A stretch of 46,435 bases of DNA from contig JAEOTP010000014.1 of NCBI GenBank assembly GCA_016839765.1, positions 1-46,435 of the forward strand. Direction: 5' to 3'. Below the pieces are notes generated by a model. The model worked only from the letters and a program-made list of their open reading frames with translations. It made no database searches and was not told where the DNA came from. The stretch comes from Promethearchaeota archaeon. GTDB taxonomy: Archaea > Asgardarchaeota > Lokiarchaeia > Sigyniarchaeales > SOKP01. How positions within the stretch are numbered: position 1 is the first letter of the stretch; every line of letters starts with the position of its first letter. Shown piece after piece: positions 1 through 46,435 of the stretch. Both the position numbers and the translations under genes were made by a program.

Positions 1-50
1 ATAAATAATCAATTTTAATTTTAAATTCATTAAAGATTTTTTCTGGCTTA

Positions 51-2357
51 TTAGAGGAACCATGGGATTTCACTAAGATCACCAGTTGGAAATATGTTAT
101 TCTTAACATATTGAGCAATTATTAGGGAATACTGAAGACTAATGGGAAAATTTGAAGGTATATAAGTAGTATGCCGCCAATTCATTCGCGATAATGCTAA
201 TATATCAAAACCAGCTTCATAGGGCTTACTATAAACCCCACTATCTCTCAAAATTTTTATTTTAAAGGAGTTAGGTATTGATTTTGGAGCAAAATTTTTA
301 TAATTATATCCTTGAAAATATCTTGAAATACCTTGAGGAAAAATTAAACCTGATTTGTCATCAAGATTTATCCAAGTCCCCCTAGGAACTGCTTTATTAT
401 TAAAATTCCATTTTAATGGAAATTCAGAAACCGAAACTAACGCTCCAGCAGCAAAATTAGAAGTATTAAAACAATCCATAAATGAATCAGCCTCTTCGGT
501 TGATACTGATCCTAACCTATGAATAATTACAGCACCCGGTTTTTCTTGATGCATATCATTTTTATCAATTAATTTAACTGCGTCAAAAAATAAATTTTTT
601 ACTTCATTATTTGGAATTTTCAATCCTTCATATCTTCTAGAATATCCATGACTCCTAAATACAAAATTGTATGCTTTTTCAATTTCATCAATTTCGAATG
701 TTTGTGTCTTAAATCCTAAATATTTTCCATTTCCCGTAAATACTGTGGCAATTCCTAAAATAAACTCATCTTTTTTATTCTCAGTAATTCCTCTAGCAAA
801 TCTATAACCTATTATCATATCTATAGGAACATCATCTTTTGTATAGCAGGCTTCAACTTGCCAAGGTATCCCTCCTAGCTTGGCAAAAATACTGGTAGCT
901 ACGCTCCAAAGAGGAAAAGTTTTCCATTTCCCAAAAAATTGATTGAAATTTTTAATTATTTGTGTTGGATAACCTAATTTTGTTAAATTTTCTTTAAAAT
1001 ATTGATATAATGGCGTAAATTTTCCCCATTCTCGAGGACTATCTTCAGTAAGACCAATAATAAAAAAAGGAACTACTGTCTCGTTCAATTTGAATTTCAA
1101 TGGTAGATTGGGGAATTCGGACCTAATTTCTTCTATGATTTTTATTACTTCCCTTTTAAAATTTTGGTAAGTCAAACTTGTATCAATTGGTGTTGCATTA
1201 GTTAAACTAATTTTTAAATCATATCTATTTAGAAGACCCGGAAAATCAAACTGACCTGTCCCAGATCCAAAAACTATTAAATTAGCTACCTTGAATATTT
1301 TTTCTTTAATATTTGGTTGATCTAAAGGGTATAGTGGAATAAATACAATTTTATACTTAGGGGAATACAATGGCCCAAATTGGTTTAATAAATACATAGT
1401 CGCACATTCTGATTTTTTCACATTCCTACCAACCCATAATGGTGATTCTTCAATTGTCCCATACTCAATCCTACTTGGGACAATAGGTAATATATAATCT
1501 ATCAATTCTTGTTCAAGTAAAGATTCGCTTTTTTCTTCTTCAATCTCAAAATCAGTTTCTTCTTCAAACTCTTCTATAAATGGGAAATCTTCGTTGTATT
1601 CATCAATATATTCATTATAATCTATATTTCTACTTAATTTAGATATATGTTTTGTTTTTAAATCTTCAATTTTATTGTTTATATTAAAAGAAAATGATGA
1701 CAAATTACAATTAACACCATCACCAATTATATCATTTAAAAATGAAGTTAATTCCATAAAATACCTATTAGTATCTAATTTAGATAAATTCTGAATATGA
1801 TAGGGGCTCCCTTTAATCGAACCTTTAATTCTTGTAATCCTTCTCACTATAAAAGAGGGATAATAGATTTCTCTGTTTTTTACTAGTGAAGGGATAAATT
1901 GTAATCCTAAATATACTTTATGAGATGGCATCTCTAAGATGGGATCCTTTTTTAAAAAATCTCTTTTAAATTTCAAACCAATATCTGAGGCAATAGTAAA
2001 ATCGCTTTCTGGATATGATTTTAATAAATTATACATAAAACTTGAAAATAAGGCATGAATAAACTGATTTTGGTTTTCTACAGGAAAACTCCAATTAAAT
2101 TTATCTTCCGAGAATTCAATTTGTTCGCTCCAACAATCTTCCAAGAATGGGGGTGAAGAATCAGAAACTTTTTTATCAATTGCAATAAGACCAAGCTTAT
2201 CTCTGAGAGTTAGAACATTCCACCCAAAACTTAGATATTTTTTTCTTAAAGTCCTTAATCTAACTTCTAAATTACTTCTTTCCATAAAAAATATCTTAAA
2301 TGAATTAGGTAGACTTGATTTTGACTTTAAAATGTTGAACACTATTATCAACTCCAT
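51..2357 (-). CDS. ago: Prokaryotic Argonaute, catalytically inactive PIWI, long-B-like, apparently PAZ-less
   Basis: MID pocket Y451-K455-Q466-K493 (LYQYFK...PTQII...IFAKLGGIPW). PIWI motifs MIIGYRF, VIIHRLG, VPRGTW, ALSRMNW, FPISLQYS, and C-terminal PWFL. EESPLWVG...FGPLY marks the L2/MID entry. Confidence 0.93.
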   Translation of the reverse strand: MELIIVFNILKSKSSLPNSFKIFFMERSNLEVRLRTLRKKYLSFGWNVLTLRDKLGLIAIDKKVSDSSPPFLEDCWSEQIEFSEDKFNWSFPVENQNQFIHALFSSFMYNLLKSYPESDFTIASDIGLKFKRDFLKKDPILEMPSHKVYLGLQFIPSLVKNREIYYPSFIVRRITRIKGSIKGSPYHIQNLSKLDTNRYFMELTSFLNDIIGDGVNCNLSSFSFNINNKIEDLKTKHISKLSRNIDYNEYIDEYNEDFPFIEEFEEETDFEIEEEKSESLLEQELIDYILPIVPSRIEYGTIEESPLWVGRNVKKSECATMYLLNQFGPLYSPKYKIVFIPLYPLDQPNIKEKIFKVANLIVFGSGTGQFDFPGLLNRYDLKISLTNATPIDTSLTYQNFKREVIKIIEEIRSEFPNLPLKFKLNETVVPFFIIGLTEDSPREWGKFTPLYQYFKENLTKLGYPTQIIKNFNQFFGKWKTFPLWSVATSIFAKLGGIPWQVEACYTKDDVPIDMIIGYRFARGITENKKDEFILGIATVFTGNGKYLGFKTQTFEIDEIEKAYNFVFRSHGYSRRYEGLKIPNNEVKNLFFDAVKLIDKNDMHQEKPGAVIIHRLGSVSTEEADSFMDCFNTSNFAAGALVSVSEFPLKWNFNNKAVPRGTWINLDDKSGLIFPQGISRYFQGYNYKNFAPKSIPNSFKIKILRDSGVYSKPYEAGFDILALSRMNWRHTTYIPSNFPISLQYSLIIAQYVKNNIFPTGDLSEIPWFL

Positions 2358-2434
2358 TTAATATTTAGTTTTATTAGATTCTCTTGTTTTTTTGGAATAA
2401 GATTATTCTTTAATTTTTTAATCAAAAATTAAAA

Positions 2435-2845
2435 TTAAATGATATGAATTATTTTTACTTTCGAAATTGTTTCTAAATCTTTTATATCACTTGATAATAA
2501 TTTATTTCTTGGATCATGAATACACATAATTAGAATGGTTTTTGCTAATTTTGAATATTTTATTGCTTGATAATAAAGCCTGTAAATATCATTAACACTT
2601 TTTATATTATATTTTAATTCAATAAGAATATTGTCTGAACCTATTGAAATATCAGGTCGGATTTGACGTCCTTCTTTATAACTTTTACTTTGTATATTTA
2701 ATTTAATATTTTTATCTAAAATTAAATCTAATTTATTAACTACAAAATTTTCAAAATCATCTTCAGTTCTAATTTTTTTTAATTTATAAATATCAATAGA
2801 CTTTAAAGTATTAGTGACTTTTTCTATAATTTCTCTCATATTCAT
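2435..2845 (-). CDS. Stand-alone PD-(D/E)xK restriction-endonuclease-fold nuclease
   Basis: E28 helix (TEDDFE), RPD65, IE76LK78Y and Q93xxxY97 motifs. Lies 7 bp downstream of the preceding gene and 77 bp upstream of ago. Confidence 0.8.
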   Translation of the reverse strand: MNMREIIEKVTNTLKSIDIYKLKKIRTEDDFENFVVNKLDLILDKNIKLNIQSKSYKEGRQIRPDISIGSDNILIELKYNIKSVNDIYRLYYQAIKYSKLAKTILIMCIHDPRNKLLSSDIKDLETISKVKIIHII

Positions 2846-2852
2846 TTAAATC

Positions 2853-4172
2853 TTAATTTTTAAAATCCCTTTCATTTTTATGGATAATTTGGGAAAACTG
2901 TTTATACATTTCAATATCCTCATTCGATAATTTACCTGCAGGATCGTATATATAGCAAATTAAATTTTTACTATACCTTGTTTTATATGTCATAACATTA
3001 AGGGATATTTTTTGTTTTTGAGCTCCTGGTGATTTATATTTACTAAAGTACCATACAGAGATAGCTAACGTTTCTTCATTTTGTGTGATTAAAATTAATT
3101 GTTCCTTTGGATCTCTTTCGATAGTGGTATTATTATATTTTGGATTCATAATTTTTAAATTTTGGATATTGCTAAAAATTTGGCCTGCTAATGTTTTGAT
3201 ATCTGAAATTGTTCTGTAATCTAATTTAATATCTTCAAGAAAAGTATTGATTTGTTTTTTCATGTTCAATTTTTCAGGAATTTTTTCTTCTTCATAGGGT
3301 TTTAATTCTAATATTTCTTCTTGTGTTAGGTTATCTGTCTTTTTTTTACTTGCTTTTAGATTAGGTTCTTCAAGTTCAATTGGTTTTGAGATTTCTTTTA
3401 ATTTAGAGGGAGGTAATTTATCTAAAATTCTTTCCACTAGCTCATCCTTGCTACCTGAAACCGGTAAAACAAAATCTCTACATATCTCTTTTAAATCATC
3501 TTTAGTCATAAGATAAGATATTATATCTTCTATAGGATCTTTTGTCTCATATAATAATCTCTGAATTAATTCGTTTTTTGTTCCTGATATCTTCATATCT
3601 TGAGAGAGTAGTTCAAATTGTAAACCTTCTATTGTTGCATACTTTTTAGAATATAATAACTGTTCAATTGTCTCAATTTCTTTCTTTTTTTGTTCATCTA
3701 TGATCTCCTCTTCGAATTCCTCTTCAATAAATTCCTCAATGAAATCTTCCTTTATCCTCTTTTCGATTATTAATTTAGCAGGTTCTATAAATTCCCTTGG
3801 TAAATAAATAATATCATCATCGGATTTTTCATCTTCAAAAATAATATATCTTGATAGTAGTTTTCTATAATTGTCTCTAAAAGTTGTACCACTTCTTTGT
3901 TGTAAAATTTCTTCTCTTAAAGCGTTATATCCAATTTCATTTTTGTTATTTATTATAGTTTTTAGAATAAGGGCTGTAGTGCCATTATCTGGAATAATAA
4001 ATTGGAAATTTTCTTTGAATTGTGGATTATTGAGATTATCATCAATCAATTTTATTATTTCTTCCTTTCTTAAATTGCTATAGCCTCTTAATCCAAATCT
4101 TTGACAAATATGTATTAAAGTTGGAACTTTCTTTTCAGGCAAAAAATCTATAATACTTTTCATTTTACTCAA
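2853..4172 (-). CDS. Multidomain nucleic-acid-binding protein: HeH/Rho-N-like, winged helix, two SAP domains, C-terminal degenerate PD-(D/E)xK-like domain
   Basis: LIHICQRFGLRGYSNLRKEEII (HeH). ISGTKNELIQRL and LKEICRDFVLPVSGSKDELVERIL (SAP consensus). The C-terminus aligns with the 136-aa nuclease. Start is TTG 4172 or ATG 4163. Confidence 0.75.
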   Translation of the reverse strand: MSKMKSIIDFLPEKKVPTLIHICQRFGLRGYSNLRKEEIIKLIDDNLNNPQFKENFQFIIPDNGTTALILKTIINNKNEIGYNALREEILQQRSGTTFRDNYRKLLSRYIIFEDEKSDDDIIYLPREFIEPAKLIIEKRIKEDFIEEFIEEEFEEEIIDEQKKKEIETIEQLLYSKKYATIEGLQFELLSQDMKISGTKNELIQRLLYETKDPIEDIISYLMTKDDLKEICRDFVLPVSGSKDELVERILDKLPPSKLKEISKPIELEEPNLKASKKKTDNLTQEEILELKPYEEEKIPEKLNMKKQINTFLEDIKLDYRTISDIKTLAGQIFSNIQNLKIMNPKYNNTTIERDPKEQLILITQNEETLAISVWYFSKYKSPGAQKQKISLNVMTYKTRYSKNLICYIYDPAGKLSNEDIEMYKQFSQIIHKNERDFKN

Positions 4173-4261
4173 TTCATGTTCATTTTTCTTTTCAATGAAA
4201 TACTTAATAAATAAAATATGTTTAAGTATATTTAAATAGAAATTTTTTATTGGTTCTTTTT

Positions 4262-4564
4262 TTAACCTATTGTTAAAAGTATATCATAGCTCTTTGGATA
4301 CTGTGTAATCTGGATTTTTTATTCAGATGTTTTTAATATATGTTCTGTAAAATAGATCATTATAGTGATTCCTATAAGATCTTCTATATAATTAAGTAAT
4401 TAAAGTTGATAAATTTAAATCTTTTTTATTAACGTTTTTCTTGATATATACACATATAGATACCTTAAATAAAAGTAGATATTTTTAAAATACTTAAATT
4501 TCGATAGAAGGTTGTAGTTCTGCTTGTAGGCTTATGAAATTTTATTTATGATTATTGAATTAAT
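4262..4564 (-). pseudogene. Possible decayed RelA/SpoT-domain (small alarmone synthetase-like) gene
   Basis: A single frame after an AAGGAGG RBS reads ...AYKQNYNLL...YISRKTLIKKI*IYQL*LLNYIEDLIGITIMIYFTEHI... with four internal TAA stops. It resembles the RxKxxxSxxxK and DxxGxRI motifs. Confidence 0.4.
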
Positions 4565-4798
4565 TATCCTCCTTTTTTTAATCAAATAAAAATATATATA
4601 AATAATGAAGTGGTGAACGATTGAGAAAAATCTTATTGGAACATCTCAATTAGTTATAGTTTAATTATTTTTTATTTTAATCATAGTTGCGATAATTACA
4701 GTATTTTAAATTAACTAACCAAAATTAGAAATAAATGGATTAAAAAAACAAAATTCAAATATGTAAATCTGTTAAAGGAACGGTTAATGACGACTAAG

Positions 4799-6337
4799 TC
4801 ATATTACTACTTCTTCTCCTTCCTTTAATAATATTACATTACTAAAGTTCTCTTTAAACCATATTGGATTTTCAGTATGAACAGGAATAATATATTCGGG
4901 ATCTACTGTTTCGATAGCCCAGATTAAATCGCTTTTTGATGCGTGTCCTGATGCATGGAATCCTTTTATAAACTCTGGTGTTAATTTTCTATCTTTTTCT
5001 ACGATTTCAAAACCATGCACTTCGAATCCGAAATGTTTAAGCCAATTATTTAACCTAATAAAGTCAAACTCGGATTCTTCTTCGAAGGCTTCGCTCGAAG
5101 AGTATATGTATGTTCCATTTTGAGGTTTAATATCCAGTAAATGTTTAATTTCATAAAGTGAGAAACAGAGAATATAATTTTCAGGAGCTTTTGCTATATT
5201 GATAGGATCTATATAATTAACTTGATTTTTTAGGAAGTTTTCTTCCCAGTAATTCTTACCAGATTTATATTCTCCATAAACTAAAATCTCACTAGTTCTA
5301 TCAATCGCATCGATTTGTTCAAGAGCTTTTAGTAGGTATACTTGTTTAGCAGGTATGACTATTTCCCTATTACTGTTTTTTGCGATTTTTTCGAATAATT
5401 CAAGGCGTTCAAAGTTTCGAGCAGAATAATCAGTCACAACTATTCCTTTTGCATCTTGGATAATTTTTAGACAATCATTATATACTTCTTCCTCGGATTC
5501 TTCAATATTCTCTCTGGAAGTTCTAGTACCTTCGATTATTAGAACAGAAGCGTCTTTAGCAGCTTGAATAAAATTTTTACTTTTATTAGCTTTTTTTCCA
5601 TGTAATCGAAAATCTCCGGTGTAAGCTATTGAAGTATCTCCAGATAAAATATATCCAGTGGACCCGTAGATGGAGTGATCAACCTCATAGCAATTAATAT
5701 CAAATTGAGTAGGATTAACACTTAAATCGCAAAAATCTCCGCATTCCAGCGGCTTTAAAATTCCTGTTTGTCGTTCTGGAGCATTTTTAATATTTGTACT
5801 TAGAAATTGTTCTAAAGTATTTCCAATTTTTTCAGTACAAATTAAGTTTCTGGTTTTATATGCTCCCCTTATAGCTTTTAATGTTTTATCAGATAGACCT
5901 TGGGTTTTTTTGGAATAAAAAGCAGCCTCTAAATTTAAAGTCAGACTAGATGAGTCAGCCATTCCTTTCATAAATGCTAAACTTATTGGTGAACTAATGA
6001 GGGGAATATCCTCATTTAGTAAGCCTATGTTACCAAAATGATCCATATGGGGATGACTTACTAAAACAGCTTCAATATTTAACTTTGGATACATTGAAAT
6101 GTCCAAATCAGGAGGGATTAAATCTTTTCGATATATATTTAATTTTGGAATTAAATCTAAATGTATTAAATCATAGATACCTCTAGAAGATCTTTCTTTT
6201 AAAAATTCTTGGAAAAAGTAATGATATTTTTTAAAATTCATACCAAAATCAAGGAATACGCCTTTCCCATTTTCCTCAACAAAGATTTTATTGCCTCCAA
6301 TGGTATTAGCCCCATCATATACAGTTATAGATGTCAT
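4799..6337 (-). CDS. MBL-fold beta-CASP ribonuclease (RNase J-like)
   Basis: IGGN, LDFG, SHPHMDH, VDHS, YTGDFR, IEGT, HASGH and PVHTE motifs. Confidence 0.88.
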   Translation of the reverse strand: MTSITVYDGANTIGGNKIFVEENGKGVFLDFGMNFKKYHYFFQEFLKERSSRGIYDLIHLDLIPKLNIYRKDLIPPDLDISMYPKLNIEAVLVSHPHMDHFGNIGLLNEDIPLISSPISLAFMKGMADSSSLTLNLEAAFYSKKTQGLSDKTLKAIRGAYKTRNLICTEKIGNTLEQFLSTNIKNAPERQTGILKPLECGDFCDLSVNPTQFDINCYEVDHSIYGSTGYILSGDTSIAYTGDFRLHGKKANKSKNFIQAAKDASVLIIEGTRTSRENIEESEEEVYNDCLKIIQDAKGIVVTDYSARNFERLELFEKIAKNSNREIVIPAKQVYLLKALEQIDAIDRTSEILVYGEYKSGKNYWEENFLKNQVNYIDPINIAKAPENYILCFSLYEIKHLLDIKPQNGTYIYSSSEAFEEESEFDFIRLNNWLKHFGFEVHGFEIVEKDRKLTPEFIKGFHASGHASKSDLIWAIETVDPEYIIPVHTENPIWFKENFSNVILLKEGEEVVI

Positions 6338-6593
6338 TATTTTCCCTTAATGATATTAGGTCATTTTTCATAGGATTTTTATAGACACTTTTATAGAGAA
6401 ACTTATAAGATTTAAATCTTTTTTACGAAAATAGGAAACTAAAATTTTTAATTATTTGTTTAAGCAATTATTTCTTATATAAAAGAAGTTATAAATACGT
6501 ATTTGTATATTGTATGTAGACCGAAAAAAATCCAGATTAGAGAATTTTTAATTTTTATTTGTTTGTAGTAAGCCTTTAAGAGGAGGGAGGCAA

Positions 6594-8063
6594 TTGGACA
6601 AGCCAGTAAACATACGGTTATTAGGTGGCGTTAATGAAGTAGGGGGAAACATCGTCTTATTGGAGGATTTTAAATTTGACGTGAAATTATTTTTGGACTT
6701 TGGTGTAAATATCAAAAGATTTAAAGGGTTGTATGATGAGGGAGAGCATCCATCGACTATTGAAGAATTGATAACGTTACGGTTAATTCCGAGTGAACAG
6801 AGCCTTCCGATTAAGAATTTATACACGAAACAGGCTGGGCTTTATAGACAAGGATTAAGAAATAAAGAATTTCCTTCAAATTTAGATGCGATTTTGATTT
6901 CTCATCCTCATAAGGATCATTTTTTGGGAGTATCGTTTGTCAATCGTTCAATTCCGATTTATACGGGAGTGGTTACAAAAAAAATCATCAAGGCCTTTTA
7001 TAGATCGTCCGGGCGTTATTTAGAGAATAATTTTAAAGGTTTAAACTGGCATACATTTAGGACGGGAGATATTTTGGATTTTAAGGGAATGAAGATTGTG
7101 CCTTTTCATGTAGACCATTCAATTCCTGCCGCATATGGATTCATAATTTACCGCTCTGCGGGGTCTATAGTATATACAGGTGATTTCCGGATGCATGGTC
7201 CATTGTCTCACATGACGGAAGAATTCCTTGAAGAAATCAGTACTAACAAATTATGTTTAGCAGAAGGAAAATTAAACCAAGAACAAAAGGATATGGCTTC
7301 AAAAGGCGTAAAAGTTTTAATCTGTGAAGGAACAAAAATTAAGAAAGGAGTTGTAGAATCTGAAGAATCTGTGAAAACAAATCTTGAAAGACTCTTCCAA
7401 AGAAATCCTTTTGATTATATTTTGGTAAAATATGATCGAATTGACTGGGATCGGTTTAGAACCTTTTCTCACATAGCAAGAAAGTATGGATGGCGATATA
7501 TAATTACGGAAAGGGATGCATATTTTTACCATCTTCTAAATAAAGGAGCAAAGTATGAGACAATGATGGATCCGAACATTATTAACGACGAGCATATTTT
7601 TATCTTGAAAAAGGGTCCTGCGAGGTATCAATGGCAAGAAAAAATACGCCAAGCGATTTATAAACAACGCCAAGGAGAACGATTTCTTGATTATTCACAG
7701 ATAAAAGATTTAAAAAAGCATTATTTTATCTACATTACACATCTTTATGATGATTTAATGAATAACCTGAATCTCGATCTTAAAGGCTTATTTATTTCAT
7801 CCAGTGTAGATCCGTATGTTGAGGAATTTTATGATAACACCAAAACAATTTGTAATAGATTGTTGGATATTGGAATACCAGCATATAGGATTCATGCTTC
7901 AGGCCACGCAACTCCACACGATCTTATTAACTTTATAAAAGAAGTTAAACCACAATATTTAATCCCTATTCACACAGAGCATCCTGAATTTTTTGGCAAG
8001 ATGTTTGATAAAACTAATATAAATGTACTTCAAGCCGAATTAAATAAACCAATATCTATTTAG
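6594..8063 (+). CDS. MBL-fold beta-CASP ribonuclease (RNase J-like), second paralogue
   Basis: GGVNEVGGN, LDFG, SHPHKDH, VDHS, YTGDFR, CEGT, HASGH, PIHTE. GGAGGGAGG RBS before the TTG start. Confidence 0.88.
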   Translation: MDKPVNIRLLGGVNEVGGNIVLLEDFKFDVKLFLDFGVNIKRFKGLYDEGEHPSTIEELITLRLIPSEQSLPIKNLYTKQAGLYRQGLRNKEFPSNLDAILISHPHKDHFLGVSFVNRSIPIYTGVVTKKIIKAFYRSSGRYLENNFKGLNWHTFRTGDILDFKGMKIVPFHVDHSIPAAYGFIIYRSAGSIVYTGDFRMHGPLSHMTEEFLEEISTNKLCLAEGKLNQEQKDMASKGVKVLICEGTKIKKGVVESEESVKTNLERLFQRNPFDYILVKYDRIDWDRFRTFSHIARKYGWRYIITERDAYFYHLLNKGAKYETMMDPNIINDEHIFILKKGPARYQWQEKIRQAIYKQRQGERFLDYSQIKDLKKHYFIYITHLYDDLMNNLNLDLKGLFISSSVDPYVEEFYDNTKTICNRLLDIGIPAYRIHASGHATPHDLINFIKEVKPQYLIPIHTEHPEFFGKMFDKTNINVLQAELNKPISI

Positions 8064-8090
8064 GTATTTAATATTGTATAGATTTATATT

Positions 8091-8189
8091 ATGAAGATTT
8101 GCTGTCATATTTGCGGATTTGAAATCGGAGAAAAAGAAGTGGGTTTTTATTATTATCCAATTTGTGATGAGTTCACCTATTTTTCTTGA
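8091..8189 (+). pseudogene. Tiny zinc-finger-like ORF or remnant (32 aa)
   Basis: MKICCHICGFEIGEKEVGFYYYPICDEFTYFS*. The first CxxC is intact, while the second knuckle reads YPIC. Confidence 0.35.
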
Positions 8190-8284
8190 TTATAAATTGG
8201 TCGTTTTTCTTAATAAAAGAAGTTATAAATGGGTGGTTGTTTAATGTATATTAAAGATATGAATCTTAGGGTTCATATATAATG

Positions 8285-8326
8285 AAGGTTATAAATAAAA
8301 TCTGATAAAGGTTATAAATAAAATCT
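8285..8326 (+). promoter_or_regulatory. Tandemly duplicated BRE/TATA-like element upstream of PAS gene
   Basis: AAGGTTATAAATAAAATCT occurs exactly at 8285-8303 and 8308-8326. The related AAAAGAAGTTATAAAT occurs near 6480 and 8215. Confidence 0.55.
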
Positions 8327-8368
8327 AATATAATTAAATAGATTAAGGCAAAAAATTGGAGTGATAAT

Positions 8369-8908
8369 ATGTCAAAAATGGAAGTAGAAGGGGAAATCAC
8401 TACAAAATGGAAAGATGAACAATTTCTATATTTTGCAGGAAATTCAAGTTTAGGAATTTTAATTATTCAAAGAGGGCACCTCATATATTTCAATAAAAAA
8501 TTTGCTGAAATATTTGGTTATAGTGAAGATGAAATCTCTAAATGGAAGAAAAGAGAATTTTATAAAATAGTCCATCCTGAAGATTTAAATGAATTAACTC
8601 AAAGATTTGTGCATGAAGATCAAAGAACTGTTTCTGTAAGGTTCAGGGGAATAAAAAAGAATGGCGAGATTATTTTAATTGAAAATTACAATAGTATAGT
8701 ATATTATAATGGCAAAATGGCGGTTTCCTCTACGTATTTAGAGTTAGAAAAACCATTTAAGAAAATGATGTATCAACCAACTACTGTTATCATGAAAGAA
8801 ACTCAAAAAATAGTTTTAGATTATCATCCGAGAACTGTAAAAATATTAGAAGATAATAATTTGAAATTTGAGATCATTGAGCATTTGTCGTATAAGGAAG
8901 AACATTAA
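8369..8908 (+). CDS. Stand-alone PAS domain S-box protein
   Basis: YFNKKFAEIFGYS...IVHPED...RGIKKNGE PAS signature. Confidence 0.88.
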   Translation: MSKMEVEGEITTKWKDEQFLYFAGNSSLGILIIQRGHLIYFNKKFAEIFGYSEDEISKWKKREFYKIVHPEDLNELTQRFVHEDQRTVSVRFRGIKKNGEIILIENYNSIVYYNGKMAVSSTYLELEKPFKKMMYQPTTVIMKETQKIVLDYHPRTVKILEDNNLKFEIIEHLSYKEEH

Positions 8909-8968
8909 TCTATTAAAAAATATTGGAGACTGAGATTAAAAGTATTTATTTATCATCATTTATTTGAA

Positions 8969-9532
8969 TCATTTATTTGCAATCCAATAGGAAGAATCAA
9001 ACCCATTTTTAACATCCTTATCATCGATTTTTCCCGAACATTCTTTTTGGATAATCATAATTGAAGAAAAATCAGTATGGAATAAATTCCGAATGGTTTT
9101 ATAAAATTTATTTATTGAAATATAATTTTTCCCGTCAAGATAGATTACATCCGAAAGTAAAATTGAATATTCCTTCCAATTTATATTATATTCTACATTT
9201 TTCATTAGATAAAGTTTTATTAAATCATCCCGCACTTTTGCTTTTTTTTCTTTTAAAGCTTCTAAAATCTTCACATATTCTGGAGAAATTGTAATTCTAT
9301 GATTCAAAGCAAGAAGATCTACGTCTTTTGGTTTATTTGCTTGAAAAGCTCTTCCGCGAGGGATTTTAATGCCTAGTTCATCTTTTACAAATCCTTTTGG
9401 ATAATGAAATAAAAATCCAAATTCAAGATTAGAATTTGTTAATTCTCTTTCTACTTCTCCAATTTCAAGAATATATCTTCTAATCAATAGTTTTAACTTA
9501 GGTTCTCTCCTTTTAGTTGGTTTTTTGGCCAT
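8969..9532 (-). CDS. DUF2299-like hypothetical protein
   Basis: Long ORF with probable start MAKKPTK (ATG 9532). Resembles archaeal DUF2299 (HRITISPE, SDVIYLD, SINKFYKTIR). Confidence 0.55.
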   Translation of the reverse strand: MAKKPTKRREPKLKLLIRRYILEIGEVERELTNSNLEFGFLFHYPKGFVKDELGIKIPRGRAFQANKPKDVDLLALNHRITISPEYVKILEALKEKKAKVRDDLIKLYLMKNVEYNINWKEYSILLSDVIYLDGKNYISINKFYKTIRNLFHTDFSSIMIIQKECSGKIDDKDVKNGFDSSYWIANK

Positions 9533-9831
9533 GTGCTTATTATTAATTTTATAATTTCTTTTATAGAACTCTTTATATTTTAATATATATAGCATTGGGT
9601 AGATAATATTTAAATTTCCCTTATTAAGAGCCTATTTTAAAAATCATTAAGATATTGCATGAATTGGCATTTTATCTTTTCTCAGATTCTATTTGGGCTT
9701 TAATAGTTAATATATCTTTCTTTATAAGTATATTGATGAAATCCTTTATAGAATAGTACTTTGAAAAGAATATTTAAATTTCTATAAACTATTATAAAAA
9801 ACATTTTAAATGATTTTTATTGTTTTAAAAT

Positions 9832-10005
9832 ATGGAGAAGAAGAAATTCTTTACTTTAGAAGATCATAAACTAGCTTCAATGGGTCCAGATTATGTTGTC
9901 ATAATCCCCAGGAAATTAATAAAGTATAAAATAATTGATCCGCAAAAACGTTATAATATTCATTTTGAAGAAATCATGGAAGGGAATCAGAAAAAGAAGG
10001 GTTAA
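9832..10005 (+). CDS. Small AbrB/MazE-like swapped-hairpin DNA-binding protein (57 aa; not in ORF track)
   Basis: MEKKKFFTLEDHKLASMGPDYVVIIPRKLIKYKIIDPQKRYNIHFEEI...; KxxxMGxxxxIxIP pattern. Its stop overlaps the stop of the convergent PAS gene. Confidence 0.6.
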   Translation: MEKKKFFTLEDHKLASMGPDYVVIIPRKLIKYKIIDPQKRYNIHFEEIMEGNQKKKG

Positions 10006-10559
10006 TTTTCTTCTCGGTATGAACAATGTTTTATTATATCAAATTTTATATTATGATCTTTCAATATTTTAATGATTTTGGGATCATATTCCATTAAAAT
10101 TTTCTTTCCAGTTTTTATTGTGATAGTTTTAGGAGCATAAACCTCTTTTTCTTTTGGAGATATTTTAACGTAACTAGATAAAATTGCTGTTTTGTTATTA
10201 TATTCAATTCTACAGTTGTAATTTTCAATATTAATGATTTCTTTGTTTTTGGTTACTCCTCTAAATTGAACTGTCACTGTTTTTTTATCATTTTCAATCT
10301 TGAAATTTTTCACTAAATTTGGTAAATCATCAGGGTGAACAATCTTATAAAATTCCCTTTTTTTCCAATTTAAGATATCTTCTTTTGTATACCCAAATAT
10401 TTCGGTGAATTTTTGATTGAAATATTTTAGATAGCCTCTTTGAATTATTAAGACGCCCATTGCAGAATTATTAGCAAAATGAAGGAATTGATCATTATGT
10501 AATTTCGTAGCATATTCCTTAACTTCTTCAACTTTATCTTTGCCAATCATTTTTCGCAA
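10002..10559 (-). CDS. Stand-alone PAS domain S-box protein, paralogue of 8369-8908
   Basis: YFNQKFTEIFGY...WKKREFYKIVHPDD shared with the first PAS protein. Start may be ATG 10550. Confidence 0.88.
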   Translation of the reverse strand: MRKMIGKDKVEEVKEYATKLHNDQFLHFANNSAMGVLIIQRGYLKYFNQKFTEIFGYTKEDILNWKKREFYKIVHPDDLPNLVKNFKIENDKKTVTVQFRGVTKNKEIINIENYNCRIEYNNKTAILSSYVKISPKEKEVYAPKTITIKTGKKILMEYDPKIIKILKDHNIKFDIIKHCSYREEN

Positions 10560-10884
10560 ATATAATAATATTAGATTTTCTTATTAATCTTTTTTAAATT
10601 AGGGTTTTTTATAATAATGATCTGAAAATACGAGTAGATTTGAAGGATACAATTCTTATAAAGATTGCTATGGAAAGATTTAGAAATCCTTTTTAACAAT
10701 TATTTCTTTGACAAATGGTTTTTGGCTTTATAATATATGAATTCTAGAAATTTTTAATAAAATTCTGAAAAATAAAAATTTAAATATAATTAAGTTAATT
10801 ATATAAATATTATATAGGGAAGCCTATAGAAACCCCTATAAGAATATTATTTTATGCAATTTCAGAATGCTCTAAAAATAGAAA

Positions 10885-11430
10885 GTGGTAGAAATTAGCA
10901 GAGATTTAACCTTCAAAATTTGTCTTTTTGGAGAAAAAAATGTTGGAAAAAGCTCACTAATTCAGGCAGTGACTCAAAAAGGCTTCAGTAAGGAGACAAG
11001 ACCACCAGCAATCATAGATATTGAAACTAAACATTTAACTATAAATTCATTTAAAACTGTACTTCAGATATGGATTCTTAGATTTGACTTTCAGTTTGAT
11101 TTTCTTTTCCCCATTTTTCTAAGGGGGACCTCAGGAGGTATTTTTATGTTTGATATCACCAAATTTCCCAGTATAAGCAATGTAGAAAGGTGGATAACAA
11201 CGTTTAAGAAAAGTTTATCTAATGATGAAAAGAAAATTCCACTAGTAATGGTAGGGGGAAAATGTGATCTCTATTTTAAAAGAACAGTCCCTAAGAAAAT
11301 CGCAAAAGAAATATCACAAAAATATGAATTCTTTAGATATTTCGAATGTTCTTCCAAAACTGGAGAAAATTTAGATAAGGTGTTTAAATTTTTAACGAGA
11401 GCTATAATGAAATTTAACGGTTATGTTTAA
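10885..11430 (+). CDS. Rab-like small GTPase with degenerate G2/G3
   Basis: GEKNVGKS P-loop, GGKCD, ECSSKTGEN. G3 reads WILRFD instead of WDxxG. Confidence 0.85.
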   Translation: MVEISRDLTFKICLFGEKNVGKSSLIQAVTQKGFSKETRPPAIIDIETKHLTINSFKTVLQIWILRFDFQFDFLFPIFLRGTSGGIFMFDITKFPSISNVERWITTFKKSLSNDEKKIPLVMVGGKCDLYFKRTVPKKIAKEISQKYEFFRYFECSSKTGENLDKVFKFLTRAIMKFNGYV

Positions 11431-11505
11431 TCATTGGATTTAAGTTAATTATAAGAGCATAATTGAGGGGGATAAAATATATTATATGAAGGATTGGATT
11501 AATGA

Positions 11506-12183
11506 GTGGTTTTTATGAATGAAAAATTTGAAAATTATATTTTAGAAATAATAAATCGGGCAGAAAAAATTGCCAGAGACTACGAGTTAGCTATTAAAAA
11601 AGGTGGGTTTGAAAAAGAATGTCCTTACCCTAAAATAATTAAGATGTATGAAGATATAGGATATAAACTTAATGAAAATGGATGGAATGAGCAGGCTGTG
11701 ATTTTTAATAGCCAAATTAAGTTTTACAATAAAAAATTAGAGAAAGATAAGAAATTACGCGAAATTGAAGCTCAAAAAGTGCAAAAACAGAAAAAATTTG
11801 AAGTATTGCATAAAATTAAGGAAATTGATACTGTTAGAGCTGTAATCGATTCTCTCAATAAAGAAGAGGAGATTTTAAATTTTGAAGAGAAAAAGAAAGA
11901 AAAAATTGAAGAATCTGAAGAAATTTTCAATATGATCAGTAATGCTGAAAAAATAGCAAGAGATTACGAACAAGAAATAAAAAGGAGTAGCATCCTTCAT
12001 CTTGATTGTCCGTATGAAAAAATAATAGAAACTTATAGAAAAGCTAAACAAAGATTTGAAAGTATTAGCTGGAAAGAAGAGTCGAGTAAATTGATCGTGT
12101 CAATCAGATATTATAAGGAAAAACTCGAAAAAGATAAAAAATTACGCGAAATTGAAGACAAAAAATTTAATAAAGAATTATAG
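11506..12183 (+). CDS. Helical protein with two ~110-aa internal repeats
   Basis: AEKIARDYE...CPYxKII...W...KLEKDKKLREIE occurs twice. Confidence 0.75.
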   Translation: MVFMNEKFENYILEIINRAEKIARDYELAIKKGGFEKECPYPKIIKMYEDIGYKLNENGWNEQAVIFNSQIKFYNKKLEKDKKLREIEAQKVQKQKKFEVLHKIKEIDTVRAVIDSLNKEEEILNFEEKKKEKIEESEEIFNMISNAEKIARDYEQEIKRSSILHLDCPYEKIIETYRKAKQRFESISWKEESSKLIVSIRYYKEKLEKDKKLREIEDKKFNKEL

Positions 12184-12199
12184 AATCATATTACTCCTT

Positions 12200-12475
12200 T
12201 TATAATTTTTCAGAATCCTTGACAGACAAATAGCAATTTATTTGAACTTGTACAGGTTTATAACCACTTTCTTTAATGAATTTTCTATTAGTTCCATTTG
12301 AATATACTCTATATGTCTTCTTTGAACTACTTATATTATCTTCTGAAACTACCTCTTTGAGATTAGAAGGCATATCGATTTCTATATATAGTTTATTACC
12401 TAATAGTTGATATCTCATTTGGTTATCAACCATGGAAAATTTTTCCTCTTTCAAATCGACCATATTATTTATCAT
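12200..12475 (-). CDS. Small hypothetical beta-rich protein
   Basis: 91-aa ORF, GNKLYIEIDM...SSSKKTYRVYSNGTN. Confidence 0.6.
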   Translation of the reverse strand: MINNMVDLKEEKFSMVDNQMRYQLLGNKLYIEIDMPSNLKEVVSEDNISSSKKTYRVYSNGTNRKFIKESGYKPVQVQINCYLSVKDSEKL

Positions 12476-12623
12476 CTCTTTTTTAAGGGGAATGCAGAAA
12501 TCCCTTTTATTGATATCAATATTAATTTATTATATATATAAATTATAAATTGGAAGTTAATAAATCTATAAATCATTTTTTCAATAAGCCTATGTTCTTT
12601 CATTAAGGGTCCAATCGGCATCA

Positions 12624-12839
12624 TTAAATTTTTGACCTCTTTTTTACTACTAGCATACGATTATTGCATACAGTATCATACCATTTCTTATCTTTACGAA
12701 GTTCCTGAATAATATTCATGCATATATATTCCTTGTAATCACTGTATTTCTCTGGTAATTCGTTCTCCAATGATGGCATTCTTTTTATAACCTTTCTTTT
12801 TGGTCTATCCTTTTCACATACGCTACATTTTACTTCCAT
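12624..12839 (-). CDS. Small Cys-containing (putative Zn-binding) protein
   Basis: CSVC plus two distal Cys. AGGTGA RBS upstream. Confidence 0.6.
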   Translation of the reverse strand: MEVKCSVCEKDRPKRKVIKRMPSLENELPEKYSDYKEYICMNIIQELRKDKKWYDTVCNNRMLVVKKRSKI

Positions 12840-13017
12840 TTTTTCACCTTTTTTTAAAATATTCTAACGTTCATTCTGTATTAGGACACCCTTTTCTTAA
12901 CACGAATTTCAAATTTTTAATAAACATTTTACAGTAATTAAAAGAAATGGTAAATACGAACATTTAAACTTTTTAGTTAAAAATCTTGATAAATATAAGA
13001 GATTTTAACAAACATTG

Positions 13018-13107
13018 AACATAATATAACACATAGGAAAAATGCCCTATCTCCCTAAAACTTTAAATCCTTTCACTTTTTTCTCTTAAAATACCTCAAT
13101 TTAACCC
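13018..13107. repeat. Dispersed 90-bp intergenic repeat, copy 1
   Basis: Ungapped match to 28669-28758, about 14 mismatches by hand count. Confidence 0.85.
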
Positions 13108-13300
13108 TAATATGTAGAATTAAAATTGGAATTGTTGTTAATGATTATATTGGGTTCCCATTTAAATGATATATTACTAATTTAAAATAAATAAAATGTG
13201 TTTTAAAGATATTATTTCTTAAATATTTTCATTTTTAAAATGTAAATTTAAAAATTCATGCAACTAAATTATTATTATAAAAAAGGATATAAAAAAGTAA

Positions 13301-14296
13301 ATGAAAAAGATTGTAGTTCTTTTTTATGATAAGATAAACAATGTAAAAATTTATGATTTTGAATTGCCTATAGAGGGTTATACTGATTTTGAGGATTTTC
13401 AAAAAGAATTAGATCTATTAAAGGATAGATACGATATTTTGATGTTAGATGCCCATAATAAGAGTATCGATTACTTTTTACAAAATAAGGACCAGATCGA
13501 CTTAGTTGTTAATTTAGCGGATAATGGATATGAAAATAATTTTTCAAAAAATGCCTTTTTCATTGAATTATTTAATTTCTTAGCGATAAAATTTACAGGT
13601 CGACAAGCTAATAATGTTGAATTTTTCGAACGGAAAGATCTCATGTTATTTCTATTTGATTATTTAGGAATTAATCTTCCAAATACAGTGATGTATTATC
13701 AAGGGATTGATTTGAGATTTTTAGAAGAAAAGGTTAAAGCATTAAGATCGCCGGTTATTGTAAAAATGGGCATTTCAGGGGATTCTTTACTCCTTGATGA
13801 AAATAGTATTTGTAATTCGTTTAAAGAAGTCATGGAGAGAATTGAATATATAGAGAATATTTTAGGACAAAAAGAGATAATTCTTATTCAAGAGTTTATT
13901 GAAGATGCAAGAGAATATACGACATTAATTATTGGTAATGACGAGTGTAATGATGTTAAAGCATTCACCATCCAAGTAACTCCAAAAAAGTTTTATGATT
14001 TTGAACAAAAGAATTATAGCCTTCTTCCTGTAGAGCAATTCTATAAAAGATGCGATATTGAAAATTCGCAGTTATTAAAGAATATTGAGGATAAACTAAG
14101 TGATTTAAAATTAATTACAAATTGTAAAGACTATGTAAGATATGACTGGTTACTTGACCAAGATTCCAACTTTTTCTTACTTGATTTAAATGCCAATCCC
14201 TCCTTTGATTCAGAACTTTTCAAACTTTTTAATGATTTTTTTTCAATAAAAGGAAGAATTTTAGGTTACATTATCAATTCTGCTTTGAAGAGATAA
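13301..14296 (+). CDS. ATP-grasp ligase, D-Ala-D-Ala-ligase-like
   Basis: PVIVK, LIQEFIEDAREYT, FYDFEQK, YVRYDW, LLDLNANP. Confidence 0.78.
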   Translation: MKKIVVLFYDKINNVKIYDFELPIEGYTDFEDFQKELDLLKDRYDILMLDAHNKSIDYFLQNKDQIDLVVNLADNGYENNFSKNAFFIELFNFLAIKFTGRQANNVEFFERKDLMLFLFDYLGINLPNTVMYYQGIDLRFLEEKVKALRSPVIVKMGISGDSLLLDENSICNSFKEVMERIEYIENILGQKEIILIQEFIEDAREYTTLIIGNDECNDVKAFTIQVTPKKFYDFEQKNYSLLPVEQFYKRCDIENSQLLKNIEDKLSDLKLITNCKDYVRYDWLLDQDSNFFLLDLNANPSFDSELFKLFNDFFSIKGRILGYIINSALKR

Positions 14297-14316
14297 TCAT
14301 ATATATAAATAATGAA

Positions 14317-14562
14317 GTGGTTGAACGAAAAATGGATAAAAGAGATTTAGAAAGATTTTTTAATCGTTTAGAGGAATTATTAGAAACTAATGGGTGTAAT
14401 GGTCGCGATTTAACAAATGCGGAGATTATTTTAGAAGAAATGCACATACCAAAAGAAGAACAAGAAGAATTTTTGGAAGATTGCAGGAATTCTGGAGGTT
14501 TTTGTGATTGTGAAATTTTCTTAAACTCTGAAGAGTTTTTGAGAGAAAAGTATGATAAATAA
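14317..14562 (+). CDS. DUF2695-family protein
   Basis: GC...GGFCDCEIFLN signature. Confidence 0.8.
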   Translation: MVERKMDKRDLERFFNRLEELLETNGCNGRDLTNAEIILEEMHIPKEEQEEFLEDCRNSGGFCDCEIFLNSEEFLREKYDK

Positions 14563-14714
14563 AGTTATCTTTTAAATAAAGAAGAAAATAGAATATCGAT
14601 TTTGGACTTATTTAATCCTTTTCAAAGTGTTAATATTTTTTCTGTCCTCGAAGTAATATTTAATAATTATCCAATCAAATTAATTTATATAAAAAAAATT
14701 GTAGGTGATATCTA

Positions 14715-15221
14715 ATGAAAACAGATGATGAACAAGATGTTAATATTCAAAGAAAGAAAAAAATGAAAAGAATTGGCTTCATTACGCTTATAATAGGAAT
14801 TTCTTTGATAATTGCTGGAATATTCTTTTTTATAGCTTCACTTAATTCAATGGGTGAAGTTGGAAATAATAATTTCATGTTGTTTGGTGGTGCTACAGCT
14901 GGATGTTGGTTTGTTGGTTCTATTTGTATTATGGCTACATTTATGTTATTACGTGTGGCGTATCATAGAGAAATTCTTAGGTATGGATATGAAGAAACGG
15001 GAATGGCTCTCGGGACAGCTTCAGAAAAAGCGGTAGATGGATATGGAAGGATTATTGGTAAGGGATCTGAAGCAGTGGCAAGTGGTATTAAAAGTGCTGG
15101 TGGGATAAAATTAGATGTGGTTAGTAATAAAGAACAAATAATAAAAATTAAATGTAAAGCTTGTGGAACCCTAAACGATGAAGATGCTAAATATTGTGAT
15201 GAATGCGGGCAACAAATTTAA
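14715..15221 (+). CDS. Two-TM membrane protein with C-terminal zinc ribbon
   Basis: Two hydrophobic helices; CKACGTLNDEDAKYCDECG. Confidence 0.82.
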   Translation: MKTDDEQDVNIQRKKKMKRIGFITLIIGISLIIAGIFFFIASLNSMGEVGNNNFMLFGGATAGCWFVGSICIMATFMLLRVAYHREILRYGYEETGMALGTASEKAVDGYGRIIGKGSEAVASGIKSAGGIKLDVVSNKEQIIKIKCKACGTLNDEDAKYCDECGQQI

Positions 15222-15249
15222 TTAAAATTGCAAAAAGATAAAAATACCC

Positions 15250-15349
15250 ATGACAAGAAAAAATTCGCTAAGCGATTTATAAACAACGCCAAGGAGAACT
15301 GCTTCTTGATTATTCGCAGATAAACGATTTAGAAAAGCATTATCTTATC
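15250..15349 (+). pseudogene. Decayed 100-bp copy of an internal segment (7631-7730) of the second RNase J-like gene
   Basis: Ungapped alignment, 90/100 identical by hand count. A TGG codon has become TGA. Confidence 0.9.
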
Positions 15350-15375
15350 AGCCATTCCACATTTTAAATTCCCGA

Positions 15376-17340
15376 TCAGAGGTTTTTCAATTTTTCTTGT
15401 TCCTTTAACTTCTTTTTTTCTAATTTTTTCTTTTGTTTTTCTAATTTTTTTCGCTTTTTTGCTTCTAACTTCGCTTCTTTTTCTTTTTGTTTTCTTTCTA
15501 GTTTTAACCTTTTAAGTTCTTCTTTTTCTTTTTCAATAGCTTCTAGTTCTTCCCTTTCCTTTTCTAAACGTTCCCTTTCTAGTCTTAGCGCTTCTTCTTT
15601 CTCTCTTTCAATTTTTTCCAATCGTTCTTTTTCTAATTGTTCTTGGGCTAATCTTTCTTTTTCTATGCGAATTCGCTCGAGCCGCTCTTTTTCTTTTCTT
15701 TCCTTCTCTTGTCTTTCTCTCTCTTTTCTTTCCCGTTCTAATCGTTCTAATCTTTCTTTCTCTAGACGAGCTTTTTCTAATCGTTCTTTTTCCAATCGTT
15801 CTCTTTCCGCAATCTCAAAAATCCATTCATCGATTTTTCGAGTTAAATCCCCTTTTTCTTTTTCTGGTAATCCGAAGCCAGGTTCTTTTTTAATGTAAAT
15901 ATTGGCATATTTGCTCATTTCCCAGACTTTTTTCTGGTGTAATGTGGTTGCGCTCACACCCATTTGCCGAGCACTTTCTCTCGCGACTTCAAAAGCTTGT
16001 CCTATAGATTGCATTTCATAATTTTCTTCAATTACTTTTTTTAAATAGAGAAGGATTTGGTTAATATCTGCTTTAGGTGGAGGTGGTAACGGTTTAAGTT
16101 CGACAGTTACAGATTTTAAAGTGTCTAATTCAAAAGGTTCTGGTTCAATTTCTCTTATTTCCGGAGCTTCAAAATCGGAAATTGGAATTTCAATTTTATC
16201 TGAGATGATGGGCTGCTCTACGACGCTAGGTGATACAAAAGTTTTTTTTGCTTTTCTTTTAAATTGCATTGGCCAACTGATAAATGCATAAAGGCGATCT
16301 TCGGCTGAAACAAATAATGATGCTTTAGATGTACCTGAGTCTCGCTGTGAAGAGATTGGTGGTAGATCCGATCTTAAAATTAAACCCGCTTGTTCTATAA
16401 TAGAAAATAGATACATGGGATCAAATTCAAGATTAGAATAAATCATTTTCAAGGTTTTAATATTATCCTCAATAATGCTGAGATTTATTTGAGAGATGGT
16501 TCCCTCTAAAAGCGTATCTGTCGCGAATGTAATCCCTTCTAGTCCTGCTGTTGGATTGAGGTAAGATGAATCAGAGATAGCTTTCATTTTCTCAGAAACC
16601 AAAATTTGGTTATAAAAGTCCCTATGTGAACTTAGAATCTTATGACCCTCAATTGAGATGGGATATGAATCCTCCTTACATATTTCTTCCATCAACTCTA
16701 AAAATATATCCTTATGAGGTATGAAAACATTTCGCATCAAAGCACCTTTTATAAAGGTTAAATGATCCTCTGATTTATTAGATAAATCAACAGGAACTTT
16801 TATCACTTTCTCTGCGATAATTACGTCGCGATCCTCTTCTAAAGTGATATTTCCTGAAGTAGCCATTAGATCATAGACAAAGTCTGACAACACTAATCCT
16901 GTGAGGATTCTATGATCAGTTATATATTTGCCGGATTCTAATTCAAATTTAAGGAAATAATACCCGAGGCCAAATAAGTAATGAAGGGTTCCTTGATTGG
17001 TTTCAATTGAATAATCATAGCCACTAAAAAATATAACGATGTCCGTCTCTATTTTTGAGACGGGATGATGGACATAGGTTCCTAATGTGGGATACCCTAA
17101 TAAATCACTCCAACTAGGGATCATAAACAGCGAGTTGTTAGGATATAATTTATTTTCCATTTTCTGTTTTTCAATTCTTTCCTTTTCAATTCTTTCCTTT
17201 TCAAGTCTTTCCTTTTCAAGTCTTTCCTTTTCAAGTCTTTCTTTTTCAAGTCTTTCTTTTTCAAGGGCTTCTTTTTCAAGTAACTCTTTTTCTAACTTTT
17301 CTTCTTCCATCTCATCTTCATCCATTTTCTCAATCCCCAT
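15376..17340 (-). CDS. Hypothetical protein with N- and C-terminal charged coiled coils (ERLEK repeats)
   Basis: 654-aa ORF in which a globular core is flanked by E/K/R-rich pentad repeats. Confidence 0.85.
   Translation of the reverse strand: MGIEKMDEDEMEEEKLEKELLEKEALEKERLEKERLEKERLEKERLEKERIEKERIEKQKMENKLYPNNSLFMIPSWSDLLGYPTLGTYVHHPVSKIETDIVIFFSGYDYSIETNQGTLHYLFGLGYYFLKFELESGKYITDHRILTGLVLSDFVYDLMATSGNITLEEDRDVIIAEKVIKVPVDLSNKSEDHLTFIKGALMRNVFIPHKDIFLELMEEICKEDSYPISIEGHKILSSHRDFYNQILVSEKMKAISDSSYLNPTAGLEGITFATDTLLEGTISQINLSIIEDNIKTLKMIYSNLEFDPMYLFSIIEQAGLILRSDLPPISSQRDSGTSKASLFVSAEDRLYAFISWPMQFKRKAKKTFVSPSVVEQPIISDKIEIPISDFEAPEIREIEPEPFELDTLKSVTVELKPLPPPPKADINQILLYLKKVIEENYEMQSIGQAFEVARESARQMGVSATTLHQKKVWEMSKYANIYIKKEPGFGLPEKEKGDLTRKIDEWIFEIAERERLEKERLEKARLEKERLERLERERKERERQEKERKEKERLERIRIEKERLAQEQLEKERLEKIEREKEEALRLERERLEKEREELEAIEKEKEELKRLKLERKQKEKEAKLEAKKRKKLEKQKKKLEKKKLKEQEKLKNL
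17168..17296 (-). repeat. 15-bp coding tandem repeat (ERLEK/ERIEK)
   Basis: Consecutive TTTTCAAGTCTTTCC-like units. Confidence 0.85.
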
Positions 17341-17542
17341 ATTAGCAACTCTAAATATAAATTTTTGTTAATATTTTTTTATAGAATAACTGTTTCTTAC
17401 TTCTTAGTATAATAAAATTCATTATATTATAGTTTTTGGATTTATTTATTATAGATTTAAAATAAGGAAGTAAGGATTAAAGTTTATAAGTTTTAGAAGT
17501 AAAATTAGTAACAATTAATAATTTTAAAAAAGGTAGAAAAAA

Positions 17543-18823
17543 GTGTCTCAAGAACACCAGTTTGCATTTTCTTTATCTGAAATTGAAACAAAGCTTAAAT
17601 CAAGACCATTCTACGCTCTATTCTTCAATATAGTGCTACTTTCTATATTCTTTATTCAAGCATTAAGAGTTTATTTACCAGGAGTATATGTTGCAATGTT
17701 TCATGTTGTATTTGGGTATAATATCGTGGAAAATTTACTTATTTTGCTAACATTAATATTTTTTGTAATACCCGCCTTTACGAATACGATATGCAAGATT
17801 GTAGGCATTCGGAGGTTAATGATTAGTTCTATCTATATTATCGCTATAGCTCGACTCTTGATTGCTTTTCACTTACCAAATTTGTGGCAAACAATTTTAT
17901 CTGGGATTATTGTTACTACATATGGAATGTTTATTAGCACTTTTCTCACATTATGGATTAAGGATGAAAGCACCGATATTAAGCGCTATAATAAAATAAC
18001 TATGGTCATTTTCTCATTTTTATGTGCTTTTGTTCTTGATTATTTAATTCGAACAATTGGATTTTCTCAGGATATATCTTTATTACCCCCTGGATTCGAT
18101 GCTAATATATGGTATATTACTCAATATCTCTGGTTAATACTACAGATTCCTCTAACGATCCTTTGTATTTATTTTACGATATTGTATTTTCCCAGATTTA
18201 CTACGGCATCTGATTTAAACATAAAAGAAGAATCTAAAACGAAAAGAAAAAGGACTGTATATTCTTTAGTTTTTATGGGTATTGGGATGTTTTGGTTTCT
18301 ATTATTTAATATATTTCTATATCCAAATATGATAGCCCATTACACAGCAACCAGTTATTATATCAGTAATATCTTAAGTATTAGTGCTCTGATAGCTACA
18401 ATAATGATTTTATTATACGTAAATAGACGATTTACGTTCAGCATTAAAACATTAGTAATATTAAATGGCTTTATGATTGTGTCAGTTTGTTTGTTTTTAT
18501 TTTTAGGTACTACTCTTGCTTATGTGGCGGTGATTTTAATATCTATTTCATTGATTATTATGTATTTAAATTTCTTTATACTTTTATCCTATATGTCTAC
18601 TGTTGTCTATAAATGGGAAAAAGTGAAGACCATATCGAATATTTTCGCGATCGGACTTGTTTTCTATGTTTTATTTACAGTTTTTCATATTTTCACTACT
18701 GATTGGGCATACGTAATATCTGCTTTTAAAGGATATGGTCCTGTGATAATACTTATAGCCGTAATTATTTTTTCTATCTCTTCAGTTCTATCAATTCAAT
18801 TAAATCAAACAGGGAGGGAATAA
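17543..18823 (+). CDS. Polytopic membrane protein (about 12 TM)
   Basis: Continuous hydrophobic helices. In frame with the downstream EEP gene. Confidence 0.85.
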   Translation: MSQEHQFAFSLSEIETKLKSRPFYALFFNIVLLSIFFIQALRVYLPGVYVAMFHVVFGYNIVENLLILLTLIFFVIPAFTNTICKIVGIRRLMISSIYIIAIARLLIAFHLPNLWQTILSGIIVTTYGMFISTFLTLWIKDESTDIKRYNKITMVIFSFLCAFVLDYLIRTIGFSQDISLLPPGFDANIWYITQYLWLILQIPLTILCIYFTILYFPRFTTASDLNIKEESKTKRKRTVYSLVFMGIGMFWFLLFNIFLYPNMIAHYTATSYYISNILSISALIATIMILLYVNRRFTFSIKTLVILNGFMIVSVCLFLFLGTTLAYVAVILISISLIIMYLNFFILLSYMSTVVYKWEKVKTISNIFAIGLVFYVLFTVFHIFTTDWAYVISAFKGYGPVIILIAVIIFSISSVLSIQLNQTGRE

Positions 18824-18826
18824 AGA

Positions 18827-19636
18827 ATGAATAAAAGATTTAAAATCGTTTTAGCAATTGTACTAGTTTCACCGTTGGTTCTTTCAGTAATAACATTTGG
18901 CATTGGAGAATTTCCCAAAGAAGTTTCTCCTAAATCAGAATTAACTTTTATGACATATAATATTCATTTTGGTCAGGGGATGGATGACTTGCTTAATCTT
19001 GAGCGAATTGCTCAAAATATATTAATTGATGATCCCGATATCATTGGACTACAGGAGGTTGAGGTGGGTAGAATAACGTCTCAAGGTGTAGATATGGCAT
19101 TCTGGTTGGCAAAAAGGTTAGGTATGAATTATTATTATCGTAATCCTCTAGATAATTTGCACGTTATGGGAAATGCTATCCTGAGTAAATATCCAATCGT
19201 ATTAAGTAATAGTTATCCGCTTCCAAGTCTGCTACAAGAAAGAGTATTTATTCACTGTGTCGTAGAAGTTAGTGTAAGCATAAGGATCGATGTATTCTGT
19301 ACTCATATAGGAATCAGAACAGAAAATAAATCAGCTCAAATCGATTTTCTACTTGAAAAAATTACAGAAATTTCTACATCTCCTAAACGAGTATTAATGG
19401 GAGACTTTAACTTACAGAATGATACCTTAGAAATAGCAAATGTACTTAATTACTTTAATGATACAGCGATTGAATTTGGTGCAGCAATTCGTGCCCCCAT
19501 TGATTATATTTTTGCCACTGGATACCAAGATATTTTAGATTATCATGTAATCACAGATATGTTACCCGACATCGATTCTCCTACTGAATTTGGCTCTGAT
19601 CATTTACCTGTTGTTTCAATTATAGATTTCTCCTAA
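18827..19636 (+). CDS. Endonuclease/exonuclease/phosphatase (EEP) family protein with N-terminal anchor, CWH43/PGAP2IP C-domain-like
   Basis: MTYNIH, PDIIGLQE, GNAILSKYPI, MGDFN, IDYIF, SDHLPV. Confidence 0.9.
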   Translation: MNKRFKIVLAIVLVSPLVLSVITFGIGEFPKEVSPKSELTFMTYNIHFGQGMDDLLNLERIAQNILIDDPDIIGLQEVEVGRITSQGVDMAFWLAKRLGMNYYYRNPLDNLHVMGNAILSKYPIVLSNSYPLPSLLQERVFIHCVVEVSVSIRIDVFCTHIGIRTENKSAQIDFLLEKITEISTSPKRVLMGDFNLQNDTLEIANVLNYFNDTAIEFGAAIRAPIDYIFATGYQDILDYHVITDMLPDIDSPTEFGSDHLPVVSIIDFS

Positions 19637-19762
19637 TAATCTAAAGCTTAATATTACTATGGTATAAATTGAGGATTTAGAAGAATTAATTAAATTTTTA
19701 ATGATAAAACGTTCTAGTTCAGATTAAATTGAAATTAACATAGTGTATAATAATCGACAGAA

Positions 19763-20713
19763 ATGAAACGCTCAAGTCTAGCAAGTTTATTGGGGACTCT
19801 GAGTCTCGGGTTAATCATTAGTTCGTGTATTTTAAGCCCAAATCCAACGAATATTGGTCTTATTCCCCTCGGAATATTGTTTTCAATATTGTTAATATCC
19901 GGCATTCTTGGTTCTTATTTCGGAGTTCGAACTTCAAATATTTATTATCATTATTATATCTACTATCCCTTAACGCGGTTTTTGTTTACTTACTATGGAA
20001 TTATTTCTATAGTGATAAGTCTAATTGCGATGTGTGTTGATATATCAATATTGGGGATAACTAGTGAGATATTATGGATTTCAAGTGCTGTGATTGGGAT
20101 TGTAGCGGCAATATTGTATCGTAGCGATAAAGAAAAACACGTAGCGGCCAGTTATTCCCCAGAAGTTAGAGATCAGACTAGAGGGATGTATGATGCTACA
20201 TTTAAGATAGTTCTGTTTGGTGAACCAGAAGTAGCAAAAGCAAATTTAACTCAGAAATTCTTGACAAATCTATTTGTATCCGATTCAAAAATGACGATAG
20301 GTGTCGATTTTGAAGTTAAAAGTGCAGATGTTGGGGGTAAGAAAGTTAAATTACAATTATGGGATTTTAGTGGAAAGGAACGATTTAAATTTTTACTTCC
20401 AACTTACGTTCGAGGTGCTAAAGGAGGTCTTTTTGTTTATGATGCGAATAAAGAATCTTCTATCAGGAGTATTGATGAGTGGTTAACAATTATTCGAAAC
20501 AAGATTACACCAGAGGTCGAATTCCCCATAATAGTTGTGGGGATTATCTCAGATATGGTTAATAATCAACAGATTTCTGCTGAAGAAGGCATCAAAATTG
20601 CAAAATCACGAGGGCTAGATGGTTTTATTGAATGTAGTGTTGAAACAGGGGAGAATATCGAAGAAACATTTGAAGCTCTAGCACGATTAATCTTGGAAAG
20701 ATCCAACGCATAA
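19763..20713 (+). CDS. Membrane-anchored (4 TM) Rab-like GTPase with degenerate G1/G4
   Basis: N-terminal TM helices; FKIVLFGEPEVAKAN, TIGVDF, LWDFSGKERF, VGIISD, ECSVETGEN. Confidence 0.85.
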   Translation: MKRSSLASLLGTLSLGLIISSCILSPNPTNIGLIPLGILFSILLISGILGSYFGVRTSNIYYHYYIYYPLTRFLFTYYGIISIVISLIAMCVDISILGITSEILWISSAVIGIVAAILYRSDKEKHVAASYSPEVRDQTRGMYDATFKIVLFGEPEVAKANLTQKFLTNLFVSDSKMTIGVDFEVKSADVGGKKVKLQLWDFSGKERFKFLLPTYVRGAKGGLFVYDANKESSIRSIDEWLTIIRNKITPEVEFPIIVVGIISDMVNNQQISAEEGIKIAKSRGLDGFIECSVETGENIEETFEALARLILERSNA

Positions 20714-20725
20714 TTAGTGCGTATT

Positions 20726-21682
20726 TTAAAAATTAAACAATTTTTTCAATTTATCAACTGTTTCAGAATCAAATTTTCTAAATATGGAATAAGCAGTAAT
20801 TGGTATAATGCAACCACAATTAGAACATAAGAGTGATGAATTTCCCATGACACAAAACTTTTGCGTTCCATCAGGATAATAACTCTTTATTTCACCGGAT
20901 TTAAATACACAATATGGTACAAATTCTTTTGACATATATACTTCTAACATTTTTTTGGAATAAAAAATAAAATCTCCATATTCACGCATAACTCTTAACA
21001 TCGTTACTATTGTTTTTTTTAAGATATTTCCTTTTAATAAAAGGGGGTCGTTAGGATAACCAGTATACATTAAGAAAACTAATCCAGAAGCACCATTCTC
21101 ATAGGCAATTTTGACAATATCATTAATTTCATTATAATTTATGGCCATGATGGTTGTTGCAACCACCGGATTACTTACCTGAACAGTTTGTAAAACTTTG
21201 TCAAAAACCTTCACACCTCTTATCTTATTATGGGTTTCCTTAGTACCATCTATACTTACCCAGTATTTTGGTTGTTTATATCCATTAAATTGAGGTAAAT
21301 TTATAACTCCATTTGAAACAACTTGAACTGAGGGGAAAATCTTAATCGCTTCTTTTATAACATCTATTCTTAAAGTAGGTTCTCCACCAGTTAAAACTGC
21401 TGTTTTTGTTCCTAAATCTCTATGATATTTAAAAACTTTGATCCATTCTTCCTTGGATAATTCTATTCTTTTATTTTTTAATTCCATGGATGATAAGGAA
21501 AAATAACAATGCTTACATTTTAAGTTACACTTCCAAGTTACATCATAATTCATATATAACGGAACCTTTTTTATTCTTAACTGTAAGATTGATAATCCCA
21601 TGGAAATAATTCTTATTATATTATTTGCAGTAAAGAGTTTCATTATGAATATTATTCTTGGATATAATTTATCATTAATCAT
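20726..21682 (-). CDS. Radical SAM protein
   Basis: CNLKCKHC, TGGEP, VSIDG, HNKIRG and a Cys-rich C-terminus. Confidence 0.9.
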   Translation of the reverse strand: MINDKLYPRIIFIMKLFTANNIIRIISMGLSILQLRIKKVPLYMNYDVTWKCNLKCKHCYFSLSSMELKNKRIELSKEEWIKVFKYHRDLGTKTAVLTGGEPTLRIDVIKEAIKIFPSVQVVSNGVINLPQFNGYKQPKYWVSIDGTKETHNKIRGVKVFDKVLQTVQVSNPVVATTIMAINYNEINDIVKIAYENGASGLVFLMYTGYPNDPLLLKGNILKKTIVTMLRVMREYGDFIFYSKKMLEVYMSKEFVPYCVFKSGEIKSYYPDGTQKFCVMGNSSLLCSNCGCIIPITAYSIFRKFDSETVDKLKKLFNF

Positions 21683-21731
21683 GGATTAATGGAGAACAAT
21701 TTCTACCTAGAATTTTCTTTTTAAATTTTAA

Positions 21732-21911
21732 AATCTTTCAAAACAAGTATATGAAGGACCTTCAGGCCTATCTTCCATTGCAATCCTATCAGATTACACA
21801 ATCTGTATATTATTTGAAACTGGGAAGTATGACATTCGTGAATCTATAACGTTAATAAAAGTTGATCTTGATTGGCTTACAGATGGACGGGACATGGTTG
21901 TTCCAATATAA
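21732..21911 (+). pseudogene. C-terminal fragment of a GH33 sialidase-like gene
   Basis: Start-less frame NLSKQVYEGPSGLSSIAILSDYTICILFETGKYDIRESITLIKVDLDWLTDGRD... matches the last blade of BNR/Asp-box sialidases (GPSAYS...LYE...WL). Confidence 0.7.
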
Positions 21912-22116
21912 ATATTAAATATTTAAACCTTCTTTTTTAATTATTTATTTGATTAAATTCCTATATTCATTCCTTCTTTGGCTAATTTTAATACAGATAT
22001 TATTCTTAAGAGAAAGTTTTTATACTAAAATATAAGTATATCACTTACAGAACTGTATAAAAAATAATTTATACATTAGAATGAAATCTAATTAAAATTT
22101 TAAAGAGGTAATAAAA

Positions 22117-22599
22117 ATTTCACTTGAGGATACATTTGCTGGAGCGAAAAATGCGTTTATTTTACTCGATGCTTTTATAGGTACAGTGATAAAGGAAAAT
22201 GGAGAGGAGAAAGCGTATAACATGATTGAAGAAACCTGTCAAAACATAGGAGCGCTACAAGGTAGGATGTCAAAAAGCCAAGCAAGACGGGAAAAAATTA
22301 AAGAGATGAATCCAAAAAACGCTTCATTTTTAGCTTCAGGTGCTATTAAAGGATTTGGTATTGAAACAGAGATTCTTAAAGAGAGTGACGAAAAAGTGAG
22401 CATAAAAGTAGGGAAATGTCCTGTGTATGAAGCTGCCAAAATGATGGGTTTAGACCCAGAACCATTGTGTCGGAGGAGTGCTATACCATTTATGAATAGT
22501 TTAGTTAAAGAATTAAGTCCTAATTTACAATATGAGCTTGAAAAATTCAGAACCGGACAAGATGATTTTTGTGAAGAGTCAATTGCATTGATAAAATAA
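22117..22599 (+). CDS. V4R/ATC-hydrolase-like small-ligand-binding protein
   Basis: KCPVYEAA...LC...FCEE. The frame extends upstream of GTG 22186 to an ATT 7 nt after GAGGT. Confidence 0.72.
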   Translation: MSLEDTFAGAKNAFILLDAFIGTVIKENGEEKAYNMIEETCQNIGALQGRMSKSQARREKIKEMNPKNASFLASGAIKGFGIETEILKESDEKVSIKVGKCPVYEAAKMMGLDPEPLCRRSAIPFMNSLVKELSPNLQYELEKFRTGQDDFCEESIALIK

Positions 22600-22683
22600 A
22601 ATAGGTTTAATAAACTGGTTTTTTCTTTTTTTTTTTTATTCATTTTGCTATAAGAATTAATTTTTCTATTAGAAATTGTTATT

Positions 22684-23457
22684 TTAAAATCTAAGAAATT
22701 TCCTATTCCCTCTCTCTGGGAATATTAGATATTTTTTAAATTTAACTTTTAGGCGTTCTTGGGACATACCTAAACGCCACAGCCAATAAATCCAAAACCA
22801 TATTACATTTATATAAAGGAATCCGTTTTTTTCATATCGCCTGGTTGATGTAAGCACCGTTGAATGAATATATATAAATCTTTTCTTTCCATATTTTCTC
22901 AAGCGCCGCGAGAAATCAAAATCTTCACAAATCCATAAAGATCGAAATCCTTTAATTTTTTCAAAAACGGATTTACGGATAAAGATTGCATTATCTCCTG
23001 GAAATGTTCTTAGCAATCTCACAAGCCAGTTACCTATTCCTTGCCACCAGAAATTAGCAAATTTAAGGAAAGATGATCGTTTAACAATAGGATTCCAATT
23101 CCAATCTTTTTTAAAACCTCCTCCAATAACATTAGAATCTCTTAATCTATAAAGAACTCGTATTATTGCGCCTTCTGGCAAAATTGTATCAGCATGTAAA
23201 AATAGTAAAATGTCTCCCTTTGCGTGCATTGCACCTGCATTTAACTGCTGATACCGTCCCCTTGGTCCAATGATCACCTTATCTGCTAACTTTTGTGCAA
23301 TTTCAAGAGTTCCGTCTGTGGATCTACCATCACTGACAATTATTTCAATAGGAGCTGCTTTTCCTGAGGGAAAATATGCTGCTAAGCGAGCTTTCTTAAT
23401 AGTTAATTCAATATTTTCTGCTTCATTCAAGGTAATGATAATTATACTGACAATCAT
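22684..23457 (-). CDS. GT2 glycosyltransferase, TIGR04283-like
   Basis: SIIIITLNEAENI, SDGRSTDGT, GRYQQLNAGA, LLFLHADT, GDNAIFIR, ICEDFDF, TSTRRY. Confidence 0.9.
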   Translation of the reverse strand: MIVSIIIITLNEAENIELTIKKARLAAYFPSGKAAPIEIIVSDGRSTDGTLEIAQKLADKVIIGPRGRYQQLNAGAMHAKGDILLFLHADTILPEGAIIRVLYRLRDSNVIGGGFKKDWNWNPIVKRSSFLKFANFWWQGIGNWLVRLLRTFPGDNAIFIRKSVFEKIKGFRSLWICEDFDFSRRLRKYGKKRFIYIHSTVLTSTRRYEKNGFLYINVIWFWIYWLWRLGMSQERLKVKFKKYLIFPERGNRKFLRF

Positions 23458-23462
23458 AATAA

Positions 23463-24257
23463 CTATTTATCGTTCTTTTTTGCTATTTTTCGCCTACGGG
23501 TTTGATCTTGCTCTTCTACGATATAAAGGTTTAAATCTTCTATGATCTTGGCAGTATAGTGAGGAAAGTAAAACCCAGTGATTCTTTCTGAGTTTTTAAG
23601 TATTTTAATATATGAAATTAGGGTGACTAAATCTTCTTCAATATCAATATCTCCATATGGAGGGAGGGAAAACAACAGAAATTTATTTTCTCTACAGAAG
23701 TTTGCAAATTCAGATAATTCTAATCCACCACTGAATAAATGGTATTCTGAAAACCAACTAGGATTAAAATCTTTAGTAAGTCCAATAAGATATATACCAC
23801 CCCCAGTAGAAGGTCCAATAATTATAGGCTTCTCATTGGTTTTTTTTACTAAGTATTCCAAAGCTAGGTTAATTATTTTAGGGTCTAAAAATGGTAAGTC
23901 TGCGCCTAAAACAACTAATAAAGTTATTTTCTTTTCAAAAGATTCCTTTACAACTGATCCAAATCGTTGTTCAAAATTTGAACCCTTCTGAGGAATAAAA
24001 TCTATAGGTTTACTTAAATAACCATCAGTTCTAACACAATCAGCAATTTCATGAAGTTTGCCTACGCTTTCATCAGGAAAATAACCAACTTGTATTGTAT
24101 CTGCATTTGTTTTGGAAGCTATACTAATCGTGTCTTTGAGCATTGCTTCGGCTATTTTAGCTGAATCTAATTCAGTTAAACACGTATTTTGGGTTAATCG
24201 TGTTTTTACTAATCCTGGAATTGGAACCTTTGTAAAAATAACTATTGCAGATTTCAT
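23463..24257 (-). CDS. DUF2064/TIGR04282-like GT-A transferase
   Basis: IFTKVPIPGLVKTRL, QKGSNF, GADLP, IGPSTGGGIYLIG, DIDIEEDL. Confidence 0.9.
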   Translation of the reverse strand: MKSAIVIFTKVPIPGLVKTRLTQNTCLTELDSAKIAEAMLKDTISIASKTNADTIQVGYFPDESVGKLHEIADCVRTDGYLSKPIDFIPQKGSNFEQRFGSVVKESFEKKITLLVVLGADLPFLDPKIINLALEYLVKKTNEKPIIIGPSTGGGIYLIGLTKDFNPSWFSEYHLFSGGLELSEFANFCRENKFLLFSLPPYGDIDIEEDLVTLISYIKILKNSERITGFYFPHYTAKIIEDLNLYIVEEQDQTRRRKIAKKNDK

Positions 24258-24293
24258 ATTAAAAAACTAATTAAATAATATTATTAAATAAAG

Positions 24294-25106
24294 CTAAGGT
24301 TTTTTAGCAATCCACATACCTCTACTTACCCATTTATTATGAACCGCTTTCTGCCAAGCCAGTACTCCTTTTTCTGCTTCAACATATAACTCTTCCCCGA
24401 ATCCTGCAATTATATTCTGTTTGTTTTTTTGAAGAATTGAGATATAACCATCCATATGATTAGCAAAATCATCACCTAGGTCATCATTTTCTATAAGTAT
24501 CAGCCCAACTTCTTCAATAAGTTTACCATATCCATCTAGAGTTTGCATATCAGGGAACACCATGAATTCCATCAAATAATCAGCATCAGAGTCAGGAGCT
24601 TCAATAGATCCCCAAATCCAATCTGCAAATCCTAAAACGCCTCCAGATTTTAAAACTCTATTAGCTTCCTTTATTAGTCTTGGTTTGTCTCTAATATAAC
24701 ACCAAGCATCTTGACCCCACACCACATCAAAAGTATTTGCATGAGCAGGTATATCTAAAGCAGATCCAAGCCTATATTCGATCTTATCTTCATAATGTTT
24801 TCCTTTTGTTCTTTCTTTAGCTTCTTCTATCATTTCAGGAGTTATATCTAATCCAACGATTCTAGTCCCATAATTTTCTGCCAAATGTCTCGCGGGACCA
24901 CCCAGGGCTGAACAAATATCTAATAGATAGATATCTTTTTCTTTGTCAAGTCCAACTTTCTTTGCTAAAACGTCTGTTTGTTCTGCTCCACCGACATGGA
25001 TTTGTTCACCCATAAGGAGCTCCCAAAGTTTACCACCAGGACCTGCATAAACTTGACTTACATCCCATACCGAAAAATCATACTTTTTTTTATTCATTCT
25101 ATACAC
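24294..25106 (-). CDS. Class I SAM methyltransferase (sarcosine/dimethylglycine or sterol MT-like)
   Basis: GEQIHVGG, LLDICSALGGPARHLA, FDVVWGQDAWCY, RVLKSGG. Confidence 0.88.
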   Translation of the reverse strand: MYRMNKKKYDFSVWDVSQVYAGPGGKLWELLMGEQIHVGGAEQTDVLAKKVGLDKEKDIYLLDICSALGGPARHLAENYGTRIVGLDITPEMIEEAKERTKGKHYEDKIEYRLGSALDIPAHANTFDVVWGQDAWCYIRDKPRLIKEANRVLKSGGVLGFADWIWGSIEAPDSDADYLMEFMVFPDMQTLDGYGKLIEEVGLILIENDDLGDDFANHMDGYISILQKNKQNIIAGFGEELYVEAEKGVLAWQKAVHNKWVSRGMWIAKKP

Positions 25107-25148
25107 TTTTGATTCATTATAATATAATAGATTTAAGGTTAACCAACA

Positions 25149-26234
25149 CTATTCTTCTTTAAGAAGATTAGGGGTGAATTGATAACATTTGGGATCAGTT
25201 GCCAATATATCTCCTTCATAATAGTAAGCACTACTTCTACATCCAAAGCAATATGAATTATTGACACAATTTCCACAATTTCCTGGAAGTTTAGAAAGAT
25301 CTCGAAAGTCTAAAAAAAGAAGCCTTTTTTTATGTTTCTCAATTAATACTTCAAGTTTCTCATTGTTAACATTGCCAAATTCTTGGGTTCGAATAACTGA
25401 GCAAGGCGTAATCCAACCGTCATAAGTTACACAAATTACCGTACCACAGTAAAACTTTGATACATCCATAGGTCCACATGAAGGATCGTCGGGATAATTC
25501 AATTTGTCCCTATAAATAAATGCATCCTCAATTTGACTAATGGTAGGTTCCCAAGAAGCATTAGCATTGCGGTGTATGACAGGATTAAATAGCGTTAAAC
25601 AACTTTTAATGCCAAACTCTTCTTGCATATAAAAAATCATCCTTTTCGCATCCCCATCTGCTAAGGGGGACGTATACGTAATGCAATTTACCATTGCCCC
25701 GGGATTTTTCCCTTCAGATAACACATTTACAATTCCTTTTAGAATTAGTTCTATATTTTTAGAATCCCCATCACACCCTTCACCTCCATGTAAAATACTA
25801 TATAACTCTGGATTAATAGTATCTAGATGTGTTGAGATAAATCCTCCATCAGTTACCTCAACGGCTTTTTTTGCTATCCTTGGATTTGCTAAAGGAATAC
25901 CACTAGTCCAAATATTATTGATTAATCGTAAGTTTGAAGCATACTTGCATAGTTCATACCAATCCTTTCTTAAAAAAGGATCTCCTCCCAACCAATCAAT
26001 CATACGGACTCCTATTTTGGATGCGGCATCTAATAATTCTTTGATCTTTCCAGAATCCATTCCCTGTGGACTATCTGGTGTACTTCCTGCATAACAATAG
26101 TCACATAACTGATTACATCTTAATGTGGATTCAATTTGAAGGATAAAGATTTTACCCTCGTCAAAATATTGCTTTTGAAGCTCAAATTCAGAAGCCATCC
26201 CCGCGTGTTTTAATGGAATATCCTCTCTTCTCAT
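25149..26234 (-). CDS. Radical SAM/SPASM protein
   Basis: CNQLCDYC; C-terminal YCG...PCS...CGNC...CFGCRSSA...DPKC. Confidence 0.92.
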   Translation of the reverse strand: MRREDIPLKHAGMASEFELQKQYFDEGKIFILQIESTLRCNQLCDYCYAGSTPDSPQGMDSGKIKELLDAASKIGVRMIDWLGGDPFLRKDWYELCKYASNLRLINNIWTSGIPLANPRIAKKAVEVTDGGFISTHLDTINPELYSILHGGEGCDGDSKNIELILKGIVNVLSEGKNPGAMVNCITYTSPLADGDAKRMIFYMQEEFGIKSCLTLFNPVIHRNANASWEPTISQIEDAFIYRDKLNYPDDPSCGPMDVSKFYCGTVICVTYDGWITPCSVIRTQEFGNVNNEKLEVLIEKHKKRLLFLDFRDLSKLPGNCGNCVNNSYCFGCRSSAYYYEGDILATDPKCYQFTPNLLKEE

Positions 26235-26308
26235 AGAAATTTCCTTAATCTCCTTAATTATTTACTTAAATTAAGTAAAATTATTAAATTTTCAATTTAT
26301 AAAATAAA

Positions 26309-27076
26309 TTACCCGTAGACCAAATTTACCCAATCCATACCTATCGTAACACTTTGAATGGCTAAAGCGATTAATGAAGCTCCCATTGTAATAATTACAA
26401 CCCAAAAGCTTTTTCTTGGCCAAGGGTTATTCTGTATATTATATCCCATCTTGTATTGTTCCCATAGAATTACGGAAATTAGAACAAATAACCCAATATT
26501 AAATGCCCAAGTAGCGAATTCAAGACTCTCTGGTGGTAAATTGATGAGATATCCTGCAACTTCACCATAACTATATAGTTGAGCTTCTAAAGGAAGTCTA
26601 ACGATGAAGAACATTAAACCCATATGTCCTACTAATATCCAGGCAATTATTATTGTGTGCATATTCAGCCAATTATTTCCTCTTTTGCTTAAATTTTTTT
26701 CAAAATATTTCTTTCCTTTAGTCTTTTCAACCACTACAATAATAATCCAAATACCAAGTATTATTGAAGATATAATGGTACAGATTACAGTATTAAATGA
26801 TCCGCTCGCTGTTATAGGTAGCATAAAGGATTGAATCATCGCTATGGTTCTTGATAATGGAGTTTTATGATACCAGGCTAAACCCACATTCAAAATAATA
26901 ATAGCATAAGCAATATTATGAGTCCATCTTGGATCATTTATAGCATATTCAATAAACGATAACCACCAAATAAGATAAGCTACTCCCATGATAATTAAAC
27001 CTAACCCGGGGCCTACAAGTTTATTTTGTTTTGATGTTGTTGGTTTCGGTTTTTCTTCACTCATTATTACTATCAC
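26309..27076 (-). CDS. Polytopic membrane protein
   Basis: About 7 hydrophobic helices. Co-oriented with the rSAM operon. Confidence 0.8.
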   Translation of the reverse strand: MIVIMSEEKPKPTTSKQNKLVGPGLGLIIMGVAYLIWWLSFIEYAINDPRWTHNIAYAIIILNVGLAWYHKTPLSRTIAMIQSFMLPITASGSFNTVICTIISSIILGIWIIIVVVEKTKGKKYFEKNLSKRGNNWLNMHTIIIAWILVGHMGLMFFIVRLPLEAQLYSYGEVAGYLINLPPESLEFATWAFNIGLFVLISVILWEQYKMGYNIQNNPWPRKSFWVVIITMGASLIALAIQSVTIGMDWVNLVYG

Positions 27077-27174
27077 ATTTGGAAAAAGTCTATTTTAAAT
27101 TTTATATCCATTTTGTCTTATTTAAAATTTATAATTTTAAACTATAGGTAATTAAAAGCAAATATTTGATTATA

Positions 27175-27861
27175 TCAATCAAAATATCCCTTAAGATTAC
27201 TTTCGTGGCTTTTTTTAGTGTAAGGACAAGTTTCTATGCAAATATTACACCAAATTGAAGTATAATCCGAAAGTTTCCTCAGATTTGCTAAATTATACGA
27301 CAAGCATGCTTGCTTATTATAACCCTCTGAGCTTAATGCTTTTGCCGGACAGTTTGCAATACACATATCACATTCTTTACAGAATTTACTCTCTTTAATA
27401 GGGATTCCTGTCACCAATGGCGCTTCTGTAACAATTGCCCTTAACCTAACTTGAGAGCCAAATTTCTTACTTATAAATAAGTTATTCTTTCCTATAGGCC
27501 CTAGACCAGCTAAAGCTGCTGAATCTTTCAAAAAAATTCCAGGGGTATAGGGCATAATCTTAGATTTATATGATATTTTTAATAGAAAATCCTTTAAACG
27601 ATGAGCTCGACTCTCCAGTATTGAATCCAAATAATGAAAGCTCTTACCAGTAGTTTGATCTTGACTCCAAGCATCGAGTATAATGTCGTATAAGTATATT
27701 CCAATTACTATTACCGTATATGCGCCTTTCATGTAAGTTTCTGGCCTATTCTCCTCTTTAAATCTTTTATATTCTTTAGGATTTGCAAAGCCAATAACAT
27801 CAATGCCCATTTGATTTGAGAATTTAATTAAATCCTCAGTAAGTTTTTGGTTTCTTTCCAT
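27175..27861 (-). CDS. Epoxyqueuosine-reductase-like 4Fe-4S protein
   Basis: AALAGLGPIGKNNL, FGSQVRL, CKECDMCIANCP, WCNICIETCP. Confidence 0.85.
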   Translation of the reverse strand: MERNQKLTEDLIKFSNQMGIDVIGFANPKEYKRFKEENRPETYMKGAYTVIVIGIYLYDIILDAWSQDQTTGKSFHYLDSILESRAHRLKDFLLKISYKSKIMPYTPGIFLKDSAALAGLGPIGKNNLFISKKFGSQVRLRAIVTEAPLVTGIPIKESKFCKECDMCIANCPAKALSSEGYNKQACLSYNLANLRKLSDYTSIWCNICIETCPYTKKSHESNLKGYFD

Positions 27862-27964
27862 TTTTCGTATCCTTTATTTATAATAAATAAACAGAGTTTT
27901 TTTCAATATTTATTTCTGCTTTTTATTTACAAATAGAATTTTCAAAATAAAATTTTGCCTTGAG

Positions 27965-28630
27965 ATGACAGAATATCAATCAAAACGTTATAAAGAAGTA
28001 TATAATTTATTTATTTCTAAGTTTTATGATATCGGATTAAAGATTGGGTTAACCCCATCTGGAGAAAAAATACTACGAGCTAGCGTCTTTAAAAGTTTGT
28101 CACCATATATTAAAAGAAAAGATCGCATATTAGACCTATGCTGTGGAACTGGTACGCTTACAGTCTTAATCACAAGCTTGATTTATAGAGAATGTAAAAT
28201 AATAGGAGTTGATTTATCATTTGGTCAGATCGCCAAGGCACAGAAAAAGAATAAATATCCTAATTTAATATTTGCATTAATGGATGCTAATGAACTAAAA
28301 TTTTCAAATAATTATTTTGATCATGTTATAATTTCTGCAGCTTTACATGAGATGGATAAGAATCAAAGACTCAATGTTCTTTCTGAAATCCATCGAATAT
28401 TGAAAAGAGGAGGTATTTTTTTAATTTTTGAACATCATGAGCCTTCAAAAATTTCACTGCGAATTCTCTATAACTTCTATTTGGGTTTTATTGAAAAAGT
28501 TACTTCCCATTCATTCGAAATGCAGAGAAATATATTGAAAGAACTAAAAAAATCTGGTTTCAAAATATTAAAACAGATTCCTATTAAAAAATTCCTAAGC
28601 TTTTTTCAGATAATCTTGTTGAAAAAATAA
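27965..28630 (+). CDS. Class I SAM methyltransferase (UbiE/Methyltransf_11-like)
   Basis: ILDLCCGTG, GVDLS, ALHEM, RILKRGG. Confidence 0.9.
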   Translation: MTEYQSKRYKEVYNLFISKFYDIGLKIGLTPSGEKILRASVFKSLSPYIKRKDRILDLCCGTGTLTVLITSLIYRECKIIGVDLSFGQIAKAQKKNKYPNLIFALMDANELKFSNNYFDHVIISAALHEMDKNQRLNVLSEIHRILKRGGIFLIFEHHEPSKISLRILYNFYLGFIEKVTSHSFEMQRNILKELKKSGFKILKQIPIKKFLSFFQIILLKK

Positions 28631-28668
28631 AATAAATATAAAAAAGAACTAACTAAGAAATTATAATA

Positions 28669-28758
28669 AACATATTATAGCACATAGGAAAAAAGCCTTA
28701 TCTTCCTAAAATTTAAAACTCTTTCACTTTCTTCTCTAAGAATATTTCAATTTAACCC
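28669..28758. repeat. Dispersed 90-bp intergenic repeat, copy 2
   Basis: Matches 13018-13107 in the same orientation. Confidence 0.85.
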
Positions 28759-28910
28759 GATTACACTAAAAATAACCAAGATATTTTCTAACAGAATTTT
28801 GAAGTTTATTTCTCATAATACCAAGGTTTATTAAATTTAAAAATATATCTTATATACTTGAACAGAGATATTTCAAAGTTTCAAGTATAAAATTAAAATT
28901 TGGTGAAAGT

Positions 28911-29051
28911 ATGTCTAATAGAAATTATGGCAATAGAACGATGCACAAAGCCACATGTGCCGACTGCGGTAACGAGTGCGAAGTTCCATTTAAGCCTACG
29001 GAAGGCAGAGATGTTTATTGTCGAGAGTGTTATAGAAAGCATAGAAGATAA
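28911..29051 (+). CDS. CxxC-x17-CxxC zinc-binding protein (46 aa; not in ORF track)
   Basis: MHKATCADCGNECEVPFKPTEGRDVYCRECY; GGTGA RBS. Confidence 0.92.
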   Translation: MSNRNYGNRTMHKATCADCGNECEVPFKPTEGRDVYCRECYRKHRR

Positions 29052-29254
29052 TTAATTCTATTTTTTCTAAGTTTTGGTTATAACCAAAAACTTATTTTCT
29101 AACTTATCGAGTAATGATTTATTTTTTTTTATTTTTTTTTTAGGCCGTAGATCTACAGATGTTCGATACGTGCGGGAATTTTATTAAATTTTTTGGCTTA
29201 TATATAAAAGGCTTATAACATTAACTAACTAAATATATTTGAGATCATTATTTT

Positions 29255-29482
29255 ATGAACAACATAGAAAAATTAAACGCAATATCACAAATGATTGAGG
29301 GATTGAAAGATATTAGGCAAGAAGAGAAAAAAATAGTGCCTAAATGTGAATTCTGTGGTAAAAACATCGTGAGCAGTAAGTGGAATAAGGAATATCATCA
29401 TATTAATATATGTCAAGAACCAATAAAACGATTTTTTTGTTCCCGTCAATGTAAATTAAAATGGGTTTTTAATAATGTTTGA
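29255..29482 (+). CDS. Small TRASH/YHS-like metal-binding protein
   Basis: CEFCGK...FFCSRQCK; paralogue of 42844-43044. Confidence 0.75.
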   Translation: MNNIEKLNAISQMIEGLKDIRQEEKKIVPKCEFCGKNIVSSKWNKEYHHINICQEPIKRFFCSRQCKLKWVFNNV

Positions 29483-29768
29483 TTTTATAAAATCAACCTT
29501 TTATTTTGTGAAATAAGATAATATGAGAAAAAAAGCTGGGAAACTGTTGCCCAAAGTTTATATTGATTAACAAAACTATACTCTGGTTCAATTTTTGCAT
29601 CTGGCATTCAAACCTACTCACTTTCTAATTTATGTACTTAAGTTATCTTTATTTCTATATTAATCTTCAAGACATTTAAAAGCAGAATTTGACAGAATTG
29701 TCATGAAGAATAAGGAAAGGATTATTAAAATTCCCCTCCTCTTTTATTCTAAATGAAAAATAGGAAAT

Positions 29769-29966
29769 TTATAAAAAATCATCTATTAATGTTTGCCTTT
29801 GTCTCAAACTTTTAATAGTAAAATTCAGGGAATTAATTATTTGCTCAGCTTGGTCACTTGCGAGCTTTCTTGCTTCCTTTTTATCCTTAGCACTAATTTT
29901 GAATTTTCTATAGGGAAAAATATGGAATTTTATCTCAGCTATATACTCTGGCAAAAAGTTCACCAA
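29769..29966 (-). CDS. Small hypothetical protein
   Basis: 65-aa ORF with plausible composition (FKISAKDKKEARKLA). Confidence 0.45.
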   Translation of the reverse strand: MVNFLPEYIAEIKFHIFPYRKFKISAKDKKEARKLASDQAEQIINSLNFTIKSLRQRQTLIDDFL

Positions 29967-30141
29967 TATTATTATAATAATGTTAAAGAATGAATCATTT
30001 TACATAATTATTTTAGTTATGCTTTTCTAATGAGTTTTTTTCATCAGTTCTTTATTAGATAAATATTGGGCTATAAAAATCATATAAATTGATTAAGCTG
30101 ATGAAATCATAATAAAATAGAAATTTTTTTTCGAGATAGTT

Positions 30142-30856
30142 ATGAAGAAAATTGATCTTATCATTTTGGGGTATGCTGCTACGCTGATATTGGATTTTAT
30201 TTTTCTTATCATAGTTCAGAGATTAGATATTTTACTAATATCAGGCCCTTTAGCTTTAATCCCATTAATTATAACACTAATTCGAAGGAAGAGGGATTGA
30301 TATGGTTGGGATTATTTACTTTTATATTAACCTTTTAATTAATATTTATATTTTAATAGCAGTTTATTATTATTGCATTAAGATATATGGAATAAGAGCA
30401 ACAATAATCACTAACTTATGCCTTTCATCTTTAGTTTTAACACTTATTTTCACAGGTACTTATTCCGTAGCAGATTTGGGAACGTATATACCATTTTCTA
30501 TATTGAAAGTAGGAGAATTTGAATTTTCTACAGATCCAATTACTATCTTTACAATATTTGTTGTTATTTTTGAGCTAGCGCGGTTTTCTCTCAAAAAACC
30601 AAAAGGAACTGACTTATCTATTAAAGATATTGTAGTTATATCCATTGTAGTGACTTTATATGGAATTCTTTTTCAACTCCTTATGGATCCAACAGCAGCG
30701 GCTATGGGGCTTTACTATTATCGAAATCCTCCCGCGATAAATATTTTCGGATTTCCAATATGGTTTATAACTGCATTTGCTATATATGGTTTGTATGCGT
30801 TTATTTTTTTATTAACTGAACGTTACTATTTCCAAAAAATTAACAGATATGGTTGA
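30142..30856 (+). pseudogene. DUF422/CruF-like membrane protein split by a 1-nt frameshift (30142-30300 and 30302-30856)
   Basis: An upstream 52-aa hydrophobic ORF ends AGG GAT TGA T ATG. The downstream part has MDPTAAAMGLYYY...FGFPIW. Confidence 0.5.
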
Positions 30857-30864
30857 ATCAAGAC

Positions 30865-31008
30865 TTATTCTTCATAGAATATAGCTAAATAATTATAAAC
30901 ACCTGCAACGTGGTGGACTTTTACATTAGGATGTTGATCCAGCCATGCATTAATCTCTTCCTCAAATTTCTTTTGTTTTACAACTCCAAAAAGCACAGAA
31001 CATTTCAT
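30865..31008 (-). CDS. Small Cse60/DUF2758-like protein (47 aa; not in ORF track)
   Basis: MKCSVLFGVVKQKKFEEEINAWLDQHPNVKVHHVAGVYNYLAIFYEE*. Confidence 0.7.
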   Translation of the reverse strand: MKCSVLFGVVKQKKFEEEINAWLDQHPNVKVHHVAGVYNYLAIFYEE

Positions 31009-31210
31009 TTTTATTTATTCATCTTTTCTATTTAATTTTATAAGCTTTTTATGATAAAACATTATTAAATATTTTTTTTTACTAAACCTAGCAGATTAAA
31101 TCATCAAATATTTCAATAATTTATTTTATTATTTTATTATTTTATCAAAAACATAAAAAGGTATAATTTATAATCGGAAAAATTCAAAGAATAATTTCTT
31201 AGGTTTTTAA

Positions 31211-32383
31211 TTAATCTTTCCTCTTATAACTGTTATTGATTAGGTTATTTACTTCTTCTAAACTGGGAACTTTAGGATGAAGTGAATAATTCCGGAGTTT
31301 AAGTGAGTCATCTGCAATAGCTTTAAGTTCGCTTTTTGGAACATTTTTATCTTCCAAACTTAACCACAGACCAATTTTTTTCAAAAACAAATCAATCTCA
31401 TCGCAAGCTTTCTCAGCAGCCGCCTCATCAGATTCCTTTTTTAAGTTAGGATTAAAGAGACGGGCAATGATAGCGTATTTCGAAACCGCATATTTCCATG
31501 TCCAACGGTTTATTTCAGGGTACATGATTGCAAGGCTCTCTCCGTGCATTATATTTGGAACATGCCCTCCAATAGCCATACTTATTCCATGAGGAAGAAT
31601 GGTGCCTATATTGGTAATTGAAAGTCCACCAAGGGTCGCAGCAAATGAAAGTGCCTCTCGCGCCTCTCTATTTGATCCCTCTTTTATAGCTATCGGAAGA
31701 TACTTAATAACTTTTTTTATTGAGTCCAATGCATAAAGATCGATAAAATCTGATGCGTTTTTATTTATTAAAGTTTCAAAGGAATGGCAAAAAGCATCAA
31801 AGCCTGTTGAAGCTGTAATATAGGGTGGAACCGTTAACGTGAGTTCAGGATCAATTATACTGACAGTTGGATTAAGAGTCCTATCAGCAAGCGCAGATTT
31901 AAATTTTTCGTCGGGATTTTTTATAACTGCCATATTAGTAACTTCGGATCCTGTACCCGCTGTAGTTGGAACAGCTATGATAGGGAGAACTCTATTACTT
32001 TCAATTCTTTTTTGCTCTAGACGGTAATCCCACACATCGCCTTTATGTGTAGCACCAACAGCAATAGCCTTTGCGGTATCAATACTAGATCCCCCCCCAA
32101 CTCCCAAGATAACATCAACTTCCTTATTAGCGGCTATTTCGGAGCCTATATTTACACACGTGGTTGTGGGATTAGGAATAACTTCATCATAATGAATTAT
32201 CTCAATTCCCGCATCGGTACATAAGTTTTTTACTTTCTCAAATAAGCTTTCCATAGCAGGAAAAGGTTTAACGGAAACCATTAGACATCTTTTTCCAATT
32301 CTTGCCACAACTTTCCCTATTTCATTTACACGGCTCCATCCAAATCTAATGCGAGTTGGTTGATAATAATTGAAATTTCTCAA
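31211..32383 (-). CDS. Iron-containing alcohol dehydrogenase
   Basis: GGGSSIDTAK, PTTAGTGSE, DAFCHSFE, PHG, MHG. Confidence 0.95.
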   Translation of the reverse strand: MRNFNYYQPTRIRFGWSRVNEIGKVVARIGKRCLMVSVKPFPAMESLFEKVKNLCTDAGIEIIHYDEVIPNPTTTCVNIGSEIAANKEVDVILGVGGGSSIDTAKAIAVGATHKGDVWDYRLEQKRIESNRVLPIIAVPTTAGTGSEVTNMAVIKNPDEKFKSALADRTLNPTVSIIDPELTLTVPPYITASTGFDAFCHSFETLINKNASDFIDLYALDSIKKVIKYLPIAIKEGSNREAREALSFAATLGGLSITNIGTILPHGISMAIGGHVPNIMHGESLAIMYPEINRWTWKYAVSKYAIIARLFNPNLKKESDEAAAEKACDEIDLFLKKIGLWLSLEDKNVPKSELKAIADDSLKLRNYSLHPKVPSLEEVNNLINNSYKRKD

Positions 32384-32466
32384 ATTATTTCCTCCAATAT
32401 TATATAAAATTAATAAAAGGTAAATTGTATAAATTAATCTTATTCTTTTTTTTAATTATAATTAGG

Positions 32467-32532
32467 TATTAATTCTAAGTATAACAAAGAAAATGGTATC
32501 AGTATGACTCTTAATATTGATCCTATTGTCCC
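32467..32532 (+). pseudogene. Decayed 66-bp copy of the 3' end (34504-34569) of the CBS-longin gene
   Basis: Ungapped, 59/66 identical by hand count. Confidence 0.85.
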
Positions 32533-32649
32533 CTCTATGGACTTATTGCTAGTAGACAGTGTGTATCATGAAATATACTGAAATGTAAAATTTTATATAA
32601 TTATTGATGATATTCTATCATACTATAAATTTTGAGAGGTGAAAACTAA

Positions 32650-32955
32650 ATGATTTTTATAGTTACTCAATGGATCCCATATCACAAAACAGATGAGTGG
32701 TTTGAGGCTTTTAAAAAAGTTGCAGGTAAGTTACCAAGCTTTATAAAAAAGTGGCAGACATTTGCGACGCCAGATGTAGCTCGCGGGATAAAGGGTTATA
32801 ATGTTATTATGGTAGAAAAAGGGAACGCAGATGAAGCACTCGTCGAAATTGCTAAATTATTTGCTCCATTCTGGAAAATAGAAGGCTTTGCAATGAAAAC
32901 TGAGACTGTTTTTACTATTAAAGATTCAGTTAAAATATTAGGAAAAAGTTTGTAA
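32650..32955 (+). CDS. ~100-aa hypothetical protein, paralogous family member 1
   Basis: GAGGTGA RBS. Shares the N-terminal IVTQW.P and C-terminal EGF...LG pattern with 33263 and 37333. Confidence 0.8.
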   Translation: MIFIVTQWIPYHKTDEWFEAFKKVAGKLPSFIKKWQTFATPDVARGIKGYNVIMVEKGNADEALVEIAKLFAPFWKIEGFAMKTETVFTIKDSVKILGKSL

Positions 32956-33105
32956 TCGTAAATCACAATGAATAGGAGAAGGAAGGAATATTTCGTTTAT
33001 TTAATTTTTAAAATTTTTTTTTTTCATAAATTTATTATGTTGGAATTAGGTACAGAATCGTTCAATAATATGTTTTAATGGAAAAAACTTTTCAAATTTA
33101 TATAA

Positions 33106-33204
33106 TCAAAAAACAGCAACGTGGAGCATCTTTATATTAGGATGTTGATCCAGCCATGTATTAGCTTTGACTAAGCTTGGCAGAATCATCTAATATTTCA
33201 ATAA
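33106..33204 (-). pseudogene. Decayed partial copy of the Cse60-like gene and its upstream region
   Basis: NTWLDQHPNIKMLHVAVF* versus NAWLDQHPNVKVHHVAG. AATCATC.AATATTTCAATAA is also shared with ~31099-31119. Confidence 0.8.
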
Positions 33205-33262
33205 AAAAAAATAAAAAATAATTAATTTTATTATTTTATCCGTAATTTTTGTTGCACGAGTA

Positions 33263-33598
33263 TTATTCTGGGGCAGCCAATCCTATTAGTGGCATACCTT
33301 CCACGAGGTCATAGGCAATATTAATCTCATATTTAAATCCATCGATGGATTCTGACATCATTAACAACCGTTTCATTGCGAGGTCCATAGATTCTTTCAC
33401 TTTTCCTGGTTGAATAGAGCTAATTGTAGTACTAAACATAGCATCTTTAACTGCCCATATTGCTGAGCGTAGAATGGGTTTAGAAATAGTTCTATCATCG
33501 GGAAATTTTTTCATTACGTCAAGATATACTTTTCCAACTTTTTCTGATTGCCCATGAGGCCACCAATGTTGGGTTACTATTAAAACCATCTTATTCAC
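33263..33598 (-). CDS. ~110-aa hypothetical protein, paralogous family member 2
   Basis: PHGQSEKVGK...KFPDDRTISK...DGFKYEI. Confidence 0.85.
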   Translation of the reverse strand: MNKMVLIVTQHWWPHGQSEKVGKVYLDVMKKFPDDRTISKPILRSAIWAVKDAMFSTTISSIQPGKVKESMDLAMKRLLMMSESIDGFKYEINIAYDLVEGMPLIGLAAPE

Positions 33599-33763
33599 TT
33601 ATTTTTAATCATTTAATTTTATTAGATTTCGAAGGTGATAAAAAGGATCATAATCTAATATTTATTTCTTATATTTTTATCCAAATTTAAAATAAGTATA
33701 TTGCTTTGATTAAAATTCCTTTAAGACGCTATGTTTAATAATTCAAAGTGATTATTTTTACTG

Positions 33764-34597
33764 ATGGAAGAGATTAATGAAAGTTCGGCTACTGTAGGGG
33801 AAATCATGACCGCTGATGTTATAATGCTAAAGAAAGATGCCCTGTTTAAAGAATTGGTTGAAAAATTACAAAAACACAACATTTCGGCAGTTTTTATTGA
33901 GGATACTACTAAAAATGAGTATTTCATCGTTACTAAAACTGATGTGATTAATTTTCTTAGTAGTGGTGGCATGTTTGAACAAAATCTCTCAGAAGTTTCG
34001 GTTGAAAAACTTATGCAAGGACCAACTGAATTGATAGATATTGACACACCAATAGACACTGTTATTCGGTTTATGATTGAGCATGGTTTTAAACGAGTTT
34101 TAATTGGGAAGGATGACAAGCCAGTGGGGGTTGTTTCAACTAAAGATATTATGCAGTGGAATAACACCTATTTTAAACCATCAAAACCTCAAATATTACT
34201 GATTATGGATAATTTAAACAGCATTTTTATAGCGAAGCATATTTATAAAGAAAATCTTGATGATGATGTGCATGATGGATTAATGGACGCTTATGGGGGT
34301 GCTTTAACTTCAATTTCAGCGATAACAGATGAAGTTATTAAACAATCTGGAACTATGCGCCAGTTACTAAAAGATAAGCGATCAATTCTTTTTGAACCTT
34401 ACAAGGGTATTACTGGAGTTTTGATTAGTGATTATAATTCGATTGAGTTACGGCGAAAGCTTAAAATTGCGACTAAAAAGTTCTATGAACTCCACTCTGA
34501 AATTATTAGTTCTAAGCATAGCAAAGAAAATGGTATCAGCAGGACCCTTAATATTGATCCTATTATCCCAATTTTTAAAGAAGGTGAGAAAGAATAA
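33764..34597 (+). CDS. CBS-pair protein with C-terminal longin-like domain
   Basis: TVGEIMTADV...PVGVVSTKDI (CBS pair). YGGALTSISAITDEV...ILFE...GVLISD...LRRKL...F is an Asgard longin-like pattern. Confidence 0.8.
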   Translation: MEEINESSATVGEIMTADVIMLKKDALFKELVEKLQKHNISAVFIEDTTKNEYFIVTKTDVINFLSSGGMFEQNLSEVSVEKLMQGPTELIDIDTPIDTVIRFMIEHGFKRVLIGKDDKPVGVVSTKDIMQWNNTYFKPSKPQILLIMDNLNSIFIAKHIYKENLDDDVHDGLMDAYGGALTSISAITDEVIKQSGTMRQLLKDKRSILFEPYKGITGVLISDYNSIELRRKLKIATKKFYELHSEIISSKHSKENGISRTLNIDPIIPIFKEGEKE

Positions 34598-34701
34598 GCT
34601 TATCTTATGAATTTGGGGGTTCTAGTTTTTATAATCAAAAAGTTAAAAATCTGAAAAAAGTTATACTAATCATAAGATAATTTTATATAAGCGTCTGCCA
34701 A

Positions 34702-34983
34702 ATGAAAACAAAAACTAAAGTTGAAATTCTGATTATTGAAGAAGAGGATTTTTGCGCTAAATGCTGCAAAACGGTGAACGTGATTGATAAAATGATGGAA
34801 ACTATCCCGGAGCTTAAAGATAAAGTTGAGGTTTTCTATAGTGATTTAAACTCTCAAGAGAATTCACAAAAATACGGTGAATTAACCCCACCAGTAATTA
34901 TGATAAATGATGTTATCTTTTCTGAAGGTCATGTACCAATCATAAAAAAGTTAGCTAGGAGCTTATTAGAGAGTGCAGTATAG
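34702..34983 (+). CDS. Thioredoxin-family small redox protein
   Basis: FCAKC, YG..TPP..IND...SEGHVP. Confidence 0.82.
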   Translation: MKTKTKVEILIIEEEDFCAKCCKTVNVIDKMMETIPELKDKVEVFYSDLNSQENSQKYGELTPPVIMINDVIFSEGHVPIIKKLARSLLESAV

Positions 34984-35051
34984 AAGTTCATTTGTATTGT
35001 CTTTTCTTTATTCATTTCTAAAAGAAAAATTTTAAAAATAAAATTATATAA

Positions 35052-36791
35052 TTAATCATTCATTTGGTAGGCATCTTTTAAGGAGTGTACTACTTTCCAG
35101 ACTCTGTTAAATCTTTCTCTATCTACATTAGGTCTTTTGATCATTTTTAAGCACCATTCCATCTGTTCAGGAGTAGTGCTAGGTTTATGATAAAGGCTTA
35201 ATGCATATTTGGAAAAATCTCTTACTAGAAAATCAAAAATTTGATCTAAAGTGTCCTCATCAATGTTGTAGATGGTCGCATTTTCAATAATAAGATGTGC
35301 ATAAACAATTAGGGCAAAGATTTCACCAATTCCAGAAAGCATAAAATCCAGATCTTTTTGTTGTTCGACATTAGGGGTTGCTTTTGTTCCAAGAAGGTGG
35401 AACATTTTAATTTGTTCCAAGAAAATCTTAATATTGGGCAAATTATATCCCTCAAATGCGGGTTTCCAATCATGAAGGCGAACGCTTCCTAATCCCCGAG
35501 TTGGACCTTGATTGAAAAGAAAATCATCATTTTTAACGTGATCTTGCTTTGGAACCTCCTCATAATTCTTATGATTCATAAAGAAATTAAGCATAAATTT
35601 CAAAATTAAGGCGATATTAACATGGACGGTGCCCTCTAGTTTTGGTAAAGCACGAATATCTCTTGCAGCACTTTCAAAATACATATCTTTTTCAAAGCCT
35701 TTAGCTGCAATAACGTCCCATAAAAGATTGATCACTTCCTCACCTTGAGTTGTTGTTTTCATTTTCATGACGGGGGCATAGAGCAGGTAACGTCGATCTT
35801 TATTTGAAGCTATGCGCATGTAGTCAGCTGTTCTTAATCCAAATAATTTCATAGCGACTAAACGTGTATAAGCATCTACAAAATTCTGTTTAACGTGTTG
35901 AAAATCCGTAACATACATATTATACAGTCTGCGATGTGCCGCATGATGAATTGCTTCATAAAATGCATGTGTACAGATTCCAATTGAAGCCCATCCAAGA
36001 TTATATTTCCCCACATTAACAGTATTAAGCGCGGCATTCCACGCATCCTCTCCTTTAGAAAGAATATCCTCTTCAGTTATGGGATAATTATGGAGTGCAA
36101 AATTTGCGACATAATTTTGACTGTCACATACATTTTTTATCAATTCATAATTTTTATGTTTATAATTTGCTACGAAGAAGACGTATTGTTCCTTATTTTT
36201 CATATTATATGGAGGAATATTTCCATCTTTATCAGCAAATTTACCAAAATTTGAAACCATCTCTGCCTCGTTTCCATTTCCTATGTAGTATTTCTCTCCA
36301 TTAGCTCTATAAGTTCCATCTTCTTGTGGTGTAAGTGCCATCTCAGTACCATAGATATCAGCACCATGAGCTCGTTCTGAGAGTCCAAATGCAAAAATTG
36401 CCCCTTCCCTGAGTAACCGAGCAGCCTTCCTTTTAGCCGCTTCATTCTTGCTTAACCAAATAGGACCAAGTCCTAAAATGGTAACTTGCCATGTATACCA
36501 ATAAGAAAGTCCATAAAATGCGAGTATTTCGTTATATTCGCAAATTCGCCAAGTGTCCCAGCGATAATTTTCATCTTCACCAAATCGAGCTGGTGTTAGA
36601 AGCTGTGCGAAAATTTTGTTATTTTTCTGAAACTCGATAAAATCAGAATACCAAACCCTTTTATGATCATCTTCTTTAATTTTCGCTTTCCCCTTCTTTT
36701 CAAAAAATTCAATAGTTTTAAGCATAATATCTTTAGACATTTCATCAGGATAATAGCGGTCATGCTTTTTAGGATTTAATAAAATTGTCAT
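35052..36791 (-). CDS. Acyl-CoA dehydrogenase
   Basis: AFGLSERAHGAD, NGEKYYIGNG, LPKLEGT. Confidence 0.93.
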   Translation of the reverse strand: MTILLNPKKHDRYYPDEMSKDIMLKTIEFFEKKGKAKIKEDDHKRVWYSDFIEFQKNNKIFAQLLTPARFGEDENYRWDTWRICEYNEILAFYGLSYWYTWQVTILGLGPIWLSKNEAAKRKAARLLREGAIFAFGLSERAHGADIYGTEMALTPQEDGTYRANGEKYYIGNGNEAEMVSNFGKFADKDGNIPPYNMKNKEQYVFFVANYKHKNYELIKNVCDSQNYVANFALHNYPITEEDILSKGEDAWNAALNTVNVGKYNLGWASIGICTHAFYEAIHHAAHRRLYNMYVTDFQHVKQNFVDAYTRLVAMKLFGLRTADYMRIASNKDRRYLLYAPVMKMKTTTQGEEVINLLWDVIAAKGFEKDMYFESAARDIRALPKLEGTVHVNIALILKFMLNFFMNHKNYEEVPKQDHVKNDDFLFNQGPTRGLGSVRLHDWKPAFEGYNLPNIKIFLEQIKMFHLLGTKATPNVEQQKDLDFMLSGIGEIFALIVYAHLIIENATIYNIDEDTLDQIFDFLVRDFSKYALSLYHKPSTTPEQMEWCLKMIKRPNVDRERFNRVWKVVHSLKDAYQMND

Positions 36792-36961
36792 AATTATCTC
36801 TTTAATTTATAATATTCAAGTAATTCTAGGAATCTTGAAAAAATAATAAAAATTATGTATAATCCCATTAAAAATTGGACTAAAAATCATTTTTAACTGT
36901 TATTTCTCTTCAATTATTATTGTATAGTTTAATTATGAATTATATTTAGCGTGAAAAAGTA

Positions 36962-37282
36962 GTGGCTGGAACCAGTCTTAATTATTGTCCCTATTGCGGT
37001 AAAAAAGTACTAAAATCTAATAAATATGAAACAAATTTCTGTCGTTATTGTGGGAAAGCACTAAAAAGGGAGCAGAGAAGTATACAAGATAAAGTACAAT
37101 GCACAGTTTGTCATGAATACATCTGGTATGGAAGAAGTTATACTATACAATGTTCTTTCTGTGGTAGTAACTTTCATTATTCGTGTGTAGTTTCTTGGTT
37201 AATGAAATATAATTCGTGTCCTATGTGCCAAAATGAATTCTTAAATCCATCTTTATCTCTTTCAGAAAAAGAGGTTAAATAA
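36962..37282 (+). CDS. Zinc-ribbon + RING-finger protein (putative E3 ligase)
   Basis: CPYC/CRYC ribbon, then CTVC...CSFCGSNFHYSCVVSWL...CPMC. Confidence 0.85.
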   Translation: MAGTSLNYCPYCGKKVLKSNKYETNFCRYCGKALKREQRSIQDKVQCTVCHEYIWYGRSYTIQCSFCGSNFHYSCVVSWLMKYNSCPMCQNEFLNPSLSLSEKEVK

Positions 37283-37332
37283 ATACTTAACAAAAAAAAA
37301 AAAAGAATTAAAAATAATAGTTTTCTGAGCTG

Positions 37333-37656
37333 TTAAGCTTCAGGGGGTTCTAATCCTAATAGGCCCATGGCTTCCACTGCTGATAAGTAAGTCTTTATAC
37401 TATATTTATATCCCTCGACCTCAGTGAACATAAGCATTGACTCAGACATTCTAATAAGTGCCTCTTTTTCTTTTCCATCTTTTACTTCCCACACACCAAT
37501 TACTTCCATTCCTTTTAAAGTTGACCTCACACAAACCATTATCTGTTTACTTATGCTTCTATCTGGAGGAAATTTTTTTGAGACCTCAAGCCATTTTTTT
37601 CCCGCTTCTGAAGATTTTCCATGCGGAACTAATGATTCAACTATAATGACTACCAT
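37333..37656 (-). CDS. ~107-aa hypothetical protein, paralogous family member 3
   Basis: PHGKSSEAGK...KFPPDRSISK...EGYKYSI; GAGGT RBS. Confidence 0.85.
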   Translation of the reverse strand: MVVIIVESLVPHGKSSEAGKKWLEVSKKFPPDRSISKQIMVCVRSTLKGMEVIGVWEVKDGKEKEALIRMSESMLMFTEVEGYKYSIKTYLSAVEAMGLLGLEPPEA

Positions 37657-37832
37657 ATTTTTTACCTCTTGATTTTAGTTTTAGTAATAAAAATTGGATT
37701 CTAATGGTGAGTAAAAAAAAGTATAATTGATTATTAATAGTTTACATTTTTGTTTAAAATTGAAGAGTATTAAGTATATTCTTATTGTTACAATTATTTA
37801 GGAAAATATTGATACAGAAATCATTTAATTGA

Positions 37833-38915
37833 ATGGTGGTTAAGGGAATTAAATCTTCTAAAAAGCCAATGATGGGATGGGTATGTACCTACACCCCATT
37901 AGAATTAATCTATGCAGCGGGATTCCAACCATATCGTATATTTGGTCATTCAAATCCAGTAAAAAACGCAGATTCATATATACACCCTAATTATTGTCAA
38001 TTTGTGAAATCGACTATCGATGTTGCTGTAGAAGATGGGTATAACTTTCTTGAAGGAGTCACATTTGTGAATTCTTGTGATGCTATGAGACGACTGCATG
38101 ATGTTTGGAAGGAGTATGTTCCTACAAAATTTATTTACATTTTAGATATACCGATGGGCTATTCATCATTGGGATTGAAATATATTAGGACGGAATTTGA
38201 AAAATTTAAAATTGCGTTAGAAAATTACACTTCAAATGTTATTCAGGAAGAGGTACTTGAGGACGCAATCGATGTATTCATAGAATCTCGTTCGCTATTC
38301 CATAGTGTGAATACCTTAAGGTTTAAGAATCCTCCCCTAATAATTGGAAGCGAGATCATGGAAATTACATCAGAGTTTTTTAAATCTGACCCAAAAATCT
38401 GGAATGAGCAAATAAAAGAGAAATTAACCATTTCAGGGAGAAATACGACTAGATCTGATATAATTAATAAACCAAGATTAATATTATCGGGAAGTCCAAT
38501 CCATGATGTTAACTTTATTTCATTTATCGAAGATTGTGGATTTAATGTTGTTTATGAGGATTTATGTACAGGAAGCAAGTTTTTTGATATAAAAATAAAT
38601 AAATCGAATGATTTATTAAGTGTTTTGGGAGAAGCATATCTGAATAGAGTCCCATGCGCCCGTATGATGAAAATTAAGGACCGGGCAAAAAATATTTTAA
38701 ATATATCCAAAAAGTATGACGCTAATGGAATAATCCATCATTCCTTGAAATTTTGTGATACATACCTGTATGATGTGCCGAGATTGAAAGAACTCTTAAT
38801 TGAAAAGGATTTAAATGTCTTATTTTTAGAGAGTGATGGATCTTTAGGAAGTCTAAATCAGTTAAAGACTCGAATTGAAGCTTTTTTAGAAATTATAAAA
38901 AGTCAAATGAGATGA
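37833..38915 (+). CDS. 2-hydroxyacyl-CoA dehydratase subunit (HgdB/FldC family)
   Basis: CTYTPLELIYAAG, NSCDAMRR, DLCTG, KFCD, TRIEAF. Confidence 0.92.
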   Translation: MVVKGIKSSKKPMMGWVCTYTPLELIYAAGFQPYRIFGHSNPVKNADSYIHPNYCQFVKSTIDVAVEDGYNFLEGVTFVNSCDAMRRLHDVWKEYVPTKFIYILDIPMGYSSLGLKYIRTEFEKFKIALENYTSNVIQEEVLEDAIDVFIESRSLFHSVNTLRFKNPPLIIGSEIMEITSEFFKSDPKIWNEQIKEKLTISGRNTTRSDIINKPRLILSGSPIHDVNFISFIEDCGFNVVYEDLCTGSKFFDIKINKSNDLLSVLGEAYLNRVPCARMMKIKDRAKNILNISKKYDANGIIHHSLKFCDTYLYDVPRLKELLIEKDLNVLFLESDGSLGSLNQLKTRIEAFLEIIKSQMR

Positions 38916-38922
38916 TTAAAAA

Positions 38923-40149
38923 GTGGTTGATTATACATTATTGAAGCAGTATTTTTTCCAACTTGAAGATGCTCTTAAACATAAGATTGCGTTAAAATTA
39001 ACCCCTCGTAGGAAATTCATTTATGAAATAGCTCGAATTGGAATTCGTATTTTTGATAAGAATTGGTCTAATGGATGGACAACCGTATTTGTTCCGTATG
39101 AAATTTTAAATTCTATGAATGTCTCAGGAATGTTTGTGGAATTTTTTGGAGCAATGCTCTCAGGAGCAGGTTTGTCAAGAAAATATTTCGAATTAGCTGA
39201 GAGCAAAGGTTATTCAACTGATAGTTGCTCATATCATCGAACTATTATAGGGGCAGCTATGGATGGGTTAATTCCTGAACCAGATGTGTTAATAGGAGCA
39301 AGCATTCCATGTAATGGAGGTGTTAAAGCGTTAAAACGTATTGGAGAGATATTTAATAAAGATGTTTTTATACTGAATATTCCCATTGAAGTCACATCAA
39401 AATCTATTGATTATTTGGTTGATCAGTACCAACAGATGATTGATTACATTGAAGAAAATACTGGGCGTAAATTAGATTATCACAAGCTCAAACAATCAAT
39501 AAAATTTAACAATCAAGCAAGAGAGTATCTGGTCGAAGTAAATAATCTTTGCAAAAATGTTCCTAGTCCTTCTATTTCAAACGATTTAAAAAATTTCATC
39601 ATGTACATTTTACTTCTGGGTACGAAAGAAGGTGTTGAAGTCGCTAAGAATTATCGAGATGAATTTCAATATAGAATTGATAATAAATTCTTTGGCTTAC
39701 CGGAAGAAAAATATCGCTTACTTTGGATACAGAATAGAATACAGTTTAAAACAGACCTAATAAATACTCTGGAAGATAGATTTGGCGCTAATGTAGTGAT
39801 TGACGAATTAAATCATATTTGGTGGGACGAACTGGATGAAAGTGATCCTTTAAGAAGTCTTGCGTATCGTATGATGACACATCCTTTAGTTGGTCCAGTA
39901 GAGCGTCGACTTAAAGTACTTACGCAATTAGCAAAAGAATATAGAGTAAATGGAGCAATAAATCCTGCCCATTGGGGTTGTCGGCAATCTGGGGGGGCAA
40001 GAGTATTATTTAAAGAAGCACTTCAAAAAGTTGGAGTCCCACTAATTCATCTGGATGTTGATTGTGTTGACGAAAGGAATTATTCTCATGGACAAATACT
40101 CACTAGACTTGAAGCATTTATGGAAATGTTAACCGCAAGCAATTTTTGA
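38923..40149 (+). CDS. 2-hydroxyacyl-CoA dehydratase subunit (HgdA/FldB family)
   Basis: DSCSYHR, PCNG, HWGCRQ, DCVDERN, TRLEAF. Confidence 0.92.
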   Translation: MVDYTLLKQYFFQLEDALKHKIALKLTPRRKFIYEIARIGIRIFDKNWSNGWTTVFVPYEILNSMNVSGMFVEFFGAMLSGAGLSRKYFELAESKGYSTDSCSYHRTIIGAAMDGLIPEPDVLIGASIPCNGGVKALKRIGEIFNKDVFILNIPIEVTSKSIDYLVDQYQQMIDYIEENTGRKLDYHKLKQSIKFNNQAREYLVEVNNLCKNVPSPSISNDLKNFIMYILLLGTKEGVEVAKNYRDEFQYRIDNKFFGLPEEKYRLLWIQNRIQFKTDLINTLEDRFGANVVIDELNHIWWDELDESDPLRSLAYRMMTHPLVGPVERRLKVLTQLAKEYRVNGAINPAHWGCRQSGGARVLFKEALQKVGVPLIHLDVDCVDERNYSHGQILTRLEAFMEMLTASNF

Positions 40150-40230
40150 TTTTACTTTTTTTATTTTTCTACATATTTTTTTATGAAAATTATTAAATTT
40201 AGTGAATCATAATATCTTCTACCATTAAAA

Positions 40231-40689
40231 ATGTGTTTTAAAATGAAAGTTCTTATTGTTTATGATACTAAATATGGAAATACTAAAAAGGTAGCCGAAT
40301 TAATTGCTGATGGAATTAATACTGCTGAAGGCAATGAAACTGTAATTAATCATATAGATGATATTGATATGGGTAAAGACGAAACCTATGATTTAATTTT
40401 AATTGGCTCTCCAAATCATATGGGAAGCCATACAAAGACAGTAAAGAAATTTATCAAAAACCTTTCAGGAGCTCCCTTAAAAGGAAATTCTTTTGCTGTA
40501 TTTGATACATATCTAGGGAAGGATTTTGAGAAAGCGATAAAAAAAATGGAAAAACAAATTAGTGAGAGTATGCCAGATTTAAATAAAGCAAGTCCTGGGT
40601 TGTCTATACAAGTTACTGGTATGAAAGGTCCAATACTAGAAGAAGATCTTCCAAAATGTGGAGAATTCGGGATTAAGTTAGTAAAATAA
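40231..40689 (+). CDS. Flavodoxin family protein
   Basis: IVYDTKYGNTKKVAE, IGSP, AVFDT. Start is probably the second ATG (MKVLIV). Confidence 0.9.
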   Translation: MCFKMKVLIVYDTKYGNTKKVAELIADGINTAEGNETVINHIDDIDMGKDETYDLILIGSPNHMGSHTKTVKKFIKNLSGAPLKGNSFAVFDTYLGKDFEKAIKKMEKQISESMPDLNKASPGLSIQVTGMKGPILEEDLPKCGEFGIKLVK

Positions 40690-40991
40690 ATACTTTCTTT
40701 TTTATTTTTTTTTATGATTTCTTTAGAAATTCATAATTTCTTTAAAAATTCATAATTTTGATAAATTGAAAAAAAAAATTTGAAGTTAAGCAGCCTTAGA
40801 TTTATAAACCTTATTGAATTTATTGGTGAAAATCCACTTTTCTTCCCTTATAAAAGAAAAATTTCAAAAGAAAGCTTAAATAGGGGCAAGACATAATTAA
40901 ATATTGCAAAGAAATCTCGTGATAACGAAATTCACATTAATTTATTGAATAAAATAAAGAGAAAATAAATAGAAATAGGAGGAATAAAAGA

Positions 40992-41375
40992 GTGAAAGAT
41001 TTAACGGTTGTTTTAAAAAACCAGCCAGGTATTTTAGCCGATATGGGGGAGGCTTTAGGCAAGATGGGTATTAATATGGAAGGTTTATGTGGAATTCCCC
41101 TAAAAAATGAGGCTTTCGTTCATATTTTGGTTGAAGATGAAACCACAACCCGCTGGGCACTCGAAGAAGCTGGTTTTGAAATACGTGCTATACGTGAAGT
41201 ATTAGTTGTGGATGTCGGTCAAAGTGTGGGAAAACCAGGCACAGGGGGAAGGATGGCTCGCAAAATAGGTGATGCTGGCGTTAATATTGACCTAATCTAT
41301 TTTGCTGAGAATAATAGAGTTGTTCTGGGAGTTGACAACTTAGAAAAAGCTCGCGCCGCTTTGGCGAAAGATTGA
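40992..41375 (+). CDS. ACT-domain protein
   Basis: LKNQPGILA...GINME; KPG...AGVNIDLIY; GGAGG RBS. Confidence 0.88.
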   Translation: MKDLTVVLKNQPGILADMGEALGKMGINMEGLCGIPLKNEAFVHILVEDETTTRWALEEAGFEIRAIREVLVVDVGQSVGKPGTGGRMARKIGDAGVNIDLIYFAENNRVVLGVDNLEKARAALAKD

Positions 41376-41414
41376 GAATTACTTTTAATTTCTTTTTCTT
41401 TTTAAAAAAATCAA

Positions 41415-42107
41415 TTGGTAAGAAGTGAATCTAACATTTATTTGGTAAAATTTATTAGAGAAATGCAGGTAAAATTAGAAGCAATTCCTACTCTGGGTGC
41501 TATTGTTTATAATGCTATTGTAAAACGGATTCTAAGTAAGACGGAATTAGAAATTGCACAGAAAGTTACTCAAAGAATAAAAAAGGGAGTTTTAATAGAT
41601 ATCGGTTCAGGTACAGGATACTTATCAATAGAAATAGGAAAAAAAGCACCACAGCTTAATATTTATGGGATTGATTTAAGCAGGAAAATGGTAGAGATTG
41701 CATCAGGTCATGCAAAAGCTTTTGAAAATGTAAAATTTAAACTAGCTAATGCTGCTGAACTTCCTTTTGAAGATGATTCGATTGATTTCATTATTAGCAC
41801 AGGTTCATTTCATCATTGGAAGCACCCAATTAAAATTTTTAATGAATGTTACCGCGTTTTAAAAACTAATGGAGAAGCATGGATCTATGATGGATGTTCG
41901 AATCCCCCTAATGAAGAAGTGATTAAACTAAAACGAAAATATAGTGGTTTTAAATATCCCATTCTCACTCAAATCCAAAAACTACATGGTTTTAATTGGG
42001 AAGAATACAATACCAAAATTAAAAATCTTCTTGAGCATACAAAATTTAAAAAGAACTTCCAAATGGTATTAACTGATGGTTGGATGAAGATGGTTCTCAA
42101 GAAGTAG
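41415..42107 (+). CDS. Class I SAM methyltransferase
   Basis: IDIGSGTG, GIDLS, LPFEDDSID, SFHHW. Confidence 0.9.
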   Translation: MVRSESNIYLVKFIREMQVKLEAIPTLGAIVYNAIVKRILSKTELEIAQKVTQRIKKGVLIDIGSGTGYLSIEIGKKAPQLNIYGIDLSRKMVEIASGHAKAFENVKFKLANAAELPFEDDSIDFIISTGSFHHWKHPIKIFNECYRVLKTNGEAWIYDGCSNPPNEEVIKLKRKYSGFKYPILTQIQKLHGFNWEEYNTKIKNLLEHTKFKKNFQMVLTDGWMKMVLKK

Positions 42108-42669
42108 GGGGACTTATAGTTTTGTGAAATCGGATAATTATAATTAAACTCAACAATTCTGAAAAATCAGCAGTTTCGGGGTCGTCTATTTTCGGGTTCC
42201 ACCCAAATAACATTTTCGCAGAACGCCCATGATTCTTAACATACCATTTAATGATTTGAAGTTTATAGTCATTATCTACTACAAATTCTATCTCTGGTTT
42301 AAAACGGTGAAAACCATACCTTATTGATACAAAATCGGGATTAGCACGCATATTTTTAACCCACCCCGCTTCTTCTCCTCGTCCAGATATAACTGTAATA
42401 GTACCATCAATCCGATGATATTCTAAGGGAGTTCTTCTCTTCTTTCCAGTTTTTCTTCCTTTTGTATACAAAAGTAGAAAAATTCTTCCGAAACCAAACA
42501 TTGGTAAAAGAAAAAGTCGATAGAGAGGAATTATTAAAATTTTATTCAATCTTTTCCATTTTTTAAGTGTTTTTTTCCTAATACTCTCATTTTCGTGATT
42601 AAGGTTATAAAGTGGAGTTCCGGGCTTAGGTAACATCTTATTCGCTCTTTTAAGACTGCTTGAATGCAA
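42097..42669 (-). CDS. Deazaflavin (F420)-dependent nitroreductase family protein
   Basis: LLYTKGRKTGKKRRTPL, WVKNMRANP. Confidence 0.88.
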   Translation of the reverse strand: MHSSSLKRANKMLPKPGTPLYNLNHENESIRKKTLKKWKRLNKILIIPLYRLFLLPMFGFGRIFLLLYTKGRKTGKKRRTPLEYHRIDGTITVISGRGEEAGWVKNMRANPDFVSIRYGFHRFKPEIEFVVDNDYKLQIIKWYVKNHGRSAKMLFGWNPKIDDPETADFSELLSLIIIIRFHKTISPPTS

Positions 42670-42843
42670 TATTTTTTTTCTTTTTAATTATTTATCATAA
42701 TTACTTATTTATGTAAATTTTGGGGATTATGTTTATTTTTCTCTATTAAAATTTCTTCAAATGTTTATAAAGTTTGGATAAATATTCTATATTCCATTTT
42801 TAAATTAAGTAAAAAGCTTTTAATATTAACGTATTATTATTAT

Positions 42844-43044
42844 ATGAGATTGATCAAAAAGATAAAATTAATAATGCCTGAATGCGAATTTTGTGGAAAG
42901 ACCATCGTGAGAAATACGTGGAATAAGAAATATCGCCATATCAACATATGTCAGGAACCTACAAAACGATTTTTCTGTTCCCATAAATGTAAATTAAGAT
43001 GGATTTTTGAAATAAGGGGAGAGGCTGTTGAAATTGAACAGTAA
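42844..43044 (+). CDS. Small TRASH/YHS-like metal-binding protein
   Basis: CEFCGK...FFCSHKCK. Confidence 0.75.
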   Translation: MRLIKKIKLIMPECEFCGKTIVRNTWNKKYRHINICQEPTKRFFCSHKCKLRWIFEIRGEAVEIEQ

Positions 43045-43222
43045 ATTCTCTCAGTGTATTTCTTTTATATAATTATAGTTGGGATAAATACTATTATTCA
43101 TATAGTAATTTCTGCATGAATTAACTTCCATTTAAGACTATAAATAAGCAAATTACTTTATTTTAAGCCAAATTTTTCAATAATACTAAATTGCTAAAAA
43201 TGAAAGAAAATTTAAAGTATAT

Positions 43223-44014
43223 ATGGAAACAACAATATATTTTTTTACTGGAACAGGTAATTCATTAAAGGTTGCGAAAGCTCTTGCCGAAAAATTAGTA
43301 GAATCTGAACTTATACCCATTGCGAAAGTATGGCAAATGGAAAACCTTAATTCTACCAGTGAAAAAGTCGGCTTTATTTTTCCTTTATACTATTCTGGAT
43401 TGCCAAAAATAGTTCATGACTTTATAAACAATCTAGATCTTAGTAAATCAAATTATATATTTACAGTTATAACAAGTGCTGGAGATATTAATGAACAACC
43501 GCTTCAGCAGTTGAATAAGATTTTGGAAGCGAAAGCGAAAGCGCTTAGTGCAGGTTTTTTTGTTACCATGCCCAGTAATTATATTATTGGTTATGAAGTT
43601 CCCTCAGAAGAATATCAAAAAAAGTGTTTTGAAAGAGCATCTTCGCAAGTTGAATTAATCTCTGAAATCATAAATAATAGAAAGGAAAATCTCAATCAAG
43701 TTATTTTTGAAAAAGATGTAAGCAGGAGTGAGAGAATTAATAACACTTTTCAGGAAGAAGTACTTCAAAGTGATAAGTCATTCTATGCTGATGAAAATTG
43801 CACCAGCTGTGGTATATGTGAACAAGTGTGTCCTGTGAATAATGTTATATTAGTAGAAGGTATACCACAATGGCAACATAAATGCCAGCAATGCTTAGCA
43901 TGTATTAATTTCTGCCCAGAAAAGTCTATTCAATTTAGTACATACACTTTAAAAACACAAAGGTATCATCATCCTGAAATTACCCTTCAAGAAGTAATAG
44001 ACCAACATAAGTAG
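43223..44014 (+). CDS. EFR1-family flavodoxin-ferredoxin fusion
   Basis: YFFTGTGNS, CTSCGICEQVCP, CQQCLACINFCP, RYHHP. Confidence 0.92.
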   Translation: METTIYFFTGTGNSLKVAKALAEKLVESELIPIAKVWQMENLNSTSEKVGFIFPLYYSGLPKIVHDFINNLDLSKSNYIFTVITSAGDINEQPLQQLNKILEAKAKALSAGFFVTMPSNYIIGYEVPSEEYQKKCFERASSQVELISEIINNRKENLNQVIFEKDVSRSERINNTFQEEVLQSDKSFYADENCTSCGICEQVCPVNNVILVEGIPQWQHKCQQCLACINFCPEKSIQFSTYTLKTQRYHHPEITLQEVIDQHK

Positions 44015-44052
44015 AAAAATAAATAAAATATCAATGAAAGGTTTAATATAAT

Positions 44053-44895
44053 ATGAGTAGTAAAAGTAAGACTAAAGAAGATTTTCAAAAAGCTGGTGAA
44101 GAAATATTCGAGAAGCTACATCTTAATAGCTTCCCAATATCGTTAAAATATATTAGAGATATTGAAAATGAAATCCCTCCGGGTGTTAGACGACCTATAG
44201 ACGATGGAGAAAAGAAGTCTATTTGTCAAGCTTTTACCTATGCTCGCAGGTTTAGGCAAAAATTGTGCATTACCGCAGAAGATAATTTTTGCACGCCGTC
44301 TTCCGTTGCGCATGGATGGGTTCCTCTTTCGATGGAAGAGTTTGTTGAGTCTCAAGTGCGCCAAAAATGGACAAAAGACGAAAAAGCAGAGAGAAGAAGG
44401 GCAGAACACATATACGCGGGTACTTTTAAGAATGTAATTGAATTAGCGTATCGTGGTGTTATTGTCTCTCCCCTGATGGAGACTCCCGTCATTCCAGATG
44501 CCATTATGGTTTATTGTGATGGTCCGAAACTTACCTACATAATAAACGCCCTAAACTATGAACATAAGCGTAAATATCGAATACAATCCACTTTCGAAGG
44601 TTTTGGTGAGAGTTGCGGAAAGGGAGGATTAATGCCATTTCTTACCCAAAAAGCCCAAATTATCATCCCAGGTACGGGAGATCGCTCATTTGCTGGAATT
44701 CAAGATCATGAACTTGGAATTGGAATGCCAGCTAGCTTCATATTTTATGTTTTAGAGAATTTATTTCAAACGGGGTCAGGTCAAGGTTTAAAGTTTCCAT
44801 TAAGACAATTAATTCCAAAATTAGACGAAAATTTAACACCTGGCTTTCGCTACATGCGAGAAGTAATAGATAAAAAATTGAGTAAAAATGATTAG
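44053..44895 (+). CDS. DUF169 family protein
   Basis: SICQA..ARR, DNFC, PD, ESC, PGTGDR.F. Confidence 0.88.
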   Translation: MSSKSKTKEDFQKAGEEIFEKLHLNSFPISLKYIRDIENEIPPGVRRPIDDGEKKSICQAFTYARRFRQKLCITAEDNFCTPSSVAHGWVPLSMEEFVESQVRQKWTKDEKAERRRAEHIYAGTFKNVIELAYRGVIVSPLMETPVIPDAIMVYCDGPKLTYIINALNYEHKRKYRIQSTFEGFGESCGKGGLMPFLTQKAQIIIPGTGDRSFAGIQDHELGIGMPASFIFYVLENLFQTGSGQGLKFPLRQLIPKLDENLTPGFRYMREVIDKKLSKND

Positions 44896-45341
44896 AGTAA
44901 GCCTTTTAGAGATTTTTTTTTAATTAACCTTAATAATTTCTTACTTAGGAAACTATCGAGAGCTGCGTCAGCGAATTCTAATCTATCAAGATATAATCTT
45001 AGACTTTTTATTTTATAATTTTCATATTCCAAGACTTCTGTTATTTTAACACTAAGTTGTTTTCCGTTTTTAAATGACGTATGAATATAAAATTCCTCAA
45101 AAAAAATATTGTTTTCTACCATAATAAGAATTGGTTCAAATTTAATTGATTCAAACATTGAGAAGAACCAATTCAGCCATTTTTTTAATCCAGCTATTCC
45201 TTTTAATTTTATCCCAAGCATTTCAATTTCGCACTCTTCCGAAAAATACGGAACGAGCCTTTCAATATCCTGTAATTCTAAGTTTTTATCCAGATCTGCA
45301 GCAAGTTTGAGAATTTTTTTCATATCTTGTTGCTCTATCAA
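44892..45341 (-). CDS. NTF2/SnoaL-like protein
   Basis: YFSEEC...KGIAGLKKW...KIKSLRLYLD. Confidence 0.82.
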   Translation of the reverse strand: MIEQQDMKKILKLAADLDKNLELQDIERLVPYFSEECEIEMLGIKLKGIAGLKKWLNWFFSMFESIKFEPILIMVENNIFFEEFYIHTSFKNGKQLSVKITEVLEYENYKIKSLRLYLDRLEFADAALDSFLSKKLLRLIKKKSLKGLL

Positions 45342-45509
45342 TTTCTTATCCTTTCAAGAAGTATATTTAATATTAAGGTTATATAGAAGGTATAATAATA
45401 AGAAGTTTTAGAATAGAAGTGTAATGATTTTCATTTTTGATTTCAAAACGTTTATTAACAAATTCTTTCATAATTGATTTAAATGTAAGATAAATTACTT
45501 TTGAGAAAA

Positions 45510-46435
45510 ATGAATGTAAAGAACATTATCGGTCGGCCTAGATTTGAATCAGGTGATTTCTTAGGCTATGTGTTATGGAAGCAGTCAGATGGGTTTCATT
45601 TAAAATGGAATACAAAAGGAGGAAAAACTAATCATTTTCAGGGAAAGATAATTGGTGAAAGTAAACTAGCTAAAAAAATGAGGCTTGTAACTGGGGATAG
45701 AATCGAAAAAGCGGAAAAGAATACAATTGAATGGAATACTAAAGTAGAAGATGAAGATGGAGTTGATTTCCTCACGCCTGGAAATTTTACAGTCGAAGTG
45801 AGAATAAACAAGAAAAAAATAAAAGCAGAAAACATATTTTTAGGTCCTCGAATGCTACAACCAGATGGCAATCCATTTACAATCACTCAAGCTGTCGCGG
45901 AAAAAGTAAAAATTGATAAGAAGATAGGGAAAAAAGAAAAGGAGATTAAAGCAGCAATACCAGTGCCAGAGCCAGAACCTACATATGAACCCGAGTCAGA
46001 ACCCGTATATGAGCCTGAACCAGAACCAGCATATGAACCCGAGTCAGAACCTGTATATGAACCCGAACCGGAACCTACATACGAGCCCGAGCCAGAACCA
46101 GTATATGAGCCCAAACTAGAACCTGTATATGAGCCTGAACCTGAACCAGCATTTGAGCCCGAACCGGAACCTACATATGAACTCGAACCAGAACCAGTAT
46201 ATGAGCCCAAACTAGACCCAGCATTTGAGCCTGAACCTGAACCAGCATTTGAGCCTGAACCGGAACCTACATATGAACTCGAACCTGAACCAGCATTTGA
46301 GCCCGAGCCAGAACCCGTATATGAGCCCGAGCCAGAACCCGTATATGAGCCCGAGCCAGAACCCGTATATGAGCCCGAGCCAGAACCCGTATATGAGCCC
46401 GAGCCAGAACCCGTATATGAGCCCGAGCCAGAACC
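45510..46435 (+). CDS. Partial ORF (no stop in window): beta-rich N-terminal domain followed by Pro/Glu/Tyr repeats
   Basis: Open frame [33 protein letters not shown]...GVDF...IFLG...NPFTI, then (EPEPEPVY)n. Absent from the ORF track because it is unterminated. Confidence 0.85.
45966..46435 (+). repeat. 24-bp coding tandem repeat (EPEPEP[VAT][YF])
   Basis: About 19 units; the terminal units are perfect GAGCCCGAGCCAGAACCCGTATAT. Confidence 0.95.

Follow-up and report, generated by a model that had tools for sequence, protein, structure and literature searches.

A small PD-(D/E)xK nuclease encoded beside a SAP-domain pseudonuclease in a Promethearchaeota genome: a candidate two-subunit system

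The window analysed here (a stretch of 46,435 nucleotides, contig C60 of a Promethearchaeota genome that is 96% complete) begins with three co-oriented, leftwards-transcribed genes encoding proteins of 439, 136 and 768 residues, separated by gaps of 7 and 77 bp (Table 1). In a first-pass annotation the C-terminal part of the 439-aa protein was seen to resemble the entire 136-aa protein, with an active site that appears intact in the small protein and replaced in the fused copy. The locus raises the question of whether the two domains are true paralogues and, if so, why a nuclease domain without its active site is kept next to one that has it.

Locus organization and relatedness of the two nuclease domains

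The 439-aa protein has an N-terminal arm followed by a linker and a C-terminal nuclease-fold domain. The earlier two-gene reading of the locus is confirmed in what it observed of the pair and partly supported in its interpretation, but it overlooked the Rho-N/HeH and two-SAP arm as well as a JAB peptidase gene that is usually the third member at related loci. Pfam lists SAP and Rho_N for the 439-aa protein and no HhH family; the 136-aa protein matches no family in Pfam, PADLOC or NCBIfam, and none of the three provides a nuclease family for either protein. An atlas search with the N-terminal 140 residues of the 439-aa protein was empty at 0.9. No paralogue of the 439-aa gene or the 136-aa gene, and no JAB gene or Mrr-type Argonaute partner (see below), was found elsewhere in the source genome. 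Within the window no convincing repeats bracket the cassette, and a promoter and terminator scan, built for bacteria, gave chance-level results.

Table 1. Features of the locus, with positions in the window
Feature	Position	Strand	Remarks
Small free PD-(D/E)xK nuclease, 136 aa (134 from the second Met)	2435..2845	-	Intact E28, P64-D65, E76-x-K78, Q93, Y97; without DNA-binding domain
439-aa SAP-domain protein: DNA-binding arm, linker, C-terminal pseudonuclease	2853..4172	-	TTG start; first ATG gives 436 aa
Pseudonuclease domain, residues 300-439	2856..3275	-	PD-(D/E)xK fold; I325, Q358-L359, S372, W374, N392 at catalytic positions
Lys/Glu/Pro-rich linker, residues ~251-299	3276..3422	-	Length and sequence vary; alignment columns poorly conserved
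Second SAP motif, residues 222-250	3423..3509	-	Pfam PF02037, two stretches, E 1.4e-14 for the whole protein
First SAP motif, residues ~176-210	3543..3647	-	Pfam PF02037; weak Tho1 SAP match, E 0.026
Conserved domain, residues ~60-135, probably winged helix	3768..3995	-	Sequence pattern only; no named atlas family at 0.9
Rho-N/HeH-type motif, residues 13-40	4053..4136	-	Pfam PF07498, E 1.5e-4, slightly below the curated cut-off
Cassette 3' boundary	2409..2434	-	Similarity to the two closest relatives stops ~25 bp past the stop codon
768-aa prokaryotic Argonaute, PIWI catalytic Asp replaced (R519, L615)	51..2357	-	Co-oriented neighbour, not a conserved part of the system

By themselves the two sequences are marginal evidence of homology: BLASTP aligns the 136-aa protein with the fused domain over 30 residues only (E 0.009), and 28 of 147 columns are identical in a global alignment of the pair (shuffle p = 0.024), while local alignment has a shuffle p of 0.30. 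Homology is established because the family profiles align. A profile of 19 sequences for the small protein matches one of 18 sequences for the C-terminal domain at 95% (E 3.3e-8, 122 columns), and the comparison with single-gene relatives that have an intact site gives 96.5% (E 7e-10). A reversed profile gives 0.2%, the best of 100 column shuffles scores 20 vs 50 for the real comparison, and a signal is left after removal of the shared C-terminal motif (E 6e-4 and 8e-6). The register of the profile alignment agrees at both ends with the original alignment of residues ~304-433 with the whole small protein.

The predicted folds, a difference in which would have counted against the first-pass proposal, are of the same type, with AlphaFold2 models of the small protein (pLDDT 91) and the fused domain (pLDDT 92) displaying a PD-(D/E)xK fold with helices and strands in the same order. 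Their best structural matches come from the same PD-(D/E)xK set (BspD6I small subunit, CdiA-CT, Card1/Can2, BamHI and CinB; Z 7-8.5). Nearly all top matches of the small-protein model are PD-(D/E)xK nucleases, the BspD6I small subunit being tied best (Z 8.5, rmsd 3.0, 110 aligned); the same subunit matches the dead-domain model at Z 7.0, tied with others. These middling and tied Z values fix the fold and not the family. The dead-domain model also superposes on the PF18742 (DpnII-MboI-type) cluster with a TM of 0.73 and an rmsd of 2.3 over 122 residues, the first match of the 136-aa protein in the atlas search (0.94) is PD-(D/E)xK, and neither model has a Foldseek match at E <= 0.001. We conclude that the two domains are almost certainly homologous.

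Active and inactive sites among the relatives

The catalytic residues of the small protein lie at the positions first noted, and the replacements reported for the PD and ExK positions of the fused copy are confirmed (P64-D65 to Q358-L359, E76 to S372, K78 to W374); the window copy has two further changes, E28 to I325 and Q93 to N392, and retains the counterparts of Y79, Y97 and D111-P112. None of the 29 aligned free homologues departs from E28, D65, E76, K78 or Q93, and the intact residues predict a metal-dependent nuclease activity for the 136-aa protein. Among the 18 dead-family fused copies aligned, ExK is missing from every one, the PD aspartate is retained by that of locus L029 alone, and the K78 position is a bulky Trp in 15. 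The fused copy is very probably catalytically dead.

The dead domain has a dN/dS of 0.09 against the closest relative, 0.05-0.30 in nine pairs and 0.5 in one near-identical pair, similar to the values for the nuclease and the N-terminal arm. With dN/dS well below 1 the domain is not decaying, and it is kept full-length and confidently folded across sequences only 21-30% identical; judged from these substitution patterns, it is maintained by purifying selection. A basic/aromatic C-terminal tail is conserved solely in the fused duplicates. Restriction-fold enzymes often dimerize through the helix following ExK; in the free copies this helix hardly varies and is aromatic where the single forms have Gly.

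The relatives display several states of what appears to be one system. In the single-gene form the same N-terminal arm is joined to an intact nuclease (P0046 from Borrarchaeum, P0040 from Heimdallarchaeota, P0047, P0055 and G006), and the same JAB gene adjoins two of these; Geoglobus has shorter SAP-nuclease fusions, and stand-alone small intact relatives are present in other archaea (P0044, P0049). At locus L073 the domain is duplicated and the fused copy, like the free one, retains E, PD, ExK and Q; this fused copy already has the dead-family C-terminal tail and is scored by the dead-family HMM at E 3e-21. In L029 the fused copy has kept PD and lost ExK. The upstream protein of L072, which has an E of 4e-4 and a very long branch, is doubtful as a dead copy.

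In the domain tree the dead copies and the L073 copy fall on one side (100/97), with the free copies (92/88) and the single forms (95/86) forming their own groups. The root was placed by assumption on the single forms, chosen as the taxonomically wider group, and L073 is a long branch; rooted in this way, the tree implies one duplication and then loss of catalysis. The duplication suggested in the first-pass annotation, with later catalytic loss in the fused copy, is well supported by the intact single-gene relatives, the one duplicated locus with both sites intact and the tree. Living genomes hold a single intact form, a duplicated form with both sites intact, a form with PD kept and ExK lost, and a fully dead form.

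A conserved operon in variable surroundings

With near-identical contigs collapsed, upstream DNA is readable at 22 loci, and at 21 of these the small nuclease is immediately preceded by a SAP gene (gaps from -29 to +18 bp); L018 departs from this and has a truncated nuclease and a frameshifted JAB. This truncated gene is the sole orphan, and no intact small nuclease without an upstream SAP gene was found at the readable loci, nor any orphan dead gene among the loci and 400 genomes examined. The SAP protein and the small nuclease form a conserved, patchily spread operon. For both genes the named homologues belong to Promethearchaeota (Loki) assemblies, of which one is labelled Thorarchaeota, and the split pair is rare: it is present in 2 of 400 genomes of the phylum, with the dead domain and the free nuclease in the same two, and in none of 41 genomes of the same genus.

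A JAB peptidase gene, broken in two cases, follows the pair at 15 of the 21 readable loci. It codes for a JAB/MPN+ protein of 164 aa with E35, H101, H103 and D114 intact, and is missing from two subclades, including the source genome, where it is dispensable. The JAB may be a peptidase switch or, by analogy with RadC-type JABs, may act on nucleic acids (PMC3239186). An orthologous JAB is divergently transcribed from a single SAP-nuclease gene in a Heimdallarchaeota contig (L067:822-1277, minus strand), so the JAB link survives rearrangement.

The neighbours are variable and some are of defence type, including AriA/OLD-like ATPase, PDC-S71 and Argonaute genes; weak PADLOC JAB matches are also present at related loci. 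The ATPase neighbour (L004:1963-4365) is an 800-aa, fused PARIS-like protein, and L010:7803-10466 is a PADLOC PDC-S71 match. No cyclase, E1, E2 or ubiquitin-like gene is seen among the called genes and Pfam matches beside the operon, where many contigs are short and annotation of the neighbours is partial, and methyltransferase motifs, scanned for in the window and 13 loci, were not seen in the operon, the one in L036 lying some kb away. In the same L036 locus (genome G307), imperfect direct repeats of ~67 bp (8274-8340 and 10200-10267) lie around a cassette of a single-gene SAP-nuclease and a JAB, which suggests cassette mobility; such repeats are not seen around the window copy. The tandem SAP module is also reused in other Asgard proteins, joined to a further PD-(D/E)xK-like domain (L049, L051) or to an unrelated domain (L047, L050).

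Proposed roles and comparison with known systems

Pairwise distances of the dead and the free domain are strongly correlated across the 8-11 related loci used (r 0.90-0.92, also inside the main clade), and correlations are weaker between the free domain and the JAB (0.61) and between the dead domain and its own N-terminus (0.63); a column bootstrap gives 0.98-0.998. This co-variation is suggestive, and physical linkage or a cassette swap of the dead and free block would also account for it and for the co-inheritance of the pair. Divergence is roughly twofold greater in the dead domain (mean distance 1.4) than in the free one (0.65), and the net charges of the two are not consistently complementary. 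Complex prediction for the dead domain and the small nuclease scored 0.00, a result without weight for or against contact since the controls were not folded and 22 of 80 solved complexes escape the method. On balance, a physical complex of the 439-aa and 136-aa proteins seems fairly likely.

Our preferred reading, a tentative one that falls a little short of being probable, is a cooperating heterodimer of a targeting subunit and a cutter with one active site, probably used in defence. The ancestor-like form is one protein, with the arm (Rho-N/HeH, probable winged helix and two SAP motifs) joined to an intact PD-(D/E)xK domain, often near a JAB gene; the ancestor would have acted as a homodimer of nuclease domains, an oligomeric state that we assume, and many restriction-fold enzymes work as homodimers. 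In one Promethearchaeota lineage the nuclease domain was duplicated as a free gene directly downstream, after which the fused copy lost its catalytic residues, with fold and purifying selection retained and the pair co-inherited. The 439-aa protein would grip duplex DNA without sequence specificity and the small nuclease would dock on its dead domain, so that the dimer, with its one active site, would nick DNA of a particular structure or cut one strand of it, and alone the small subunit would be largely idle. The near-invariant aromatic helix after ExK in the free copies fits the need of a new interface. Less firmly, we read the function as defence against mobile DNA, in which the JAB peptidase, lost here, would be an optional regulator; that the role is probably defensive is argued from the absence from same-genus genomes and from the neighbours, PADLOC having no model for either protein. 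A bolder version is possible and more speculative still: the Asgard pair would be a nuclease of an undescribed kind, for defence or for the processing of DNA structures, whose pseudonuclease guides and licenses the free catalytic subunit, subject to control by the JAB. Archaea would then have repeated the XPF-to-ERCC1 split independently, with all states extant, and the heterodimer would be a natural one-site nicking enzyme.

The first-pass annotation had left room both for a recruiting partner and for one that holds the nuclease inactive. In the latter case the small nuclease would be a toxic homo-oligomer and the dead paralogue a dominant-negative brake, released by a trigger such as SAP-bound foreign DNA or JAB cleavage, after which the nuclease would degrade DNA. 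The partner gene comes first in order, K78 is replaced by Trp in most dead copies, the spread is patchy and island-like, an intact JAMM peptidase usually lies next, and no intact small nuclease lacking its upstream SAP gene was seen at the readable loci, as such a brake would have it; however, the single-gene forms combine an intact site and a DNA-binding arm without an inhibitor gene, both sites are intact in L073, the JAB is absent from a nearly complete source genome, and no orphan dead gene was seen, whereas orphan antitoxins are usually tolerated. We regard a brake as unlikely and favour the recruiting, one-site reading over it. No likelier is a shared pathway without contact between the nuclease-fold domains, with the dead domain repurposed (for nucleic acid, the JAB or a viral protein) and the small nuclease forming its own homo-oligomer. 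The central domain of ERCC1 is a precedent, this dead nuclease domain being retained for other partners, XPA and ssDNA (PMC2034474), and the fast divergence of the dead domain, the tail confined to fused duplicates and the stand-alone intact relatives of other archaea all fit; against it, the co-variation of dead and free domains exceeds that with the JAB or the N-terminal arm, and the dead domain is under purifying selection even in the JAB-less subclade (dN/dS 0.09).

A tempting alternative at this locus is a three-part system in which the 768-aa protein (PADLOC pAgo, E 5e-44), predicted to be inactive from the R519 and L615 at its catalytic Asp positions, senses invader DNA and activates the small nuclease via the SAP protein. 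The close spacing of the three co-oriented genes and the missing JAB are in keeping with this, and pAgos without the catalytic Asp use PD-(D/E)xK effectors (PMC10620215, PMC13535254), but a pAgo follows the pair in just 1 of 21 readable loci, and the two nearest relatives, which share 82-87% DNA identity with the window, continue into unrelated genes from the same point, so that three different genes follow the cassette boundary in these genomes. Moreover, two close pAgo orthologues (55-57%; G145 and G161) are in genomes without the pair, and each has downstream a gene for a protein of 414-418 aa that ends in an Mrr-type nuclease domain. A three-part system is thus very improbable, the three-gene Argonaute reading of the locus is corrected and a conserved Argonaute partnership is rejected; the Argonaute may have been recruited to the pair recently. 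Least probable of all is that the C-terminal domain has no role, as a decaying leftover of the duplication or a chance look-alike. The weak pairwise similarity would agree with this, but chance similarity to the small nuclease is ruled out by the profile, fold and control tests, and a decaying remnant by the dN/dS values, far below 1, and by a full-length, confidently folded domain.

The source contig ends 50 bp past the Argonaute stop codon, so that a Mrr-type partner may lie off the contig; an ATG that overlaps the end of the Argonaute gene starts a frame still open at the contig edge. At the same point after the closest relative of the cassette there is a different gene, of 306+ aa and with no family found (L031:2198-3115). 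A split, more distant Argonaute is present at L041 and L042 (genomes G214 and G185), where co-oriented genes code for proteins of ~240 aa, 478 aa (MID-PIWI) and 440 aa in an AfAgo/SiAgo-like layout. In the BPAN system (long-B pAgo and bAgaN; PMC10620215, PMC13535254) an inactive pAgo likewise lies beside a PD-(D/E)xK nuclease, an arrangement seen here in the source genome only; unlike BPAN, the link here is not conserved, and bAgaN is a single protein with an N-terminal regulatory domain.

The closest parallels in organization are the class III type IIS/IIT enzymes (BspD6I/BstNBI, BsrDI and BtsI), in which the large subunit joins a DNA-binding part to a PD-(D/E)xK domain and the small subunit comes from an adjacent ORF. 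The BspD6I small subunit resembles the catalytic domain of its own large subunit, and a small protein duplicating the nuclease domain of the large one is likewise encoded next to it here. The small downstream subunit of these enzymes works only with the large one, and engineered pairs of a dead large and a live small subunit nick one strand (PMC3017599), an experimental precedent for the preferred reading. Both subunits are naturally active in these enzymes, however, and the large one reads sequence, whereas here the large subunit is naturally dead and has a HeH/SAP arm, no methyltransferase motif was seen in the operon at the loci scanned and a JAB is usually attached; an active site in the large subunit is absent from the window protein and present only in the L073 relative. 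Classical restriction-modification is rejected.

XPF-ERCC1 and MUS81-EME1 (PMC2034474) also pair an active with an inactive restriction-fold paralogue, both derived by duplication from one gene, and share out DNA binding and catalysis between the two subunits, but have an ERKxxxD motif and HhH2 where the present proteins have PD...ExK and QxxxY with SAP/HeH. Here the nuclease domain alone is duplicated, and the system is rare and mobile rather than part of core repair. XPF-ERCC1 is an evolutionary precedent for the proposed heterodimer and an analogue of the pair with a separate origin, not its ancestor, and XPF-family membership is rejected (E76-L-K78 lacks the Arg and has no downstream Asp at the ERKxxxD spacing). 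The REase_DpnII-MboI (PF18742)/DUF8371 group gives weak Pfam matches with the single-gene relatives (best E 2.9e-5, below the cut-off), but the window proteins reach no nuclease Pfam model, and architecture and gene context differ. Type II CBASS Cap3 and Bil operons share an intact JAMM peptidase encoded with a probable defence effector, and differ in that no cyclase, ubiquitin-like or ubiquitin-conjugation genes are seen among the annotated neighbours here and the JAB is lost in the source genome.

We found no description of a SAP-pseudonuclease/nuclease(/JAB) operon in the literature covered, which mostly excludes subscription journals, and it is not listed in the sections covered of a 2026 Asgard defence survey (PMC13700489). 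It adds a candidate Asgard defence operon, of a SAP-pseudonuclease, a nuclease and a JAB, whose nuclease has no PADLOC model, and the pair may be a natural compact nickase. The origin of pseudoenzyme subunits is usually inferred from end points, such as the archaeal XPF homodimer vs XPF-ERCC1; here four states of one small system are directly comparable, in the archaea closest to eukaryotes.

The rest of the window includes two divergent RNase J-like beta-CASP genes (4799-6337, minus strand; 6594-8063, plus strand), the second of which lies between copies of a 45-bp imperfect direct repeat (6471-6515 and 8206-8249, 84%). Further along are two similar stand-alone PAS proteins in opposite orientation (8369-8908, plus; 10002-10559, minus) and a Ras/Rab-like small GTPase (10885-11430, plus), typical Asgard content.
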